In this document: in pieces, positions 1-64,000 of the stretch
How positions within the stretch are numbered: the first letter of the stretch is position 1
How the letters are laid out: every line of letters begins with the position of its first letter
From: Octopus sinensis
Lineage: Eukaryota
Assembly (NCBI RefSeq): GCF_006345805.1
Contig: NC_043006.1
Span: 39,742,001 to 39,806,000 of the forward strand
Direction: 5' to 3'
Length of the DNA: 64,000 nucleotides
Made by a program: the position numbers and the translations under genes
The notes under the pieces: model-generated
Told to the model about the DNA's origin: nothing
The model's database searches: none
What the model saw: only the letters and a program-made list of their open reading frames with translations

Positions 1-329
1 ACCCCAGGACTTATTCTTTGTAAGGCTAGTACTTATCATATCGGTCTCTTTTGCCGAACCGCTAAGTTACGGGGACATAAACACACCACCATCGGTTGTC
101 AAGCGATGTTGCGTGGACAAACACAGACGCACAACCATATACACACATATTTATATACATATATACGGCGGGCTTTTTTCAGTTTCTGTTTACTAAATGC
201 ACTCACAAGGCTTTGGTCGGCCCGAGGCCATAGTAGAAGACACTTGCCCAAGGTGCCACACAGTGGGACTGAACCCGGAACCATGCGGTTCGTAAGCAAG
301 CTACTTACCACACAGCCACTCCTACGCCT
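1..329 (-). mobile_element. tRNA-derived SINE, family A (CORE-like), runs off window edge
   Basis: Reverse strand reads GGCGTAGGAGTGGCTGTGTGGTAAG (A-box-like) ... GGTTCAGTCCC (B-box-like) ... CACCTTGGGCAAGTGTCT (CORE-like); multiple paralogs in the window. Confidence 0.8.
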
Positions 330-1404
330 TGTGTATTTTTGTTTTTGCTTTCTATTTTGCTCTTTTTTTGTTTTATTTTCATTCAAGTCTGGTGCTTACT
401 CTATCGGAGGTCTTAGGCCGAACCTCTAAATTCGGGGCATAAACAAACTAACGCCGGTCCTCTTCTGAAGTGGTGGTGCGTGGGTGGGGTGAGGGCTATA
501 GAGTCAGAAAGACACCACACACATACGATTTGACTGTTAATTTCAGCAGGTCAACTTTCTGCACAGAGACCTCGTTGTTTCTGAGAGTCTATAAAGGCCA
601 CAAATATATAACATGGTCAGAAATGCTTCCTAAAGACTAGATCTGTTTTCTAACAGCTAGAATCGGCTTCCGTTCTGAATAGCTACAGATCCTTTCCTAG
701 ACAATTGTTCAATTCATTTTCGTACACAGTTCATTTATCGAAGTTACCAAGCTGTCATGCAACCAAACATATTACAGCGTTCAGAAACGCGCTCCATATA
801 TTTGAACACTGACTTTATGCATCATCAATCTACCCAATCCTCAATCATTTCTGCTATTCCGAGCTGCTAAACACTGAACCATTCCCGCCCAATTCTTTAC
901 AATACATGTCTATAGCTCCACGTTTTATCCTATGTAATTTGAATCTTTCACAAGCTATGGGTGCAGAGATTATGGCATGTTTTACAAATCTGACTCGCAA
1001 CAACATGATTTTGGCTCGGAAAACTTGTGTGCATCTTTTTTGAATAAAGGACATGCACTACAGCTTTGGCAAGGCCAACATCTTTTGATTGAAATTTGGT
1101 AGGGTAAAACTGTGAAAAATCTTCGGAAGAGTTATCCCCATCCTTCGTTGATACACTTAATCCGCCTCCCGGTTCAGATCCAACATCCAATTGTTGGGTA
1201 CCTAGTGATGTCTTCTCTATTGCAAACTATCATATGAGGTATCAGGTCAAAAGATAACATCCTATATTCCTCATTCAAGTTCTAGAGAACCCCAGAAATC
1301 ATCGTAGGTACAGCCGTTTCTCTGTTAGACAATATATGCTTTTAAATATCCGCACAAAGTGTTTCCCGCTGTCCTTTATATCTTTTTTATTTATTTATGC
1401 GCCC

Positions 1405-1699
1405 TTTTGAAGCCTAACCAGGCTCGTGGGTCCGGTTTCCCGGTTTCTATGGCGTATGTGTTCCCCCGAGCTGGGCGGGACGCCAGTCCATCGCAGCGTA
1501 ACTCAAAAAACAGGAAGAAAGAGTGAGAGAAAGTTGGAGCGAAAGAGTACAACAGGGGTCGCCACCACCCCCTGCCGGAGCCTCGGGGAGCTTTAGGTGT
1601 TTTCGCTCAGTAAACACACACAACGCCCGGTCTGGGAATCGAAATCGCGATCCTCCGACCGCGAGTCCACTGCCCTAACCACTGGGCCATTGCGCCTCC
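1405..1699 (-). mobile_element. tRNA-derived SINE, family B, with V-domain-like tail
   Basis: Head GGAGGCGCAATGGCCCAGTGGTTAGGGC...TTTCGATTCCC shared with 12118 and 17082; tail contains GATGGACTGGCGTCCCGCCCAG. Confidence 0.75.
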
Positions 1700-2495
1700 T
1701 TTATTTACACAAGGGAAATCATCAGGAATTGAATCCTCCCTGTTTTTCCTGCCAGCGGCAGATTATAGCAGTTCATCTTAATCGCAGACTACATAGGATG
1801 CACCTTTCACATGGCACCTCCAAAGTTTTTGTATACGACCTCGGCTTCCTTGAATTTGATGAATGTGAACACAGTTTCTTTTTAATGCTGTTCCAGTAAT
1901 CTTTCTGCTTATATATACTATACAAAATTTACATCAAATAAATAACAACGCCATTTTGGTCATTACGTCATGTCTAAGGATCAAACACAGTATTCAAACA
2001 ATTTAAATACTGTCTGAACTGTTGTTATATCATTTCTGAATTGTTTTTACTTTGTTTCAGCAAGCATCGTTCAGCAAGCATCGTTATTGATGTGGAAGTT
2101 TATGATGTCACTTATTAGTTTTATGTATGTTTTCCGTTTTATATCTAAAGTTCGGATCTCTTTAAGTATCTAATCAAGCATTCCAAATGTTGGTACCACT
2201 ATTAGTACAGAGAAGACATTATGGTCAATTTATTTATCGGTTACCAAAGATCAAACTACCATATGTTTTAGTTCAAAAGTAGTATTTATTCTCCAGTTAT
2301 CAATTGTTTATTCTAAACACTGTAATAGGATATGCTTTCATAAATCCCACACAATTTGTTAACTGTCTAATATTGGGAAGATATTAAGGCCGTCAGATGA
2401 TAACCGTTTTAGATAGGTAGATAAATATATACATTGTATTGCTAATAAATATGTTTGTGTGCTTTAGTGTATATAATGGTATATAACTAAACATT

Positions 2496-2561
<66 letters not shown>

Positions 2562-2947
2562 TATAAGGGAATATAATTAAAAAATAATAACCGTCAGATA
2601 ATAAAGAAACGACAAACATGAAAAGCAAACAGGCATTTATTACTTTTATGATAAATAATCACGTCTCCCGTGGGTGTTTTTAGTGAATTCTTTTTGCTGC
2701 AAGCAATCGGAGTAAATCCAGATCTGAGAAAAATAGCCCCCTTCCTGTGTTTATCAGAGATAATGACCCCGCTGCCCCTACACTAATCTTCATCCACTGA
2801 CAAGCATATTAAAACAAAAAGAAATTTAAGAGAGATATGAGATATTTAACGCGACATAATCAAATAGCTGTATTCTTTGCCCCACGTAATTTTACCAAGC
2901 ATCATGATTTTTACAAAATGCAACCATTATAATACAAAACTTAAATG

Positions 2948-3030
2948 CTACTACTACTACTTACTACTATACTACTACTACTACTACTACTAATAATAAT
3001 AATAAATAATAATAATAATAATAATAATAA

Positions 3031-3070
<40 letters not shown>

Positions 3071-3071
3071 T
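2948..3071. repeat. (CTA)n/(TAA)n microsatellite
   Basis: Direct reading; borders the R4/Dong fragment. Confidence 0.95.
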
Positions 3072-3833
3072 TAGCAATGGCTGCGGGGAGGAGACTGAAA
3101 AGGGCCCACTGAGGCATTAGTGTGTAGCACTCAAGAAGAAACTACTCCAAATATGACATTGATAAAAAAACTGACTCGCCACAGTGTAGGATGTGTTCTG
3201 AGAAAAGAGAAAGCATAAGCCATATTGTTAGTGAGTGCTGTAAGCTCGCACAACGCGAATACAAAAGGAGAATCGACAATGTAGTCAGATATGTCCACTG
3301 GCAGTAAAGCAAATATCGAGAGAACCGAAGAATGGTATGAACACAAGCCAGAAGGAGTAATAGAAAACAAACATTATAATACTCTGGGATTTTAACATAC
3401 AGTGCGTGGATATGAGACGGCCAGATATCGTGATCATCCATAAAGATGTAAAAGAAGCAATGATATAGATACTGTAATACCAGGCGATTCGAGAGTGAGA
3501 TGTAAGTAAACAGAAAAGACTGAGAAGTACCAGCCACTGCGGGACGAGATGGGAAAGTTATGGGGCATGAATGAGGAAAGTAATGAGGATACCAGAGGTA
3601 ATTGAAACATTAGGAGGAGTTTCCAAGGGCTTTGAAAAACATATTAAGAAAATTGGAGCTGCTGTCAGGTTCAAAGTGATCCAGAAGACAGCATTGTTAG
3701 GTACAGTTCGCATTCTAAGGAAAGTATTGTCTCTTTGAGTCACAGGAGAAGGCACTACTTGAAACATTTGGTGATTTGTTTTTGCTTGCTTTCAAGCAAA
3801 TGATAACCGGTAATTAAGGAGTATCCGAGGGTT

Positions 3834-3835
<2 letters not shown>
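3072..3835 (+). mobile_element. R4/Dong-clade non-LTR retrotransposon, 3' fragment (zinc knuckle + restriction-like endonuclease), degenerate
   Basis: Frameshifted translation gives CRMCSEKRESISHIVSECCKLAQREYKRR (CCHC), RRPDIVII (PD motif), EKYQPL and QKTALLGTVRILRKVLSL*; flanked on both sides by (TAA)n, the known Dong target. Confidence 0.85.
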
Positions 3836-3870
<35 letters not shown>

Positions 3871-3872
<2 letters not shown>

Positions 3873-4418
3873 GCAGTACCAGGCAGTGGCTCTCATGACT
3901 TCTGATCTTAACTGATTGGAAGTGTTTTCATGTACATTGTTTTGTCTTGGTATAAAAGATGGGCTACAGCAAATATTATGCTCAATACCAGAGATTTGCT
4001 TGTCAGTTGTTTGACCTTAACCAGTTGAGCATGTCCCTTAGTGGCTGACGATATGTGTATCTCTGATCACGAGCAGAAGTAGTGGGGGAGCATCATAGCC
4101 ATGTGTTGAGAGGGATTCTTTGGGATTTGAATAGTTCACCTCTGGAAACATGAGTGGTTCTTTCAACATCCTTAAACAACCCTTATACAGGGACCGTTTG
4201 AGCGGGATGGGCTACTCAACCTGAAGAAAATTCTAACTGGGCCCCACCTGCAAGGTCATGTGCTGTTTATCTTGATATGAGATCACCATGTCGCGCACAT
4301 ATGGTTGTGATGCATGTGCCTGGTGTACCTTTATCAGACGGGTAGTCATGATGGGTATATTGGGCTTCGTATATTTTACCCCAGTGTCACTTTGATGGCA
4401 TGAACTGCTCTCTCACTC
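3871..4418 (+). mobile_element. Element X copy 1: ~550-bp non-coding interspersed repeat in (TAA)n
   Basis: Clearly similar to 4482-5035, 56209-56762 and 56859-57208; (TAA)n on both sides. Confidence 0.85.
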
Positions 4419-4477
<59 letters not shown>

Positions 4478-4481
4478 TAAT

Positions 4482-5035
4482 CCTGATGCAGTACCAGGCA
4501 GTGACTCTCATGGCTTCTTATCTTAACTAATTGAAAGTGTTTTCATGTACATTGTTTTGTCTTGGTATAAAAGACGGGTTAACAACAAATATTCTGCTCA
4601 ATACCACATATTTGCTTGTCAGTTGTTTGGCCTTAACCGGTTGAGCATGTCCCTTAGTGGCTGACGATACGTACATCTCTGATCACGAGCAGAAGTAGTG
4701 GGGGAGCATCATAGCCATGTGTTGAGAGGATTTTGGGGGAAGTTTGGATAATTCACCTTTGGAAACAGCGGTATTTCGTTCAACATCCTTAAACAATCCT
4801 TATTCAGGGTCATTTTGAGTGGGATGGGCTACAAAACCTGAAGAAAATTCTAACTGGGCCCCACCTGCAAGGTCATGTGCTGTTAATCTTCATATGAGAT
4901 CACCATGTCACGCACATCTAGTTGTCGTACATGTGCCTGATGTGCCCTTATCAGACGGGTAGTCATGATGGGTATACTGGGCTTTGTATATTTTACCCCA
5001 GTGCCACTTTGATGGCATGCACTGCTCTCTCACTC
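4482..5035 (+). mobile_element. Element X copy 2
   Basis: Starts CCTGATGCAGTACCAGGC, ends CTCTCTCACTC then (AAT)n. Confidence 0.85.
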
Positions 5036-5049
5036 AATAATAATAATAT

Positions 5050-5114
<65 letters not shown>

Positions 5115-5149
5115 TGATGATAATAATAATAATAATAATGATGATGATG

Positions 5150-5191
<42 letters not shown>

Positions 5192-5217
5192 TAATAATAA
5201 TAATAATAAAAGTAATC

Positions 5218-5586
5218 GGCGCAGGAGTGATTGTGTGGTAAGTAGCTTACTTACCAACCACATGGTTCCGAGTTCAGTCCCATTGCGTGGCACCTTGAGC
5301 ACCTACGTGCACCTACTATAGCCTCGAGCCGACCAACGCCTTGTGAGTGGATTTGGTAGATGGAAACTGAAAGAAGCCCGTCGTCCGCGTACACATATAT
5401 ATATATGTGTGTGTTTTTTGTGTGTATGTTTTTGTGTCTGTGTTTATCCCCACACTATCGCTTGACAAACGATGTTGTGTTCACGTTCCCGTAACTTAGC
5501 AGTTCTGCCTAAGAGACCGATAAAATAAGTACTAGGCTTACAAAGAAAAGTCCTGGGGTCTGTTGAATTAAAGGCGGTGCTCCAGC
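5218..5586 (+). mobile_element. SINE family A
   Basis: GGCGCAGGAGTGATTGTGTGGTAAG...GTTCAGTCCC head; colinear with 1-329. Confidence 0.8.
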
Positions 5587-6305
5587 TTATACACGCATGC
5601 ACACAAGCTTCACACATGTTCGTAAGAGTAATTAGATGATGCCATTTTGCAGTTTGGAGTAAATAAAATGAAATTGTTAAGTATCTTTCAAGCGGGGATT
5701 GACATTGGTCCAATGATATCATTACTGTTCAGCGCCAATCAGTAAACGAGACAAGACTCATAATTTGTATAGTATCAACAGCTCATAATCTGTAAGTAAA
5801 AAAATCATATACAAAATTTATTGTATGACCCAGAAGCTGATTCGTTTAATTTTCTCGGCTTCACTTCACCAAGAGCTGGCGAAAATTACCCGCGTCAGAT
5901 TAGCGTGTCGGCCATGCTGTATGACATGAAAACCCTGAATCGAACAAAACGTCTCTGAATGAATGAGAATTGTGTAACGATTACTTATATCCATAGACCT
6001 CGTCACATTTACGAACATAGAATGTAAATGTGTAGTTATAAATAACAGAAATGTTACTGTTTTATCAAATGTATGATGCAGTATTCACATAGATTTAGAT
6101 AAGCTCCTATAGGGAGAGATATGAAATGATAACTGTGCAGAACAATGTTTGGAAATTCGTATATAGGTATATGTGTGTGTATATGTATGTATATGTACGC
6201 GTGTACGTATATATGTGTGATGCTATTGGTGTGTGTGTTTATACATATGTATATACGTATATATGCATATATACATCTATCTACATATATATCTAGTATC
6301 CTAAG

Positions 6306-6629
6306 GTGAGGGCGCGTGGCTTAGTGGTTAGGGCATTCGGCTCATGATCGTAAGGTTGTGAGTTCGATTCCCGGCGACGCGTTGTGTCCTTGAGCAAGAC
6401 ACTTTATTTCACGTTGCTCCAGTCCACTCAGCTGGCAAAAATGAGTTGTACTTGTATTTCAAAGGGTCAGCCTTGTCACTCTCTGTGTCACGCTGATTAT
6501 CCCCGAGAACTACGTTTAGGGTACACGTGTCTGTGGAATGCTCAGCCATTTGCACGTTAATTTCACGAGCAAGCTGTTCCGTTGATCGTATCAGCTGGGA
6601 CCCTCGTCGTCGTAACCGGCGGAGTCTTT
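6306..6629 (+). mobile_element. tRNA-derived SINE family C (CORE-like), full length with 12-bp TSD
   Basis: A-box TGGCTTAGTGG, B-box GTTCGATTCC, TGTGTCCTTGAGCAAGACACTT core; TSD TAGTATCCTAAG at 6294-6305 and 6630-6641. Confidence 0.9.
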
Positions 6630-6651
6630 TAGTATCCTAAGTCTCTTTCCC

Positions 6652-6656
6652 TCTCT

Positions 6657-6713
<57 letters not shown>

Positions 6714-6866
6714 ATATATATGTGTGTGTGCCTGATTGTGTATGTATGAGGTTGTCTGTGTATATATGCATATATACATCAATATAGACATATATATATA
6801 TATATATTCACTCACACCTGTCTGTATATATATATATATTATATATATATATATAATATATATATA

Positions 6867-6913
<47 letters not shown>
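6652..6913. repeat. (CT)n and (TA)n microsatellites
   Basis: Direct reading. Confidence 0.9.
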
Positions 6914-6915
<2 letters not shown>

Positions 6916-7216
6916 TGAATGTGTTTATGTGTGTATGCTTGTGAGTGTGCTGTGTAAATGTCTATAGCTTTCAAAATATGGCTGAATAGATAACACCGTT
7001 AACGATATTCACGATATTACGATTTCATATGTGTAAATGGAAACATGATTAAAGCGATTGTTATAGAATTATGCTTATGCACAGACGCACAAACGTTCAC
7101 GCGAACACAACCACAGATGTATATATATATACATGTACATGAGTGTACATGAGTGAATATCTGTATGTATATATAGATTTATAACTATATGTGTGTGTGT
7201 ATGTCTATGTACGTGT

Positions 7217-7287
<71 letters not shown>

Positions 7288-7401
7288 TATATATATTATA
7301 TATATACACACATACATACATACATGTATATATGCTTATATATATGTATGTGTGCGTATATATTGTCACACACACATGGTTACATTCACGGTTTCATATG
7401 C

Positions 7402-7480
<79 letters not shown>

Positions 7481-8084
7481 AATATAGATGATACATTTAT
7501 ACATACATACGTATTTGCATATATGCTCCAACATACACAGTAAGGGAAGAAGTGAAAATAGACTGTGATGTAAGTAAAGGAAACGGAAGGAGAAAAATGG
7601 GGAACAAATGTAACATTCAGGCATGCACACTCACACATTCACGCGAGCACCCTTACGTCTGCAGTCACATTCATACGTGCACACTTATATACACACCTAT
7701 GTATGTATAAACAAGCACGACTAAACATTAAATAAGAAATACAAGAAGCAATGAGAAAAGAGAGAGGGAAACGATAAAACAGAAATGGACAGAGAAGATA
7801 TTAGGTCATAAAAATGTCATGAAGTTATAAAGCAGACAACGACAATCAAATTGTGAGGTCAAGAACAAATGTGCTGGTTTCATAGTTTTGTGGATAGAGA
7901 CAACATACGAAATATCAATTGCTGTAACCATCTTAGCAATTTCGCCAACTAATTCTATTCTGTTCTACTCTGATCTATTCCATTCCGTTCTATTTTACTC
8001 CAATCTATTCCATTCACTTCAATTCTATCTTGAAATATTCTAAAACAAATATAGTCTAGACACAAATTATGGTAAAGCTGGCTT

Positions 8085-8235
8085 CTGTTGCATTGCGTTG
8101 CTATTCATGTTGTTCATGTTGTTGCTACTGTTGCTGCCGTTATTGCTGTTCTTGTTGTTGTTGTTTGTGGTGGTGGTGGTGGTGCTGCTGCTGCGGCCAC
8201 TGCTGCTGCTGCTGCTACTGCTGTTGTTGTTCTTG
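8085..8235. repeat. Compound (GTT)/(GGT)/(GCT) trinucleotide repeat
   Basis: Direct reading. Confidence 0.85.
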
Positions 8236-8472
8236 ATCAGTTCCAGCACAATTTTGACAGAACATATCTGTGATGAAATGTATTCTATCCACGATCAACC
8301 TATCTTTTCTTTTCAGATAAGGCCTATCTAGGACCTTTTTTAAGAGTAATGGTTTTGATTTAAGAGAGGTCTGGTTGCTATTTCTAACGGGTAGGTAAAA
8401 GAGCCTTCAAAAGGGTATTCCCAAAGTTTCGGGCCTTGTGCCTTGAGTAGAAAAGAATATTTATTTTCTTCA

Positions 8473-9238
8473 AGGCGGCAGCTGACAGAAATGTTAGCAC
8501 GCCGGGCGAAATGCGTAGCCGTATTTCGTCTGCCGTTACGTTCTGAGTTCAAATTCCGCCGAGGTCGACTTTGCCTTTCATCTTTTCGGGGTCAATAAAT
8601 TAAGTACCAGTTATGCACTGGAGTCGATGTAATCGACTTGATCCATTTCTCTGTCCTTGTTTGTCCCCTCTGTGTTTAGCCCCTTGTGTGTAGTAAAGAA
8701 ATAGGTATTTCGTCTGTCTTTACGTTCTGAGTTCAAATTCGGCCGAGGTCGACTTTGCCTTTCATCCTTTCGGGGTCGATTAAATAAGTACCAGTTACGC
8801 ACTGGGGTCGATATAATCGACTTAATCCTTTTGTCTGTCCTTTTTTGTCCTCTCTGTGTTTACCCCCTTGTGTGTAGTAAAGAAATAGGTATTTCGTCTG
8901 TCTTTACGTTCTGAGTTCAAATTCGGCCGAGGTCGACTTTGCCTTTCATCCTTTCGGGGTCGATTAAATAAGTACCAGTTACGCACTGGGGTCGATATAA
9001 TCGACTTAATCCTTTTGTCTGTCCTTTTTTGTCCTCTCTGTGTTTACCCCCTTGTGTGTAGTAAAGAAATAGGTATTTCATCTGTCTTTACGTTCTGAGT
9101 TCAAATTTCGCCGAGATCGACTTCGTCTGTCATCCTTTTGGGGTCGATAAATTAAGTACTAGTTGCGTACTGGAGTCAATCTAATCGTCTGGCCCCCTCC
9201 CTCAAAATTTCGGGCCTTGTGCCAAGGGTAGAAAAGAA
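8473..9238 (+). mobile_element. Meta-domain SINE (family D) with four tandem 184-bp units
   Basis: Head AGGCGGCAGCTGACAGAAATGTTAG, B-box GTTCAAATTCC, Meta-like GTCGACTTTGCCTTTCATCCTTTCGGGGTCGATAAATTAAGTACCAG; unit starts at 8521, 8705, 8889, 9073. Confidence 0.85.
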
Positions 9239-11261
9239 AATCGTTCATTTCTCACGTCTGTACGCTCAATCCTTTCTTATCGGCTGGAGGATACCTGATT
9301 AACTTTTTTTCTTCTTTTTTGTCTTTTTATACAAAGGAAAATAAATTCGATGGACTGCATTGCTCTTTAAACTTATCAACTCGGAGTATACGTAATTATC
9401 CACAATGTTTTCGGATAATTGTGCATATACAAATTAAAAGGCTAACTATTTTACTTATTTTGATCTTTTCAACATTACATAGTTATACTGTATTTTATAT
9501 ATGAAATAGATTGCATTTATTTTTCGTTCAATTTTTGTTTTGTTTCTTACTATAGTTTTCGTAAATTGTTTTTCTTTGAGAGATGACTCACACCAATTTC
9601 TAAGATATCGCGTAGTAGTGATCGTTATTAAAGATGAAAGAAAAAGCAATTTCTCTTATCTATTGCTATGACAAACTTGTTCGACAAAATGGCGTTTGTT
9701 GCAAGCTACAACAGTATTTGAATAGATCTCCGTGTTGTCTCCAAATATATAGGTGAATTTACTAATAGCTGACTCCTTATTATATAAGCAGCCGATAAAC
9801 GTTTTTGGTTCATTGAACCGGATTCATTAGATACAGTCTGTATAAAGTGGTTCTGTGAGCATTTATGTGCGGTGTATGTGACCGGAAAGAAACCAACTTA
9901 TTCGATTACGAAAAATACTGGAATTCTAGATGAGACATTTTGAACTGAAAGACAAGCAAATTGACAATGTAAAGAAGAGATACATAAAGTAGAGATCCGA
10001 AATGCTTGAACCCACTTGAATTCGTCGAAAACCTATGGAGAAACCAGTCAGTCTGTTTCTTATTTCAATTTTATGAATTGGTTGGAAGTGGGGCAGGAGG
10101 AAGGTGCTGTAACTTCTAAAATCTTTTTTTTTTTCTATGCTCTCCATGACAGACGAAGTGGAATGGAAAAAATAAATGTGCATAATGTTCAATTTGAACA
10201 ACAGTTTCAGCTTGAGTTGTTGAACGTTAGCGACTGGATGCAAAATATAAATGGAAAAGATTTAGAAGGATGATACAGTTGTAGTGAAACTAACTAGTGA
10301 GAGTTGTTTTCTTGTGAACCAGAAATCCTAAATAACGCATGGTTAGGCAGCATAATCAATTTTGGAAGAACACTTACATAGAGAAATGTCAGTTGATATT
10401 AAAGAGGATCGTTTTGATTAAGTTATCTTAATGCATTCAGTATGTCATACTGTTGCTGCATACTCAACCATAAATTGGTTCTGGCATTTTACATTACTAC
10501 CGCCTTTCTATAGAGAGAAAGGCTTACCGTATGGCGGCCATTTTACTAATAAAAGACTATGACGAAAGTGGATAGTTGAAAGGGTGAAAGAACCGACAAA
10601 GATTTAATGGCCGAAGTCAACTTGAAGGCCACAAATATTATTCTTTAAATGTCTCCGCTGCACGGCAGGACGTTTTAAGGCAGGGAAATGATAACAGGGG
10701 AAAAAAACTAGTAATCTTAAGAAAGGAAAAAGGTTGTAAATATTGCTTAGTGTAGAGAAAAATGCGGATGAGAAAGGATAAAGGATCTGGGTATGGAGAA
10801 ACAGGAGGCGCCAGAGGAAATATTGAGAGTGTGAAATAGAATAAGTAACTTAAAATGAGAACTATGACTTAGAGAGGAGACGAAATAATTTAATAAATGA
10901 GAAATATATAGAATTAACATTAGCAGGATGACAAACAATGCGATAGATAAAGAATGACATAGATAACGAGGAAGAGAGTGAAAGAGTGGGGACGAATGAA
11001 AGAAATAGAGAGAGAGAGAATAACCGATAGACATAACTAGCAGACAAATATATTCGCAATTAATGCAGGAGAAGGAAGACTGTCTTTTTTTTTATTGGCA
11101 TATCAATTACCTCATTCGAAGCGAAGATAATTTCAGTAAGTTCAGAATATATTACGGTCGGCATATAAAATATAATACCTTTATTTGTCAGTTCATGCCA
11201 ATGTCCAGTGGCCACTCGGAGTCATTTCTCTAATATTACTCTGTGAGTGTGTGAGTGTGTG

Positions 11262-11600
11262 TGAAAGTGCATGGCTAAGTGGTTAGAGTGTCGAGCTTAC
11301 GATCACGTGGTTGTGAGTTCGATTCCCGGAACCGGGCTGCGTGTTGTGTTCTTGAGCAAGACACTTTATTTCACGTTGCTCCAGTTAACTCAGCTGTAGA
11401 AATGAGTTGCGACGTCACTGGTGCGAAGCTGTATCATGCCCTTTGCCTTTCCCATGGGCAACACTGGTAGCGTGGAGCGGCGAGGCTGGTATGCATGGGT
11501 GACTGCTGGTCTCCCACAACCACCCTTTCCCCGGACTTGTCCCTCGGAGGGTAACTTTTTAGGTGCAATCCCATGACCATTCATGACCAAAGGGATCTCC
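11262..11600 (+). mobile_element. SINE family C head with alternative tail
   Basis: Same head/core as 6306; 3' half matches 47280-47413 instead. Confidence 0.8.
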
Positions 11601-11602
11601 TC

Positions 11603-11650
<48 letters not shown>

Positions 11651-11692
11651 GTATATATGTATATATGTATATATATATATGTATATATATAT

Positions 11693-11737
<45 letters not shown>

Positions 11738-12062
11738 GTATATATATATGTATATATATATATATGTATATATATATGTTATATATATATATATGTAATA
11801 TATATGTATATATATATGTATATATATGTATTATATATATATGTATATATATATGTATATATATATGTATATATATATATATATGTATATATATGTATAT
11901 ATATATATATATGTATATATATGTATATATATGATATATATGTATTATATATATGTATATATATATGTATATATATGTATATATATATATGTATATATGT
12001 ATATATAATGTATATATATGTATATATATATGTATATATATGTATATATATGTATATATATG

Positions 12063-12093
<31 letters not shown>

Positions 12094-12117
12094 TATATAT
12101 ATATTATATATATATAT
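11603..12117. repeat. ~510-bp degenerate (TA)n/(TATG) tract
   Basis: Direct reading. Confidence 0.95.
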
Positions 12118-12410
12118 GGAGGCGCAATGCCCCAGTGGTTAGGGCAGCGGACTCGCGGTCGTAGGATCCTAGTTTCGATTCCCAGACCGGGCCTTTGAGC
12201 GAAAACACCTAAAGCTCCACGTGACTCCGGCAGGGATGGGGGCGATCCCTGTTGTACTCTTTCGCCACAACGGCCTCTCACTCTTTCTTCTGTTGGCCTG
12301 CTCACTTAACCACCAATTTGGCGTTATTTGAAGGCTAAAACAATGCGAAGCGCATTGTGATCAGCGACGTGTTGCAACATCTGATAGCCTGGTCGGGGAC
12401 GGTGACGGTG
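12118..12410 (+). mobile_element. SINE family B with a different tail from the 1405 copy
   Basis: Head and middle match 1699-1510 reverse; diverges after CACTCTTTCTTC. Confidence 0.75.
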
Positions 12411-13071
12411 ATATATATATATATATATATATATAATTGTATATACTATTGTATTATGTCCATCCGTAATTTTTTGTCCTGCTTGTATTTTGTTTTCTAT
12501 TCTTTTGTGTTCGAATCTGTCCATCACCTCATTGATATCTTCAACATCTCTGGGGCAATCGCACGACGAACAGTACAACGGAATTGGGATTTGCGAACCT
12601 TAAAAGGGCCGAAACTGAGCTTATAACTTCGTTTCCTATGAGAATACTTCCATGTTTACCTGTTTTTCGTTCTTTTGCTGTAATTCATTTCCACCTTCTA
12701 TTCTCCCCTCCATCGCATTCTAATTCTGCAAAACGACCCTTGCAATCTTTAGCTTAGCATTGTAAGGTTTCTCGATGTAACATCGATAATTATAAGAGTA
12801 ACTACATAAAGTTCAGCGTTTTTGAAGTATTCTCATCCAGACGACAGATGGAGTCATTTTGCCAATTATAGATTGGAGCAATCGAGGAAATAATTGTACA
12901 TGGCTGGGGCCTCTTTTTTACCTGTGGTTGTGTGAAATCTTAGTAGCGATGTTATTAGGCATTTAATGTAGTTAACATTCTTCTGAGGAGCTTTCACATT
13001 TTCTGGCACTTAAGCTTGTTTAAGAAATGCAGTCTAATTAGGACCAGAAAACTTGTGGCTATTCAAGACAT

Positions 13072-13280
13072 TCTCTCTCTCTCTCTCATCTCACCTCTCT
13101 CTCTCCTCCTCTCTCTCTCTCTCTCTTCTCTCTCTCGCTCTGTCTCCTCTCTCTCTCTCTCTCACGTCTCTCACTCCTCCTCTCCTCTCTCTCCTCTTTC
13201 CGCATCCTCTCTCTCTCTCCTTCTCTCTCTCATCTCTCTCCTCTCTCCTCTCCTCTCTCTCTCCTCTCTCTCTCTCTCTT
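13072..13280. repeat. Degenerate (CT)n tract
   Basis: Direct reading. Confidence 0.9.
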
Positions 13281-14839
13281 GAATGTAGGATTGAATTAGA
13301 TTAAAATTCTTGTTCTAATTGTCATTAAGTTCTCACTAAAGCCACTCTTCATTAGTACCTCGTTCTTATAGTGTGCCGTCTTGTTGAAATTATCTCCATC
13401 CAAAGACATTACTCCGCTGATAGATGTTACAAGATATCTAAGTATAGCTGGGAAATATTTGGTGTCTCATTAGATGAACACACATCTATCGTTTGGCTTT
13501 CTAGTATTTTCCTGTCTTAAGAATATTATTGGTAAAGCTGGCTTTGATAGAGTTATCGTTGACATCTGTATTTAGTTCCAATTTCTTTGAATATATTATT
13601 TATGGTCCTTTTACAGCTATCTATGATTTGCCAGTTCATATTAAGATGTTCCAAAATATGGCAGGTGTGTTTTATCTGAAGATATCCAGGATAAATAATC
13701 CGTCGTAGTAAACTTCTCTAGCCTCTGTAGATAAAGCAGACGACAGTTCCACTATATTTGACCAAGCTAGAGTCGTCGTGTAACAGGTTTGCATTTTCGA
13801 GCTCAGAGCTGAGAAAAGTAACGAGGAGGATACAGGAGGCAGTTGCAAAAGCCAGTTTCTATATATGGCTGAAGTGAGAAGCCCCAAAATGGGTTGAAAG
13901 CCATAACATAACATACATGGGAAATAGTATTACTAGGTGAGAATGGCTGACACTTAAGCGGCATCGCTGATTGACAGGTAGAGGTCTCGTTCATGGCGCA
14001 CCTTCCTCCTGTTTCGAAGGCTTGTACCACCAAATAACTGGTTGGCTCTGGCTACTGGAACTGAAACTAACACGACACTGTTGGAAGGCAGTTTTAGAGA
14101 GAGCGCGAGCTAAGATTACGTGCCCTTCCCCTCCATTGGTCAGTTGAAGTTTAAGCAGTGTCACGTGACAACTAGCTGGTGCTGGCTGCTGGAACGAATC
14201 GTGATTATAGTAGGAGACACTTGCCCAAGGTGTCACACAGTAGGACTGAACCCGGAACCAAAAGGTCGCGAAGCTAACTCAGCGCTTAAACAAATATTGT
14301 AATATAGATTTGCATGCTTGCTGAGCCCTTTTCAATATTCCCACGGTGTAGAATCTCCTTAACATGTCAGACTAATCTTGCATCCAGAGATTAAGACAAT
14401 CTCTCGCTTCCATGAAACAGATTTTAACACTGCGATTAACTTGTGCTAAGTCACATTTCTGCAGATAACTGTAATTTGAGACAGCAAACAACTGCTACCT
14501 CACTGAGTGTTTTATGTAGCTAAACTTCAGCAGCTTAGCGAATTCCCATCGGAACCATGGAAGACAAATCTAAAGTTCTCATCGATGGAAGAATTTAATA
14601 TCTGGGGAAAGATGCTGATATTTGTAGTATGAGATATTCTATTTAATGCATGCACAGCAATGGACTAAATAGAATAAAATCATAGGCGATCAAGTTACAT
14701 GTTAATGCTTGAGCGTATGGAATGCCGTTAATAGCTAAGAAAGTGGATGGATGCAGGTGTATTGTACATGTATTGATGTTTCCCCGGAAACTCGTCATCT
14801 CCATGTACAACCTGATATGTGTGCGTACATATGTATATG

Positions 14840-14915
<76 letters not shown>

Positions 14916-15264
14916 TACACATATATATAGTTGTGTATATGTGTGTTTGTATACATATACAGTCATATATATATATAGAGAGAGAGAGAGGGAGAGAGAG
15001 ATACAAATGTATATATATATATGGATATGAAAATATTGCATAACTAATTATGCGAGATTGTGGAAATACTTGCGTAGGCGTGTATTCATATTAATAATAT
15101 ACACACCCACACACACGCCCCCCCCCACACACACACTCTCACGCACGCACACACACATCCAACCATATACATGTATAAATATATGTATATGTATATATAC
15201 AGATATATACACATATATAAATACATGTACATATATATATACATATATATATATATCTTTATAT

Positions 15265-15311
<47 letters not shown>

Positions 15312-15979
15312 ATATAATATACATACATATGTGTATATATATGTGAGTTTGTAGGAACAGATGAAAACAGAAGCAGCGGTAAGGATGTATACTGTTAAGT
15401 TATTATTTGCTCACTGATGCTCAGGTGAAAGGCATGAATGAAACGTTAAATGCTTGAATGGAGATAATGTGCTAAATAGATGTACAGTAAAATATTCCTA
15501 TGGAATGGATATGGTATTTCGATTATCTTTACAGAAGCATAGACTGATAAATTAGTCGCAAATGTTTGATGAGAGACATCAATAATTTGGCCACAAGTTC
15601 TAATTGTCTTCTCTGGAGAATATTATTGCCGAAATTATTAGCATCAGTTATTGATACCTCATCTGAAACCTATTGTGTCCCTGATCAATGTACAGCTGAA
15701 TCCTCCGTTCGTTTCTTCCTTTGTTCTTTCTTTCCTTCCTTCCTTCCTCCCTTCCTTCCTTCCTTTTTCCGTCTTTCTCTCTCTCTCTCTTTTCCCCTTA
15801 TCTACACGCAGACGTGCTTGCATACATGACGCAAAGCTATGCGTATCATATACATCTATCTGTATATTAGCGGTACGTACATGCAAATTTGTAGATATAT
15901 CGATATCGGAAGCCAAATGTATATCTTTAAATAAATACTTCAAACAAACGCACACACATACACAGACACACACACTATA

Positions 15980-16014
<35 letters not shown>

Positions 16015-16033
16015 GCATATATATGTATGTATG

Positions 16034-16073
<40 letters not shown>

Positions 16074-16276
16074 TATCTATGCATGTATTTTTATAGATAT
16101 ATATATACACACATACATGCATATATATATATATATATATATGTATACATATATAAGTATGCATACATATATATATACACAATATACATACATACAAACA
16201 TATATACATATATATACATATATAGATATAATATTATATATATATACATATATATACATATATATAACATACATAG

Positions 16277-16320
<44 letters not shown>

Positions 16321-16658
16321 TCCACATACGTTTATATCTGCGTGGGTGTGTAAGTGTGCGCCTATGTGAGCGTCACATGAAATGGCATGAGTGAAACTAA
16401 CCAATGTGGACTGTGACATAATGATATATAGTAAATAGATGGCTACACATGCATACAGTCGGAGGAAATAAGATAGTTAGATGATTAAGAATATGGAACG
16501 TATCGATGGATGGAGAAAAGAAGTGAGGAAGAGACGTTTCTAGAGCCAAATTGAAAAAGTGCTTAATAGAGAAATATGCAACTGAATATATAGATCACTT
16601 GATCGGTCTAGCTCTCTCCACAAATGCACATGACTATGATAAACGGTGTAAGATATAC

Positions 16659-16710
<52 letters not shown>

Positions 16711-16736
16711 GCATATAAATATGTATCTTTTATATG

Positions 16737-16780
<44 letters not shown>

Positions 16781-16931
16781 CATGCATGCATGTATGCATA
16801 TATTTATGTACGTATGCATATAAATATGTATATATATATATATGTATATATATATGTATGCACATATATATATGTATGTATATAAATATGTATATATATA
16901 TGTATGCACATATATATATGTATGTATATAA

Positions 16932-16968
<37 letters not shown>

Positions 16969-16972
16969 TATA

Positions 16973-17017
<45 letters not shown>

Positions 17018-17033
17018 GTATGGATATATATAC

Positions 17034-17081
<48 letters not shown>

Positions 17082-17083
<2 letters not shown>

Positions 17084-17195
17084 AGGCGCAATGGCCCAGT
17101 GGTTAGGGCAGCGGACTCGTGGTCGTAGGATCGCGGTTTCGATTCCCAGACCGGGCGTTGTGAGTGTTTATTGAGCGAAAACGCCTAAAAGCTAG
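17082..17195 (+). mobile_element. SINE family B, head only
   Basis: GGAGGCGCAATGGCCCAGTGGTTAGGGCAGCGGACTCG...TTCGATTCCCAGACCGGGC. Confidence 0.8.
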
Positions 17196-18390
17196 AAGGA
17201 CACATTAGTATAATTTTACCTAAATTCTCCAAGAGGATAAGGGGATAGACATAGAACATGTTTTACCAACAACATCACAGTTGTAACTGAAATTTTTTTC
17301 AAGATTAATTGCTGTAATCACGGCATGCCTACCACCTCTGTTTTGTCCCTAGTACTTATGCAAAATTTTCCACCGTCTTCGCGTCTATGATCGGTAATGC
17401 TCGCTTTCTGAAGAATTGGTGTAAACATTTGTTGAGATTAAACACGAAATGATTATGGTATTTTTTGTGATCAGTTGGTATTCAGAAGATGTTTGTATTT
17501 CAAATCGAAGCGCAATGAAAACATGCACAGTATATACAATATTTAATTTTTTCTCTTATCTATTACATAACTTTAAACATTTCTAGTCTTTGGTAATCAT
17601 GTACAGCGCCATTTCATCCTCATTTCTAATAATCAGCATGACATAATCTGGGGCAATTACATTAAAATAATTAAGCATTTTACGAAGCGAGACATTTATT
17701 ACAGGAGGAAAGACAATTACAGTTAACAAGACATTATGGAATGAGAGTTCTTCCGTTTTTTTTTTATTTTCTTTCTTTCTTTTCTTTTCATACATCGTTA
17801 TTAGTTCAGAAGTTGAGACACACGAGAGAAAAATATCCTACAATATTTAAATACTTACTTCACAGTCATGATATTTCTTGTTCGATCCCTTCACGTATCA
17901 TTTTGAGGAAGTCTATTTTGTAACAGTTTGTGTTCACCTGAAGAAGGGCTCGTTAGTATAAAATTCCTGTAGAATGAATATATCTGGAATTTTCTTCATT
18001 AGACAGCACCTCTGTGAAATAAGGTCAGCAGTATCACCTCCTACACTGTCATACTGATTCTGCTTGAGAATTTCATTAAGTCTTCGACTATCTGTAGATT
18101 ACTGTCAGTATGCAATTCCGTTTTTATCAAATATATTGAGAAATCGTAACACACATTATATTCTTCAATATCTTGATCCTGCATAATTAATTTTGTTATT
18201 AATGGAACGATAGATCATTGTATAAATAACAGAGCAATAGTGTCTAGTTTACACTTTTTCGCATTATTTCGGAGTTGATATTCAGCCGAAGATAGCTTGT
18301 ATATTCATTCTTTCAGTGGCCAATAAAATACATACCATTCTATAGCAGTTACGGTGGGGAGGGACACGCACAAAAGCAAACACTTACATA

Positions 18391-19699
18391 CATACGTGTT
18401 CCCAGAGTAATTATATTTAATAGAAAAAAACTTATTTACTTAAGCTTAACATCCTCTTCTCCGAAATAGCGGCCTTGCGCAGCAATGCACCAATTCCAGC
18501 GTTCCTACCACTTTTGGTATCTGGCCTGGACGTAGTACTCCGTAAGCGAATCGACAGTCCTCTGCGATTCGCTAAGGATCTCGACAACTGTGTAAAAGCG
18601 GTGACCCTTGAGCTGCATTTTCCTCTAGGGGAAGAGAGATGAAAATCCGCCGGTGATAAATCTAGCGAACAGGGCTGATACAAAAGCGATACCATGTTGG
18701 TTTTGGCAAGAGTGAAGAGAGCTAGGTGACAGGATGCTTTTGAAGTGGAGAGAGCTAGGTGACAGGGTGCTTTGAAGTCGTGAAGAATCTAATTCTTCGC
18801 GCTCCACAAGTCCGGTTGCTTTTGCCGAATGTCTCCTTCAAATGCTTCAAAACATTGCAGTAGAACTCTCGACCGCCGGTCTGGGCCTGGTGGGTCGAAT
18901 TTTTGATGCAAAATACGGCAGAATTCGGAAAAACGATGAACATGCTCTTGGTTGAGCTGCGGTTCTCTGTCTTGCCGTTTTCGGTCCTGGAGATGAAAGG
19001 ATCTTCCATTATGACGACTGCTGCTTCGTTTGAGGGTCCTTTCCGTAGACCCAACTCCCGTCACCGGTGATGATCCGCGATATGAAGGATGAGTCATCTT
19101 GACAGACTTCGGCGTGACGTTCTTTCTGCTCAGTGGTCAACAGGCGGTAGTCGGGGAATTGGTAGAGACACACCACATGTTCAATCCAATCGTTTCTATT
19201 GCCTGCACGGACCTCCACGATAGACCAACAACATCAGCAATTTTCGATGATTTTCATGCAAAAGAAGATGAATTTTCTTCATATTTTAGGGTGTAATGCC
19301 CGTGGGAGGCCTTCCCGATTGCTTATCGTCTTCCGGGGGACGTTTTTCCGCTTCTGAGGAGACCTTGCTCCTCGAAACATTGCGTACGACCCATTGCTTC
19401 GTCACAGTAAGCTTGTTGAAGCATGCTCAATGCCTCTGTAGCAGACTTCCCAAAGTTACACGCAAAATTCCACGATGGTTCTTTGTTCTAACTTTTTGTC
19501 TATGACAAAATCAGAGACTACAGCATACACGTGATCACAAACACAAAAGAACCACAACTTGCGAAGTAAAGACAATGATATCGCTCGGTACACTGCCTCA
19601 TGAAGGCCTCTGATAGTTTTCACTGTGCACGCAGCTGTGTGCTGCCATCTACTGGCGCGCTACAAAACTAGTCCGAGAACTTTTTGATATAACCTGGTG

Positions 19700-19701
<2 letters not shown>
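18391..19701 (-). mobile_element. Mariner (Tc1/mariner) transposon, decayed transposase pseudogene
   Basis: Fragments LTTEQKERH, RIITGDGSWVY (cf. TGDETW), DPQTKQQSS, REFYCNVLKHL, SLDLSPADFHLFP (cf. YSPDLAP.DF.LF); ~1.3 kb span; TIR-like TACACCAGGTTATATCAAAAAGTTCTCGGACT at the right end, left TIR decayed. Confidence 0.85.
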
Positions 19702-19745
<44 letters not shown>

Positions 19746-19754
19746 TGAGGGTGT

Positions 19755-19870
19755 ATACGACGGTCTTCTTTCAGCTTCTGTCAACCAAATCCACTCACAA
19801 GGCTTCCGGGACTGAACCCGGAACCATGTGGTTGGTAAGCAAGCTACTTACCACACAGCCACTCCTGTGT
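19755..19870 (-). mobile_element. SINE family A fragment (internal deletion)
   Basis: Matches 168-329. Confidence 0.75.
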
Positions 19871-20147
19871 CTATATATACATGTGTGTATTTGCATATAT
19901 ATATTCATATATATATATACATATCTATATGCATATAGATACTTATATAGATATATGCACACACATATGTATATATAATATATATGTATATATGTACGTA
20001 TATATATATATATGTATAATATGAAAGCATATATATATACGTCTATATTACGTGTATCTGTGTGTGTGTGTGTGAATATATATACATATATATATACATA
20101 TATATATAAAGTATGTACATATATATATATTTGCATGTATGTATGTA

Positions 20148-20204
<57 letters not shown>

Positions 20205-20237
20205 AAGTATGTACATATATATATATTTGCATGTATG

Positions 20238-20295
<58 letters not shown>

Positions 20296-20935
20296 TATAT
20301 GCAACATTAAAATAACCTAACTAAGGCAAAGGTTTGCAGCCATACATTCGGTGGCAATATCTGTTTACTCGTCTGCAACATTATAACTGCCATGCCGTTA
20401 GTATAAATCAAGCTGACTTGAAGAAAAATTATATCTCTTACCAAGGTCAATTATTTCTTTTTGGCAGACACCGAGGAGTTTAAATGCAAAACAGAAAAAA
20501 AAAAGCCAGAAAATGAATAAAATGAAATATAAATATAAATAAATTAGAAAAAAAAGAGCTATGTCTTACTCTGAGATCATTTTCCAACGGAAAAGAAGAC
20601 AAAAGGAGAATGTGATCTCTCTGACACTCACGTATCAAATTAGAATACCAATTAAGAAAGAATGCGTGGTTATAAATCTATAGGAACTGGTGAAATAATA
20701 GTAATAATAATTCATACTAGAAGGAACTAGAAAAAAGAAAAAGAAAAAGAAAATATGAAAAATCTATTTATCAATGTCTAATTTCGAGACATATTAAAAA
20801 GCCTTCTTACATAAAACAATGCTGTTTTTTTGCTTTTTTGCTTTTATATTTTACTTTCGTTATGAGCGACTGTTGTTGTATGCGAGGTGTTACTGTTTGA
20901 TGTTAGATATAATTATTAAACAAAGGAATGTGTGA

Positions 20936-21323
20936 GATGATGAAGTAGATGATGATGATGATGATGATGATGATGGTGGATGTTGATGATGATGATGATA
21001 ACGATGATGATGACGATGAGAATGATGTCGATGATGATGATGATGATGATGATGATAATGATAATGATGAGGACGGTGATGATGATGGTAATGATGATGT
21101 CGATGATGATTATGAGGAGGAGGCGGAGGAGGAGGGGGAGGAGGAACAGGAGGTCGACGACGACGATGATGATAACGATGATGAAAATGTCGATAATTAT
21201 AATGATAATGATGACGACGACGACAATGGTGATGGCGGTAACGATAATGATGATGATGATGATGATGATGGTGGTGATGATGATGGATGTCGATGATGAT
21301 GATGACGATGAGAATGATGTCGT

Positions 21324-21356
<33 letters not shown>

Positions 21357-21570
21357 CAACGACGGTGATGATGATGGTAATGATGATGTCAATGATGATG
21401 AGGAGGAGATGGAGAAGGAGGAGGAACAGGAGGTCGACGACGACGATGATGATGACGATGATAAAAATGTCGATAATGATAATGATAATGATGACGACGA
21501 CGACGACAATGATGATGGCGGTAATGATAATGATGATGATGAGGATGATGGTGGTGATGATGATAATGTT
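20936..21570. repeat. (GAT)-rich compound repeat with ~290-bp internal tandem duplication
   Basis: GATGACGATGAGAATGATGTCG and GAGGAACAGGAGGTCGACGACGAC each occur twice, ~280-293 bp apart. Confidence 0.85.
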
Positions 21571-21576
21571 AATTAT

Positions 21577-21702
21577 GTCCAGGATAGGACTATACAGCCA
21601 CAGCAGGAAATGTATCAGACATGAAATGTAAAAGCCGGACTGGACTATTTTATGCGCAACTCCATTGTCTCCCGAGACAAAAAGGATGGCAACAACAACA
21701 AC

Positions 21703-21703
<1 letters not shown>
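21577..21703 (+). mobile_element. RTE LINE extreme 3' fragment with (CAA)n tail
   Basis: Matches the reverse complement of 35775-35893, the 3' end of the full RTE copy. Confidence 0.85.
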
Positions 21704-21738
<35 letters not shown>

Positions 21739-21774
21739 GAGGAGGAGGAGGAGGAAGAGGGGGAGGAGGATAAT

Positions 21775-21993
21775 CCTTTCTAGTGGAAACACAAGTCCTC
21801 AAATTTCTGGGGAGGGGACTAGTGGATTACATCGACCCCAGTGTTTTACTGGTACTTAATTTATTGACCGCCAAAATGATGACCTCGCCAAAGTCGACCT
21901 CGGCGGAGTTTGAACCGAGAACGTGAAGAACCGGAAGAAATACTGCTAAGCATTTTGCCCGGCGTAGTAACGGTTCTGCCAGCTCGCCGCCTT
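21775..21993 (-). mobile_element. Meta-domain SINE family D, single unit
   Basis: Reverse complement of the 8473 head + Meta domain + terminal tail. Confidence 0.75.
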
Positions 21994-22029
21994 CATGATA
22001 CTACAATTACTACGACTACTACTTCATGA

Positions 22030-22064
<35 letters not shown>

Positions 22065-22067
22065 ATG

Positions 22068-22124
<57 letters not shown>

Positions 22125-22126
<2 letters not shown>

Positions 22127-22450
22127 TCTTGTATTCTAGGCGTAAGGCCAGAAAATTTTGGGGAGAGGGCCAGTCGATTAGATCGACCCCAGTACGCAGC
22201 TGATATTTAATTTATCGATCCCGAAAATAAAAAGGCAAAGTCGACCTCGGCGGGATTTGAACTTAGAACGTCAAGCCAGACGAAATACTTATTTCTTTAC
22301 TACCCACAAGGGGCTCAACACAGAGAGGACAAACAAGGACAGACAAACGGATTAAGTCGATTATATCGATCCCAGTGCGTAACTGGTACTTATTTAATTG
22401 ACCCCGAAAGGATGAAAGGCAAAGTTAACCTCGGTGGAATTTGAACTCAG
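22125..22450 (-). mobile_element. Meta-domain SINE family D, two units, 5' truncated
   Basis: Same unit junction as the 8473 array. Confidence 0.8.
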
Positions 22451-22746
22451 TCACATTTGGGAATCCTGTCTGAAGCGTAATGACGCGTGCTCTAGAGGAG
22501 GTTACAGGGACGTAGGCACATCAACAGCGGTTGTCAAGCGGTAGTGCGGGACAAAAATAGCCACACAGACACACATACACACATATATATGAGTTTGGAG
22601 GGATATATTTTCCGAGCGTATGCCATATTAGCTCTCAGTCAGTTTCCAGTTAACGGCTAAACACAACGATCTGTATCTAACATCTGTGTCTACATGTAGT
22701 TGTTTGTCACTCCGTGAATTCTTCCGATAGGTAATTCTGCATACTC

Positions 22747-22800
<54 letters not shown>

Positions 22801-22802
<2 letters not shown>

Positions 22803-23560
22803 ACTTACAGGGTACACTGTCCCACCGCGAATTACAATTCCAGAGCCTAAATCAGTGAGGGACCTGGCTATCAACATGAGCGATGATACCTCTTTCCAAG
22901 TGCACATTACCAGGATGGCGACAAAGTGCAGAAAACTGGCTGAATGGATCCTGAGAACATTCAGAACCAGAGATAAGGAAATTATACTCCTCTGGAGGAC
23001 ATTCGTCTTCAGCCGCCTGGATTACTGCTCCCAGCTATGATCACCCAACAGTGTAAAATTAACAGGGAACCTTGAAGCAATCCAGCGAAGTTTCACATTA
23101 CAACAGCTCAGCTACTGGGAAAGGCTGAAACAGCTGAGACTCTACTCCCTGGAGCGAAGACGAGAGAGGTATGCAGTAATATACATCTGGAAGATCCTGG
23201 AAGGAATTGTGCCAAATTTTGGCATTGAATGCTACAGCAGTGCCAGAACAGGTCGACACTGCTTAGTGCCAAAGATCCCAGCAACGCCATCGCGCTTCAG
23301 GACAACAGCCTGCAATATTCTCCCAAAGAGCCTGAGGAACCTGCACAAAGTAGATGTAGGCGTTTTTAAATCAAGGTTGGACCTCGTCTTGTTGAGAGTC
23401 CCAGACGAACCCACCTCGCGGCAAGGGGTGCAAATGGGAGTAGCTACATCAAACTCCATTCTTCATTTCTTCACTAAGTGCCACATATTGGAGGAGGCTC
23501 GCAGTAATAACAGTGTAGCAAAACGGCTGTGCATCAGTTTGGCCACAGCCCTGAGCTGAA
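22801..23560 (+). mobile_element. CR1-type LINE 3' fragment (post-RT region), degenerate
   Basis: VRDLAINMSDD, WILRTFRTRD, SRLDYCSQL, LSYWERLKQLRLYSLERRRER motifs typical of CR1 ORF2 C-terminus. Confidence 0.8.
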
Positions 23561-23604
23561 ACTACAAAGATAATACACAAACACACATACACACACACAC
23601 ATAT

Positions 23605-23770
23605 ATATGACTTCTTTCAGCTACCGTCTACCAAATTCATTCACAAGGCTTTGGTCGGTAATCCGAGGCTATCGTAGAAGACACTTGTCCAAGCTGGTAC
23701 GCAGTGCGACTGAACTCGGAACCAAGTGGTTAAGGAGAAAGCTTCTTACCAAACAGCCACGTCGGCGCCT
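23605..23770 (-). mobile_element. SINE family A, decayed
   Basis: Similar to 168-329. Confidence 0.7.
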
Positions 23771-24708
23771 TGATCGATGGACAAAAGAATTTAAGCCGAT
23801 ATAAATTGTGAAAGATTATAAAACGCGAAATAATTAAGAAGAAAGCATTTCTCCACATTGCGTGGATCATGGTAACCTGCATTCTTGGTTATGCTTCTTG
23901 TGCATTCTCCTCTATTGTTCATAGTTGATGATTTGAAAATCTTCCGTGAGAAGACTAGTGTTCTAACGGGAGACTGGTAACCCACGTCTTCTGGATCATT
24001 GAAATATGTCACTTGGTCAAGCCTATCCGAATAATTGTATTATTAATCTGCTCTTTTGAATAACTATGAGGAAGAGAAGAGTCATTTTGGAGTTATCTGC
24101 CTCGTGTCACACGGTGCTTATGATAGAAAGCAGGCTAGGAAAGCATTCACAGCTCTCTCTCTCAGAGGGCGCTTTGAAATAACTTTTGGAGTTCTTTTTT
24201 TCACACCTATTACCTAAAGCGAAAATTGTTCTCAACGGCAAACAGCAGTTAATGCGGCCTGTCTAATAATTAAATATATCCCAACCATGTTTAAATTGAT
24301 CTAAATGTTTGCTTACTCAGAACACTGAGTAAACAAATATTTCAAGTGTCTGCCATATTTTCTGCAATATATGCATCAGTGACGTGGTTCGTGAGAGTGT
24401 CATTCGCTTTAGTTTACAAATAGCGATTCTCGGTTTGTTCCTCGACTCTTTGTCTGTACATATACATTAGTTAAACACCTGAACGCGATCAGAAAGCAAA
24501 AACCTACCAAAAGGTAATGTAAATATAGATATTAAAGCTCTTAGCATTGCTTAAGGTGGCATTGATGATCATTCTCTATAACGATAAGAATCATAATCGA
24601 AATTTCTCGGTTGATTGAATCTGATAATAACTGATAGTTTCCCACCGGATGTAAGCTTTTTATTTAATTATGCCATTGTACCTATTCTTCTTCTTCTTCT
24701 TCTTCTTC

Positions 24709-24752
<44 letters not shown>

Positions 24753-26909
24753 TTTCAAGCTAGTCACATGTTTCTAAAACTCTACTCCAAACCACCTCCA
24801 AACGCTGACACACACACACACACACACACACAAGCACACACACACACAAGCACACATGATTATTTATACACACATATTCGCATATATATACATACACACA
24901 CACACACACACACACACACGCACTCGCACGCACACACACACATATGTGTATGCAGTGCGTATGAATGTATACGCGCATGCACATACCGCTTCCTTAAAAT
25001 TCTCGGTTGATTACTTTCTTAAGGTATGTCTATAGCTCTCTATATTTATCCATCTACCTATCTCTTACCTATCCGTCCACCTGTCAATCGATGTGATGAA
25101 TTTTGAACCGTAGTTATATAAACTCTTTTGAATATCTTCTGAGCTTGTAGGAGTGCATTCACGTCAACGAATAATGACCTACTCTTTGGTAAGGTCGGGT
25201 AATGCCGGGCGATGTCATCCGTAGACGAAGATATACCACGTGATACTTTACGATAGAGACTCCTCCGCACACATCTCTGTAGACCACTATTTATATTCTC
25301 CCTTAGTTTTTGCCATGCGCTGTTAACAATATCCTGCAAGGGAGATATCTCCCTATCCATAAAAGCTCTGGAGCATCTTTGTATATCTTACCCTGTGTAT
25401 CAAATGTGAAACGCAGGATGTATTTCACTGGCGTCCATGCATCATATATCATCCACATTCCCAATTTTTCCAAACATCGATGTAACTTGGAACTTATGAA
25501 AGGAAAGCTTTATATTACGTAGAACGTATAAAACAAAGATTGTAAGTTTGAAAAACAAGCATAGACATGTAGGACAAACTTATGAGAATTCTTTGACAGG
25601 CAAAGGGGTAGTTGAATGCATATCATTTTCTTCATGAAGTCCGTCAATAAAGTGCACCTACGCATGACATTATGAAATAATGTTTCTTCACTTGACACAA
25701 TCGCATATTCTCTTTTTCTCTGCTGTCGCTAGTTCCTGTCGACTGCCTCTCTCCAATGAAGACTTGATTTCACAAGATATCAACATCAGGCTATTAGTTT
25801 CCAGTTGAGCTGTCTACTCGGATAAGTGCAGAGATCAACTCTAACGTTGACGGCCTTCTTCCTCTCCCCCTTCTTCAAAAAACTCAAACACACTGTTGTA
25901 ATTCTGAGAAAGTACTTTTCGACTCGTTATATAAAATTCGATATTCCTTATAGTTTTCTCTCACACTCTCTTCGTTCTTTACATCTAAATGTTATTTACT
26001 ATTACTTACATCGAAACACACAACCCATTATTCCTTATCGTTTCATACTTTTGGCCTCAGTCACTTCGATATTTTAATGTCTCAATGAAGCGAGAATATT
26101 TTCTTCTATGAGGTGACAACATAGTCTTCCCTAAAAGAACCAGCAATAAAATACCGCGTATATCCATAAACAATCTTACCAAATTCGCCTGTTCCTACTA
26201 ATAAAAAAACCATTAATAGATTTCCCCACTAAACTTGGAAAAATTTCGCCTCATAATGTTTAATGATTTTTCGTGGATACCTTACATTTTATCCATTGCC
26301 AAAATTAATGCCAAGATTAGGGTTAATTTTTCAGATTCAAAAAATATTTCAATCTCATTCAATAGACAGGCCATTAGAAAAACGCACCTTTGCCCCAATG
26401 CTGTTTAGTACTCGTGTCTCGGACGATGTTGTGGCACCAATATGCGTCTATGATGTTTGTGTAAAAGACACAAACATCATAGACATATACTAGGGTGTGT
26501 ATACGTATACGTTTGCGCGTGTGTGAGTGTGTGTGTGTGCGCGCGTGTGTGTTTGCGTGTATCTATGTATGGATGCCATGATGGAGAGAAACTTTTACTG
26601 GCATTGGTATGAGTAATACTTTGATATTTCATGCACAGAACACAAAATATAAGAACATATAACATATCGGACAACTATATCAAACATAACTTCTAAAGAA
26701 TTTTCACAAACATTTTAAAAAATTTATTTCTTTTCAAATATTTTGTGACTCTGAAGAAAATTCCACATCCTTTCAATGATATTCTACACGTTGAAAGTCG
26801 ATACTTTTCATATTTGAGAAAACCCAGTTTTCATAAAATTTCAAATCATTCTACATCTCATAGTGTGGAATATTGGCTTGAAATCGTGACTCAAAGTCTG
26901 CAATTTCGA

Positions 26910-27082
26910 GAGTGGGGAAGTTCCATTTACCCTAGTACTTAATTGGTACTTATTTTATCGACCCTGAAAGGACGAAAAACAAAGTCGCTCTCGGTGGCAT
27001 TTGAGCTCAGACCATAAAGACGGACGAAATGCCAATAAGCATTTTGACTGGCGTGCTAAAGATTGCACCAGCTTTCAACCTT
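26910..27082 (-). mobile_element. Meta-domain SINE family D, decayed
   Basis: GGTACTTATTTTATCGACCCTGAAAGGA motif. Confidence 0.65.
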
Positions 27083-27199
27083 CTCATGGTGTGTAATATT
27101 CGTATCCGTAATCACGTGAGTGCAACTATAAATTCCACATGTATGTATACAAATAATTGTGGAATCTCCCGTTGTTAGACGACTGGTGAGGCTTCCGTA

Positions 27200-27457
27200 A
27201 TTTCTGGACGAGCAGCCATATAGAAGATTTGTTTACAGTAATCAAATGGTCGGTGCACTTAAGCAATTTCCCCACAATCAGATCCGTATGCCCTGTACGG
27301 GTGCGCGAGGGTAGCACACGTAGAATATCGAAATTATCGCAGAGCAGTGCGAAATGAAAGGTTTTGCTTAAGAACACAACGCATCACGTGATTTAAGAAC
27401 TGAAATAGCAATTTCTAGATCGTGTGTGCAACGTTCTAACCATCAGGCCATGCACCT
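27200..27457 (-). mobile_element. SINE family C, decayed
   Basis: Similar to the reverse complement of 6306-6600. Confidence 0.55.
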
Positions 27458-27672
27458 TTACATACACATAAACACACACACGCACACACAAACACGTACG
27501 CATATATAGATATATGCGATTATATATACACTTACAAACAAATATATATACATATATACATATACACACACATGTATATATATGTATATATATGTACACA
27601 CATACATGCATCCAAGCATTTCTTCTCTCTCTCTATATATATATATAGAAAAAGAGAGAGAGTGAGCGAAAG

Positions 27673-27731
<59 letters not shown>

Positions 27732-27783
27732 AAACCAGGAAAGACATGAAGAAATTTCACACACACATATATATACATACATA

Positions 27784-27849
<66 letters not shown>

Positions 27850-28137
27850 CAATTCTTTTTTATTGGCCACAAGGGCTGACACGCATGATTACATAAAGGG
27901 ACAAGACAGGACGAAAGGTTACAAAGGGTTTTGCCGTTTTTTTTTTTTTTAAAACATCGAGTAAAAATCTTTATAACAACTTATAAAATTCAACAATGAA
28001 AAACTCCCAAAAGGGGGAGACGTCTCGAAAGGTTCCTGGTGGAAAAAACCCTACAAAAGCCAACGGGAGCCTGGTCAAAAAAAGGGGGTGTAGAGAGTCC
28101 CCTTTCTTCTCCTTTTACATTACCTTTTTCTTTGAAA

Positions 28138-31100
28138 TCACAGGCGAAACCTGAGAACTGGTCCATTTATACAGGCCAGTCTCGCACAATTCACCCACCT
28201 TTCATAAAACTTGCTATCGGACAGCACTTTCCTCTCTAACCTCATCTTCCTTTTCAAGTGAAACTTGAAAAAGTTGATGAGGCCTTGACCAAAGAGGAAA
28301 GTGTCTGACTTTAGCCCTTTCAAACGAGTCCACCACACGACTTCTTTCGCCACCGCCACAAGGCACAAGAAAACGGCCTCGCCCTCCTTGTTAAAGGAGG
28401 TCGGCGGGGCAATCTTCACTATGGATTCGGCCGATAGTCGGATCCGTCCTACACGTGACAGTAGCTGTTCGACATAAACCCATATTTCAGCAATACTCGG
28501 GCACTGGACGAGTGCGTGCAGAACGGTTTCGTCGTCCTGGCAACACCTCGGGCAGGCCCGGCTGACGGCACTTCCGTGCCGGTAGAGTTTATCTCGAACA
28601 GGCAGAGCCCCTCGGTAGCACTGCCAGGCGAGAGACCTCTGGAAATTATCCATCGGCCCCGGCCCGAAAGTCCTCCCGAACAGACCGCTCAGTTCGTCGT
28701 CTTCAACGCCTAGAGTTTCCCCGAGAACGTCGTCGCATTTTTCCTCCACTAACCCTCTATAGAACGCTAGAGTGGAGCTGTAACCGACCGCATTGCCCGC
28801 CTGGTGGAGGGCGGAGAGGGCTTGACGGCACTCGAGGTGCCAAGCGCCCTTTCTCGGTCTACGTTTGATCCAGGTCTGCAGCTCCGTCAAAGAGACGAGC
28901 TGCGGAAAATCGCGTCTGACAAAAGACGACCACACCTGTTCACCGTCTAGGAAGCGCTTGAGATGCCGCAGCCTGAGCGCATGTCTGCGCAACAGCAACC
29001 ACGGCATTCCAAGGCCTCCGTTCAGCGGTCGTTGACAGCAGATGGATCGCCTGACCAGTGGCACCTGACCCTTCCACAAAAAGTCGAAGAGCAGGCGTAC
29101 CAGCTTGGCCAACCAGCGGTCGGGACAAGGGACGACGGTCAAGCGGTAATAGATGACGGATGCGATGTACGCATTCGCCACCTCCGCTCGACCTTTCAGG
29201 GACAGCTTCCTCTCGGCCCATTTCTGGGTGAGACGTGCCACCCTGCTCGTCACCTCTTCCCAGTTCTTATCCACCTGGAGGTCCGGACCGAACCAGACCC
29301 CGAGCAGTTTAACGGGTCCGTCTGTCCAGCGCCCTACGACGCTGTTGGACGGCATGGGCTTGCCTCTCCAGGTGCCCAGTTGCAAGCCCACAGACTTTTC
29401 CGCGTTAATCTTTGCCCCTGTCACCGCTTCGTACTGGTTTAGCGTCTCGCCAATCAGGCCAATGTGCCTGTGGCTCGACACCACCACGGTGACGTCGTCG
29501 GCATAAGCAGACACGCTGTTTCCGCCTCCTAGATCGCGCGGGATGCCCCTCAAAGCCTCCAACTTGCGCAGTAATGGCTCGAGAGTCAAAATGTACAAGA
29601 GGGAGGAGAGAGGGCATCCTTGGCGGACCGAACGCGAGATGTCAAACGGTTCCGAAAGGTGACCGTTCACCCGTATCACCGAGCAGATGTTGCTGTATAA
29701 AGCAGCGATCCACCCGCGGAAGACTGGACCGAAGCCGGCTGCCTTGAGGACAGCTGCCAGGTACCGATGGTCGACCCTATCGAAGGCTTTACTCTGATCC
29801 AAGTTGATCAAAGCCCCCCCGCGCCAGCGTCGTTACCCACCCTCTCTATGATGTAGCGCATGAGATGGAGGTTGTCGTGTATCGACCTGGTCGGCACGGC
29901 GCATGTCTGCGTCCCGCCGACCAGCTTGTCCACGACAAGCGCCAATCTCTTGGCTAGCACCTTGGCCAAAATCTTCAACTCTGCATTGAGCAGAGTGATG
30001 GGCCGGAAATTCCCTATAACGTCCCCCTTGTTTGGGTCCTTCTTTAGCAAAGCCACCACCCCTCGACAGACAAAAGCAGGAATTCTCCCGTTTTGCTGCC
30101 AGTTGCAGTAGACGTTTGCCAACAGGTCCGCAAACAAGTCTGGCATTGAAAAGTAAAGCTCGTAGGCCAGACCATCCAAACCCGGCGATCTACCTCTCGT
30201 GCAACTCTTCATCGCTTCCTGTACTTCCCAGGCAGATATCGGTCCTTCGCAGCACTCTGCCTCGCTGTCCGAGAGTTGCGGCAGTCCGTCCAGGTACACA
30301 CCGAAGTCTGTACCGTTGGTGTCCGTTCCACCGCTCGTCCCAAACAGTTGAGCAAAGTGCCGCTGAAGCACCGTACACATCTGCTTCGGTTGGGTAACCT
30401 CGCGCCCGTTCTGGTCCACCAAAGACCGAATGGTTGCTCTGTTGCCTCGCTTCGCCTCCGCCACGCGGGCCCATCGAGCGGCTCTAGTCCCCTCCCCGCT
30501 TAGCGAACGTGCCTTAGCTCTGACAACGCAGCCTTCGTGTTTGGCGTCGAAGTGTTGGTCGAGGGCCAACCTTGCCGCCAACACGTCGGTCGCGATGCCA
30601 GTGTCAAGAGCCTCGTCTAGTTTCTTAACTAAATCCCGCTCTCTCTTCCTACGTTCAATAGCTAGAGTCTTACTATACCTAATCGACTCTACTCTAATTG
30701 CTCTCTTGAGGGCAAACCACCAGTTGTTGTTGATGATTGCCCCCGTGAGCGCCCGCTTAACTAGTAAACTAATCCGGTCTCTGTAAGCTTTGCACGCCGT
30801 TAACGACGCGTTCAGCTTCCAGTAGCCGGGTCCCTGTCTATGTAGCCTATCTAAGTCGACCGTACAGATCACTAATTTGTGGTCCGTATATTCGACTAGG
30901 TGGAATTGTGGACCCCCTACGCTGTCCTTATCCGCTGGCCTACAAAACACTCTATCTAAGTAATCTAGACGACCCGATGCGGTTTGTCCAAGTCCACATT
31001 GGCACATTCGGGTTGTCTAGTCGAAACCTGTCGGACAGCTGAAAGCGGCCGAGTAGGTTGGCGAGGTTCTTGCACCCTCCCCCTCTCCTATCAGACGCTC

Positions 31101-31567
31101 CCCTGCCCACCCGATCGAAACGTTCGTCTAAGACAGCGTTCCAATCCCCAACTAGTACTAGAGTGCGTGACGTTCCCAGGAAAACCTCCAGACGTTTGAA
31201 ATAATCCGACTGCCCTGCTCCTGTCGGAGCGTAGGCAGCCAGCAGTCTGAAAGCACCGCCGTCACTACCGTCGACGTCGAGGACCACCAACTTACCTTCC
31301 GGATCCAAGAAGACTGTCCTTATTTTCAGGTCCAGGCCCTTCCGAAACAACACCGCAGTACCACCACCGCCCGCTCCCGGCCGACACGGAGATAGAAATA
31401 TCTCGTATCCGCCGAAAAGGGCTGCGAGTTCCTGCGGGTGGGAGAGCCTGGTTTCACTGATGGCTGCTACATCCACATCATGAAACCTCAGGTCGTTTAC
31501 AGGTGACCCTGTTTCCAAGGTGACCGAGGCCTCTCACATTCAAACAACCGATTCTAAGATTTGCCAT
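28138..31567 (-). pseudogene. Tx1 ORF2: AP endonuclease - reverse transcriptase - CCHC zinc finger, with three frameshifts
   Basis: ATG at 31567 gives MANLRIGCLNVRGL; ISET, GDWN, YLDRV, TDHK (APE); GYWKLN; SPGLDG, FRPITLLN, KAFDRVD, RQGCPLS, YADD (RT); CPRC-x8-H-x4-C. Frameshifts near 31520, 30980 and 29815. Confidence 0.9.
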
Positions 31568-31570
31568 GTT

Positions 31571-32384
31571 TCAAAAGTTAGTGGAAAAAAAGGAGAAAAA
31601 GGCTCTACTTACTGTTGTTGGTGGTGGGGGTGGCTCCCTTGTGCTTTTGCACGGGTGCTTCAATAATATTTTGTAAAGTTTCTGAGAGAAACTTTTCCCT
31701 AACGATCCCACATCGTTAGGGAATATTTGTTTTATTTCGTTGTAAACTGTTTTGTTTATTTTTATTGTGAGAATGTGTGCTGGTGGTGTGTTGTGTGTAG
31801 GTATTATGAAATCTGTAATGTTTGTGCTTGTTTTGTTTTTCAAATACTCAACCAGTTCCTGGTTTCTTGTATTCACTGCTGTAATCATGTCTGTAATTGT
31901 GTCTGTGTTTGTTTGTGTCTGTGGTAGTGGCGTAGTGGTGTCGAAAGTGTTGTTGTTGTTGTTTGTTGTTGTGAGTGTGTGTTGTGTTGATGTTGTTGTT
32001 GATGTTGGGAAGTACTATTTGTTCGTGCTTCCCCTGTAAAACTTTTTGTTTTTTCCTCCTTTTCTTTTTGGAGGTACTATGTTCCATTCTCCTTTGTTGG
32101 AATCAGAGCTCGCACATCCGAGATCTCTTCATCCGGCAAAGGAATGGTTGAGGGGTCTGCTTCAGTAGCAGGACGAAAGTTTTCTGGTTCCGCCGTATCG
32201 GTGGTGCCGCTGCTCCTGTTACTGTTGATGTCGCTGCTGTCGACCTTCGAGGTACTGGTGTCGGTGTTGGTTTGGTGGTGGTTGTCGGTGTTGGTTTGGT
32301 GGTGGTTGTTGTTGGAGGTGGTGTTGTTCGTCTTGGTGCTGGTGTTGGTGATGGTGTTGGTGGTGTGGCAGCCTTTGGTGTTTA
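31571..32384 (-). pseudogene. Tx1 ORF1 C-terminal part (Thr/Asn-rich, low complexity), frameshifted
   Basis: Stop TGA ends 3 nt before the ORF2 ATG; fragments 31571-31888 and 31848-32087; identity rests on position only. Confidence 0.55.
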
Positions 32385-32691
32385 ATAATAATAATAATAT
32401 TACAGAGTAAATCCAAACTTACAGGGGAAAAATTAGATTTAGGATTAAATCTAATTTTACAGTATAAATATATATATATATTAAATTAGAGATAAAACCA
32501 CTATTAGGCAAATCAAACAGTGAAAAACATAAACCAAAACATAGAAATAAAATTAATTAATATAATATACAAAATATATAAAATATAAAATTCAAACTTT
32601 AAATTTAAATAACTTAAATAACTTAAAGTCAAAATTTTAAAAGATTTTTAAATTATTAATTTATACTTATAAATTTATATATATATATATA

Positions 32692-32810
32692 TAGCTCCGC
32701 TCAAAACGTTAAACTTCTTTCCTGAGCGTCAATAATACTTTAATTGTTCCACGTCCTGCGTTGCTGTGTTTTTTTCTCTTTTTTTCTGTGTTTTCTTGTT
32801 TGGATTAACT
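32692..32810 (+). mobile_element. Penelope-like terminal fragment (family of 41635 and 51420)
   Basis: AGCTCCGCTCAAAACGTTAAAC...TTCCTGAGCGTCAATAATAC resembles the reverse complement of 41680-41735. Confidence 0.45.
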
Positions 32811-33659
32811 ATATATATATATTTTATTATTTTTATTATTATTATTATTTTTTTTTTTTTATTAAATATATATAACTATCAAAAAGTATTAAAAAGTTTA
32901 ATATCAGATAAAAAGATAAAACATATATATTTGTGATATCTATTGCATTAATGTGTCCCCAACCCCGCCGCCAAATTCTCTTGTCGATATAGCTAGCTTT
33001 CAGACCTGCATTGCTGACCTGTTACAAATATGAACATTTTCCTACGTAACCCTTTATTGTGCAAAGAGTTCTACTAAAACACTCGGCAATCCAGCTGTGC
33101 TTAGATTTTTCATACATTTTCCCATTCATATATAGATTGAAGATTCTATAACTTAGCCTGGTTAATCAAGCTATCTTTGTTTTTCACACTCAAATTCAGT
33201 TGCACGTGCAATAATTCCAATTTTAAATTCAAATTTTATCTCTAACATTAATTTTATTCCGTTTGGATTCCCTTTCTTATCTGCCTTTATTTTCATTTTA
33301 ATCCGACGTGGGATGCCTTACGTAATTGTATTAATTAATTAATTTTATCTATGTATTTCACTTTGAAAATTTTTGCTTACTTACCTAATACCTTGACACA
33401 AGAAACTCTTTCATTCATACATGCACTTTTGCACCTACGCATTTCTAGCATCAAGATGTACATGTTTCTAACCAAATATTACATTGTTATTCCACGCATT
33501 TGCGTTTGTGAGGGCTTCTATTTATACGTATACTCGAGTAGGTTTATGTGCATGTATAACCATGACTGTATACCTGCATATATAGGGTGATGGAAAAGTA
33601 GACTCCCTATTTCAAAACACTTATAAATTATTTGTCGTTGTCGTAACCGACGGAGTGCC

Positions 33660-33892
33660 AAGCGGTGAGCTGGCAGAAACCTTAGCATGCCGGGCGAGAT
33701 GCGTAGCCGTATTTCGTCTGCCGTTACGTTCTGAGTTCAAATTCCGCCGAGGTTGACATTGCCTTTCATCCTTTCGGGGTCGATAAATTAAGTACCAGTT
33801 ACGCACTGGGATCGATCTAATCGACTTAATCCGTTTGTCTGTCCTTGTTTGTCCCCTCTGTGTTTAGCCCCTTGTGGGTAGTAAAGAAATAG
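33660..33892 (+). mobile_element. Meta-domain SINE family D, single unit ending in the Tx1-like tail
   Basis: Head + Meta domain + ...CCCCTTGTGGGTAGTAAAGAAATAG. Confidence 0.85.
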
Positions 33893-34070
33893 ATATATAT
33901 TTACACACTCACACTCATACACACATACACACACACATACACATTGTATAAAGGATCGAGCATAAGGCCAAAGCAATGCGAACTAAATGCAAGGTAAATC
34001 ACAGTTTTTTTTTGTGATTTACCATGCATTTACTTCGCATGGCTTAGGCCTTACCCACGATCCTTCATAC

Positions 34071-34107
<37 letters not shown>

Positions 34108-34119
34108 ACACACACATAC

Positions 34120-34273
34120 AGTTACATGTACAACTTATTTTTACCAGCCGAATGGATTGGAGCAACGTGAAACAAAGTGCCTTGGTTGAGGACCCAACGT
34201 GCCGCCGAGAAACGAATTCACTAATTACGATCATGAGCCAAATACCCCTAACCACTAAACCATGTGCCTTCAC
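34120..34273 (-). mobile_element. SINE family C head fragment
   Basis: GTGAAGGCACATGGTTTAGTGGTTAG on the reverse strand. Confidence 0.7.
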
Positions 34274-35344
34274 ACACACATACACGCACATATACACACA
34301 CCCACATATATATGTATATCTATATATATGCACATATACATACGTACGTATATAGAGGTTCCTTTAAATTAGGTACTTAAATTGAGGAAGTCCGCACACC
34401 CCAACAATATAAGTAGGATATCAAGACTCCGTTTAGGGGTGTTTGTATCTAATATTCCTATCGTGTGAACAGACAACACAACCCAGCTAAATGAAGATAT
34501 CGGCTCTTGTTAATTCAGGCATGCACTATTTATATAAAGATCCTTTGTATAGTATTTCCGAAGTGCAGATTCCAGGTTACGTGAACAGAATATAAATAAG
34601 TAACAAATATGTACAGGTGCCAATATATTACGGCCGTTTCAAGTGGTTCCAGTTATTTGATTAATGAAAACATTACATGAATTTGCTCTCTTCAGATAAC
34701 TATATAGATTTGGAACATAAAGGATAAACCAATTTTAAACAAATTTACATCAGTAATAGAAACCAAAATAGTTACATTGCTTCCTTATGTTATATTTGTG
34801 GCAGAATGAATTTAAAGAATATCTATATCTTATTAAGCCTACTATAATTTGCGTTGCGCTTCCACAGTTTCCCTCAAAGAAATTCAATAAAAAAGCACTG
34901 GTCGCCTGTTGTCTATGATAGAAGACACATGCTGCCGCGTAGTTGATTAAACCAGAAAAAAAAAAGAAAGTGAGCTTCTTAACCACATAGCTCTGCCTGT
35001 GGAGAATGAAAGGTTGCCATCTTTTGAGACTTATGCATCAACAAGACCTCTACATGTTAAAGTTACGTATCTTTAGGTATGTCTCCAATCACCTAGGTTT
35101 TCTACCCTGACTTTCTTTTCGCTTTCAGCCTTCCTTATTTATATTAGTAATTTTTTTCTTGCTCATTGGTTCTAAAGGCTTTAAAGATGAAAGCAACAAA
35201 TTTGCCAACTTGGATAAGAATAAAAGCACATATCTAAGACACTACGCGTAGCATACTGAATCCAATATTTATTCATGTTACCAGTTGCAACCACAAACGA
35301 AAGCGTCCTAAGATGTATTTATAAGTATGCTTATATGCATGAAA

Positions 35345-35430
<86 letters not shown>

Positions 35431-35454
35431 TAATAATGATAATATTAATAATAA

Positions 35455-35499
<45 letters not shown>

Positions 35500-35559
35500 T
35501 AATAATAATAATAATAAAAATAATAATAATATATGCATATATACATGCATATGTGTAAT

Positions 35560-35674
<115 letters not shown>

Positions 35675-35771
35675 TAAGTCGGCACAGGACGTCACGAAGC
35701 GTTTACAACAAAAATGTACGAAGTACGGGTACATGGAATATGAACTATTTTTTCGAACTATTATATATATG

Positions 35772-38700
35772 GTTGGTGGCATCCTTTTTGTCTCAGGAGA
35801 CAATGGAGTTGCACATAAAATAGTCTAGTCCGGCTTTTACATTTCATGTCCTGATACATTTCGTGCTGTGGCTGTGTAGTCCTATGCTGGACAAACACTC
35901 CCACTGGCAGGTACCGCAAATGTAGCGAAGACTGTTCCTAGCTAGTTGTAATGCCATAGTTTCTTGTTGACGTCTTTTCTTGTCTTTCCATTTCTCCTCC
36001 CTCTCTCTCTGTCACTCCTTTGTATTCCCTCTTTTACGGTACGTCGCCAATCTCCACGGTTGCCGGCAACTGCCTCCCACCGCTAATATTGATGTTGCAG
36101 GCCTTCATGTCCCTTTTGCAAACATCCTTGTAACGTAAGAACGGTCTACCCACAGACCTAGTACACTTAGCAAGCTCTCCGTAGAGTATGTCCTTGAGGA
36201 TTCTGCCATCTTTCATACGGCTAACATGCCCAAGCCATCTCATACGTCTTTGTGTGAGGAGTGCAAACATGCTTGGTATTCCTGCTTGCTTGAGGACATC
36301 TTTATTGGGGATATGATTCTGCCATTTGATGCGGAGGATTTTCCGGAGGCAGCGCAGGTGAAAGATGTTTAGGCGACGCTCTTGGCGTGTGTATAGCGTC
36401 CAAGTCTCACTTCCATACAGTAGAGTGCTAAGTATACATGCCTGGTAGATCATTTTCGTAGTCTTGGTCAGCTTATTGTTGCCCCACGCCCGTTTGGAGA
36501 GTTGGGCCATCGCAGCAGCTGTCTTGCCAATGCGTATATTGAGCTCAGCGTCAAGGGATAGGTTGTAGGTGACGGTAGAGCCAAGATAGGTAAACTTCTC
36601 CACCTCTTGTAATCTGTGGTCTCCAATATGTATGTTTGGGATGTCCGATGTAGCCTGACCCATGATGTTAGTCTTCTTAAGGCTGATAGCTAAGCCAAAG
36701 TCGTTACATGCTTGCTCAAAACAGTTAATGAGCCTTTGGAGGGCTTCTTCTGTGTGTGATACCTGAGCGGCACCATCAGCAAATAACATCTCCTTGATCA
36801 GAACGTTTCTGATTTTGGTCTTGGCACGCAGGCGCGAGAGATTGAACGGTTTCATGTCACTTCTACTGTGCAGAAACCCTCCATCATCTGATGTCTGAAA
36901 GGCATGTGAGAGTAAGAGCGAGAAGAAGATGCCAAATAATGTAGGAGCGAGGACACAACCATGCTTTACCCCGTTTTTTATTTGGAAGGCGGCTGATGTT
37001 GAACCATTGTGCTGTATGGTGCCTTGCATATCATCATGGAAAGACTTGATGATCCTCAGCAGCTTTGGTGGACATCCAATTTTTTGGAGCAGGATGAAGA
37101 GGCCTGTTCTGCTTACCGAGTCAAAGGTCTTTGTTAGATCAATGAAGGCCATATATAGTGGCATTTTCTGCTCTCTGGACTTCTGAAGTTGGCGTATGGA
37201 GAATATCATATCGATAGTTGATCTGCTACTTCTAAAGCCACACTGCGATTACGGATAGATTCGAGAAGCAAGTAGTTGTAGCCTGGCCAGGATAACTCGG
37301 GCAAAGGTCTTTCCAACAGTGCTTAGAAGAGATATTCCACGGTAATTGTTACAATCACCACGGTCACCTTTGTTTTTGTAAAGCGTAATGATGTCAGCAT
37401 CCCGCATATCCTGAGGAACTGTACCCTCTTCCCAGCACTGACACAGAAGCTCATGAAGGTACCGAAGCAGGAAGGTGTTTTTGCCGGCTTTGATGATCTC
37501 TGAGGGGATGCCGTCTTTTCCCGGAGCCTTGTTTCTTGCTAGGGAGTCAATAGCCATTGTGAGCTCTGCTATAGATGGCGGACTGTCAAGTTCGCACATG
37601 ACTGGCAAGATCTTGACACTCTCGACTGCAGCCTCAGCCACTGTAGTCTCCCGTGAGTAGAGATCCTGGTAGTGCTCCACCCATCTATCCATTTGCTTGT
37701 TTTGACCCCTGATGAGATCTCCAGTAGTTGATTTCAGAGGGGCTGACTTGGTTGCGGATGGACCGAGGGCCTTCTTCAAACCGGCATACATCCCACGGGT
37801 ATCGCCCCCGTCAGCAGCTGACTGGATACTCTGACAGATTTCCTGCCAATACCTATTTGCACAACGTCTGGCTGTCAGTTGGGTTTTATTTCGTGCCTTT
37901 CTGAGTTCTTCGAGTGACTTTGTAGAAGAGTCACTCTTGTATTGCATCAGAGCTGCACGCTTTGCTTCGATAACTGGCTCCAGCTCTGAGAGCCCAGCAT
38001 TGAACCAATCTGGGTTTTGCCTTTCTCTCATGCCGAAAGTATCTATTGATGTCGTATACAAAGCTTCCCTGATATAGTTCCATCTACTTTCAGCAGAGGA
38101 GGTTGGGCAGCTAATGAGGGCAACCTTGATCGAAGCAGCAAAACATTTTCGCAGTGTAAGGTCCGAGGTTCTGGCAGTGTTAATGCGTGGTCGGCCCACT
38201 TTCTTGGAGCGATGGACCTTTTTAGGCAGAATCCTAACCCTACTTCTAAGTAGTGAGTGGTCTGTGTCACAATCCGCGCTGTGGTAACTGCGGGTCAATA
38301 GAATAGAATTCAGAAAAGATCTCCGTGTAATGATGAGATCCAGCTGATGCCAGTGGTGAGATCTTGGATGTCTCCAAGATGCCTTGTGGGATGGTTTGTT
38401 GGTAGAGAATGGGTTTGTGATGCACAGGTTATGGTATGTGCAGAATTCGAGTAGTCTCTGACCATTGTCATTCATGTTGCCAATACCAAAGTGTCCAACA
38501 CAAATGGGCCACGAATAATGGTCAGATCCCCCGCGAGCGTTAAAATCCCCTAGAAGGTAGATATTTTCAGTTGTTGGTATATTTTCTATGACACAGTTGA
38601 GATCTTTGTAGAACTGGTCCTTGGTCTCCTCTGAGCTGTAGAGAGTGGGAGCATAGATGCTGAGTAGATGTACTGAGCCAGAAAAGGTTGAGAGGCGCAG

Positions 38701-39180
38701 TGAGAGGATACGCTCAGTGCCTCCTGATGGTGGTTCTATTGAGGAGAGTAATGAGTTTCTCACTGCAAAGCCAACGCCATGTTGACGAGGTTCTTCTGGA
38801 TCTCTTCCCTGCCCTGCCAAAAGAAGGTGAAATCCTGTTCTTTGAGTTTGTCGTTTGAGGGAAGTCTTGTCTCCTGTAGCCCAGCAATGTTTATGTTGAG
38901 CCTCTTTAGTTCACGGTCAATGATGGCCGTTTTCCTTGTGTCTTCAACCCTGAGTAGATCATCAGATATTCCAGGGCACATGGTCCTGACATTCCAGCTT
39001 GCCAACCGCAGGACTGGTGGTTTCTTGTCTTTTAGTTGTTTACCCGGTGCAGAGGTTGCAGGCCGCTTTTCAAGTCATACTCTTAGCTCCAAGCACCCAA
39101 TAAAGCAGGCGGCCTGTGGCGGGTCAGCACCTTATTAACTGGGGGCTGCCCAGCTTGAGAGGGCAGTAGCTAACCAATAG
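35772..39180 (-). mobile_element. RTE-clade LINE, essentially full length (~3.4 kb), degenerate
   Basis: Single frameshifted ORF: SWNVRT, GLQETR, YAPT, GDFN, QLDLI, TDH (APE); APGKDG, YRGISLL, GVKHGCVLAP, LFADG (RT, second catalytic Asp mutated); C-terminal CGTC...HSHSTKC; short 3' UTR. Confidence 0.92.
35861..39060 (-). pseudogene. RTE endonuclease-reverse transcriptase ORF (broken)
   Basis: ORF pieces 38760-39005, 37249-38820 and 36034-37209, plus a C-terminal zinc-finger-like piece. Confidence 0.88.
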
Positions 39181-39330
39181 GACACATATAGACAGAGAGA
39201 GAGAGAGTGAGCTAGCTTTCGATTTTCCTTGTCCTCGATATTCGATGTTTACGTTGAAATAATTTGAACACTGCAACCTGTTTACTATACTGTGCATTTT
39301 TAGCTCTAACCTTATGATTGTATATATATA

Positions 39331-39365
<35 letters not shown>

Positions 39366-39503
39366 CGGAGATGTACTTGCATAGCAAGTGATTTGATCTG
39401 AGATCGTGTGCTGAAACGAAAGCAATTGCAGCGTGGAAGGTGTTTGTAAGCCATTTAAGAAACACACAAAAGCCGTTCGATTCACTTCAACATTTAAGTT
39501 TAA

Positions 39504-39554
39504 TTTGTCAAAATATTTTCGTCGCTTTAAGACCGTGACCTGTTCACTGACAAA
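39504..39554 (-). ncRNA. Minimal type I hammerhead ribozyme motif, G3:C8 core variant
   Basis: TTTGTCA-GTGAACA-G-GTCAC-ggtcttaaa-GCGAC-GAA-AATATT-T-TGACAAA: 7-bp stem I, stem II, palindromic stem III. Confidence 0.65.
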
Positions 39555-39592
39555 AATCCGATGCCGCACGATGCTCAGATGCACCACGGATC

Positions 39593-39643
39593 TTTGTCAG
39601 TGAATAGGTCGCGGTCTTAAAGCGACGAAAATATTTTGATAAA
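39593..39643 (+). ncRNA. Second copy of the G3 hammerhead motif (G3.U8)
   Basis: TTTGTCA-GTGAATA-G-GTCGC-ggtcttaaa-GCGAC-GAA-AATATT-T-TGATAAA. Confidence 0.55.
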
Positions 39644-39715
39644 TTAAACTTATATGTTGAAGTGAATCGAACGGCTTCTGTGTGTTTCTTAAATGGCTTA
39701 CAAACACCTTCCACA

Positions 39716-39789
<74 letters not shown>

Positions 39790-39792
39790 GTA

Positions 39793-39823
<31 letters not shown>

Positions 39824-40457
39824 ATGTATGTATGTATGTATGTATGTATGTATGTATGTATGTATATGCATATACACATAAATACAAACATGGATGCATA
39901 TGTGCTGTGAGTATCTTTGCATGTGTAAGAGAATTAGACTTCTTCTAGAAGACTATACTTTAAGATGTACAAAGAAGGCATCAAATAGTGAGGCTCAGCG
40001 GATTCTGTTATTGTATTGAACGAATAAGTTGAAACTCTTTCAGAAAGAGAAACTTGGAGCATGAGAGAAAGAGGAAGAGAAGAAAAGCAGAATACACACA
40101 GGGAGAGAGAAAGTGAGAAACGGTGAGTGACGTAAGAGAGTTAGTTAATATCATGCTTATGTAAATCGGGAAAATGAGCAAATATAAAAAATTGGTATTC
40201 GATATTCGGAAATTGTGACAGGATTTTATTATGTCAACGGAATATCGCATTAGAATCAACGTACAGCAGATAAAGGATATCTGATGTGATTTATTATCCC
40301 GCGTTCGCCTGTGTAAAAAATCTATACTAACTCCTTATATACGTAACCGCTGATTTCACTTTCATCTGTCGTCCTCCGGCTGAGAAAACTGTCGCAAATA
40401 TGCGCAGGAGATTACAACACTTCAAAATGTGCAAATTTCTCTAATGTGACAATAAAA

Positions 40458-40470
40458 ATTATTATTATTA

Positions 40471-40510
<40 letters not shown>

Positions 40511-40511
40511 G

Positions 40512-40555
<44 letters not shown>

Positions 40556-40695
40556 CATTATTATTATTATTATATGATTATAATTATTATTATTATTATT
40601 ATTTATTATTATTATTATCACTATTATTACTATTATTATCATTTAATAGCTTTGTCGTTGTTATTGTTGTTGTTGTTGTTGTTGTTGTTGCTGCT
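40458..40695. repeat. (ATT)n / (GTT)n microsatellites
   Basis: Direct reading. Confidence 0.9.
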
Positions 40696-40813
40696 GCACA
40701 TTAACTTTCAAAGACTTCGTTTATGAACATTCTCGATAGCAGTATCATCGTACTTTGTATTCAAACTGGTTCATACTGCAATCATCACCCTGCTTGACCT
40801 CACTCTGTTTGCC

Positions 40814-40889
<76 letters not shown>

Positions 40890-40898
40890 CTATATATA

Positions 40899-40940
<42 letters not shown>

Positions 40941-41048
40941 TATATATATATTATATGTATGTATGTTTGTCTGTGTTTTTAAGTTCATCAATCTGCAAAT
41001 TTATCTAATTAACCAACAACTAGAAACAGATCAATACATAACAATATC

Positions 41049-41138
<90 letters not shown>

Positions 41139-41322
41139 CATAAATATACATATATGTGTATATTTGTATATATATATACACACACATACACTCGCACGCG
41201 CGCACACACAGATATCGATATAGATAGTCTTATATAGTTCTATATTTAAGAGATGAGGAATTATGTACATTATCTAGATTATTTAAATTTGACGGATATT
41301 TGTCCTCATCTTGTTTGTTGTT

Positions 41323-41368
41323 AACACAACGTTTTGGCTGATATACTCTCCAGCCTTCATCAGGTGTC
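41323..41368 (-). ncRNA. Minimal hammerhead motif (G12 mutated to A)
   Basis: GACAC-CTGATGA-A-GGCTG-gagagtatat-CAGCC-aAA-ACGT-T-GTGTT. Confidence 0.6.
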
Positions 41369-41450
41369 GTGGGGAAATTCCGAACCTGGGTTCTCATTCC
41401 TAATGTTCTCATGCCTTAGGAATGAGAACCCAGGTTCAAAATTTCCCCAA

Positions 41451-41496
41451 GACACCTGATGAAGGCTAGAGAGTATATCAGCCGAAACGTTTTGCT
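41451..41496 (+). ncRNA. Minimal hammerhead motif (intact core, damaged stem I)
   Basis: GACAC-CTGATGA-A-GGCT...AGCC-GAA-ACGT-T-ttgct. Confidence 0.65.
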
Positions 41497-41634
41497 AACA
41501 ACAAACAAGATGAGGACAAATATCCGTCAAATGTAAATAATGTAAGTAATGTAGAGTCTTATATGATCAGCCGTTTATATTTGAGTCTGAAGGATTGGCT
41601 GTAGGCACAAGACAGGATATATAAATCTGAAGAA

Positions 41635-41890
41635 TTACAAAAAAAAAAACAAGACAGGTGTATAAACAAGAAACAGATATATTAGTTTAACGCTTAGGAA
41701 GAGAGGAATTCTTTTACGTTTCGAGCCTACGCTCTTCGACAGAAAGGAACACAGAAATAAACAGGGAGAGAAAACAGAAAAAAGGTTTTGTGGCTAGCGA
41801 TCTATCATGGCGAATGCCGAACAGTGGGGTGACACAGGAGTGCTAAGAAGAAGGGGAGATAATAAAGTAGTGTTGATCCCAAAAAGAAGG
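41635..41890 (-). mobile_element. Penelope-like terminal fragment with hammerhead-like motif at 41711-41746
   Basis: CTTT-CTGTCGA-A-GAGC-gtag-GCTC-GAA-ACGT-A-AAAG; paralog at 51420-51600. Confidence 0.6.
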
Positions 41891-42147
41891 TGTGCGTGCG
41901 TGTGTATGTGAGTGTGTATGTGGAAGGGGGCTTGTGACATTGATGTATGCGTGTGTGCATGTGTAGGTGTGTGGATGATGATGTAGGTGCTGGGAAGTGG
42001 TCAGTGTTAGTGTGTGGGGGATGGTATGATGTGGTGTGGTGTGGTATGGAGTTGTGTGGTGTGGTGTGGTGTGTGTGGTGTGTCGTGTTTCCTTTCCGCA
42101 GCATAAAAATCTTAGTAGATCATATCTAAATACTATATACACAATGT

Positions 42148-42179
<32 letters not shown>

Positions 42180-42240
42180 CATACATATTGCAAAGTCTTT
42201 GTGATAACAGACAGGACAGTTCAAATCCGATACATTAAAC

Positions 42241-43735
42241 CAGAGGTCACCAAGCTACAGCCTGCGAGGTCAGTTCATCAGGCTCGTCGCCGAACTGCTA
42301 CTTTTGTGTAAATACCTGCATTGAGAGTTCATTCCTGTAGCGATTGTCTGTTAACTGTGTTTAAACATTCTCTTCGCGAAAATGTTTGTTGAAAAGGAAT
42401 CTGTCACTCGTTCAAGTTACAAGAGAGTGCTTAAGATAGCAGAACGAGTAAAACCGTTTACTGACGGCAACTTCACCAAAGAGTGTATGATGGAAGCAGC
42501 GAATGACTTGTGTCCTAAGAAAGTCGATTTGTTTGGAAATATCAAGTTCAATTGTGTGGAGAACAAAAGAACCTGGAGAGAAAATAGTGCTACAGATACG
42601 CGAGACAGATAGGAACTTCTTGTGGTATTCTCTGGCGCTGGATGAGTCTACTGATCTCTCGAGTGCGTCACAAATTCCTGCGTTCATTTGCTGTGCTAAT
42701 TTGGACTTTCAGATCACAGAAGAGTTGGCACCCATTTGCAGCACGCACAGAACAACTAGAGAAGTCATTTTTATGGAAGTTCAGAAAATTTCGCAAAGCT
42801 ATAACTTTTAATGGAATCATCTTCGATGTGTTACAGTTGATGAAAGAAAAAAAAACATGACCGGAGTGAGGAATTGTCTGGTGGGGATGATCGGGACTAA
42901 GTTGAAAGATCATAAATTCCCAGGTGCTCTGTTTGTACACTGCATAATACATCCACGAGTACATTGTGGAAAAGACTTGGACATTTCTTGCGTACTGAAA
43001 CCAATCGTTTCTGCGGTGAACTTCATTCGGAGTCATGCAGTTCAGGCTTTTCTTGAAGAAAGTTATTCTGAATTCTGTGAGTTGCCTTATCACACAGCAG
43101 TGAGGTGGCTGAGCTGCGGTAATGTCCTGTTTCGTTTTTATAAGCTCCGAAGAGAAATAGATATTCTTCTTACCGAAACGGATAGAGCTGATCCGATTCT
43201 GTCCCATCCTTCCTGGCTGTCGAAGTTGTCATTTTTGGTTGACATCACATCCAGCATGAATGAATTGGACTTGAAACTTCAGGGAAAATTTAACCTTATT
43301 TGTGATCTCTACAGAATCAACAAAGGATTTCGGAGAAAGCTATCATTATTTGAAACACAATTGCAAGGAGTAAACTTCTCATTTCCAGTGTTTCAAAGAG
43401 TTTCACGCTGCAGTCGCAGAAGATGGCAACCTCAATGTATGTGACTTAAATAAGCATTTTTTTGAGAGAAACGGCCGAACGGTTTTCAACAAATTTGGCA
43501 GAAATACTTAGTGTCTAAGACGTTTTAAACTTTGGTTTGGTTATCCTCAAACTTGGCTGACAGGAGAATCAAAATGTTTTGATCGTGCATTAAGGATTTA
43601 TGTGCACGCAGGGCATGCATTGTTTTGGCATGCTCTCAGCACAAGAGTCTATTAGTAGCACATAAAGACATGTAATATGTCTATTCAATATTATTTATCT
43701 CTCACCAGATGGAGTATTTTTTGGTTGATCTTACC

Positions 43736-43768
<33 letters not shown>

Positions 43769-43836
43769 ATATACATACATACATACATACATACATACAT
43801 ACATACACACATACATGCATACATACATATATATAT

Positions 43837-43873
<37 letters not shown>

Positions 43874-44629
43874 CACTTGGTTCGACCCTCATCTACATGT
43901 GTATAGATCATGGTATACCTAGGCACGTAGACACGTGAGGGAACATCCATACACACATACGTATATACATACATATTCAACTCTGTGTGTGTGTTTGCGT
44001 GTACAGTGATGAATTCGAAGGTTTCGTTTACAAGTTGATTCCTTAACTTCACTTGAGTATAAATACTTATAGTTTGATAATCAAAAACAAAACTTAATAA
44101 TTACTTTTAAAAATCGATCGTACAAATATTATTTGTATCTACAACGTTCAACAGAACGTTTGATTCACCAACATCATTGAAAGACGTTGAAAACACTTCT
44201 CAAATTTTATACAATATTTTCTATAAGTATTTCATTTTGTCCACTTTCTTTTTCATAATCATGATTATTATTTGAATAATCATTTAATGAGCAATATGAA
44301 AATTTTACTCATAAGCATTTGGCGCAGACTTCGATCAAGTCTACTTTTGGCTGTCATCTACTTAGGCTTCTAATATTCTTTTAATCAAACACAAAGCTTA
44401 ATTCAGTTCAGTTAAAAAGCATGGGTAAGCTACGCATTGTAAGCCGCATTATAATTTTGCGAAAAAAATATCTGCGCACAAGGTATGCATCGCCACTCCG
44501 ATGCCTTTTTTTTTACATTTTTTTTGTGTGTGTATTCACTGTATTGTATTGAACAAAATGGTTATGCGGCCGGCGTTCGTCATTCTCTCAATTATCTGAC
44601 CCGCCGTGAAAAAAGTTTGTTGACCCCTG
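42241..44629 (+). mobile_element. hAT transposon, Charlie/Buster (SPIN/GTF2IRD2-like), decayed
   Basis: TIRs CAGAGGTCACCAAGCT / CAGGGGTCAACAAACT(rc); 8-bp TSD CATTAAAC / CTTTAAAC with central TA; transposase motifs SLALDESTD, HCIIH, VRWLS, MNELDLKLQG. Confidence 0.88.
42382..43444 (+). pseudogene. hAT transposase remnant
   Basis: Frameshifted ORFs 42382-42612, 42503-42811 and 42857-43444. Confidence 0.85.
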
Positions 44630-46171
44630 CTTTAAACCACATTGAAGCCGACCGTTTTTCCAAGATCGCTGTGGACCATCATTAACATTCCATAATGTGC
44701 AAAATTCTTCCGCAATGAAATATCCATATGTTTTGTCTCATATAGCCTTCACAGTATACAGATAAGATACTTTGGGGTGTTGTACAACAGTACACCTCGC
44801 TCTTACATGCGATCGAAACATACGTGAGACAATTCACCGTCATTTCCTAATTATGTTAGGTGACTACGTTGCAGCAAGCAGGCATAAATACCATTTCTCG
44901 TCGCCTCTCTCTCGACCTGTTACACGCAACCTAGCCGAACATACGAGATGTGGCATTTGGAGAGGGAAGAGAACAGCATCAGCACTCGGGCTGTCATTGC
45001 AATGATGTCATATCAATTACCTTACTCAAGGACAAAACGCGCAGCCAGATTTAAATGCAGGACCTTATGATCGCGAGCCATTAGGTGTTTCCCCATCACG
45101 GGATGTACTTCGATATGTTACTCCACTCTGCATCTAAATTCAATATATAGTGGAGACAGACAAAAGTAAGCCCAGCAACAGTTGGTGATAGTGTTAAAGG
45201 CGTATTCCTGCATTTTGGGATGTCGCCTGTAGCATGTACTCGCAACCTGGCATGTGCCACAACGAACTCTCCCGTAAACTGTATAGGGAAACATCGAATG
45301 AGTAACCACTGATGTTGCTAATGGCTTTTGGCGCTCTGGTTAAATAAAAATTCCTTATGTGCAATAGAAACAGAGAATTTGCATTTAGTATGATACCTGT
45401 ATTTTTATTTTAAACTAAGACTATTTCTGTTGCATATAACGTAGCTACTGACGGCGCCCAACATGACAATAATGTGCATGTAGCGTATATTATACACTTT
45501 TAAAAATCTAACGTGAAACCAGTCAAGAGCATTCGCATATTTTAAAATATAATTAAATTTCGATTAATTCTAATGTATTCTCTGTGCATTTTCAATTTGT
45601 TTTCTTACGCGCGCGCACAGACACATATATGCATGTATGTATGTAAGCATGTATGTATTATGTTTCTATGTATGATTGCTACGTTGATAAGTATCCCTTC
45701 TTTCTAGGAATGCAGTTGTCTTTCTCTTTTACTGCATGTCAACCGCTTTCTTTTACTTTCCTACCTCATTCTTTCATACATTACCAGGTTCTTCTCTCAG
45801 CGATCCCTCTCTTACTCATTCACCTTTGCCCCACTCTTTCTCTCTCTCATTCATTCTTTATTTATTCCTTCACCTTTCTCATTAATTTCCTTTCAATTAA
45901 GTGTATTTGTTTCTAGTTTAAATACGTTTTATTGTAATAAATGGAAAGTTTAAATGACGTCATAGAATATTTTCTAGGGGAAGAGAAAGAGGGACAGAGA
46001 GGTAGAAAGGAGGTAAGAGGAAGATTGATTAACAGAAAGAGAGAGGTGAAAGGATACACTAGTAAGCGAGAGAGTAGAAAATGTAGACTTGACAAAGATT
46101 TAAGAAAAAGTATAGAGGGAGTAAAATGGAGCAAAAAGAAGAAAGATGTGTTGATGACTTACAAATAGAGA

Positions 46172-46228
<57 letters not shown>

Positions 46229-47020
46229 GCGGGTAGAAATGGAGTGAGAGATGCAGGGCAAGTAAGCTCGTGAGCGATAGATTAATATATGCAAAAACTG
46301 AAAAAAGATGCATCGACATAAAACTCATTTTATTTCAAGATTTTCATTGCGGAAGAATTTTACACATTATGGAATGTTAATGATGGTCCACAGAGATTTT
46401 GGAAAAACGGTCGGCTTCATTGTGTAGTGAATATCAATAACCTGAATTCATAAATAAATATAAATTAATCAATCATCTTTGCGATCGTTTATCTGTATTC
46501 AGTATACTTCCTGGTTTATAAATTACAAACATTTATCTCCCTTGATATTCCCTCTTCAATGACTGAACATCAAAAATTGTGCTATCACTAATGATTGCGA
46601 GGTTGTATAGGTGTTTAAACAATTTTTATCGTTCGTTTTAAAAGAATTTTTATCGTCTTGTACGAGTCATTAAAATTGATCGGTATACATGTTATAATTG
46701 TTGTTTCTAGTGTTCATAAACTGGTTGCACTTGTATCTGGTGTTATATTTCATTACATCAAGCATGTCAGCACTCAATTTCAGTATGTTATACAGATGGG
46801 GCCCAACAGCAATTACTATTTTCCATTAAGAAGTAGCGAGAATCGCCGCAGTTAGTTTGAAATTCTGATAGAGCAGGATAATGATAAAAATGTTCCAACC
46901 GTGACAATCACGCATTTTCGCATATCTAGAAATGCATTGCCCACTGTGACTTCTTTCTTTAAGACGGCAAGGAAATGGTTCTGAAAATTTTTTGAATTCT
47001 TGATGCAGTGGACATTAATT

Positions 47021-47413
47021 GTGAAGGCGCATGTCTCAGTGGTTAGAGTGTCGAGCTTACGATCGCGAGGTTGTGAGCTCGAATCCTGGACCGGCCAGAG
47101 TGTTGTGTTCTTGAGCAAAACACTTTATTTCATGTTGCTCCAGTTCACTCAGCTATAGAAATGAGTTGCGACGTCACAGGTGCCAGGCAGTAGCAGCCTT
47201 TGTCTTTCCCTTTCAGTGATATAATGATCGTATGGCTTCACTGTGATATAATGATCGTATGGCTTCACTGAAACATTAGTGGCGTGGAGAGGGGAGGCCG
47301 GTATGCATGGTCGACTGCTGGTCTTCCATAAACAACCTTGCCCGGACTTGTGCCTGGGAGGGTAACCTTCTAGGTACAATCCCATGGTCTGTGTCGTGAC
47401 CGAAGGGGGTCTC
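47021..47413 (+). mobile_element. SINE family C with alternative tail, carrying a small templated insertion
   Basis: Colinear with 11262-11600 except for the ~60-bp insert at 47211-47271. Confidence 0.8.
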
Positions 47414-47554
47414 AGGACAATAATTAAAAACCATCCCAGTGCACTTCGATTGATGATTTAAAAAGAAATAACTGTTTCAAAAATAAAAAAATGTATATAT
47501 ATATATTGGAAACCATGTCTTACCTTATTTTATTCATTATACTCGTGCTTCTTA

Positions 47555-47750
47555 AGGCGGCAAGCTGGTAAAACCGTTACTGCGCCGGAGAAAATGCTTA
47601 ATGTCTTTTTCTCCGCTTTTATGTTCTGAGTTCAAATCCCGTCGGGGACTACTATGCCTTTCACCCCCAGGGAATCGATAAAACTAGTACCCATTAAGTT
47701 TTGGGATCGATGTAATCGATTAGACTCTCCCCCATAATTTCAGCCCTTGC
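47555..47750 (+). mobile_element. Meta-domain SINE family D, decayed
   Basis: AGGCGGCAAGCTGG head; GTTCTGAGTTCAAATCCC. Confidence 0.7.
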
Positions 47751-49139
47751 TCTGTCATAATTTCGAGTACGTAGCGAGTCCCAAGTCTCGCTGTGCCTGC
47801 AAAATACGATTTTGATTTTTGTTTTGTATGGTAAGTAATACCTCCCAGTATTTTTAGTTCATCATTCTTCTAATATGTCCTCGAACTCGTTTAACTCTTA
47901 TTTCCTCCCATTTTGAACGGAAAGGATGAGATTTGAAGGCGATTTAACTACCATTTTTAGCTGACCAAGAGCCCTTTACATGGCATCATTTTCGCCTGGT
48001 GGTATCTCTTGTTTGATGGACATCGCTGGTTGGGTTTATAGTGCAATTAACTTCGATATCAGATTAAAATTGTTCATGGCTTTCTTAGTTCTGTTTAATG
48101 TCGATAGCCATAATATAGGTTAGTGTTGATCTGAATGCTGAAGCTGTTTCTGTTGTCGGCCTTGTTTACATTGAGAGGAACGCTACAGACAGACATGATT
48201 CAAACACTATTGCCAATACTCTTGGTTATTTTGAAGTTGGTGAAAGATTAAAGATGCTGTTGTTTATTTTATTATTATGGTGGCCGATCTTGTTAGTTAT
48301 CTTTAACTTGGTGAAAGTTTAAGGATGCTGGTAGTTGATGCGTTGCTAGCAATGTATCTGTTCTTATTGTTATTTTTATTGACTGGTGGCGGCGACTGTG
48401 GTGGTGGTGGTGGTGTCGGTGATGAAATTGGTGTCGGTGGCGTTTGGGTTTAGTCGTTGAAGTAGATGATATTATTATTTGTGCTCGTTTCTGTGTCGGC
48501 ACCACGTGAAGACTATGTTTTCATGGCGGCAGCTCGGTAAAAATGAACGGCGAAAACATAGTTGTTATTCATATCGTTACTGCAGTCGTTGTTGTTGTTG
48601 CTGTTGCTGTTGTTGTTGTTAATGGTGCTGGTGATATCGTTGATAGTGCTATTGCTAGCAATATAAAACGAAGACAAGATAAAAGAACCATATAAGATTA
48701 TTGACTGTTACGATAACGTAAAAATCACGTGAAAGTAAGAAAAAAGTAAAGAAGACTGATAATAAAAATACCAAAAAAATAAGGCAAACATTAAAATAAA
48801 GTCGACTAGAATTCAAATCTCTTCTACTGATATAATGATCGTATGGCTTCACTGAAAGGTTTTGATAGTATCAAGGCCTAAAATCATCCAGATCGTTTTA
48901 TATCACGAGGAAATGTAAAATGTTTGCAGTGACTGCTTTCTAGTGGCGGATTTGCTGTTGATGATAAAAATGAAAAAAAAACCAAAAAAAAAAAAACCAG
49001 AAAGACGAGTCTTGAGTTGTCTAACTTAACGCCTGCTCTTAGTTGATGGTTCATTTTATAGGGATAAAATATACAATCACACATACACACATACGCACAC
49101 ACACCCATACATGTATGTATAAATATATGTATATATATA

Positions 49140-49170
<31 letters not shown>

Positions 49171-49212
49171 GGTATATATATTTCTTCTTCTTCTTCTTCT
49201 TCTTCTTCTTCT

Positions 49213-49260
<48 letters not shown>

Positions 49261-49619
49261 TATAGATAGATAGATAGATTGATAGATAGAGCCAAACGCC
49301 TGTGTGTAAACGAAGTGTCAGGATAATACAACGAGATCAAAATGCAAAGCACCAAAATTTCTACAGAATTCACAGTAACACCGATAAAGGCAAGAGTTGC
49401 AAAGCTAACGATGGGAACTACCAGAGTGACAATAACAACAACAACAGCAGCAGCAAAGAAGGCAATGGACTTTAAAAGTAATCACAATTAAAGCAACCAT
49501 TTCCTACTTTTATAAAAAAAAAATGTATTATCGGCACACTCTACCGAAACAACAAACCTTTCAACAACATATGCCTGTATCACTAACAAAATATTATCGG
49601 ATCCTGTAACATAACGTGA

Positions 49620-49812
49620 TGGAAGCGCCTGGCTTAGGGGTTGGGATCGTAAGGTTGCAGTTTCGATTTCTGGACCGGGCGTTCACGTTGCTCCAGTTCA
49701 CTCAGCTGACAAAATGAGTTATCCTTCAATGGACTGGCGTCCCATCCACGTGGCGAATATATGTGCCACGGAAACCGGGAAACTGGCCTTATGAGTCTAT
49801 ATGACTCGAGAT
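49620..49812 (+). mobile_element. Decayed SINE: family C core plus V-like tail
   Basis: TTCACGTTGCTCCAGTTCACTCAGCTG followed by ATGGACTGGCGTCCCATCC...GAAACCGGGAAAC, as in the 1405 copy's tail. Confidence 0.6.
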
Positions 49813-51037
49813 TATCCTTTATCCGTTACCATTATAACATAATGGACTCGAATTTCATCAAAAACAAAAGCTAATTAGATATTTCAGGAAAATACTCTCG
49901 ACATTTTCGAAATTATGTATTAGATTAATGACAGTTCACATCAACAGATTTCAAAGTTCATTTAACGCTATACTTCTAGCGTTTAAGATCTATATTGATG
50001 AATCAAAATGACCAAAAATATATGCTATAATTCTCTCCACTGAAGGTGGTCAGCCTGTATCTTGCAAGAGAGTCGTCACTGCATTGATTTGTACAAGGGC
50101 ATGAAAAGTCTACTCAGCTCGACAATTTAATATTTCTATTATCGTTTTGTGTTTCTTTTATGTTTCAGAAACCCATAGATTGTTAATGCTGTTTGTAACG
50201 AAGCTTTTTAGTGTGTCATATAATAACGTCTCACATTTATTGTCTTCTGCTATTCATCAATGGCTTCTCTTTAACTCATAAAAGAACGTTTTATCGGTAG
50301 GATTATTAAAGATAATCAAAAACCCTTATGTGTGTCTCTATACAACTCACGTTTTACGGTTGCAATAAATTTAATAATTTTTTTTCTGTAGCTCATTTCT
50401 TACAGAAGCGGATCTTGATAAAGAGTGGTTACTCAATAATCTTATCATATACGAAATATGTTTCCATCGATCTTTGGTAAAAAGAATAACAAAACAGCAA
50501 TTCATTTTATCGTTCCAAGTATGCTAATAGGAAACTACCCCCACCCTATATCGTCAAGTTGTTATGGAATATTCAAGTCATTATCGAAAAATCATACAAA
50601 GACACTTTTCTTCTTCAAAGTCTTCAAGAATATGGCTTTGTTTTTTTTTGTTTTTTTCATATCTTATATAGAAATAATTTACATTCTTGTCACAGTCGAG
50701 AGCCAGCATCGTGGAATAAAAGTAATCTACAAATAGGATTGCATAAGAAGTTCTCTACGGAATTACACGATTCCACTGTACATCCCCTTGACCAAATGTC
50801 ATCTACTATAGGTTATCGTCCTCGTTGACCAATGAGTTGTGAGTGACATTTGACATTAATGTATGTGTGTGTATGTGAATATATGTATGTTTGTGGGTGT
50901 ATAATGTGTGTAGGAATGTAACGTATGTATATATATATGTGAGTGCGTATGTGTATACATTGTGTGTATATATATATATATATATATATACATACATATA
51001 TACATACACACACATACGCATATATAGATATATACAT

Positions 51038-51068
<31 letters not shown>

Positions 51069-51069
51069 A

Positions 51070-51377
51070 GTGAAGGCGCGTGGCCTAGTGATTAAGGTAT
51101 TCGGCTCACGAATTCCCGGTGACGCGTTGTGTCCTTGAACAAGACACTTTATTTCACGTTGCTCCAGTCCACTCATCTGGCAAAAATGAGTAGTACCTGT
51201 ATTATTTCAAAGGGCCGGCCTTGTCGCACTCTGTGTCACGCTGAATCTCCCCGAGAACTACGTTAAGGGTACACGTGCCTGTGGAGTGCTCACCGCTTAC
51301 ACGTTAATTTCACGAGCAGGCTATTCCGTTGATCGGATCAACTGGAACTCTCGTCGTCGCAAGCGACGGAATGCCAG
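51070..51377 (+). mobile_element. SINE family C (same tail as 6306)
   Basis: Colinear with 6306-6629. Confidence 0.85.
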
Positions 51378-51419
51378 TTATTTGTTTATTTGTTTGTATG
51401 TATGTATGTATGTATGTAT

Positions 51420-51600
51420 AGTTGAAATTTACAGAAAAACAAAAGACGTAGACAGGTGTATAAACAATAAACAGTTGTATTTGTTTGACGATCGAGAAGG
51501 TGAGAAAGTCGTTTATGTATCGAGCCTTCGCTCTTCAACAGAAAGGAGCACGAGAAAATAAACAGAGAGAGAATAAAAAAAACTTTGGAGCTAGAGGACA
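51420..51600 (-). mobile_element. Penelope-like terminal fragment with decayed hammerhead-like motif (51510-51545)
   Basis: CTTT-CTGTTGA-A-GAGC-gaag-GCTC-GAtAC; paralog of 41635-41790. Confidence 0.5.
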
Positions 51601-52155
51601 TTGACTTGTACACCTACCATTTATCATGTTCTCACGTTCAAACTTGATTTGTCACACATTAGTAGTACATATGCGGTAATAGGTACATCATAAAAGGTGA
51701 TGAGCTGGCAGAACCGTCAACACATCGAGTAAAATACTTAGTGTCAATACGTCAGTCTGTATGTTCTGAAGCCAGCTTTTACTTTTTGCCCTTTCGGAGT
51801 GGATGAAATAAGTACCAGTTGAACATATCGATTTACCCTCTCCCCTAAAGTTGCAGGCATTGTGCCAAAACGTTTTAAACCATTATTTACATCATATTGT
51901 CCGTCCAAATCTTGAAATCATGATGGGGAATTTGTGGAAAGCCTTTGACTGACAAACGAAATACTGACAAGTGAGGGAAGCTCTCCCAGCATCCGGCCAT
52001 AACCAAATCACCAGTGATTCTGCATTTTTATTAATGCTTATCAGTGGCTCTCACTCGACGCCTAGAGTTAAACTCAAATCGCCTTATCAGTTTATAAGGT
52101 TAACGTATGTATGTATATATATATGTACATAACGTATGTATATAGATATATATAT

Positions 52156-53705
52156 ATTGCTTTTGTAATGAGCGACGCTTAAGTCGCAAATTATAAATAT
52201 AATCATTAAATTGTTGAATTTTTAAATCGTAAATTTTTAATCACTACAGCTACTAAACCCTATTATGTTTGTCTGTCCTTGTTCGTCCCCTCTTTGTAAT
52301 GCCTTCATGGCAAATACTTATGAAATAAAGGAGCTCGCTTACCTGTCAGGTAGTTAGACGTGTTTTTTTTTTGGCGGTGAGTCAAACGTTTTGTTGAACG
52401 TTGGATAATTTTTCTGTTGGAATTGTTAACTGTTTATTGTTGAACATTTTCGAACTGTTGAACATTGTTGAACTGTTAAACTTCGAAAATTTTTGTGCAT
52501 TTTTTACCGGTGACAGGAGAAAGATATTGTTTGTGTAAAGCCATTTTTGCAGTTGGGAATTGTTGAAATATTGAACTTGTTAAAGCCGTTGTAGGCTTTA
52601 TTGTCGTGCCTCGACCCCCAACGGAGTGGGATTTGAACTGTTATACTCATTAAGAGAAACAAATATTATAGGTTTCCCGTTTTTTGGGGATAATCAGTTT
52701 ATTGTTGTGAGAAAAATTTAATTTTAGCCGTTGTAGGCACCCCGCCCCTAGCGGAGATGAGATTTGAACAGTTGTCCTCGCTGTGAGGAAAAAACATTTA
52801 TAGGTTTTTCCCGTTTTTTGGGATACCGTATTTTTATTATTGTGTAAAAAATTTAATTTCGAACGTTGTAGGTTTTGTAGTTACGTCTCGTCCGCCAGCG
52901 GGGGTGGGATTTGAACTGTTGTCCTCGTTGAGAGGAAAAAAAGGTAAAAAATTATAGGTTTCCCGTTTTCTGAGATTAAATTGTGTATAAATTTATTTCG
53001 AACGAATAAGCCAAAAAAAAACAAAAAAAAAAAAAACAGAGAAAGCAAGGTGTCTACCTTGGTGGTCAAATGCTAGTCCTTCAGGGAAACTATGACACAT
53101 TGCATTTGTAATGAGCAACACTTAAGTCGAAAATTATAAATATAATCAATAAATTATTGTATTTTTAAATCGTAAATTTTTAATCGCTACAGCTACTATA
53201 CCCTTTTATGTTTGTCTGTCCTTCTTCGTCCTCTTTTTGGGATCTTTTCTGTTTGAACGGTAGTTTTTCTAGCGGTGTCATATGAAATTGTCACCCATAA
53301 TTATGACCCTAGTATCGATCTATTGCATTTCAATCTGTTGTAGGTTTAGTGTTAGGGTTGGTTAGGGTTAGGGCGGGAGGGTATCTTTTTTTCAGAAATG
53401 TAAATAAACCCAATCTGTTTCTTAAACGAGGGACATATCCATACGGTACATAATGTTTTCACCTCAATAGACGTCATTGATTGGGTAAAATTGCAGAAAT
53501 TGAAGAAAAAAAACAACAAATATCTTACAAACTATAGAATTTTCTCAATAAAGCCAAGAGAAAAAGATGTTTTATAAACACATTCTACCAGTATACGAAG
53601 TTTAAAAGTGTTTAGTTACGTGGAAATTATTTTTAAAAACTGCCGTTCAAACCGAAAAGATCCCTTTTTTGTAATGCCTTCATGGCAAATACTTATGAAA
53701 TAAAG
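52156..53705 (+). repeat. Composite: ~175-bp direct repeats (52156-52330; 53099-53238 + 53665-53705) around three ~140-bp tandem units
   Basis: Direct alignment by eye; units marked by CGTTGTAGG and GATTTGAAC at ~52587, 52729 and 52864. Confidence 0.75.
53239..53664. mobile_element. MITE, 426 bp, 30-bp TIRs
   Basis: GGGATCTTTTCTGTTTGAACGGTAGTTTTT / AAAAACTGCCGTTCAAACCGAAAAGATCCC (2 mismatches); T-runs on both flanks; empty site visible in the paralog at ~52290. Confidence 0.9.
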
Positions 53706-53855
53706 TAGTTTGCTTACCAACCACATGGTTCCAGTTTCAGTCCCACTGCATGGCACCTTGGGCAAGTGTCTTCTACTACAGCTTCGGGTCGTCTAAAAGC
53801 CGTGCTCCAGCACGGCTGTAGTCAAATGACTGAAACAAATAAAAGAGTAAAAGAG
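53703..53855 (+). mobile_element. SINE family A, lacking its first ~22 nt, with internal deletion
   Basis: AAGTAGTTTGCTTACCAACCACATGGTTCC...CACCTTGGGCAAGTGTC. Confidence 0.75.
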
Positions 53856-53860
53856 TGTGT

Positions 53861-53891
<31 letters not shown>

Positions 53892-54654
53892 CAAGAGTTT
53901 CGGAATGGATTATGGAAAACACAAACAGACACAGACACACACATACACGCACGCAAACACACGTACACACGAACAATCAAACAAACACATGAAGACATGA
54001 TAATTATGCATGTGTATATATATGTTCACAAGACGTTTACGGGTTCTTCACTCGATAAAGCCTACTGACGACACTTGATGGGTTTTTATTATTCAGTTTC
54101 CTTTGCTGGCGTATCAATTAACATAGTTTTCCCCTTCTCTTTCAGGCTGGATGTATATATACACAATTATACGTATGCATCTAAGTTTGAACATGTACAG
54201 AAAGTGAGAGAAAGCCGGAGGGCGGGAGAAAAAGAGAATTACAGGTTTCAGTTGCATGTGTATATAGACTTACCACAGAATGTTAAGTTTATATACGTTG
54301 TAGACTTAATATCGATAACAGACGAACCGATTCACGAAAGCAATTTCCATTTCCGGCTGTAACCAAACAAATTCAAACCAGTCACTAATTGTGATCCAGT
54401 GCTAAAATTGGTAAATTTTTGGACAAAATTCCTTTGCGCCATATTTTGTGAAGAGCCTCTATGAGTTCTAATCATGTCGAAGGAGACTTCATTCATAATC
54501 GATAACATAAAGCATCATTCAGTGCACTGGAATTTTCTAAAACAGGGATAATCTAAATACAATAATATGGCTCCTGTACCATAAGTTTTGTATATATATA
54601 TAAGAAATATTGAATTTCTAAATCTCTCGTAGAGAGATGTACGGTGGTGGGGCG

Positions 54655-55079
54655 ATAGAATGGTTGTATACTGTCAATCTAACAAGAACGTGACAGTAGG
54701 GGGTACACCACCGTTGTATAGCCCTAGGAGGCATCGAACGCCTCCTGACAGCCTCGACACATTTCCCTGTGTCTTATTTTGATAATCAGTGAATAGACTT
54801 CACTGAGTTTATATATATATAGATACGAAGTCCAGGCAGATATCACCAGCCGACCGGTGTCTGCTACTCTAGGCCGATGAAGGACAATGATCCTGAAACA
54901 CGGTGTCCCTAGATGCAGTTCCGGCGGTTGGGGGTGTTTGTCTCCCCTTCGTATATGTATATAAGGACACAGGGAAAAAATGTGTCGAAGCTGTCAGGAG
55001 GCGTTCGATGCCTCCTAGGGCTATACAACGGTGGTGTACCCCCTACTGTCACGTTCTTGTTAGATTTACAGTATACAAC

Positions 55080-55087
<8 letters not shown>
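54655..55087. mobile_element. Penelope-like insertion with inverted arms (54655-54777 / 54961-55087) around a hammerhead
   Basis: ~125-bp arms with internal hairpin AGGAGGC-7nt-GCCTCCT; (TA)n tail at right. Confidence 0.7.
54868..54913 (+). ncRNA. Minimal type I hammerhead motif, U4C variant, GUC cleavage triplet
   Basis: TCTAGG-CCGATGA-AGGA-caatga-TCCT-GAA-ACACGGTGT-C-CCTAGA; all three stems pair. Confidence 0.7.
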
Positions 55088-55123
<36 letters not shown>

Positions 55124-55287
55124 AAAGTCCAAAGAAGGGAAGACGGAGAAAGAAAATCGCCAACGATACACACGCGGTTACGCGCACACACACACACACA
55201 TATACATATATATATATGTGTGTGTGTGTGTGTATGTATATATATATATATATAATATATATATATATTATATATATTATATATATA

Positions 55288-55358
<71 letters not shown>

Positions 55359-55484
55359 TACATATATAGATGTAATATATGGTATAATTCTCAACAGGGC
55401 AAATTTTCGCCATTTCTCCGCAGACTGAAAAAAATTAGAAACAAACTTAATACATACATACATACATATATATATATATATAAT

Positions 55485-55559
<75 letters not shown>

Positions 55560-55609
55560 TATTGTTGTACTCGATCATTGCAATTAGTATTTTATCATTC
55601 ACCGCTTGG

Positions 55610-55815
55610 TGAGGCGAGGTGCAAGTATAGGCATCAAGCCGGTAAAAATGGCTTAGAGGTATTTCATCCGTCTCTACATTCTAAGTTCCAATTCTGCGGT
55701 GGTTGAACTGGTCTTTCGTCCGGTCTGGGTCGATAAAATAAGCAGCAGTTAAGTAGTCGGGTCGATATAATCACTTTACGCCTCCCTCCAAATTTCAGGC
55801 GTTGTGCCTATAGTA
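55610..55815 (+). mobile_element. Meta-domain SINE family D, decayed
   Basis: GGGTCGATAAAATAAG...GGTCGATATAATC...AAATTTCAGGC. Confidence 0.55.
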
Positions 55816-55820
55816 ACTGG

Positions 55821-55871
<51 letters not shown>

Positions 55872-55872
55872 T

Positions 55873-56193
55873 AGTAGTTTTATTTTTTATAGCGTGCTTC
55901 CACTTCACTACCGAGCGCAGCTCTGTGTGCCTTGGGTACGTGCTGTGATTTGTTGTAATGCTCTGATGGTTATTGTATGGAAAGTGTTCTGCGTAGGATG
56001 TGTGCAGTGCCTAGTAGTGCAATTTTCTGTATGTTATATGTGTTTGTAAGTCCTGGTGTTTTTGTTATGTATTTGTCTGAATATTTTTTATCATGCCTAA
56101 TGCACCTACTATGATAGGAATTGTTTCTGTTTTTAGATTCCACATTCTGGTTACCTCCATTTCCAGGTCTTTGTATTTTGAAAGTTTCTCCAT
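55873..56193 (-). mobile_element. R4/Dong-clade 3' fragment (second family) in (TAA)n
   Basis: EKLSKYKDLEMEVTRMWNLKTETIPIIVGALGMIK...NIQKIALLGTAHILRRTLSIQ*; homologous to the 3072 C-terminus but with a different 3' UTR. Confidence 0.85.
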
Positions 56194-56208
56194 ATTATTA
56201 TTATTATT

Positions 56209-56761
56209 GAGTGAGCGAGCAGAGCATGCCATCAAAGTGACACTGGGGTAAAATATACGAAGCCTAGTATACCCATCATGACTACCCGTCTGATAAGGGT
56301 ACACCAGGCACATGCATCACAACCATATGTGCGCGACATGGTGATCTGATATCAAGATAAACAGCACATGACCTTGCAGGTGGAGCCCAGTTAGAATTTT
56401 CTTCAGATCGAGTCACCCATCCCGCTCAAAAGGTCCCTGAATAAGGGTTGTTTAAGGACGTTGAACGAAACACCCATGTTTCCAGAGGTGAATTATTCAA
56501 ACCCCAAAGAATCCTTCTCAACACATGGCTATGATGCTCCCCCACTACTTCTGCTCGTGATCAGAGATGCACATATCGTCAGCCACTAAGGGACATGCTC
56601 AACTGGTTAAGGTCAAACAACTGACAAGCAAATCTGTGGTATTGAGCAGAATATTTGCTGTAGCCCATCTTTTATACCAAGACAAAACAATGTCCATGAT
56701 AACACTTCCAATCAGTTAAGATCAGAAGCCATGAGAGCCACTGCCTGGTACTGCATCAGGG

Positions 56762-56762
<1 letters not shown>
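56209..56762 (-). mobile_element. Element X copy 3 (full length)
   Basis: Reverse complement of 4482-5035; (TAA)n on both sides. Confidence 0.85.
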
Positions 56763-56833
<71 letters not shown>

Positions 56834-56858
56834 CATTATTATTATTATTATTATTATT

Positions 56859-57208
56859 GAGTGAGAGTGCAGTGCATGCCATGTAAGTGACACTGGGGTA
56901 AAATATATGAAGCCCAGTATACCCATCATGACTACCCGTCTGATAAGGGTACACCGGGTACATGCATCATAACCAAATGTGCGCGACATGGTGGTCTCAT
57001 ATCAAGATAAACAGCACATGACCTTGCAGGTGGGGCCCAGTTAGAATTTTCTTCTGGTCGAGTAGGTCATCCCGCTCAAAAGGTCCCTGAATAAGGGTTG
57101 TTTAAGGATGTTGAACGAAACACCCATGTTTCCAGAGGTGAATGATAACACTTCCAATCATTTAAGATCAGAAGCCACGAGAGGCACTGCCTGGTACTGC
57201 ATCAGGGC
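56859..57208 (-). mobile_element. Element X copy 4 (~200-bp internal deletion)
   Basis: Both termini retained; junction GGTGAAT|GATAACAC at ~57143. Confidence 0.85.
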
Positions 57209-57509
57209 ACTTATTATTATTATTATTGTTGTTGTTGTTGTTGTTATTATTCAACTTCTTACGGAATCATTTTAAGTGTGTAGAGTGCACCAATTACCGC
57301 AATGACAACTATCGCCTTTGTCTTCCATAATCTCTCCACCCTCTCCTCCTCTCACCCTCTCTCTCTTTTGCTTGATGTTGTTATTTCTCAGGTTTCTTAG
57401 TTCCTTTGATGTCCATCCTATTAACATAGCACTTTGCAAAGTCTGTGATGTGGAGGATTGACAATATTGATAAAACGTTGAACGAAATGTCTGGAAGTAT
57501 TTATCTATC

Positions 57510-57735
57510 TATCTTTACTTTTAATTTGTTTTCATCATTAGACTACGGCCATGCTGAGGCACAACCCTGAAGAATTTTAGTCGAACTAATCAACGCCAAT
57601 AATTATATTTTTAAAAGCCTGGTACTTATTCTATCGGTCTTTCTGCCGAATCGCTAAGTTACGGGGATGTAAACATACCAGCACTGGTTGTCAAGTGGTG
57701 ATGGGAGTCAAACAAACGCACAAAGACACGCATAC
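57510..57735 (-). mobile_element. SINE family A 3' half
   Basis: Matches 25-130. Confidence 0.65.
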
Positions 57736-60190
57736 ATACATACATGCATACATACATACATACATATATACATACATATATACATACATACATACGCATA
57801 TACATATATACATACGTGTGTGTGTGTGTTAATGTGCGTGTATGTGTATATAATATATATATATATACATATATACAAAAAACTAGCAAACGATGGATAA
57901 ATGTCAGTTCATTACAGCTGTTTCTAACGCATTTTTTAAAAGCTGAATGAGTACATCACATCATAGCAAAAAACCGATTTCATCGGATCATACATAGAAA
58001 TTCAGACAATAGAACAATCCCTGAACACAGTAGGAACACACCTAGACTCCAACCGAAGCTGGCCTGGAATAGAAAAAGAAACATAGGACTATAATGACCA
58101 TTAAAGAGCTAGACAGGCATTAAGAGATTATTTAGTGAGTAGAAGTAAGAGAAGATTTATAGTCACCTTACCGGTGAAAGTGAAATGTCCTTAGCGGACA
58201 AAAGAGATGCAACTAAGCATTTTACCTGGTGTGCTAATGATTCTGTCATCTCGCCGCCATTAAGAATGAATGATAATAATACAAAACATACGAATGGTGT
58301 ATTTGCTGGTAGGCTGCGTATAACGCGCTGGAGAAAACTCTCTCAAGGTGCCGGATATTAAAACACCCGAAAGTTATGGATAGGCGAGATATTCCATCTC
58401 TAATCCCATCTAGGAGTGAAGGACATCGAAGTTTCGATATTTTCGTGGCTTATCACCATCACATACCCGAACCGGATCGGAGATGAATCATTTCTCCAGT
58501 CCACGATTTATATGCATATAACGTGCATACTACTTGCGGGTATACCCGAAAGAAGCAGCACTAGTATAAATTAGAGTGATTAAATATGGGTTATCGCGCC
58601 TGTCCATGACTTGCTGGTCTTTTACCACCTGCACCATTTCGCAGCCCACTGGCAAATACACGAATCATATACGTCCAATATATGTGGTTGATAATGTTTA
58701 TTGTGCTTGCGCTGCTTCTGTTTCATATTTGAATATATATAAATACCTGAAAACGAGCTCAAATAAAGGCCTTATTGCTTTAATTCTATATTATTCTTAG
58801 CGAATCTGACCAGTGTTTTAAATTTATCCTAGTTTACCACGGGTTTAGGTTGAAAACAGAAAAACACTGTGACAAATGAATCATCTCCACACATTTTGTA
58901 AATCGTACGAACGGTAGATTCGTCGCCACCATGTTGGCGGCAAGCTTCTTCTGTGATGTATTTTCATAATCATCTCTATCTTTTCCTATAGAGAACACAC
59001 ATGTCTGCACCTTTTCTGAGGATCAGAAACCTCTGTCTATTCCTTCTGTTCATTGGTCCTATATTGATGTCTATCGAGCACGGTCATGTAAATACAAACA
59101 ATAGCCAGTGCATCCTGAGTAACTGATCCTTCTGGTTAGTCGTTAGATCGCGTTTGCACCGCTGAAGCAGAGATCAATCCGTATAAAACATAGCATGGTT
59201 CACAATTGGATGTACTTTGTTACTCCGGATCAGTGATGAATGAACTTGTGATAAACGAGGTTACATACACCTATTTTTTTCCATTTCCGCTCGGAATCGA
59301 ATATGTGATCACTTGACTTCATGTATCAATGCAAGGTCGTTCTAACTCTCATCACACCTATACGATGTGAGCATTTATTCAAATTTGCACAATATAACAC
59401 CACGATAACATTACTTCTTCTTTTAATATAAGGTTGAAAGCTTAGTCAACGAAGAAGCGTTACAGCCAGATATAATCTAGACAAGACCCCGATATCTTCC
59501 TCAAGTCCCCGATATCTTGCACAAGTCCCTGATATTTCCAGACGAGCAAAATCAGGAACCATGATCTGGATACGGCCTGGCCCCCTAATTGTGTAAGAAT
59601 TTAAGGACCGTGACACTTGCTTGAGCGAGATTTCTTCTCTGAAGGGCTTCTGTTGGTCAGCTTTCTTGAAAGATTCATACCACTTACTCTTTGCGGTTTC
59701 CCATCACGGTAGATATAGTGATTAGTATCTTGATATACTACTAGATGTAGATATAGTGATTAGTATCTTGTAGTATCTGTCTTTGCTTCATTGGACAAAC
59801 ATTTAAGATCGTCTCATCCAGCTTTTCTGTAATCGGACTAAATTTACATTAAGAACTGCAGATGTTTTTCTTACTATGAACATCACGAGTGAGGGTAGTT
59901 TTTTTGTTGTTGTTGTTTTTCGTAACTTCCTTTGTAAAGTCAAAAAGATTTATGTTTTCCTGATCAGATTCCGTGGGGTATATTGCAGAGAGTTAAACCT
60001 CATTAAGTTATGTATTCCTCTGTGCGGGCTTATGTGTGCGTGTGCGTGTATGTGTGTGCGTGCGTGCGTGTGTGTGTGTGTTTATGCATGTGTGTGTGAG
60101 TTTGTGCGTGTGCTTGTGTGTAGTTGTTTGTGTGTGTGTGTGTGTGTTTATGTGTGAGCTTCTGCGTGTGCTTGTGTGAAGTGGTTTGTT

Positions 60191-60231
<41 letters not shown>

Positions 60232-60321
60232 CTGTGTGTGTGTTGCTAGTGTGTATATTCCAATACTGAATATACATACTACATAAGTACATATCTACAC
60301 ATGTATGTCTATATTTTTTTT

Positions 60322-60713
60322 ATTCTTGGCACAAGGCCCGAAATTTTTAAGGGGGGGGGAATGAGTCGACTCCATCGACCTCAGTATGCAAATGGTACTT
60401 AATTTATCGACCCGAAAAGATGAAAGGCAAAGTCGACCTCGGTGGAATTTGAACGTAGAACGTAAAGACAGACGAAATACCTATTTCTTTACTACCTACA
60501 AGGTGCTAAACACAGAGAGGACATACAAGGACAGACAAACGGGTTAAGTCGATTATATCGACCCCGGTGCGTAACTGGTACTTATTTAATCGACCCCGAA
60601 AGGATGAAAGGCAAAGTCGACCTCGACGGAATTTGAACTCAGAACGTAGCGGCAGACGACATACCGCTAAGCATTTCGCCCGGCGGGCTAACGTTTCTGC
60701 TAGCTCGCCGCCT
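60322..60713 (-). mobile_element. Meta-domain SINE family D, two units
   Basis: Head-Meta-Tx1-like tail-GTATTTCGTCTG-Meta-terminal tail, as in 8473. Confidence 0.85.
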
Positions 60714-61284
60714 TTGTATGTGTATATATTATGTGAATATGATGTATTGAATATGTGTGTGTGTGTGTGTGTATGTGGGTGTTGCTGTTTATGTTTCTGT
60801 GTGTGTGTTTGCAGTTGTATGTGTGCGTGCTTGTGTGTAACGAGTGCGCGAATTTATGATAGAAACATGTAACTGAATAAGTGGGAAGGTTTCTCTATTG
60901 GTTCTTCAAACATGTGGATTACTAGATAGAAGAACTCTTGACCAAAATCCTTCCGGTGAGTGAATTAAAAACCAACGAGGAAATAATTCCAATATTGACA
61001 TTTGGAGTAGGTTAAAGGAAATACACAGAAGCAGGCACGTTCTGTAATGGATTGACCGAATCGGTAGCTTGCCAGGCAAAATTTCTCAGGAATTTAGTTA
61101 CAGCCCTTTACATTTTCATTTCATATCTCGATGATATCTTTGCGTATCATTCTTCCGAGTCGATGTAATTTAATCGCTGTCCAATATTGGTCCGTTGCTA
61201 CAATGGTTATTAGATATAAAATGGTAAAACGGAGAAGTAAAAGTAATGTCTGATAATCTAGCATGCTAATAGTTTACAGCTATC

Positions 61285-61490
61285 GTAGCAAGCTAGGTAA
61301 AATGCTTAGTGGTATTTCATCCGTCTTTACGTTCTGAGTTCAATTTCCACCGAGGTCGATTTTGTTTTTGATCTTGTTGGAGTCAATAAAATAAGAAGAT
61401 ACTTGCCCAAGATACCGCGCAGTGGGGCTGAACCAGAATATCATGGATTTGCAAATCATGCTTCTTAAACACAAGGCTGTACCTACGACG
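61285..61490. mobile_element. Decayed SINE D fragment (+) joined to SINE A head (-)
   Basis: GTTCTGAGTTCAATTTCCACCGAGGTCGA then AGAAGATACTTGCCCAAG. Confidence 0.55.
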
Positions 61491-61675
61491 CAAAAAAACC
61501 CAAAAGAATTGTTGAACAACTTTTGGAAAAGTCAAATATGTTTAAATGGTTGATCAGGAGATTCGTTGTCTAAACTCACACAAACACACATCCGCACACA
61601 CATCCACGCGCACACACACACATCCACATCCACACAAAGGCACACTGCCATATATACATACATGCCCATATATAT

Positions 61676-61736
<61 letters not shown>

Positions 61737-61743
61737 TTGTATG

Positions 61744-61845
<102 letters not shown>

Positions 61846-62326
61846 ATATATATATATGTGCATGCAATATTGACGTGTATATTAGTGTGTGAAGAGAGAA
61901 AGAGAAAAGAAAGACTTGGATGGTTGTAAACGAGTTTGTAAGTTACAAAAGATAAGCATTATAGCAACATTGTTATGTAATGAATTATTACATACACCCA
62001 CCTTATATCTTCCTTCTATTTATTTAGAAATCTAAACCATTCGCCTAATTGACAAAAAACTTATATGACAGATATGTAAGATAAGTTCTGGCAACGTGGA
62101 TATTTATGTTGTTCTGTGAGATAATTACTCAACACATCTTGAAAGAAAAGTCTTCACACTTTTTGCATTTAAAGAACAATGTAAAAGAATAGAAAAAAAA
62201 AAGCAATATCTGTAGATTAAGAAATCAGTTTCTCTAGAGATGTTGCCATTTATTTCTACAAAGGTGACACTTTTCATATTTCGTTTTTCGGAGAATCCCT
62301 TCGCAGACAATGAACAATATACATAC

Positions 62327-62365
<39 letters not shown>

Positions 62366-62617
62366 ATTATTTAATTATTTAATATTTAATTCTTATGCTT
62401 TCCTAAAAACTTGATTTCGAAACGTGCGTCCGTAGATAACTTAAAATTGTATGATAGATTGCCGTCAATTCATTCTCTCTTACCTGTTTGTGTCTGCCTT
62501 CCAATTGCTGTTTTTACTGAGATCTCCCTTTTTAGTAGAAGAAATAGCTATAACTTTTGACTGCTATTTCTAAATTCGGTATGTGGTAAGGCAATTCGTT
62601 GCTAACCCTTTATTGCT

Positions 62618-62660
<43 letters not shown>

Positions 62661-62830
62661 TGTGATGTATATGTTTAAATAGTTGATATATTATATATAT
62701 ATATATATACAGAGACATACATTACACATATATATACACCTACAGAGCATCACGTCAAGGGTGTAAGATATGAAACTATATATACATTCATATATATATG
62801 TTTATATATGTGTATATATATGTGTATACT

Positions 62831-62862
<32 letters not shown>

Positions 62863-62902
62863 CATATATATATGTATATATATGTATATACATATATATT
62901 TA

Positions 62903-62977
<75 letters not shown>

Positions 62978-63057
62978 CCATAGAGCTTAACCATTGTCTA
63001 TACATAGCACTTAGCGTACCCGACACCTTTTGGGTCTTCTTGACACCAAACCTCTCA

Positions 63058-63186
<129 letters not shown>

Positions 63187-64000
63187 TACATATATTGCTA
63201 AACCTTTCTGCCTGTTGCATTCAGGCCATAAGGTCTTGTTTCCTCGCGCTCGCCAGTTACCCTCTCGTCCATGCCAGAACAAAGGCTTTCGTTCGTCTTT
63301 TTCGTTGTTCTCTTGTTTATTTTTGATTTCTCATATTGTAATTTAATTGTCGTTATGTATTTTCGTGTACATGTATCTTTAATTTTGTATTATTTTTTTC
63401 TTGTATGTATTTTTTGTGCAGTTCTTTGTTACGTCCCTTTTTGTGTTACATTTTTCCTGCTCGTTTACCCCTCTACGAGTTTATTTTATTTTAATTCTCT
63501 CGTAAGAAGGCCTAGCTTGCCTGTCTTGCCTTCGAAACACGTGTCTGCTAGCGACAGCTGATGAAGGGGATTTTTCCTTGTGTAGCATGTCCTGTACTTC
63601 GTTTTTCTGCTACACATAATTGTTTTTCCCGTTTTCGTTTTCGTTTCGTCTTGTTCCACGTCTCTGTCCTTCTGTTGTAAAAAAATGTCTTCTCCGTTTT
63701 CGTTCTGTTGATTTTTTCGTCTTCTTGTGATGTCCTGTACGTATATATATATTTATATATGCATGTATATATATACATTTAGATGTCGGTACGTACATAT
63801 ATGTTTGTATGTAGGCATATATTTTATTTATTACACTATATATATATATATATACTTATTTATATATATATATACTTATATATATATATATATATACTTA
63901 TTTATATATATATAATAATTTATATATATATAATAATTGAAACCAAATTTCAAATAACTATTTTTCGTATCTGCAACAGACAAAATTAAAAAACGTTCGA

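What the first reader, a model, noticed from the sequence alone, without database searches (positions are those of the whole stretch)
3871..5035. Element X: a ~550-bp non-tRNA retroposon-like repeat confined to (TAA)n, co-located with R4/Dong
Seen: four copies (3871-4418, 4482-5035, 56209-56762, 56859-57208) with nearly the same 5' end ((GC)CCTGATGCAGTACC) and the same 3' end (CTCACTC-(AAT)n). Each is separated by TAA repeats. At both loci, 52 kb apart, they share a microsatellite with an R4/Dong 3' fragment in the same orientation. I see no tRNA A/B-box head, TIR or meaningful ORF. Established: Dong elements target TAA repeats using an RLE domain. Inference: X is a non-autonomous RNA mobilised by the R4/Dong enzyme. 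Fixed 5' ends argue against random truncation of a LINE 3' UTR. I see no primary-sequence match between X's tail and the two Dong tails here, so recognition would be structural or involve a third family.
Basis: partly seen in the sequence, partly recalled or inferred. Interest (0 to 1): 0.85.

Follow-up and report, generated by a model that had tools for sequence, protein, structure and literature searches.

The report
Dong-borrowing retroposon in TAA repeats
This is a real, young, very abundant 554-base non-coding jumping element that sits in TAA repeats and likely borrows the copying enzyme of R4/Dong retrotransposons, probably by carrying a folded-RNA hairpin like theirs rather than a shared sequence.

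Summary
Confirmed. X is a 554-nt non-coding repeat with 8,385 exact tails and 5,935 exact heads in the genome (roughly 20,000 copies); its youngest copies are 99% identical. It has the marks of target-primed reverse transcription: a fixed 3' end running into (AAT)n, 14 of 30 copies 5'-truncated, and tandem repeats of its head. It sits in TAA tracts in the same orientation as R4/Dong-type elements, of which about 15 tail types occur here; three are young, one with an intact ORF. No tRNA, Rfam or primary-sequence match to Dong heads or tails was found. New here: Dong 3' UTRs share a covarying hairpin about 35-65 nt before the TAA tail, also in metagenome relatives, and X carries an imperfect version 67 nt before its end. 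Support for that match is moderate: strong with my own profile, E about 0.03 with Infernal within X, not significant window-wide. X's middle 170 nt is also the core of an older MITE. Mobilisation by Dong is inferred, not shown; promoter, expression and partner family are unknown; Repbase, Dfam and de novo libraries were not checked.

The parts
3871..4418 (+). X copy 1, 5' end clipped by 6 nt
   Evidence: 95% identical to copy 3 over positions 7-554
4482..5035 (+). X copy 2, older
   Evidence: 90% identical to copy 3 over positions 3-554
56209..56762 (-). X copy 3, complete, youngest subfamily
   Evidence: 40 other places at 99% identity among the 41 matches listed
56859..57208 (-). X copy 4, internal deletion of positions 68-266
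   Evidence: two BLAST pieces, 1-67 and 267-554
56263..56308 (-). Dong-type 3' hairpin in X copy 3 (element positions 455-500): outer stem, 3x1 loop, 6-bp inner stem with one bulge, GGGTA loop
   Evidence: pairs predicted at probability 0.76-1.0
4319..4364 (+). same hairpin in X copy 1 (also 4936-4981 + in copy 2 and 56913-56958 - in copy 4)
   Evidence: best profile site in each of 4 of 4 copies; coordinates
56493..56662 (-). X positions 101-270, shared with a separate MITE family (Y)
   Evidence: 163 of 170 identical to the majority of 15 Y copies; loose ends in reads and contigs
3071..3834 (+). 3' fragment of old Dong-type family D1, with its hairpin at 3755-3799
   Evidence: CCHC and RLE remnants; relatives at most 85% identical; top hit of both hairpin models in the window
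55872..56186 (-). 3' fragment of young Dong-type family D2, with its hairpin at 55901-55946
2991..3070 (+). AAT target tract (others at 3835-3870, 4419-4481, 5036-5209)
56763..56858 (-). AAT target tract on the minus strand (others at 55821-55871, 56187-56208, and just past 57208)

Best explanation
X is a non-coding, non-tRNA retroposon that sits in (TAA)n tracts and is likely copied there by the reverse transcriptase/restriction-like endonuclease of R4/Dong elements, which probably recognise a hairpin near its 3' end. Shown: the family, its ends, truncations, target, polarity, and the covarying hairpin in Dong 3' UTRs. Inferred: (1) X is transcribed on the sense strand from about (A)ATGCCC, more likely by Pol II than Pol III, since it has three T4 runs and poor A/B boxes; (2) a Dong protein binds the hairpin at positions 455-500; (3) it nicks the TTA strand and primes reverse transcription at the 3' end, giving CACTC followed by (AAT)n; (4) early termination gives 5'-truncated copies and repeated re-priming at the 5' end gives tandem heads; (5) the present donors of enzyme are one or more of the young families D2, D3, D6. 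X has no primary-sequence match to them, so it would be a structural mimic or a long-diverged derivative of an older Dong.
For: Target: 30 of 30 loci chosen by identity alone have AAT tracts on both sides in one polarity; 3,286 of 5,935 exact heads follow a perfect AATAATAA within 1-2 nt; 16 of 30 tail-selected loci have three or more AAT within 6 nt upstream against 162 of 56,920 background positions; 29 of 30 continue into (AAT)2. 47 of 49 Dong fragments within 120 nt of X point the same way. TPRT marks: 14 of 30 truncated; X head or fragment directly upstream in 7 of 29 classified head loci, eight extra heads in L025, matched by five and two tandem heads in full-length D2 copies L072 and L074. 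Direct X-Dong fusions without AAT in L013 and L083. Young partners: D2 95-98%, D3 96-97%, D6 98-99%, a 1,235-aa open frame in L204. Hairpin: covariation 0.656 and 0.721 against shuffled 0.268 and 0.244, 0 of 500; profile trained on Dong only scores X 22.3, 0 of 200 shuffles, and the 3 sites at or above that score in 398,200 random positions are two Dong tails and one X copy; the same profile scores 12 of 29 metagenome Dong relatives at 18 or more with antisense maximum 8.3. Sense strand folds at z -4.5, antisense at +0.2.
Against: No primary-sequence match of X's head to D2, D3 or D6 heads, nor of its tail to 14 Dong tails (best D4, 49 of 400 shuffles as good). X's hairpin lacks the G that is invariant in 25 of 25 aligned Dong hairpins and has a bulge. 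Infernal scores it only 10-11 bits: E 2.8 and 3.6 in the window, where chance hits rank beside it, and E 0.025-0.03 within X alone. My first profile, without the outer stem, did not single it out (17 of 300 shuffles; antisense scored higher), and the outer-stem term was added after I had seen X pair there. The hairpin region is not more conserved than the rest of X (5.3 against 3.5-3.8% substitutions); frequent variants keep pairing only modestly more than expected (16 of 25 against 12.8, P 0.03). 3 of 30 tail loci have no tract upstream. Four other D2 heads are single. Transcription was not shown.
Confidence: 0.75

Rival explanations
1. X is an ordinary internal-deletion derivative or detached 3' UTR of a Dong family that I did not sample, sharing plain sequence with it (a SIDE of the R4 clade).
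For: About 15 tail types turned up in a small sample and an octopus annotation lists 51 Dong-R4 families (PMC13282606 supplement). Heads were seen for only three families. The hairpin resembles D4's in sequence by eye.
Against: 0 genome-wide matches for X's hairpin 16-mer placed 33-63 nt after the Dong C-terminal Gly-Thr-Ala codons (exact match needed). None of 30 tail loci or 30 head loci continues into a matching long element. X's hairpin has over 400 nt of non-coding sequence before it, while the sampled Dong 3' UTRs are at most about 220 nt.
Confidence: 0.13
2. X has its own (AAT)n tail and is moved by another LINE clade (RTE, CR1, L2, L1-Tx1); the upstream tracts come from nesting in AT-rich DNA or older tails.
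For: RTE-like and L1/Tx1-like ORFs are in the window and these clades are reported active in an octopus genome (PMC13282606). 3 of 30 tail loci have no upstream tract.
Against: Upstream AAT tracts are enriched about 190-fold and in one polarity; another abundant SINE here ends in the opposite (ATT)n phase and lacks a tract within 45 nt in 16 of 21 random or window hits. Fusions and tandem heads link X to Dong.
Confidence: 0.06
3. X copies are processed pseudogenes of one unknown host non-coding RNA that Dong proteins reverse-transcribe by accident.
For: Strand-specific folding, a fixed 5' start, a size like structured host RNAs, and no known head.
Against: Several linked haplotypes and a divergence range of 0.7-13% in 85 copies, with different majority letters in different organisms, fit successive source elements. 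No Rfam family matches.
Confidence: 0.04
4. X is a solo LTR or a Penelope pseudo-LTR.
For: It can be read as TG...CA, and it has a TATAAAA at about position 84 (direct reading).
Against: Fixed 3' ends with ragged 5' ends, strict TAA polarity and tandem heads do not fit an LTR; no copy flanks an internal coding region; no hammerhead family was hit.
Confidence: 0.02

Closest known systems
EhSINE1 of Entamoeba histolytica (PMC2996970, passages)
   Same: 500-600 bp, non-coding, no identified small-RNA precursor, thought to use a partner LINE (EhLINE1; that it is an R4-clade RLE element is recalled, not from a call).
   Different: EhSINE1 shares about 70 bp of plain sequence with its LINE's 3' end and is not target-specific (PMC1635306 abstract listing); X is TAA-directed and shares at most a structure.
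R2 SIDEs and R2/R1 hybrid SIDEs of Drosophila (PMC3414825, passages)
   Same: Non-Pol III passengers of a site-specific element, inserted in the same target and interspersed with it in tandem arrays.
   Different: SIDEs keep 76-87% identity to the R2 ribozyme and recognisable 3' UTR segments and are few; X has no detected ribozyme, no primary match, and about 20,000 copies.
Mollusc LP-SINEs with LINE-derived heads (PMC4758252, passages)
   Same: Short mollusc retroposons without a tRNA head, possibly Pol II transcribed.
   Different: Their head matches a Nimb 5' UTR and they have variable target duplications; X's head matched none of three Dong heads and was not compared with Nimb.
Dong / R4-clade elements (PMC3812793 and PMC3774820, passages)
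   Same: TAA target; X lies among them in the same polarity and has a version of their 3' hairpin.
   Different: X has no ORF; Bombyx Dong has a 5' HDV-like ribozyme, which I did not detect in X.
Octopus tRNA-derived SINEs OK, OR1, OR2 (Ohshima and Okada 1994; seen only as a reference title and a mention of OR2)
   Same: Abundant short retroposons of what appears to be the same kind of genome.
   Different: They are tRNA-derived; X has no tRNA-like head.

Membership tests
SINE (SINEBase definition) | Short (<700 bp), interspersed, at least 100 copies | tested here: met
   554 nt; 8,385 exact tails
SINE (SINEBase definition) | Head derived from tRNA, 5S or 7SL RNA | tested here: not met
   ARAGORN 0; Rfam 0 at gathering, nothing relevant at E<=10
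SINE (SINEBase definition) | Pol III transcription from an internal promoter | tested here: inconclusive
   Best A box 2 mismatches, best 11-nt B box 3 mismatches, T4 runs at 76, 332, 510 (box patterns recalled); polymerase not testable
Non-autonomous non-LTR retroposon | Fixed 3' end with simple-repeat tail and variable 5' truncation | tested here: met
   29 of 30 run into (AAT)2; 14 of 30 truncated
Non-autonomous non-LTR retroposon | No coding capacity | tested here: met
   Stops in all six frames
R4/Dong-dependent element | Same target and polarity as Dong | tested here: met
R4/Dong-dependent element | 3' recognition signal shared with Dong | tested here: inconclusive
   Structure-level match strong by own profile, weak by Infernal; no sequence match
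R4/Dong-dependent element | Mobilised by Dong protein | not testable with these tools
   needs a TPRT or cell assay
SIDE / bipartite non-autonomous LINE | 5' and 3' ends homologous to an autonomous partner | tested here: not met
   No match to 3 heads and 14 tails; other families unsampled
SIDE / bipartite non-autonomous LINE | 5' HDV-like ribozyme | tested here: inconclusive
   0 hits in X with my descriptor, but also 0 in the D2 and partial D3 regions tried, and 20 of 30 shuffles gave hits; no positive control
R4/Dong clade (for partner families D1-D14) | Single ORF with RT, CCHC, RHD and PD..D endonuclease motifs, TAA target | tested here: met
   motif meaning recalled
R4/Dong clade (for partner families D1-D14) | Placement with named R4/Dong references on an RT tree | not tested
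   No named reference sequence came from any call
LTR / pseudo-LTR | Paired copies flanking an internal coding region, both ends fixed | tested here: not met

The most novel reading that the evidence does not exclude
X is a high-copy, microsatellite-targeted, probably Pol II parasite of R4/Dong elements that has no sequence in common with any living partner and is recognised purely through a hairpin conserved across the whole clade, which would let it ride many Dong families in turn; the hairpin is the undescribed TPRT recognition signal of TAA-targeting R4/Dong elements.
Probability: 0.4. Interest if true: 0.72.

Novelty: new variant of a known kind. Interest (0 to 1): 0.58.

Why it matters
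Kojima 2018 states that only RTE, Ingi, Vingi and R2 had been reported to give bipartite non-autonomous LINEs, and the one R4-type passenger I know, EhSINE1, is not target-specific. A TAA-directed passenger at about 20,000 copies would extend that list and account for part of the large unclassified short-repeat fraction in such genomes. The covarying 3' hairpin gives a concrete, testable recognition element for R4/Dong enzymes, beside R2, whose RNA recognition has been solved. A natural 554-nt cargo that needs only a hairpin would also define the minimal RNA requirement for these enzymes.

Tried and rejected
Rfam and ARAGORN for a small-RNA head: nothing. HDV descriptor: no hit, test uninformative. 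Hammerhead cores: CTGANGA occurs twice but no Rfam hammerhead hit. Resemblance of X's head to D6's head seen by eye: not significant (86 of 500 shuffles with soft scoring), and that D6 start later proved incomplete. A Dong ORF ending just before X's hairpin: 0 matches. Hairpin profile without outer stem: not significant. Pairing of the whole MITE-shared segment with X's 3' half: not significant (39 and 12 of 150); only the post hoc 217-241 piece was (0 of 150). 5' junction phase of truncated X against D2 and D3: blurred by microhomology, not used. Earlier findings of this scan: three look-ups returned nothing. Protein atlas and homologue search gave no clade name. A second 200-kb random sample could not be fetched, so density rests on 200 kb and on pattern counts.

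Full report
Observation. Copy 3 (56209-56762, minus) is the complete 554-nt form; copy 4 lacks positions 68-266. All six frames are closed. Both loci share their AAT tract with a 3' fragment of an RT/CCHC/RLE element in the same orientation. The window lies in a 2.7-Gb genome (G000). Its size and repeats look like an octopus genome; that is recalled and no call names the organism, so octopus papers are used here as context only.

Family size and age. A DNA search listed 41 matches, the window copy and 40 others at 99% identity, from 1,985 candidates of which 40 were scored. Exact 25-mers count 5,935 heads and 8,385 tails, with 0 for the reversed controls. In loci not chosen by these patterns, 10 of 26 tails and 5 of 17 heads were exact, which scales to roughly 20,000 copies (wide margin). 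Three copies and one MITE-borne piece lay in 200 kb of evenly chosen DNA. Divergence from the majority runs from 0.7 to 13% in 85 copies. Fourteen public runs under four organism labels hold at least 85% of X's words. Expression is not shown: the one well-covered RNA run is only guessed to be RNA, and a raw DNA run under organism A's label laid only 11 reads, which I cannot explain.

Target. All 30 loci chosen by identity alone (one is the window copy) have AAT tracts on both sides in the same polarity, one of them beyond a run of repeated heads. Genome-wide, 3,286 of 5,935 exact heads follow a perfect AATAATAA within 1-2 nt. Among 30 tail-selected loci, 16 have at least three AAT within 6 nt upstream, 5 a degenerate triplet tract (one of them, L143, an opposite-strand ATT tract), 2 an X head, and 7 fell in 'other'; by eye 4 of those 7 have a short, displaced or GAT tract or an internal deletion, and 3 have none. 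Background for the first class is 162 of 56,920 positions. 29 of 30 run straight into (AAT)2. Dong fragments within 120 nt of X point the same way in 47 of 49 cases (many of these loci were found by Dong searches).

Marks of reverse transcription. Full-length copies mostly begin AATAA-ATGCCC (27 of 47 with TAAAT before GCCC), and repeated heads restart at (A)ATGCCC, which marks the likely RNA start. Head duplications are common: 7 of 29 classified head loci, with eight extra heads in L025. Full-length D2 copies show the same thing, five heads in L072 and two in L074, while four other D2 heads are single. Two loci fuse X directly to Dong coding or UTR sequence without AAT (L013 with D1, L083 with D3); template switching or later deletion could each explain them.

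Partners. About 15 tail types of this element class were seen in the fetched loci. D1 and D4 are old (at most 85% and 90%); D3 (96-97%), D2 (95-98%) and D6 (98-99%) are young, and L204 holds a 1,235-aa open frame with RT, CCHC, RHD and PD..D motifs whose closest solved relatives are R2 proteins. Calling them R4/Dong rests on these recalled motifs and the TAA target, not on a tree. X's head matches none of the three heads seen and its tail none of 14 tails. No Dong C-terminus lies 33-63 nt before X's hairpin anywhere in the genome (exact pattern).

The hairpin. Dong tails share an outer stem of about 8 bp, a 3x1 internal loop, a 6-bp inner stem opening with G and a 5-nt loop with G in the middle, about 35-65 nt before the AAT tail. 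Covariation is 0.656 in 14 families from this genome and 0.721 in 25 sequences with metagenome relatives, against 0.268 and 0.244 in shuffles and at most 0.21 in slid controls (rows were picked for having the hairpin and 5 tail types of the first set or near-duplicates were left out of the second). Out of sample, the Infernal model built from this genome alone gave 11 hits in 24 of the 80 metagenome loci, all on the plus strand at the 3' hairpin, and my profile scored 12 of the 29 loci that reach the ORF end at 18 or more, 3 more at 12.7-13.6, with antisense at most 8.3 (two near-duplicate pairs, two contigs end before the hairpin is complete). X has this architecture at positions 455-500, 67 nt before its end, with all 14 model pairs formed, one bulged base and T in place of the invariant G. 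My Dong-only profile scores it 22.3 (left-out Dong families 3.6-34.6; 0 of 200 shuffles; in 398,200 random positions only two Dong tails and one X copy reach it). Against this: the profile's first version failed, the outer stem was added after looking at X, and Infernal gives 10-11 bits, E 2.8 and 3.6 in the window and 0.025-0.03 within X, where it is the top hit. I rate the match as probably real but not proven.

RNA-level hints. The sense strand folds at z -4.5, positions 217-554 at -4.8, the antisense strand at +0.2. Frequent variants keep predicted pairs in 16 of 25 cases against 12.8 expected (P 0.03), with one linked compensatory pair, 250/316, that may only reflect shared descent. Three T4 runs and poor A/B boxes argue against Pol III. 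Bombyx Dong frees its 5' end from TAA repeats with an HDV-like ribozyme (PMC3774820, passages); I found none in X, but the test had no positive control.

Shared middle. Positions 101-270 are also the core of a separate family Y of about 500 bp with 96-nt imperfect terminal inverted repeats and identical TAA or TTA on both sides in 8 of 15 copies by eye, as in PIF/Harbinger MITEs (recalled). Y copies are 81-87% identical to the query copy and carry diagnostic letters that almost no sampled X copy has. Capture from an older X is my preferred direction, because X 217-241 pairs with X's own 3' half (0 of 150 shuffles, chosen post hoc), but it is unresolved.

What is in print. Ten searches listed no paper on a Dong-dependent short element or on this hairpin; the library lacks most subscription journals, and Albertin 2015 was not held. 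Read as passages: PMC9115989, PMC3774820, PMC5786205 (its supplement has none of three X motifs), PMC2996970, PMC11481361, PMC8967140, PMC3414825, PMC3812793, PMC3531059 (supplement unreadable), PMC4758252. PMC13282606, parts 1 and 2 of 3 and a supplement search, reports 5 recently active Dong-R4 families, 893 recently active unclassified SINE families and 58 unknown ones; X may well be among them unnamed, and that library, Repbase, Dfam and SINEBase sequences were not seen.

Verdict. A real, young, TAA-directed non-autonomous retroposon, not a SINE by the strict definition and not a shown SIDE. Dong mobilisation about 0.75-0.85; recognition through the hairpin about 0.55. New variant of a known kind; interest 0.58.

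Noticed in passing
window 3755-3799 and 55901-55946; L235:2834-2878, L237:2203-2247, L253:3450-3494 and others: A covarying 3' UTR hairpin is shared by Dong-type elements from this genome and from unrelated metagenome records; no description turned up in my searches.
   Followed up: yes
L109:126-568 and L158-L172: MITE family Y, about 500 bp, ends CACTG...CAGTG, TAA/TTA duplications, 96-nt inverted arms, carrying X positions 101-270.
   Followed up: partly
window 55591-55820: An abundant, older SINE-like repeat ends in (ATT)n, which on the other strand is the AAT tract used by Dong and X; it likely seeds their targets, as at the second locus.
   Followed up: partly
L201, L067, L072 (first 330 nt of D6, D3, D2): D3 and D6 5' UTRs share a conserved block containing GTGAGT, and D2 has GTAAGT at a similar place: possible 5' UTR intron and Pol II transcription.
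   Followed up: no
L204:2564-6268: Uninterrupted 1,235-aa ORF of the young family D6.
   Followed up: partly
L123:1282-2054: A 5'-truncated X copy preceded by many tandem copies of positions 22-44, an extreme case of junction re-priming or later expansion.
   Followed up: no
window 28138-31533 (minus): Long L1/Tx1-like endonuclease and RT frames, nearly continuous (clade recalled).
   Followed up: no
window 36034-38910 (minus): RTE-like endonuclease and RT frames of 553 and 404 aa (clade recalled).
   Followed up: no
window 8521-9187: 3.6 tandem copies of a 184-bp SINE-like unit at 93% identity.
   Followed up: no
window 42812-43444 (plus): 210-aa frame resembling a hAT/SPIN-type transposase fragment (recalled).
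   Followed up: no
run X24 on window 56209-56762: A raw DNA run under organism A's label laid only 11 reads from 1,934 million letters, mostly of the Y type or divergent; filter effect or mislabel.
   Followed up: no

Follow-up and report, generated by a model that had tools for sequence, protein, structure and literature searches.

EhSINE1 of Entamoeba histolytica shares its tail with EhLINE1. It is non-autonomous and inserts where the restriction-like endonuclease of its partner LINE nicks the DNA (PMC1635306). The R2 SIDEs and R2/R1 hybrid SIDEs of Drosophila are short, non-coding, non-autonomous and site-specific, have no Pol III head, and depend on an element of the restriction-like endonuclease (RLE) type and on co-transcription; they carry a recognisable HDV-like ribozyme and the 3' end of their partner, and are rare and bound to the rDNA (PMC3414825). 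TAA repeats are the target of Dong elements (PMC3812793, PMC1635306), and in the R4 clade Dong of Bombyx mori, DongAg and DongBg combine this TAA/AAT target with a 5' junction at which the array is followed directly by G (PMC3812793, PMC3774820); self-cleavage of the Bombyx element at its TAA junction is the work of an HDV-like ribozyme (PMC3774820). One of the most active groups of LINEs in O. vulgaris is Dong-R4, with 5 families and 1,129 recent insertions (PMC13282606) and 51 consensus families (PMC13282606 supplement). The mollusc SINE superfamilies (CORE, V, Nin/Deu, Ceph, Meta and Mesc) join a shared middle to different ends and have tRNA- or 5S-derived heads with A and B boxes (PMC5804259, PMC4758252), and the metazoan non-LTR retrozymes are short (150-300 nt), structured, promoter-less and often tandem, and carry a hammerhead (PMC7761336).

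We analysed a window of 64,000 nt from Octopus sinensis that contains element X, a young, abundant, non-coding repeat of about 555 bases, which is probably an undescribed variant of the non-autonomous, target-specific retroelements. X is like the Drosophila SIDEs in all the general properties listed above, the dependence on an RLE-type element and on co-transcription being part of what we propose for it; unlike them, it showed neither ribozyme nor partner tail in the tests run, is very abundant, and lies in AAT arrays. With the Dong elements X shares the target and the form of the 5' junction, but it encodes no protein, its sense strand is U+G-rich rather than A-rich, and it has no canonical ribozyme core. 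EhSINE1 is akin to the proposed X in being non-autonomous and in its mode of nicking, whereas EhSINE1 has no microsatellite target, and X has a candidate partner only. The shared middle and different ends of mollusc SINEs recur in X and a second family, Y, described below, but X has no tRNA- or 5S-derived head with A and B boxes. Finally, X is short, structured, promoter-less and found in tandem as retrozymes are, but without a complete hammerhead core and with its tandem copies split by target arrays.

Element X, with its 554 nt, is a full-length copy and matches the majority sequence of its family at 98.2% identity (Table 1). Positions in it are numbered as X = 56762 - position + 1, the minus strand being the sense strand. 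BLAST of the window revealed four copies, two on each strand and 93-98% identical to the majority. Their 3' junction falls at the identical base in 4/4 copies, and their 5' starts (X1, X1, X3 and ~X6) all lie within 6 nt. X showed no ORF-like content and no terminal inverted repeat. A footprint of A-to-I editing was considered and not established (A>G 10 vs T>C 5 in four copies, p = 0.07).

Table 1. Positions of element X, its parts and its neighbours in the window.
Feature	Position	Strand	Remarks
D1	3070..3835	+	5'-truncated 3' end, putatively Dong/R4-type (CCHC knuckle, RLE), of a family other than D2; directly upstream of X3a
X3a	3869..4418	+	copy of X, without ~5 nt at the 5' end
X3b	4482..5035	+	copy of X, in tandem after X3a
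(ATT)n tail	55821..55871	+	tail of the plus-strand repeat at ~55610-55820; array entered by D2 and both X copies
D2	55872..56193	-	5'-truncated 3' end of an RT/CCHC/RLE element, putatively Dong/R4-type; shares array and orientation with X
(AAT)5	56194..56208	-	at the 3' junction of X
Element X	56209..56762	-	full-length copy
3' hairpin (X454-501)	56262..56309	-	best-supported helix; z -4.50 sense, -3.46 antisense
Predicted domain III (X226-449)	56314..56537	-	multibranch; 16-bp closing helix, absent from the stems of the sequence-only reading; pair probability 0.87-0.99
Predicted domain II (X112-214)	56549..56651	-	long interrupted hairpin; within the part common to family Y (56493-56659)
X1-129	56634..56762	-	speculatively drawable as an HDV-like double pseudoknot with non-canonical core (relaxed descriptor)
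Predicted domain I (X1-100)	56663..56762	-	stems X1-4/97-100 and X12-19/82-89; hairpin X30-68
(AAT)n	56763..56858	-	between the two minus-strand X copies; 5' flank of X
Second minus-strand X copy	56859..57208	-	in tandem; internal deletion of about X68-266

All 8 junctions of X, that is both flanks in 4/4 copies, lie in (AAT)n, arrays of which make up 975 of the 64,000 bases of the window (1.5%); this evidence for targeting comes from two independent loci, and target-site duplications are unreadable inside the arrays. At both loci (2/2) the array that holds X also holds a truncated Dong-type element in the same orientation, so that X and the Dong-type fragments agree in target site and orientation throughout. 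D1 lies with X3a and X3b in one array and in one orientation, and in the region 55821-57250 the array is the tail of the plus-strand repeat, which we take to be a tRNA-SINE, and D2 and both X copies went in on the AAT strand.

The assignment of the two fragments comes from their peptides. A protein search with the D2 peptide (P0001) gave 26 matches among 27 candidates, and P0021, a relative of this peptide, has reverse transcriptase, CCHC-knuckle and restriction-like endonuclease regions and gives matches to R2 protein structures (E 2e-24); pieces of D1 match P0021 at E 3e-12 and 6e-11. Pfam left P0001 and P0003 without a match and gave P0002 a sub-threshold zf-RVT, the search with P0002 gave no longer homologue, and a search of viral contigs with a full-length relative yielded no Dong DNA. 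Judged by domain order, by the TAA target and by C-terminal motifs, D1 and D2 are probably Dong/R4-type.

The 3' end of X showed no similarity to the 3' UTRs of D1 and D2 (448 and 403 of 1000 shuffles score equally well), and a likeness to the D2 UTR that had been noticed by eye was rejected as not significant against shuffles. A 3' tail shared with an autonomous partner, as in SIDEs, was thus not seen against the two Dong-type tails compared, nor was a LINE sharing the tail of X marked among the best 20 of 1,091 loose ends in contigs. Because no shared tail was found, a Dong/R4 partner of X remains a candidate.

The two loci are nested stacks. That at 55610-57250 consists of a SINE-like plus-strand repeat whose ATT tail holds a Dong-type fragment and two opposite-strand X copies, and the second, at 2975-5207, holds D1, two X copies and a long degenerate AAT/GAT array within a single array, with a SINE-like head at ~5215. 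Elsewhere the window contains an element with endonuclease and reverse transcriptase frames (28138-31533, minus strand), presumably L1/Tx1-like, whose coding strand folds with z of -7 to -8 (12 shuffles), stronger than X; a nearly complete element with two long frames of 553 and 404 aa (36034-38910, minus strand) that we take to be RTE-like; and a tandem array of ~184-nt units of a SINE-like repeat (8470-9235; plus strand z ~ -5). A MITE-like element at 54655-55087 has 125-nt terminal inverted repeats (95% identity), and a 210-aa frame at 42812-43444 (plus strand) resembles in its motifs what we assume to be a fragment of a hAT-family transposase.

A model that had seen the letters alone (the sequence-only reading) had described X as folding, on its sense strand, into many helices with G.U pairs. 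We found the minimum free energy (MFE) of the sense strand to be -192.8 kcal/mol (z = -3.68; 0/100 dinucleotide shuffles as good) and that of the antisense strand -138.3 (z = +0.19; 58/100 as good), so that the comparison of sense, antisense and shuffles which that reading had proposed bears out a strand-specific fold. The other two full copies fold less well (z = -2.24, 3/100 shuffles as good, and z = -0.38, 27/100). A refined majority, that is the window copy corrected at 10 sites from contigs of public runs and at 2 sites from the other copies, reached z = -4.21 (0/120 shuffles as good; antisense +0.48) and beat every single copy, a pattern that would fit structure held in the source and decay in inserted copies. 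The signal is uneven along X: z <= -2.3 was reached in 5/19 sliding windows of 100 nt, all at the two ends, and X215-450 gave z = -3.47 in the majority. Among background strands (both strands of 18 windows, each 554 nt long, within 1-38,954; 12 shuffles each), 5/36 reached z <= -3.68 and 9/36 reached <= -3.0; three of the five are the coding strand of the LINE at 28.8-31.8 kb.

The G.U pairs themselves proved ordinary and carry no signal of their own. They make up 32/187 pairs of the sense fold (0.171), compared with 0.170 +/- 0.020 in 20 dinucleotide shuffles, and 11/163 pairs of the antisense fold, compared with 0.075; stems of at least 10 bp that permit G.U number 11 on the sense strand (9.8 +/- 3.3 in 60 base shuffles) and 2 on the antisense strand. 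This chance level is explained by the G+U-rich sense strand (31% U, 25% G), and the proposal that G.U-rich helices are a signature of structured RNA was therefore not sustained.

Covariation was equally sought and not found. At well-predicted pairs, substitutions among the window copies break pairing in 29 cases and keep it in 19, none by double change, and the substitution rate of paired sites was 0.047, that of unpaired sites 0.034. RNAalifold on three copies, a check that the sequence-only reading had suggested for copies from several cephalopods, gave a positive covariation term (+4.37) and double changes in 2/175 pairs, neither convincing: one is next to a gap, in a stem of 3 bp, and the other in a shifted region. 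Of 13 polymorphic family sites, taken from the best 40 of 86 variants, 8 fall in pairs of probability >0.7, where 6 keep and 2 break the pair, roughly the chance level for transitions (0.58 keep). The argument that stems closed by wobble pairs point to selection at the RNA level thus fails, the G.U share being that of shuffles and real covariation being absent. The sequence-only reading had also named what would count against it, namely folding no better than shuffles or antisense together with missing covariation: the fold does beat both, and covariation is indeed missing. The contrast of the two strands and the z of the majority do support a strand-specific fold and, with it, X as an RNA-level element.

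All ten stem arms listed in that reading are found on the minus strand where it puts them and are complementary with G.U counted as a pair, and they differ in whether they are predicted to form. Stems X34-43/50-59 and X454-466/489-501 have mean pair probabilities of 0.98-1.00 and hold; X112-119/207-214 depends on the copy (0.07 in that of the window, against 0.31 and 0.96 in a first and a refined majority); and X81-90/238-247, with 5 G.U pairs, does not form (0.00). In the refined majority, four domains can be told apart, and their pair probabilities are close to 0.9-1.0 (Table 1). Domain I, a candidate for defining the 5' end, reaches 0.89-0.99 there, and in the window copy a rival pairing, X22-28/97-103, wins. 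The hairpin at X454-501 is a candidate recognition signal for the reverse transcriptase.

Rfam gave no match at gathering score in the window, and at E <= 10 its matches (5, 2 and 3) were weak, unrelated and in every case well short of that score. The negative covariance models agree with the earlier statement that X could not be assigned to 7SL, 7SK, U3, RNase P/MRP or telomerase RNA, of which highly divergent mollusc members may escape these models; resemblances of X to U1, 5S, tRNA and telomerase RNA that had been considered were dropped, being without Rfam support. ARAGORN found no tRNA, and a pattern search of X found neither A nor B boxes and neither an Sm site nor a C box, with T4 runs at three places, which together disfavour X as a Pol III SINE or as an snRNA or snoRNA. 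CUGANGA-type words occur at X181 and X357 and GAAA at X281 and X362; inspection gave no full hammerhead motif, and Rfam no match. No likeness to the SINE central domains Ceph, CORE, V, Deu and Meta was apparent by eye, without alignment, in consensus passages of the PMC5804259 supplement.

Four copies in 64 kb make the X family clearly abundant. Of 24 public runs listed, 14, under four organism labels, contain 0.85-0.98 of the words of X. Contig records on X number 44,461 in run X13 and 10,138 in run X8 (the latter RNA by guess), and summed depth does not measure copy number; in run X13 the depth is about even from end to end, suggesting mostly full-length copies. Among the best 20 of the 1,091 loose ends, 5' junctions of X carry (AAT)n and in some cases an A-run or (TGA)n, and one copy truncated at its 5' end adjoins (AAT)n in contigs. 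The raw-read run X24, whose species label is that of the runs richest in words of X, has just 12 partial reads in 12.9 million, and run X15, labelled an insect metatranscriptome, contains X at low depth, likely as stray material. The small shares in runs X16-X20 are not counted as evidence. Pattern scans found no further copies in viral contigs or in prokaryote genomes; six loci from a metagenome scan were all chance 18-19-mers, and in the literature six 16-18-mers of X matched malaria PCR papers alone, all by a single 16-mer, which we put down to chance. Motifs of X were absent from the supplements of PMC9115989 that were searched, and no description of X appeared in the literature searched, a scope outside which lie Repbase, Dfam and subscription papers.

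Family Y shares X104-270 (56493-56659) alone, has flanks of its own and is rarer than X, occurring in runs X8, X13, X15 and X24. It is recognised by recurring loose ends before 56493 and behind 56659, and by a contig piece that spans exactly this interval. Compared by eye, 9/17 positions are in register in the 30 letters of Y next to X104, a P4-like hairpin is lengthened to ~10 bp, and the first P1.1 position holds G; beside Y, X looks as if it had a 17-nt deletion between two short direct repeats. In run X24, four reads over 56378-56439 have ~7 shared differences and other sequence upstream of X324; they possibly represent a third family that shares the 3' half of X, and with it a candidate partner tail.

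Since Bombyx Dong self-cleaves from TAA repeats, we searched X for an HDV-like ribozyme. A strict descriptor gave no match in four sequences. A relaxed one, written after sight of the sequence and following the flexibility described for R2 ribozymes (PMC3774820), admits a topology that begins at G1, with P1 at X1-4/97-100, P2 at X73-81/121-129 (7/9), P3 at X82-84/92-94, P1.1 at X86-87/102-103, and P4 at X104-107/115-118 with C117; in 2000 shuffles this post hoc descriptor gave any match in 40 (2%) and one as good in 12 (0.6%). C117 and A120 are spaced as the catalytic C and the constrained A of J4/2, a weak agreement because the descriptor required them. P3 has a pair probability of 0.01, the candidate loop is sequestered by X12-17/84-89 (0.83-0.94), and P1 has only 4 contiguous pairs. 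In the candidate loop, X85-91, the conserved L3 G of the G.U reverse wobble is replaced by A, and what we take to be the other L3 consensus letters are missing as well. In a Nasonia R2 ribozyme, changing the L3 G to A abolished cleavage (PMC3774820). At the rare contig joints where X1 comes directly behind part of another X, 2-4 additional letters of (A)AT are present, in 8 of the best 12 cases, at X31, X95, X123, X136/137 and X231, which suggests that the X RNA begins upstream of G1. On the window these joints run from 56761/56762 to 56640, 56627, 56532, 56668 and 56732. Of the earlier suggestion that X carries a processing structure of its own, what is left is a possible relaxed topology without the conserved core; the canonical form was not found.

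We consider it likely that X is a non-autonomous retroelement copied by an AAT-cutting reverse transcriptase of Dong/R4 type. Its RNA would arise by read-through transcription, a likely origin because X has no Pol III head, and the R4-type protein would be recruited by the 3' hairpin and the 3' end. As the junctions and neighbours suggest, the protein would then nick an AAT array and prime reverse transcription there. Most copies would be completed, X being short, to the fixed 5' end observed at (A)AT/GCCC, an end that domain I may define or protect; the fold would likely be kept in few source copies, while inserted copies decay neutrally.

Four other readings, which overlap in part, bear on this one. 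That a different LINE (RTE, L2/CR1 or Penelope-like) serves X as a SINE-like element, making AAT tails and letting it accumulate in AAT arrays, seems quite unlikely to us: arrays also lie 5' of every X copy, some of them belonging to other elements, the orientation of X is always that of the Dong-type inserts, and the 3' 130 nt of X are unmatched elsewhere in the window despite pieces that we assume to be RTE-, L1/Tx1- and CR1-like. In its favour, X has no tail in common with D1 and D2, RTE elements end in microsatellites (PMC9115989), and what Y has in common with X is its middle alone, in the way that central domains are shared by SINE superfamilies (PMC5804259). X might also be derived in the manner of a SIDE, its first 129 nt going back to an HDV-like ribozyme, now decayed or recoded, that frees, or once freed, the RNA from read-through transcripts by cutting at the AAT/G junction. 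This would be compatible with copying by a Dong/R4-type enzyme, since it adds an origin for the 5' domain, and the ribozyme of Bombyx Dong at the same kind of junction (PMC3774820), a topology seldom drawable in shuffles, and the in-register Y with its longer P4-like hairpin and P1.1 G speak for it. We nevertheless regard it as unlikely, given the failure of the strict descriptor, the post hoc nature of the relaxed one, the missing L3 G, the improbable P3 with its buried loop, the short P1, and joints that place the RNA start upstream of G1. That the first 130 nt are even now an active self-cleaving RNA, either of HDV-like topology with a recoded core (a compensated G-C/U-A P1.1 and no L3 G) or a new small ribozyme, with Y keeping its more canonical ancestor, is highly improbable.

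The other two readings concern the fold. It may be mostly a by-product of composition and internal history, with function perhaps in the terminal hairpin alone, to which the chance-level G.U share and stem count, the restriction of well-folding windows to the ends, the equally good folding of background retroelement strands and the missing covariation all point. We hold this to be somewhat unlikely, because dinucleotide shuffles control composition and the majority still reaches z -4.2, above the single copies, and resolves into well-predicted, separable domains. An unannotated cellular ncRNA as the ancestor of X, joined to a new 3' part and with Y as its possible low-copy relative, could account for the modular fold of the majority and for the lower abundance at which Y shares X104-270, and a kink-turn-like motif at X4-8/90-97 seemed to fit; however, that pattern is not significant (23/120 shuffles have it, 6 with a U.U pair), Y occurs in many contigs and is repeat-like, and Rfam is negative, with no Sm site, C, A or B box, and three T4 runs. 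This origin, raised by the sequence-only reading and without Rfam support, is very unlikely.

If X is indeed a non-autonomous retroelement copied by a Dong/R4-type enzyme, it would be a microsatellite-specific parasite that thrives on R4/Dong elements and fits neither the Pol III SINEs nor the SIDEs in their textbook form. The minimal cis signals for an RLE-type retrotransposon would then lie within its 555 nt, which would offer a short substrate for testing how the R4 clade chooses its RNA and fixes the 5' end. An active ribozyme in X, were there one, would free a very abundant AAT-targeting retroelement from host transcripts. De novo repeat libraries probably already include X as a consensus without a label, and its recognition would help to classify part of the large 'unclassified SINE' and 'unknown' fraction of the octopus (PMC13282606 supplement).
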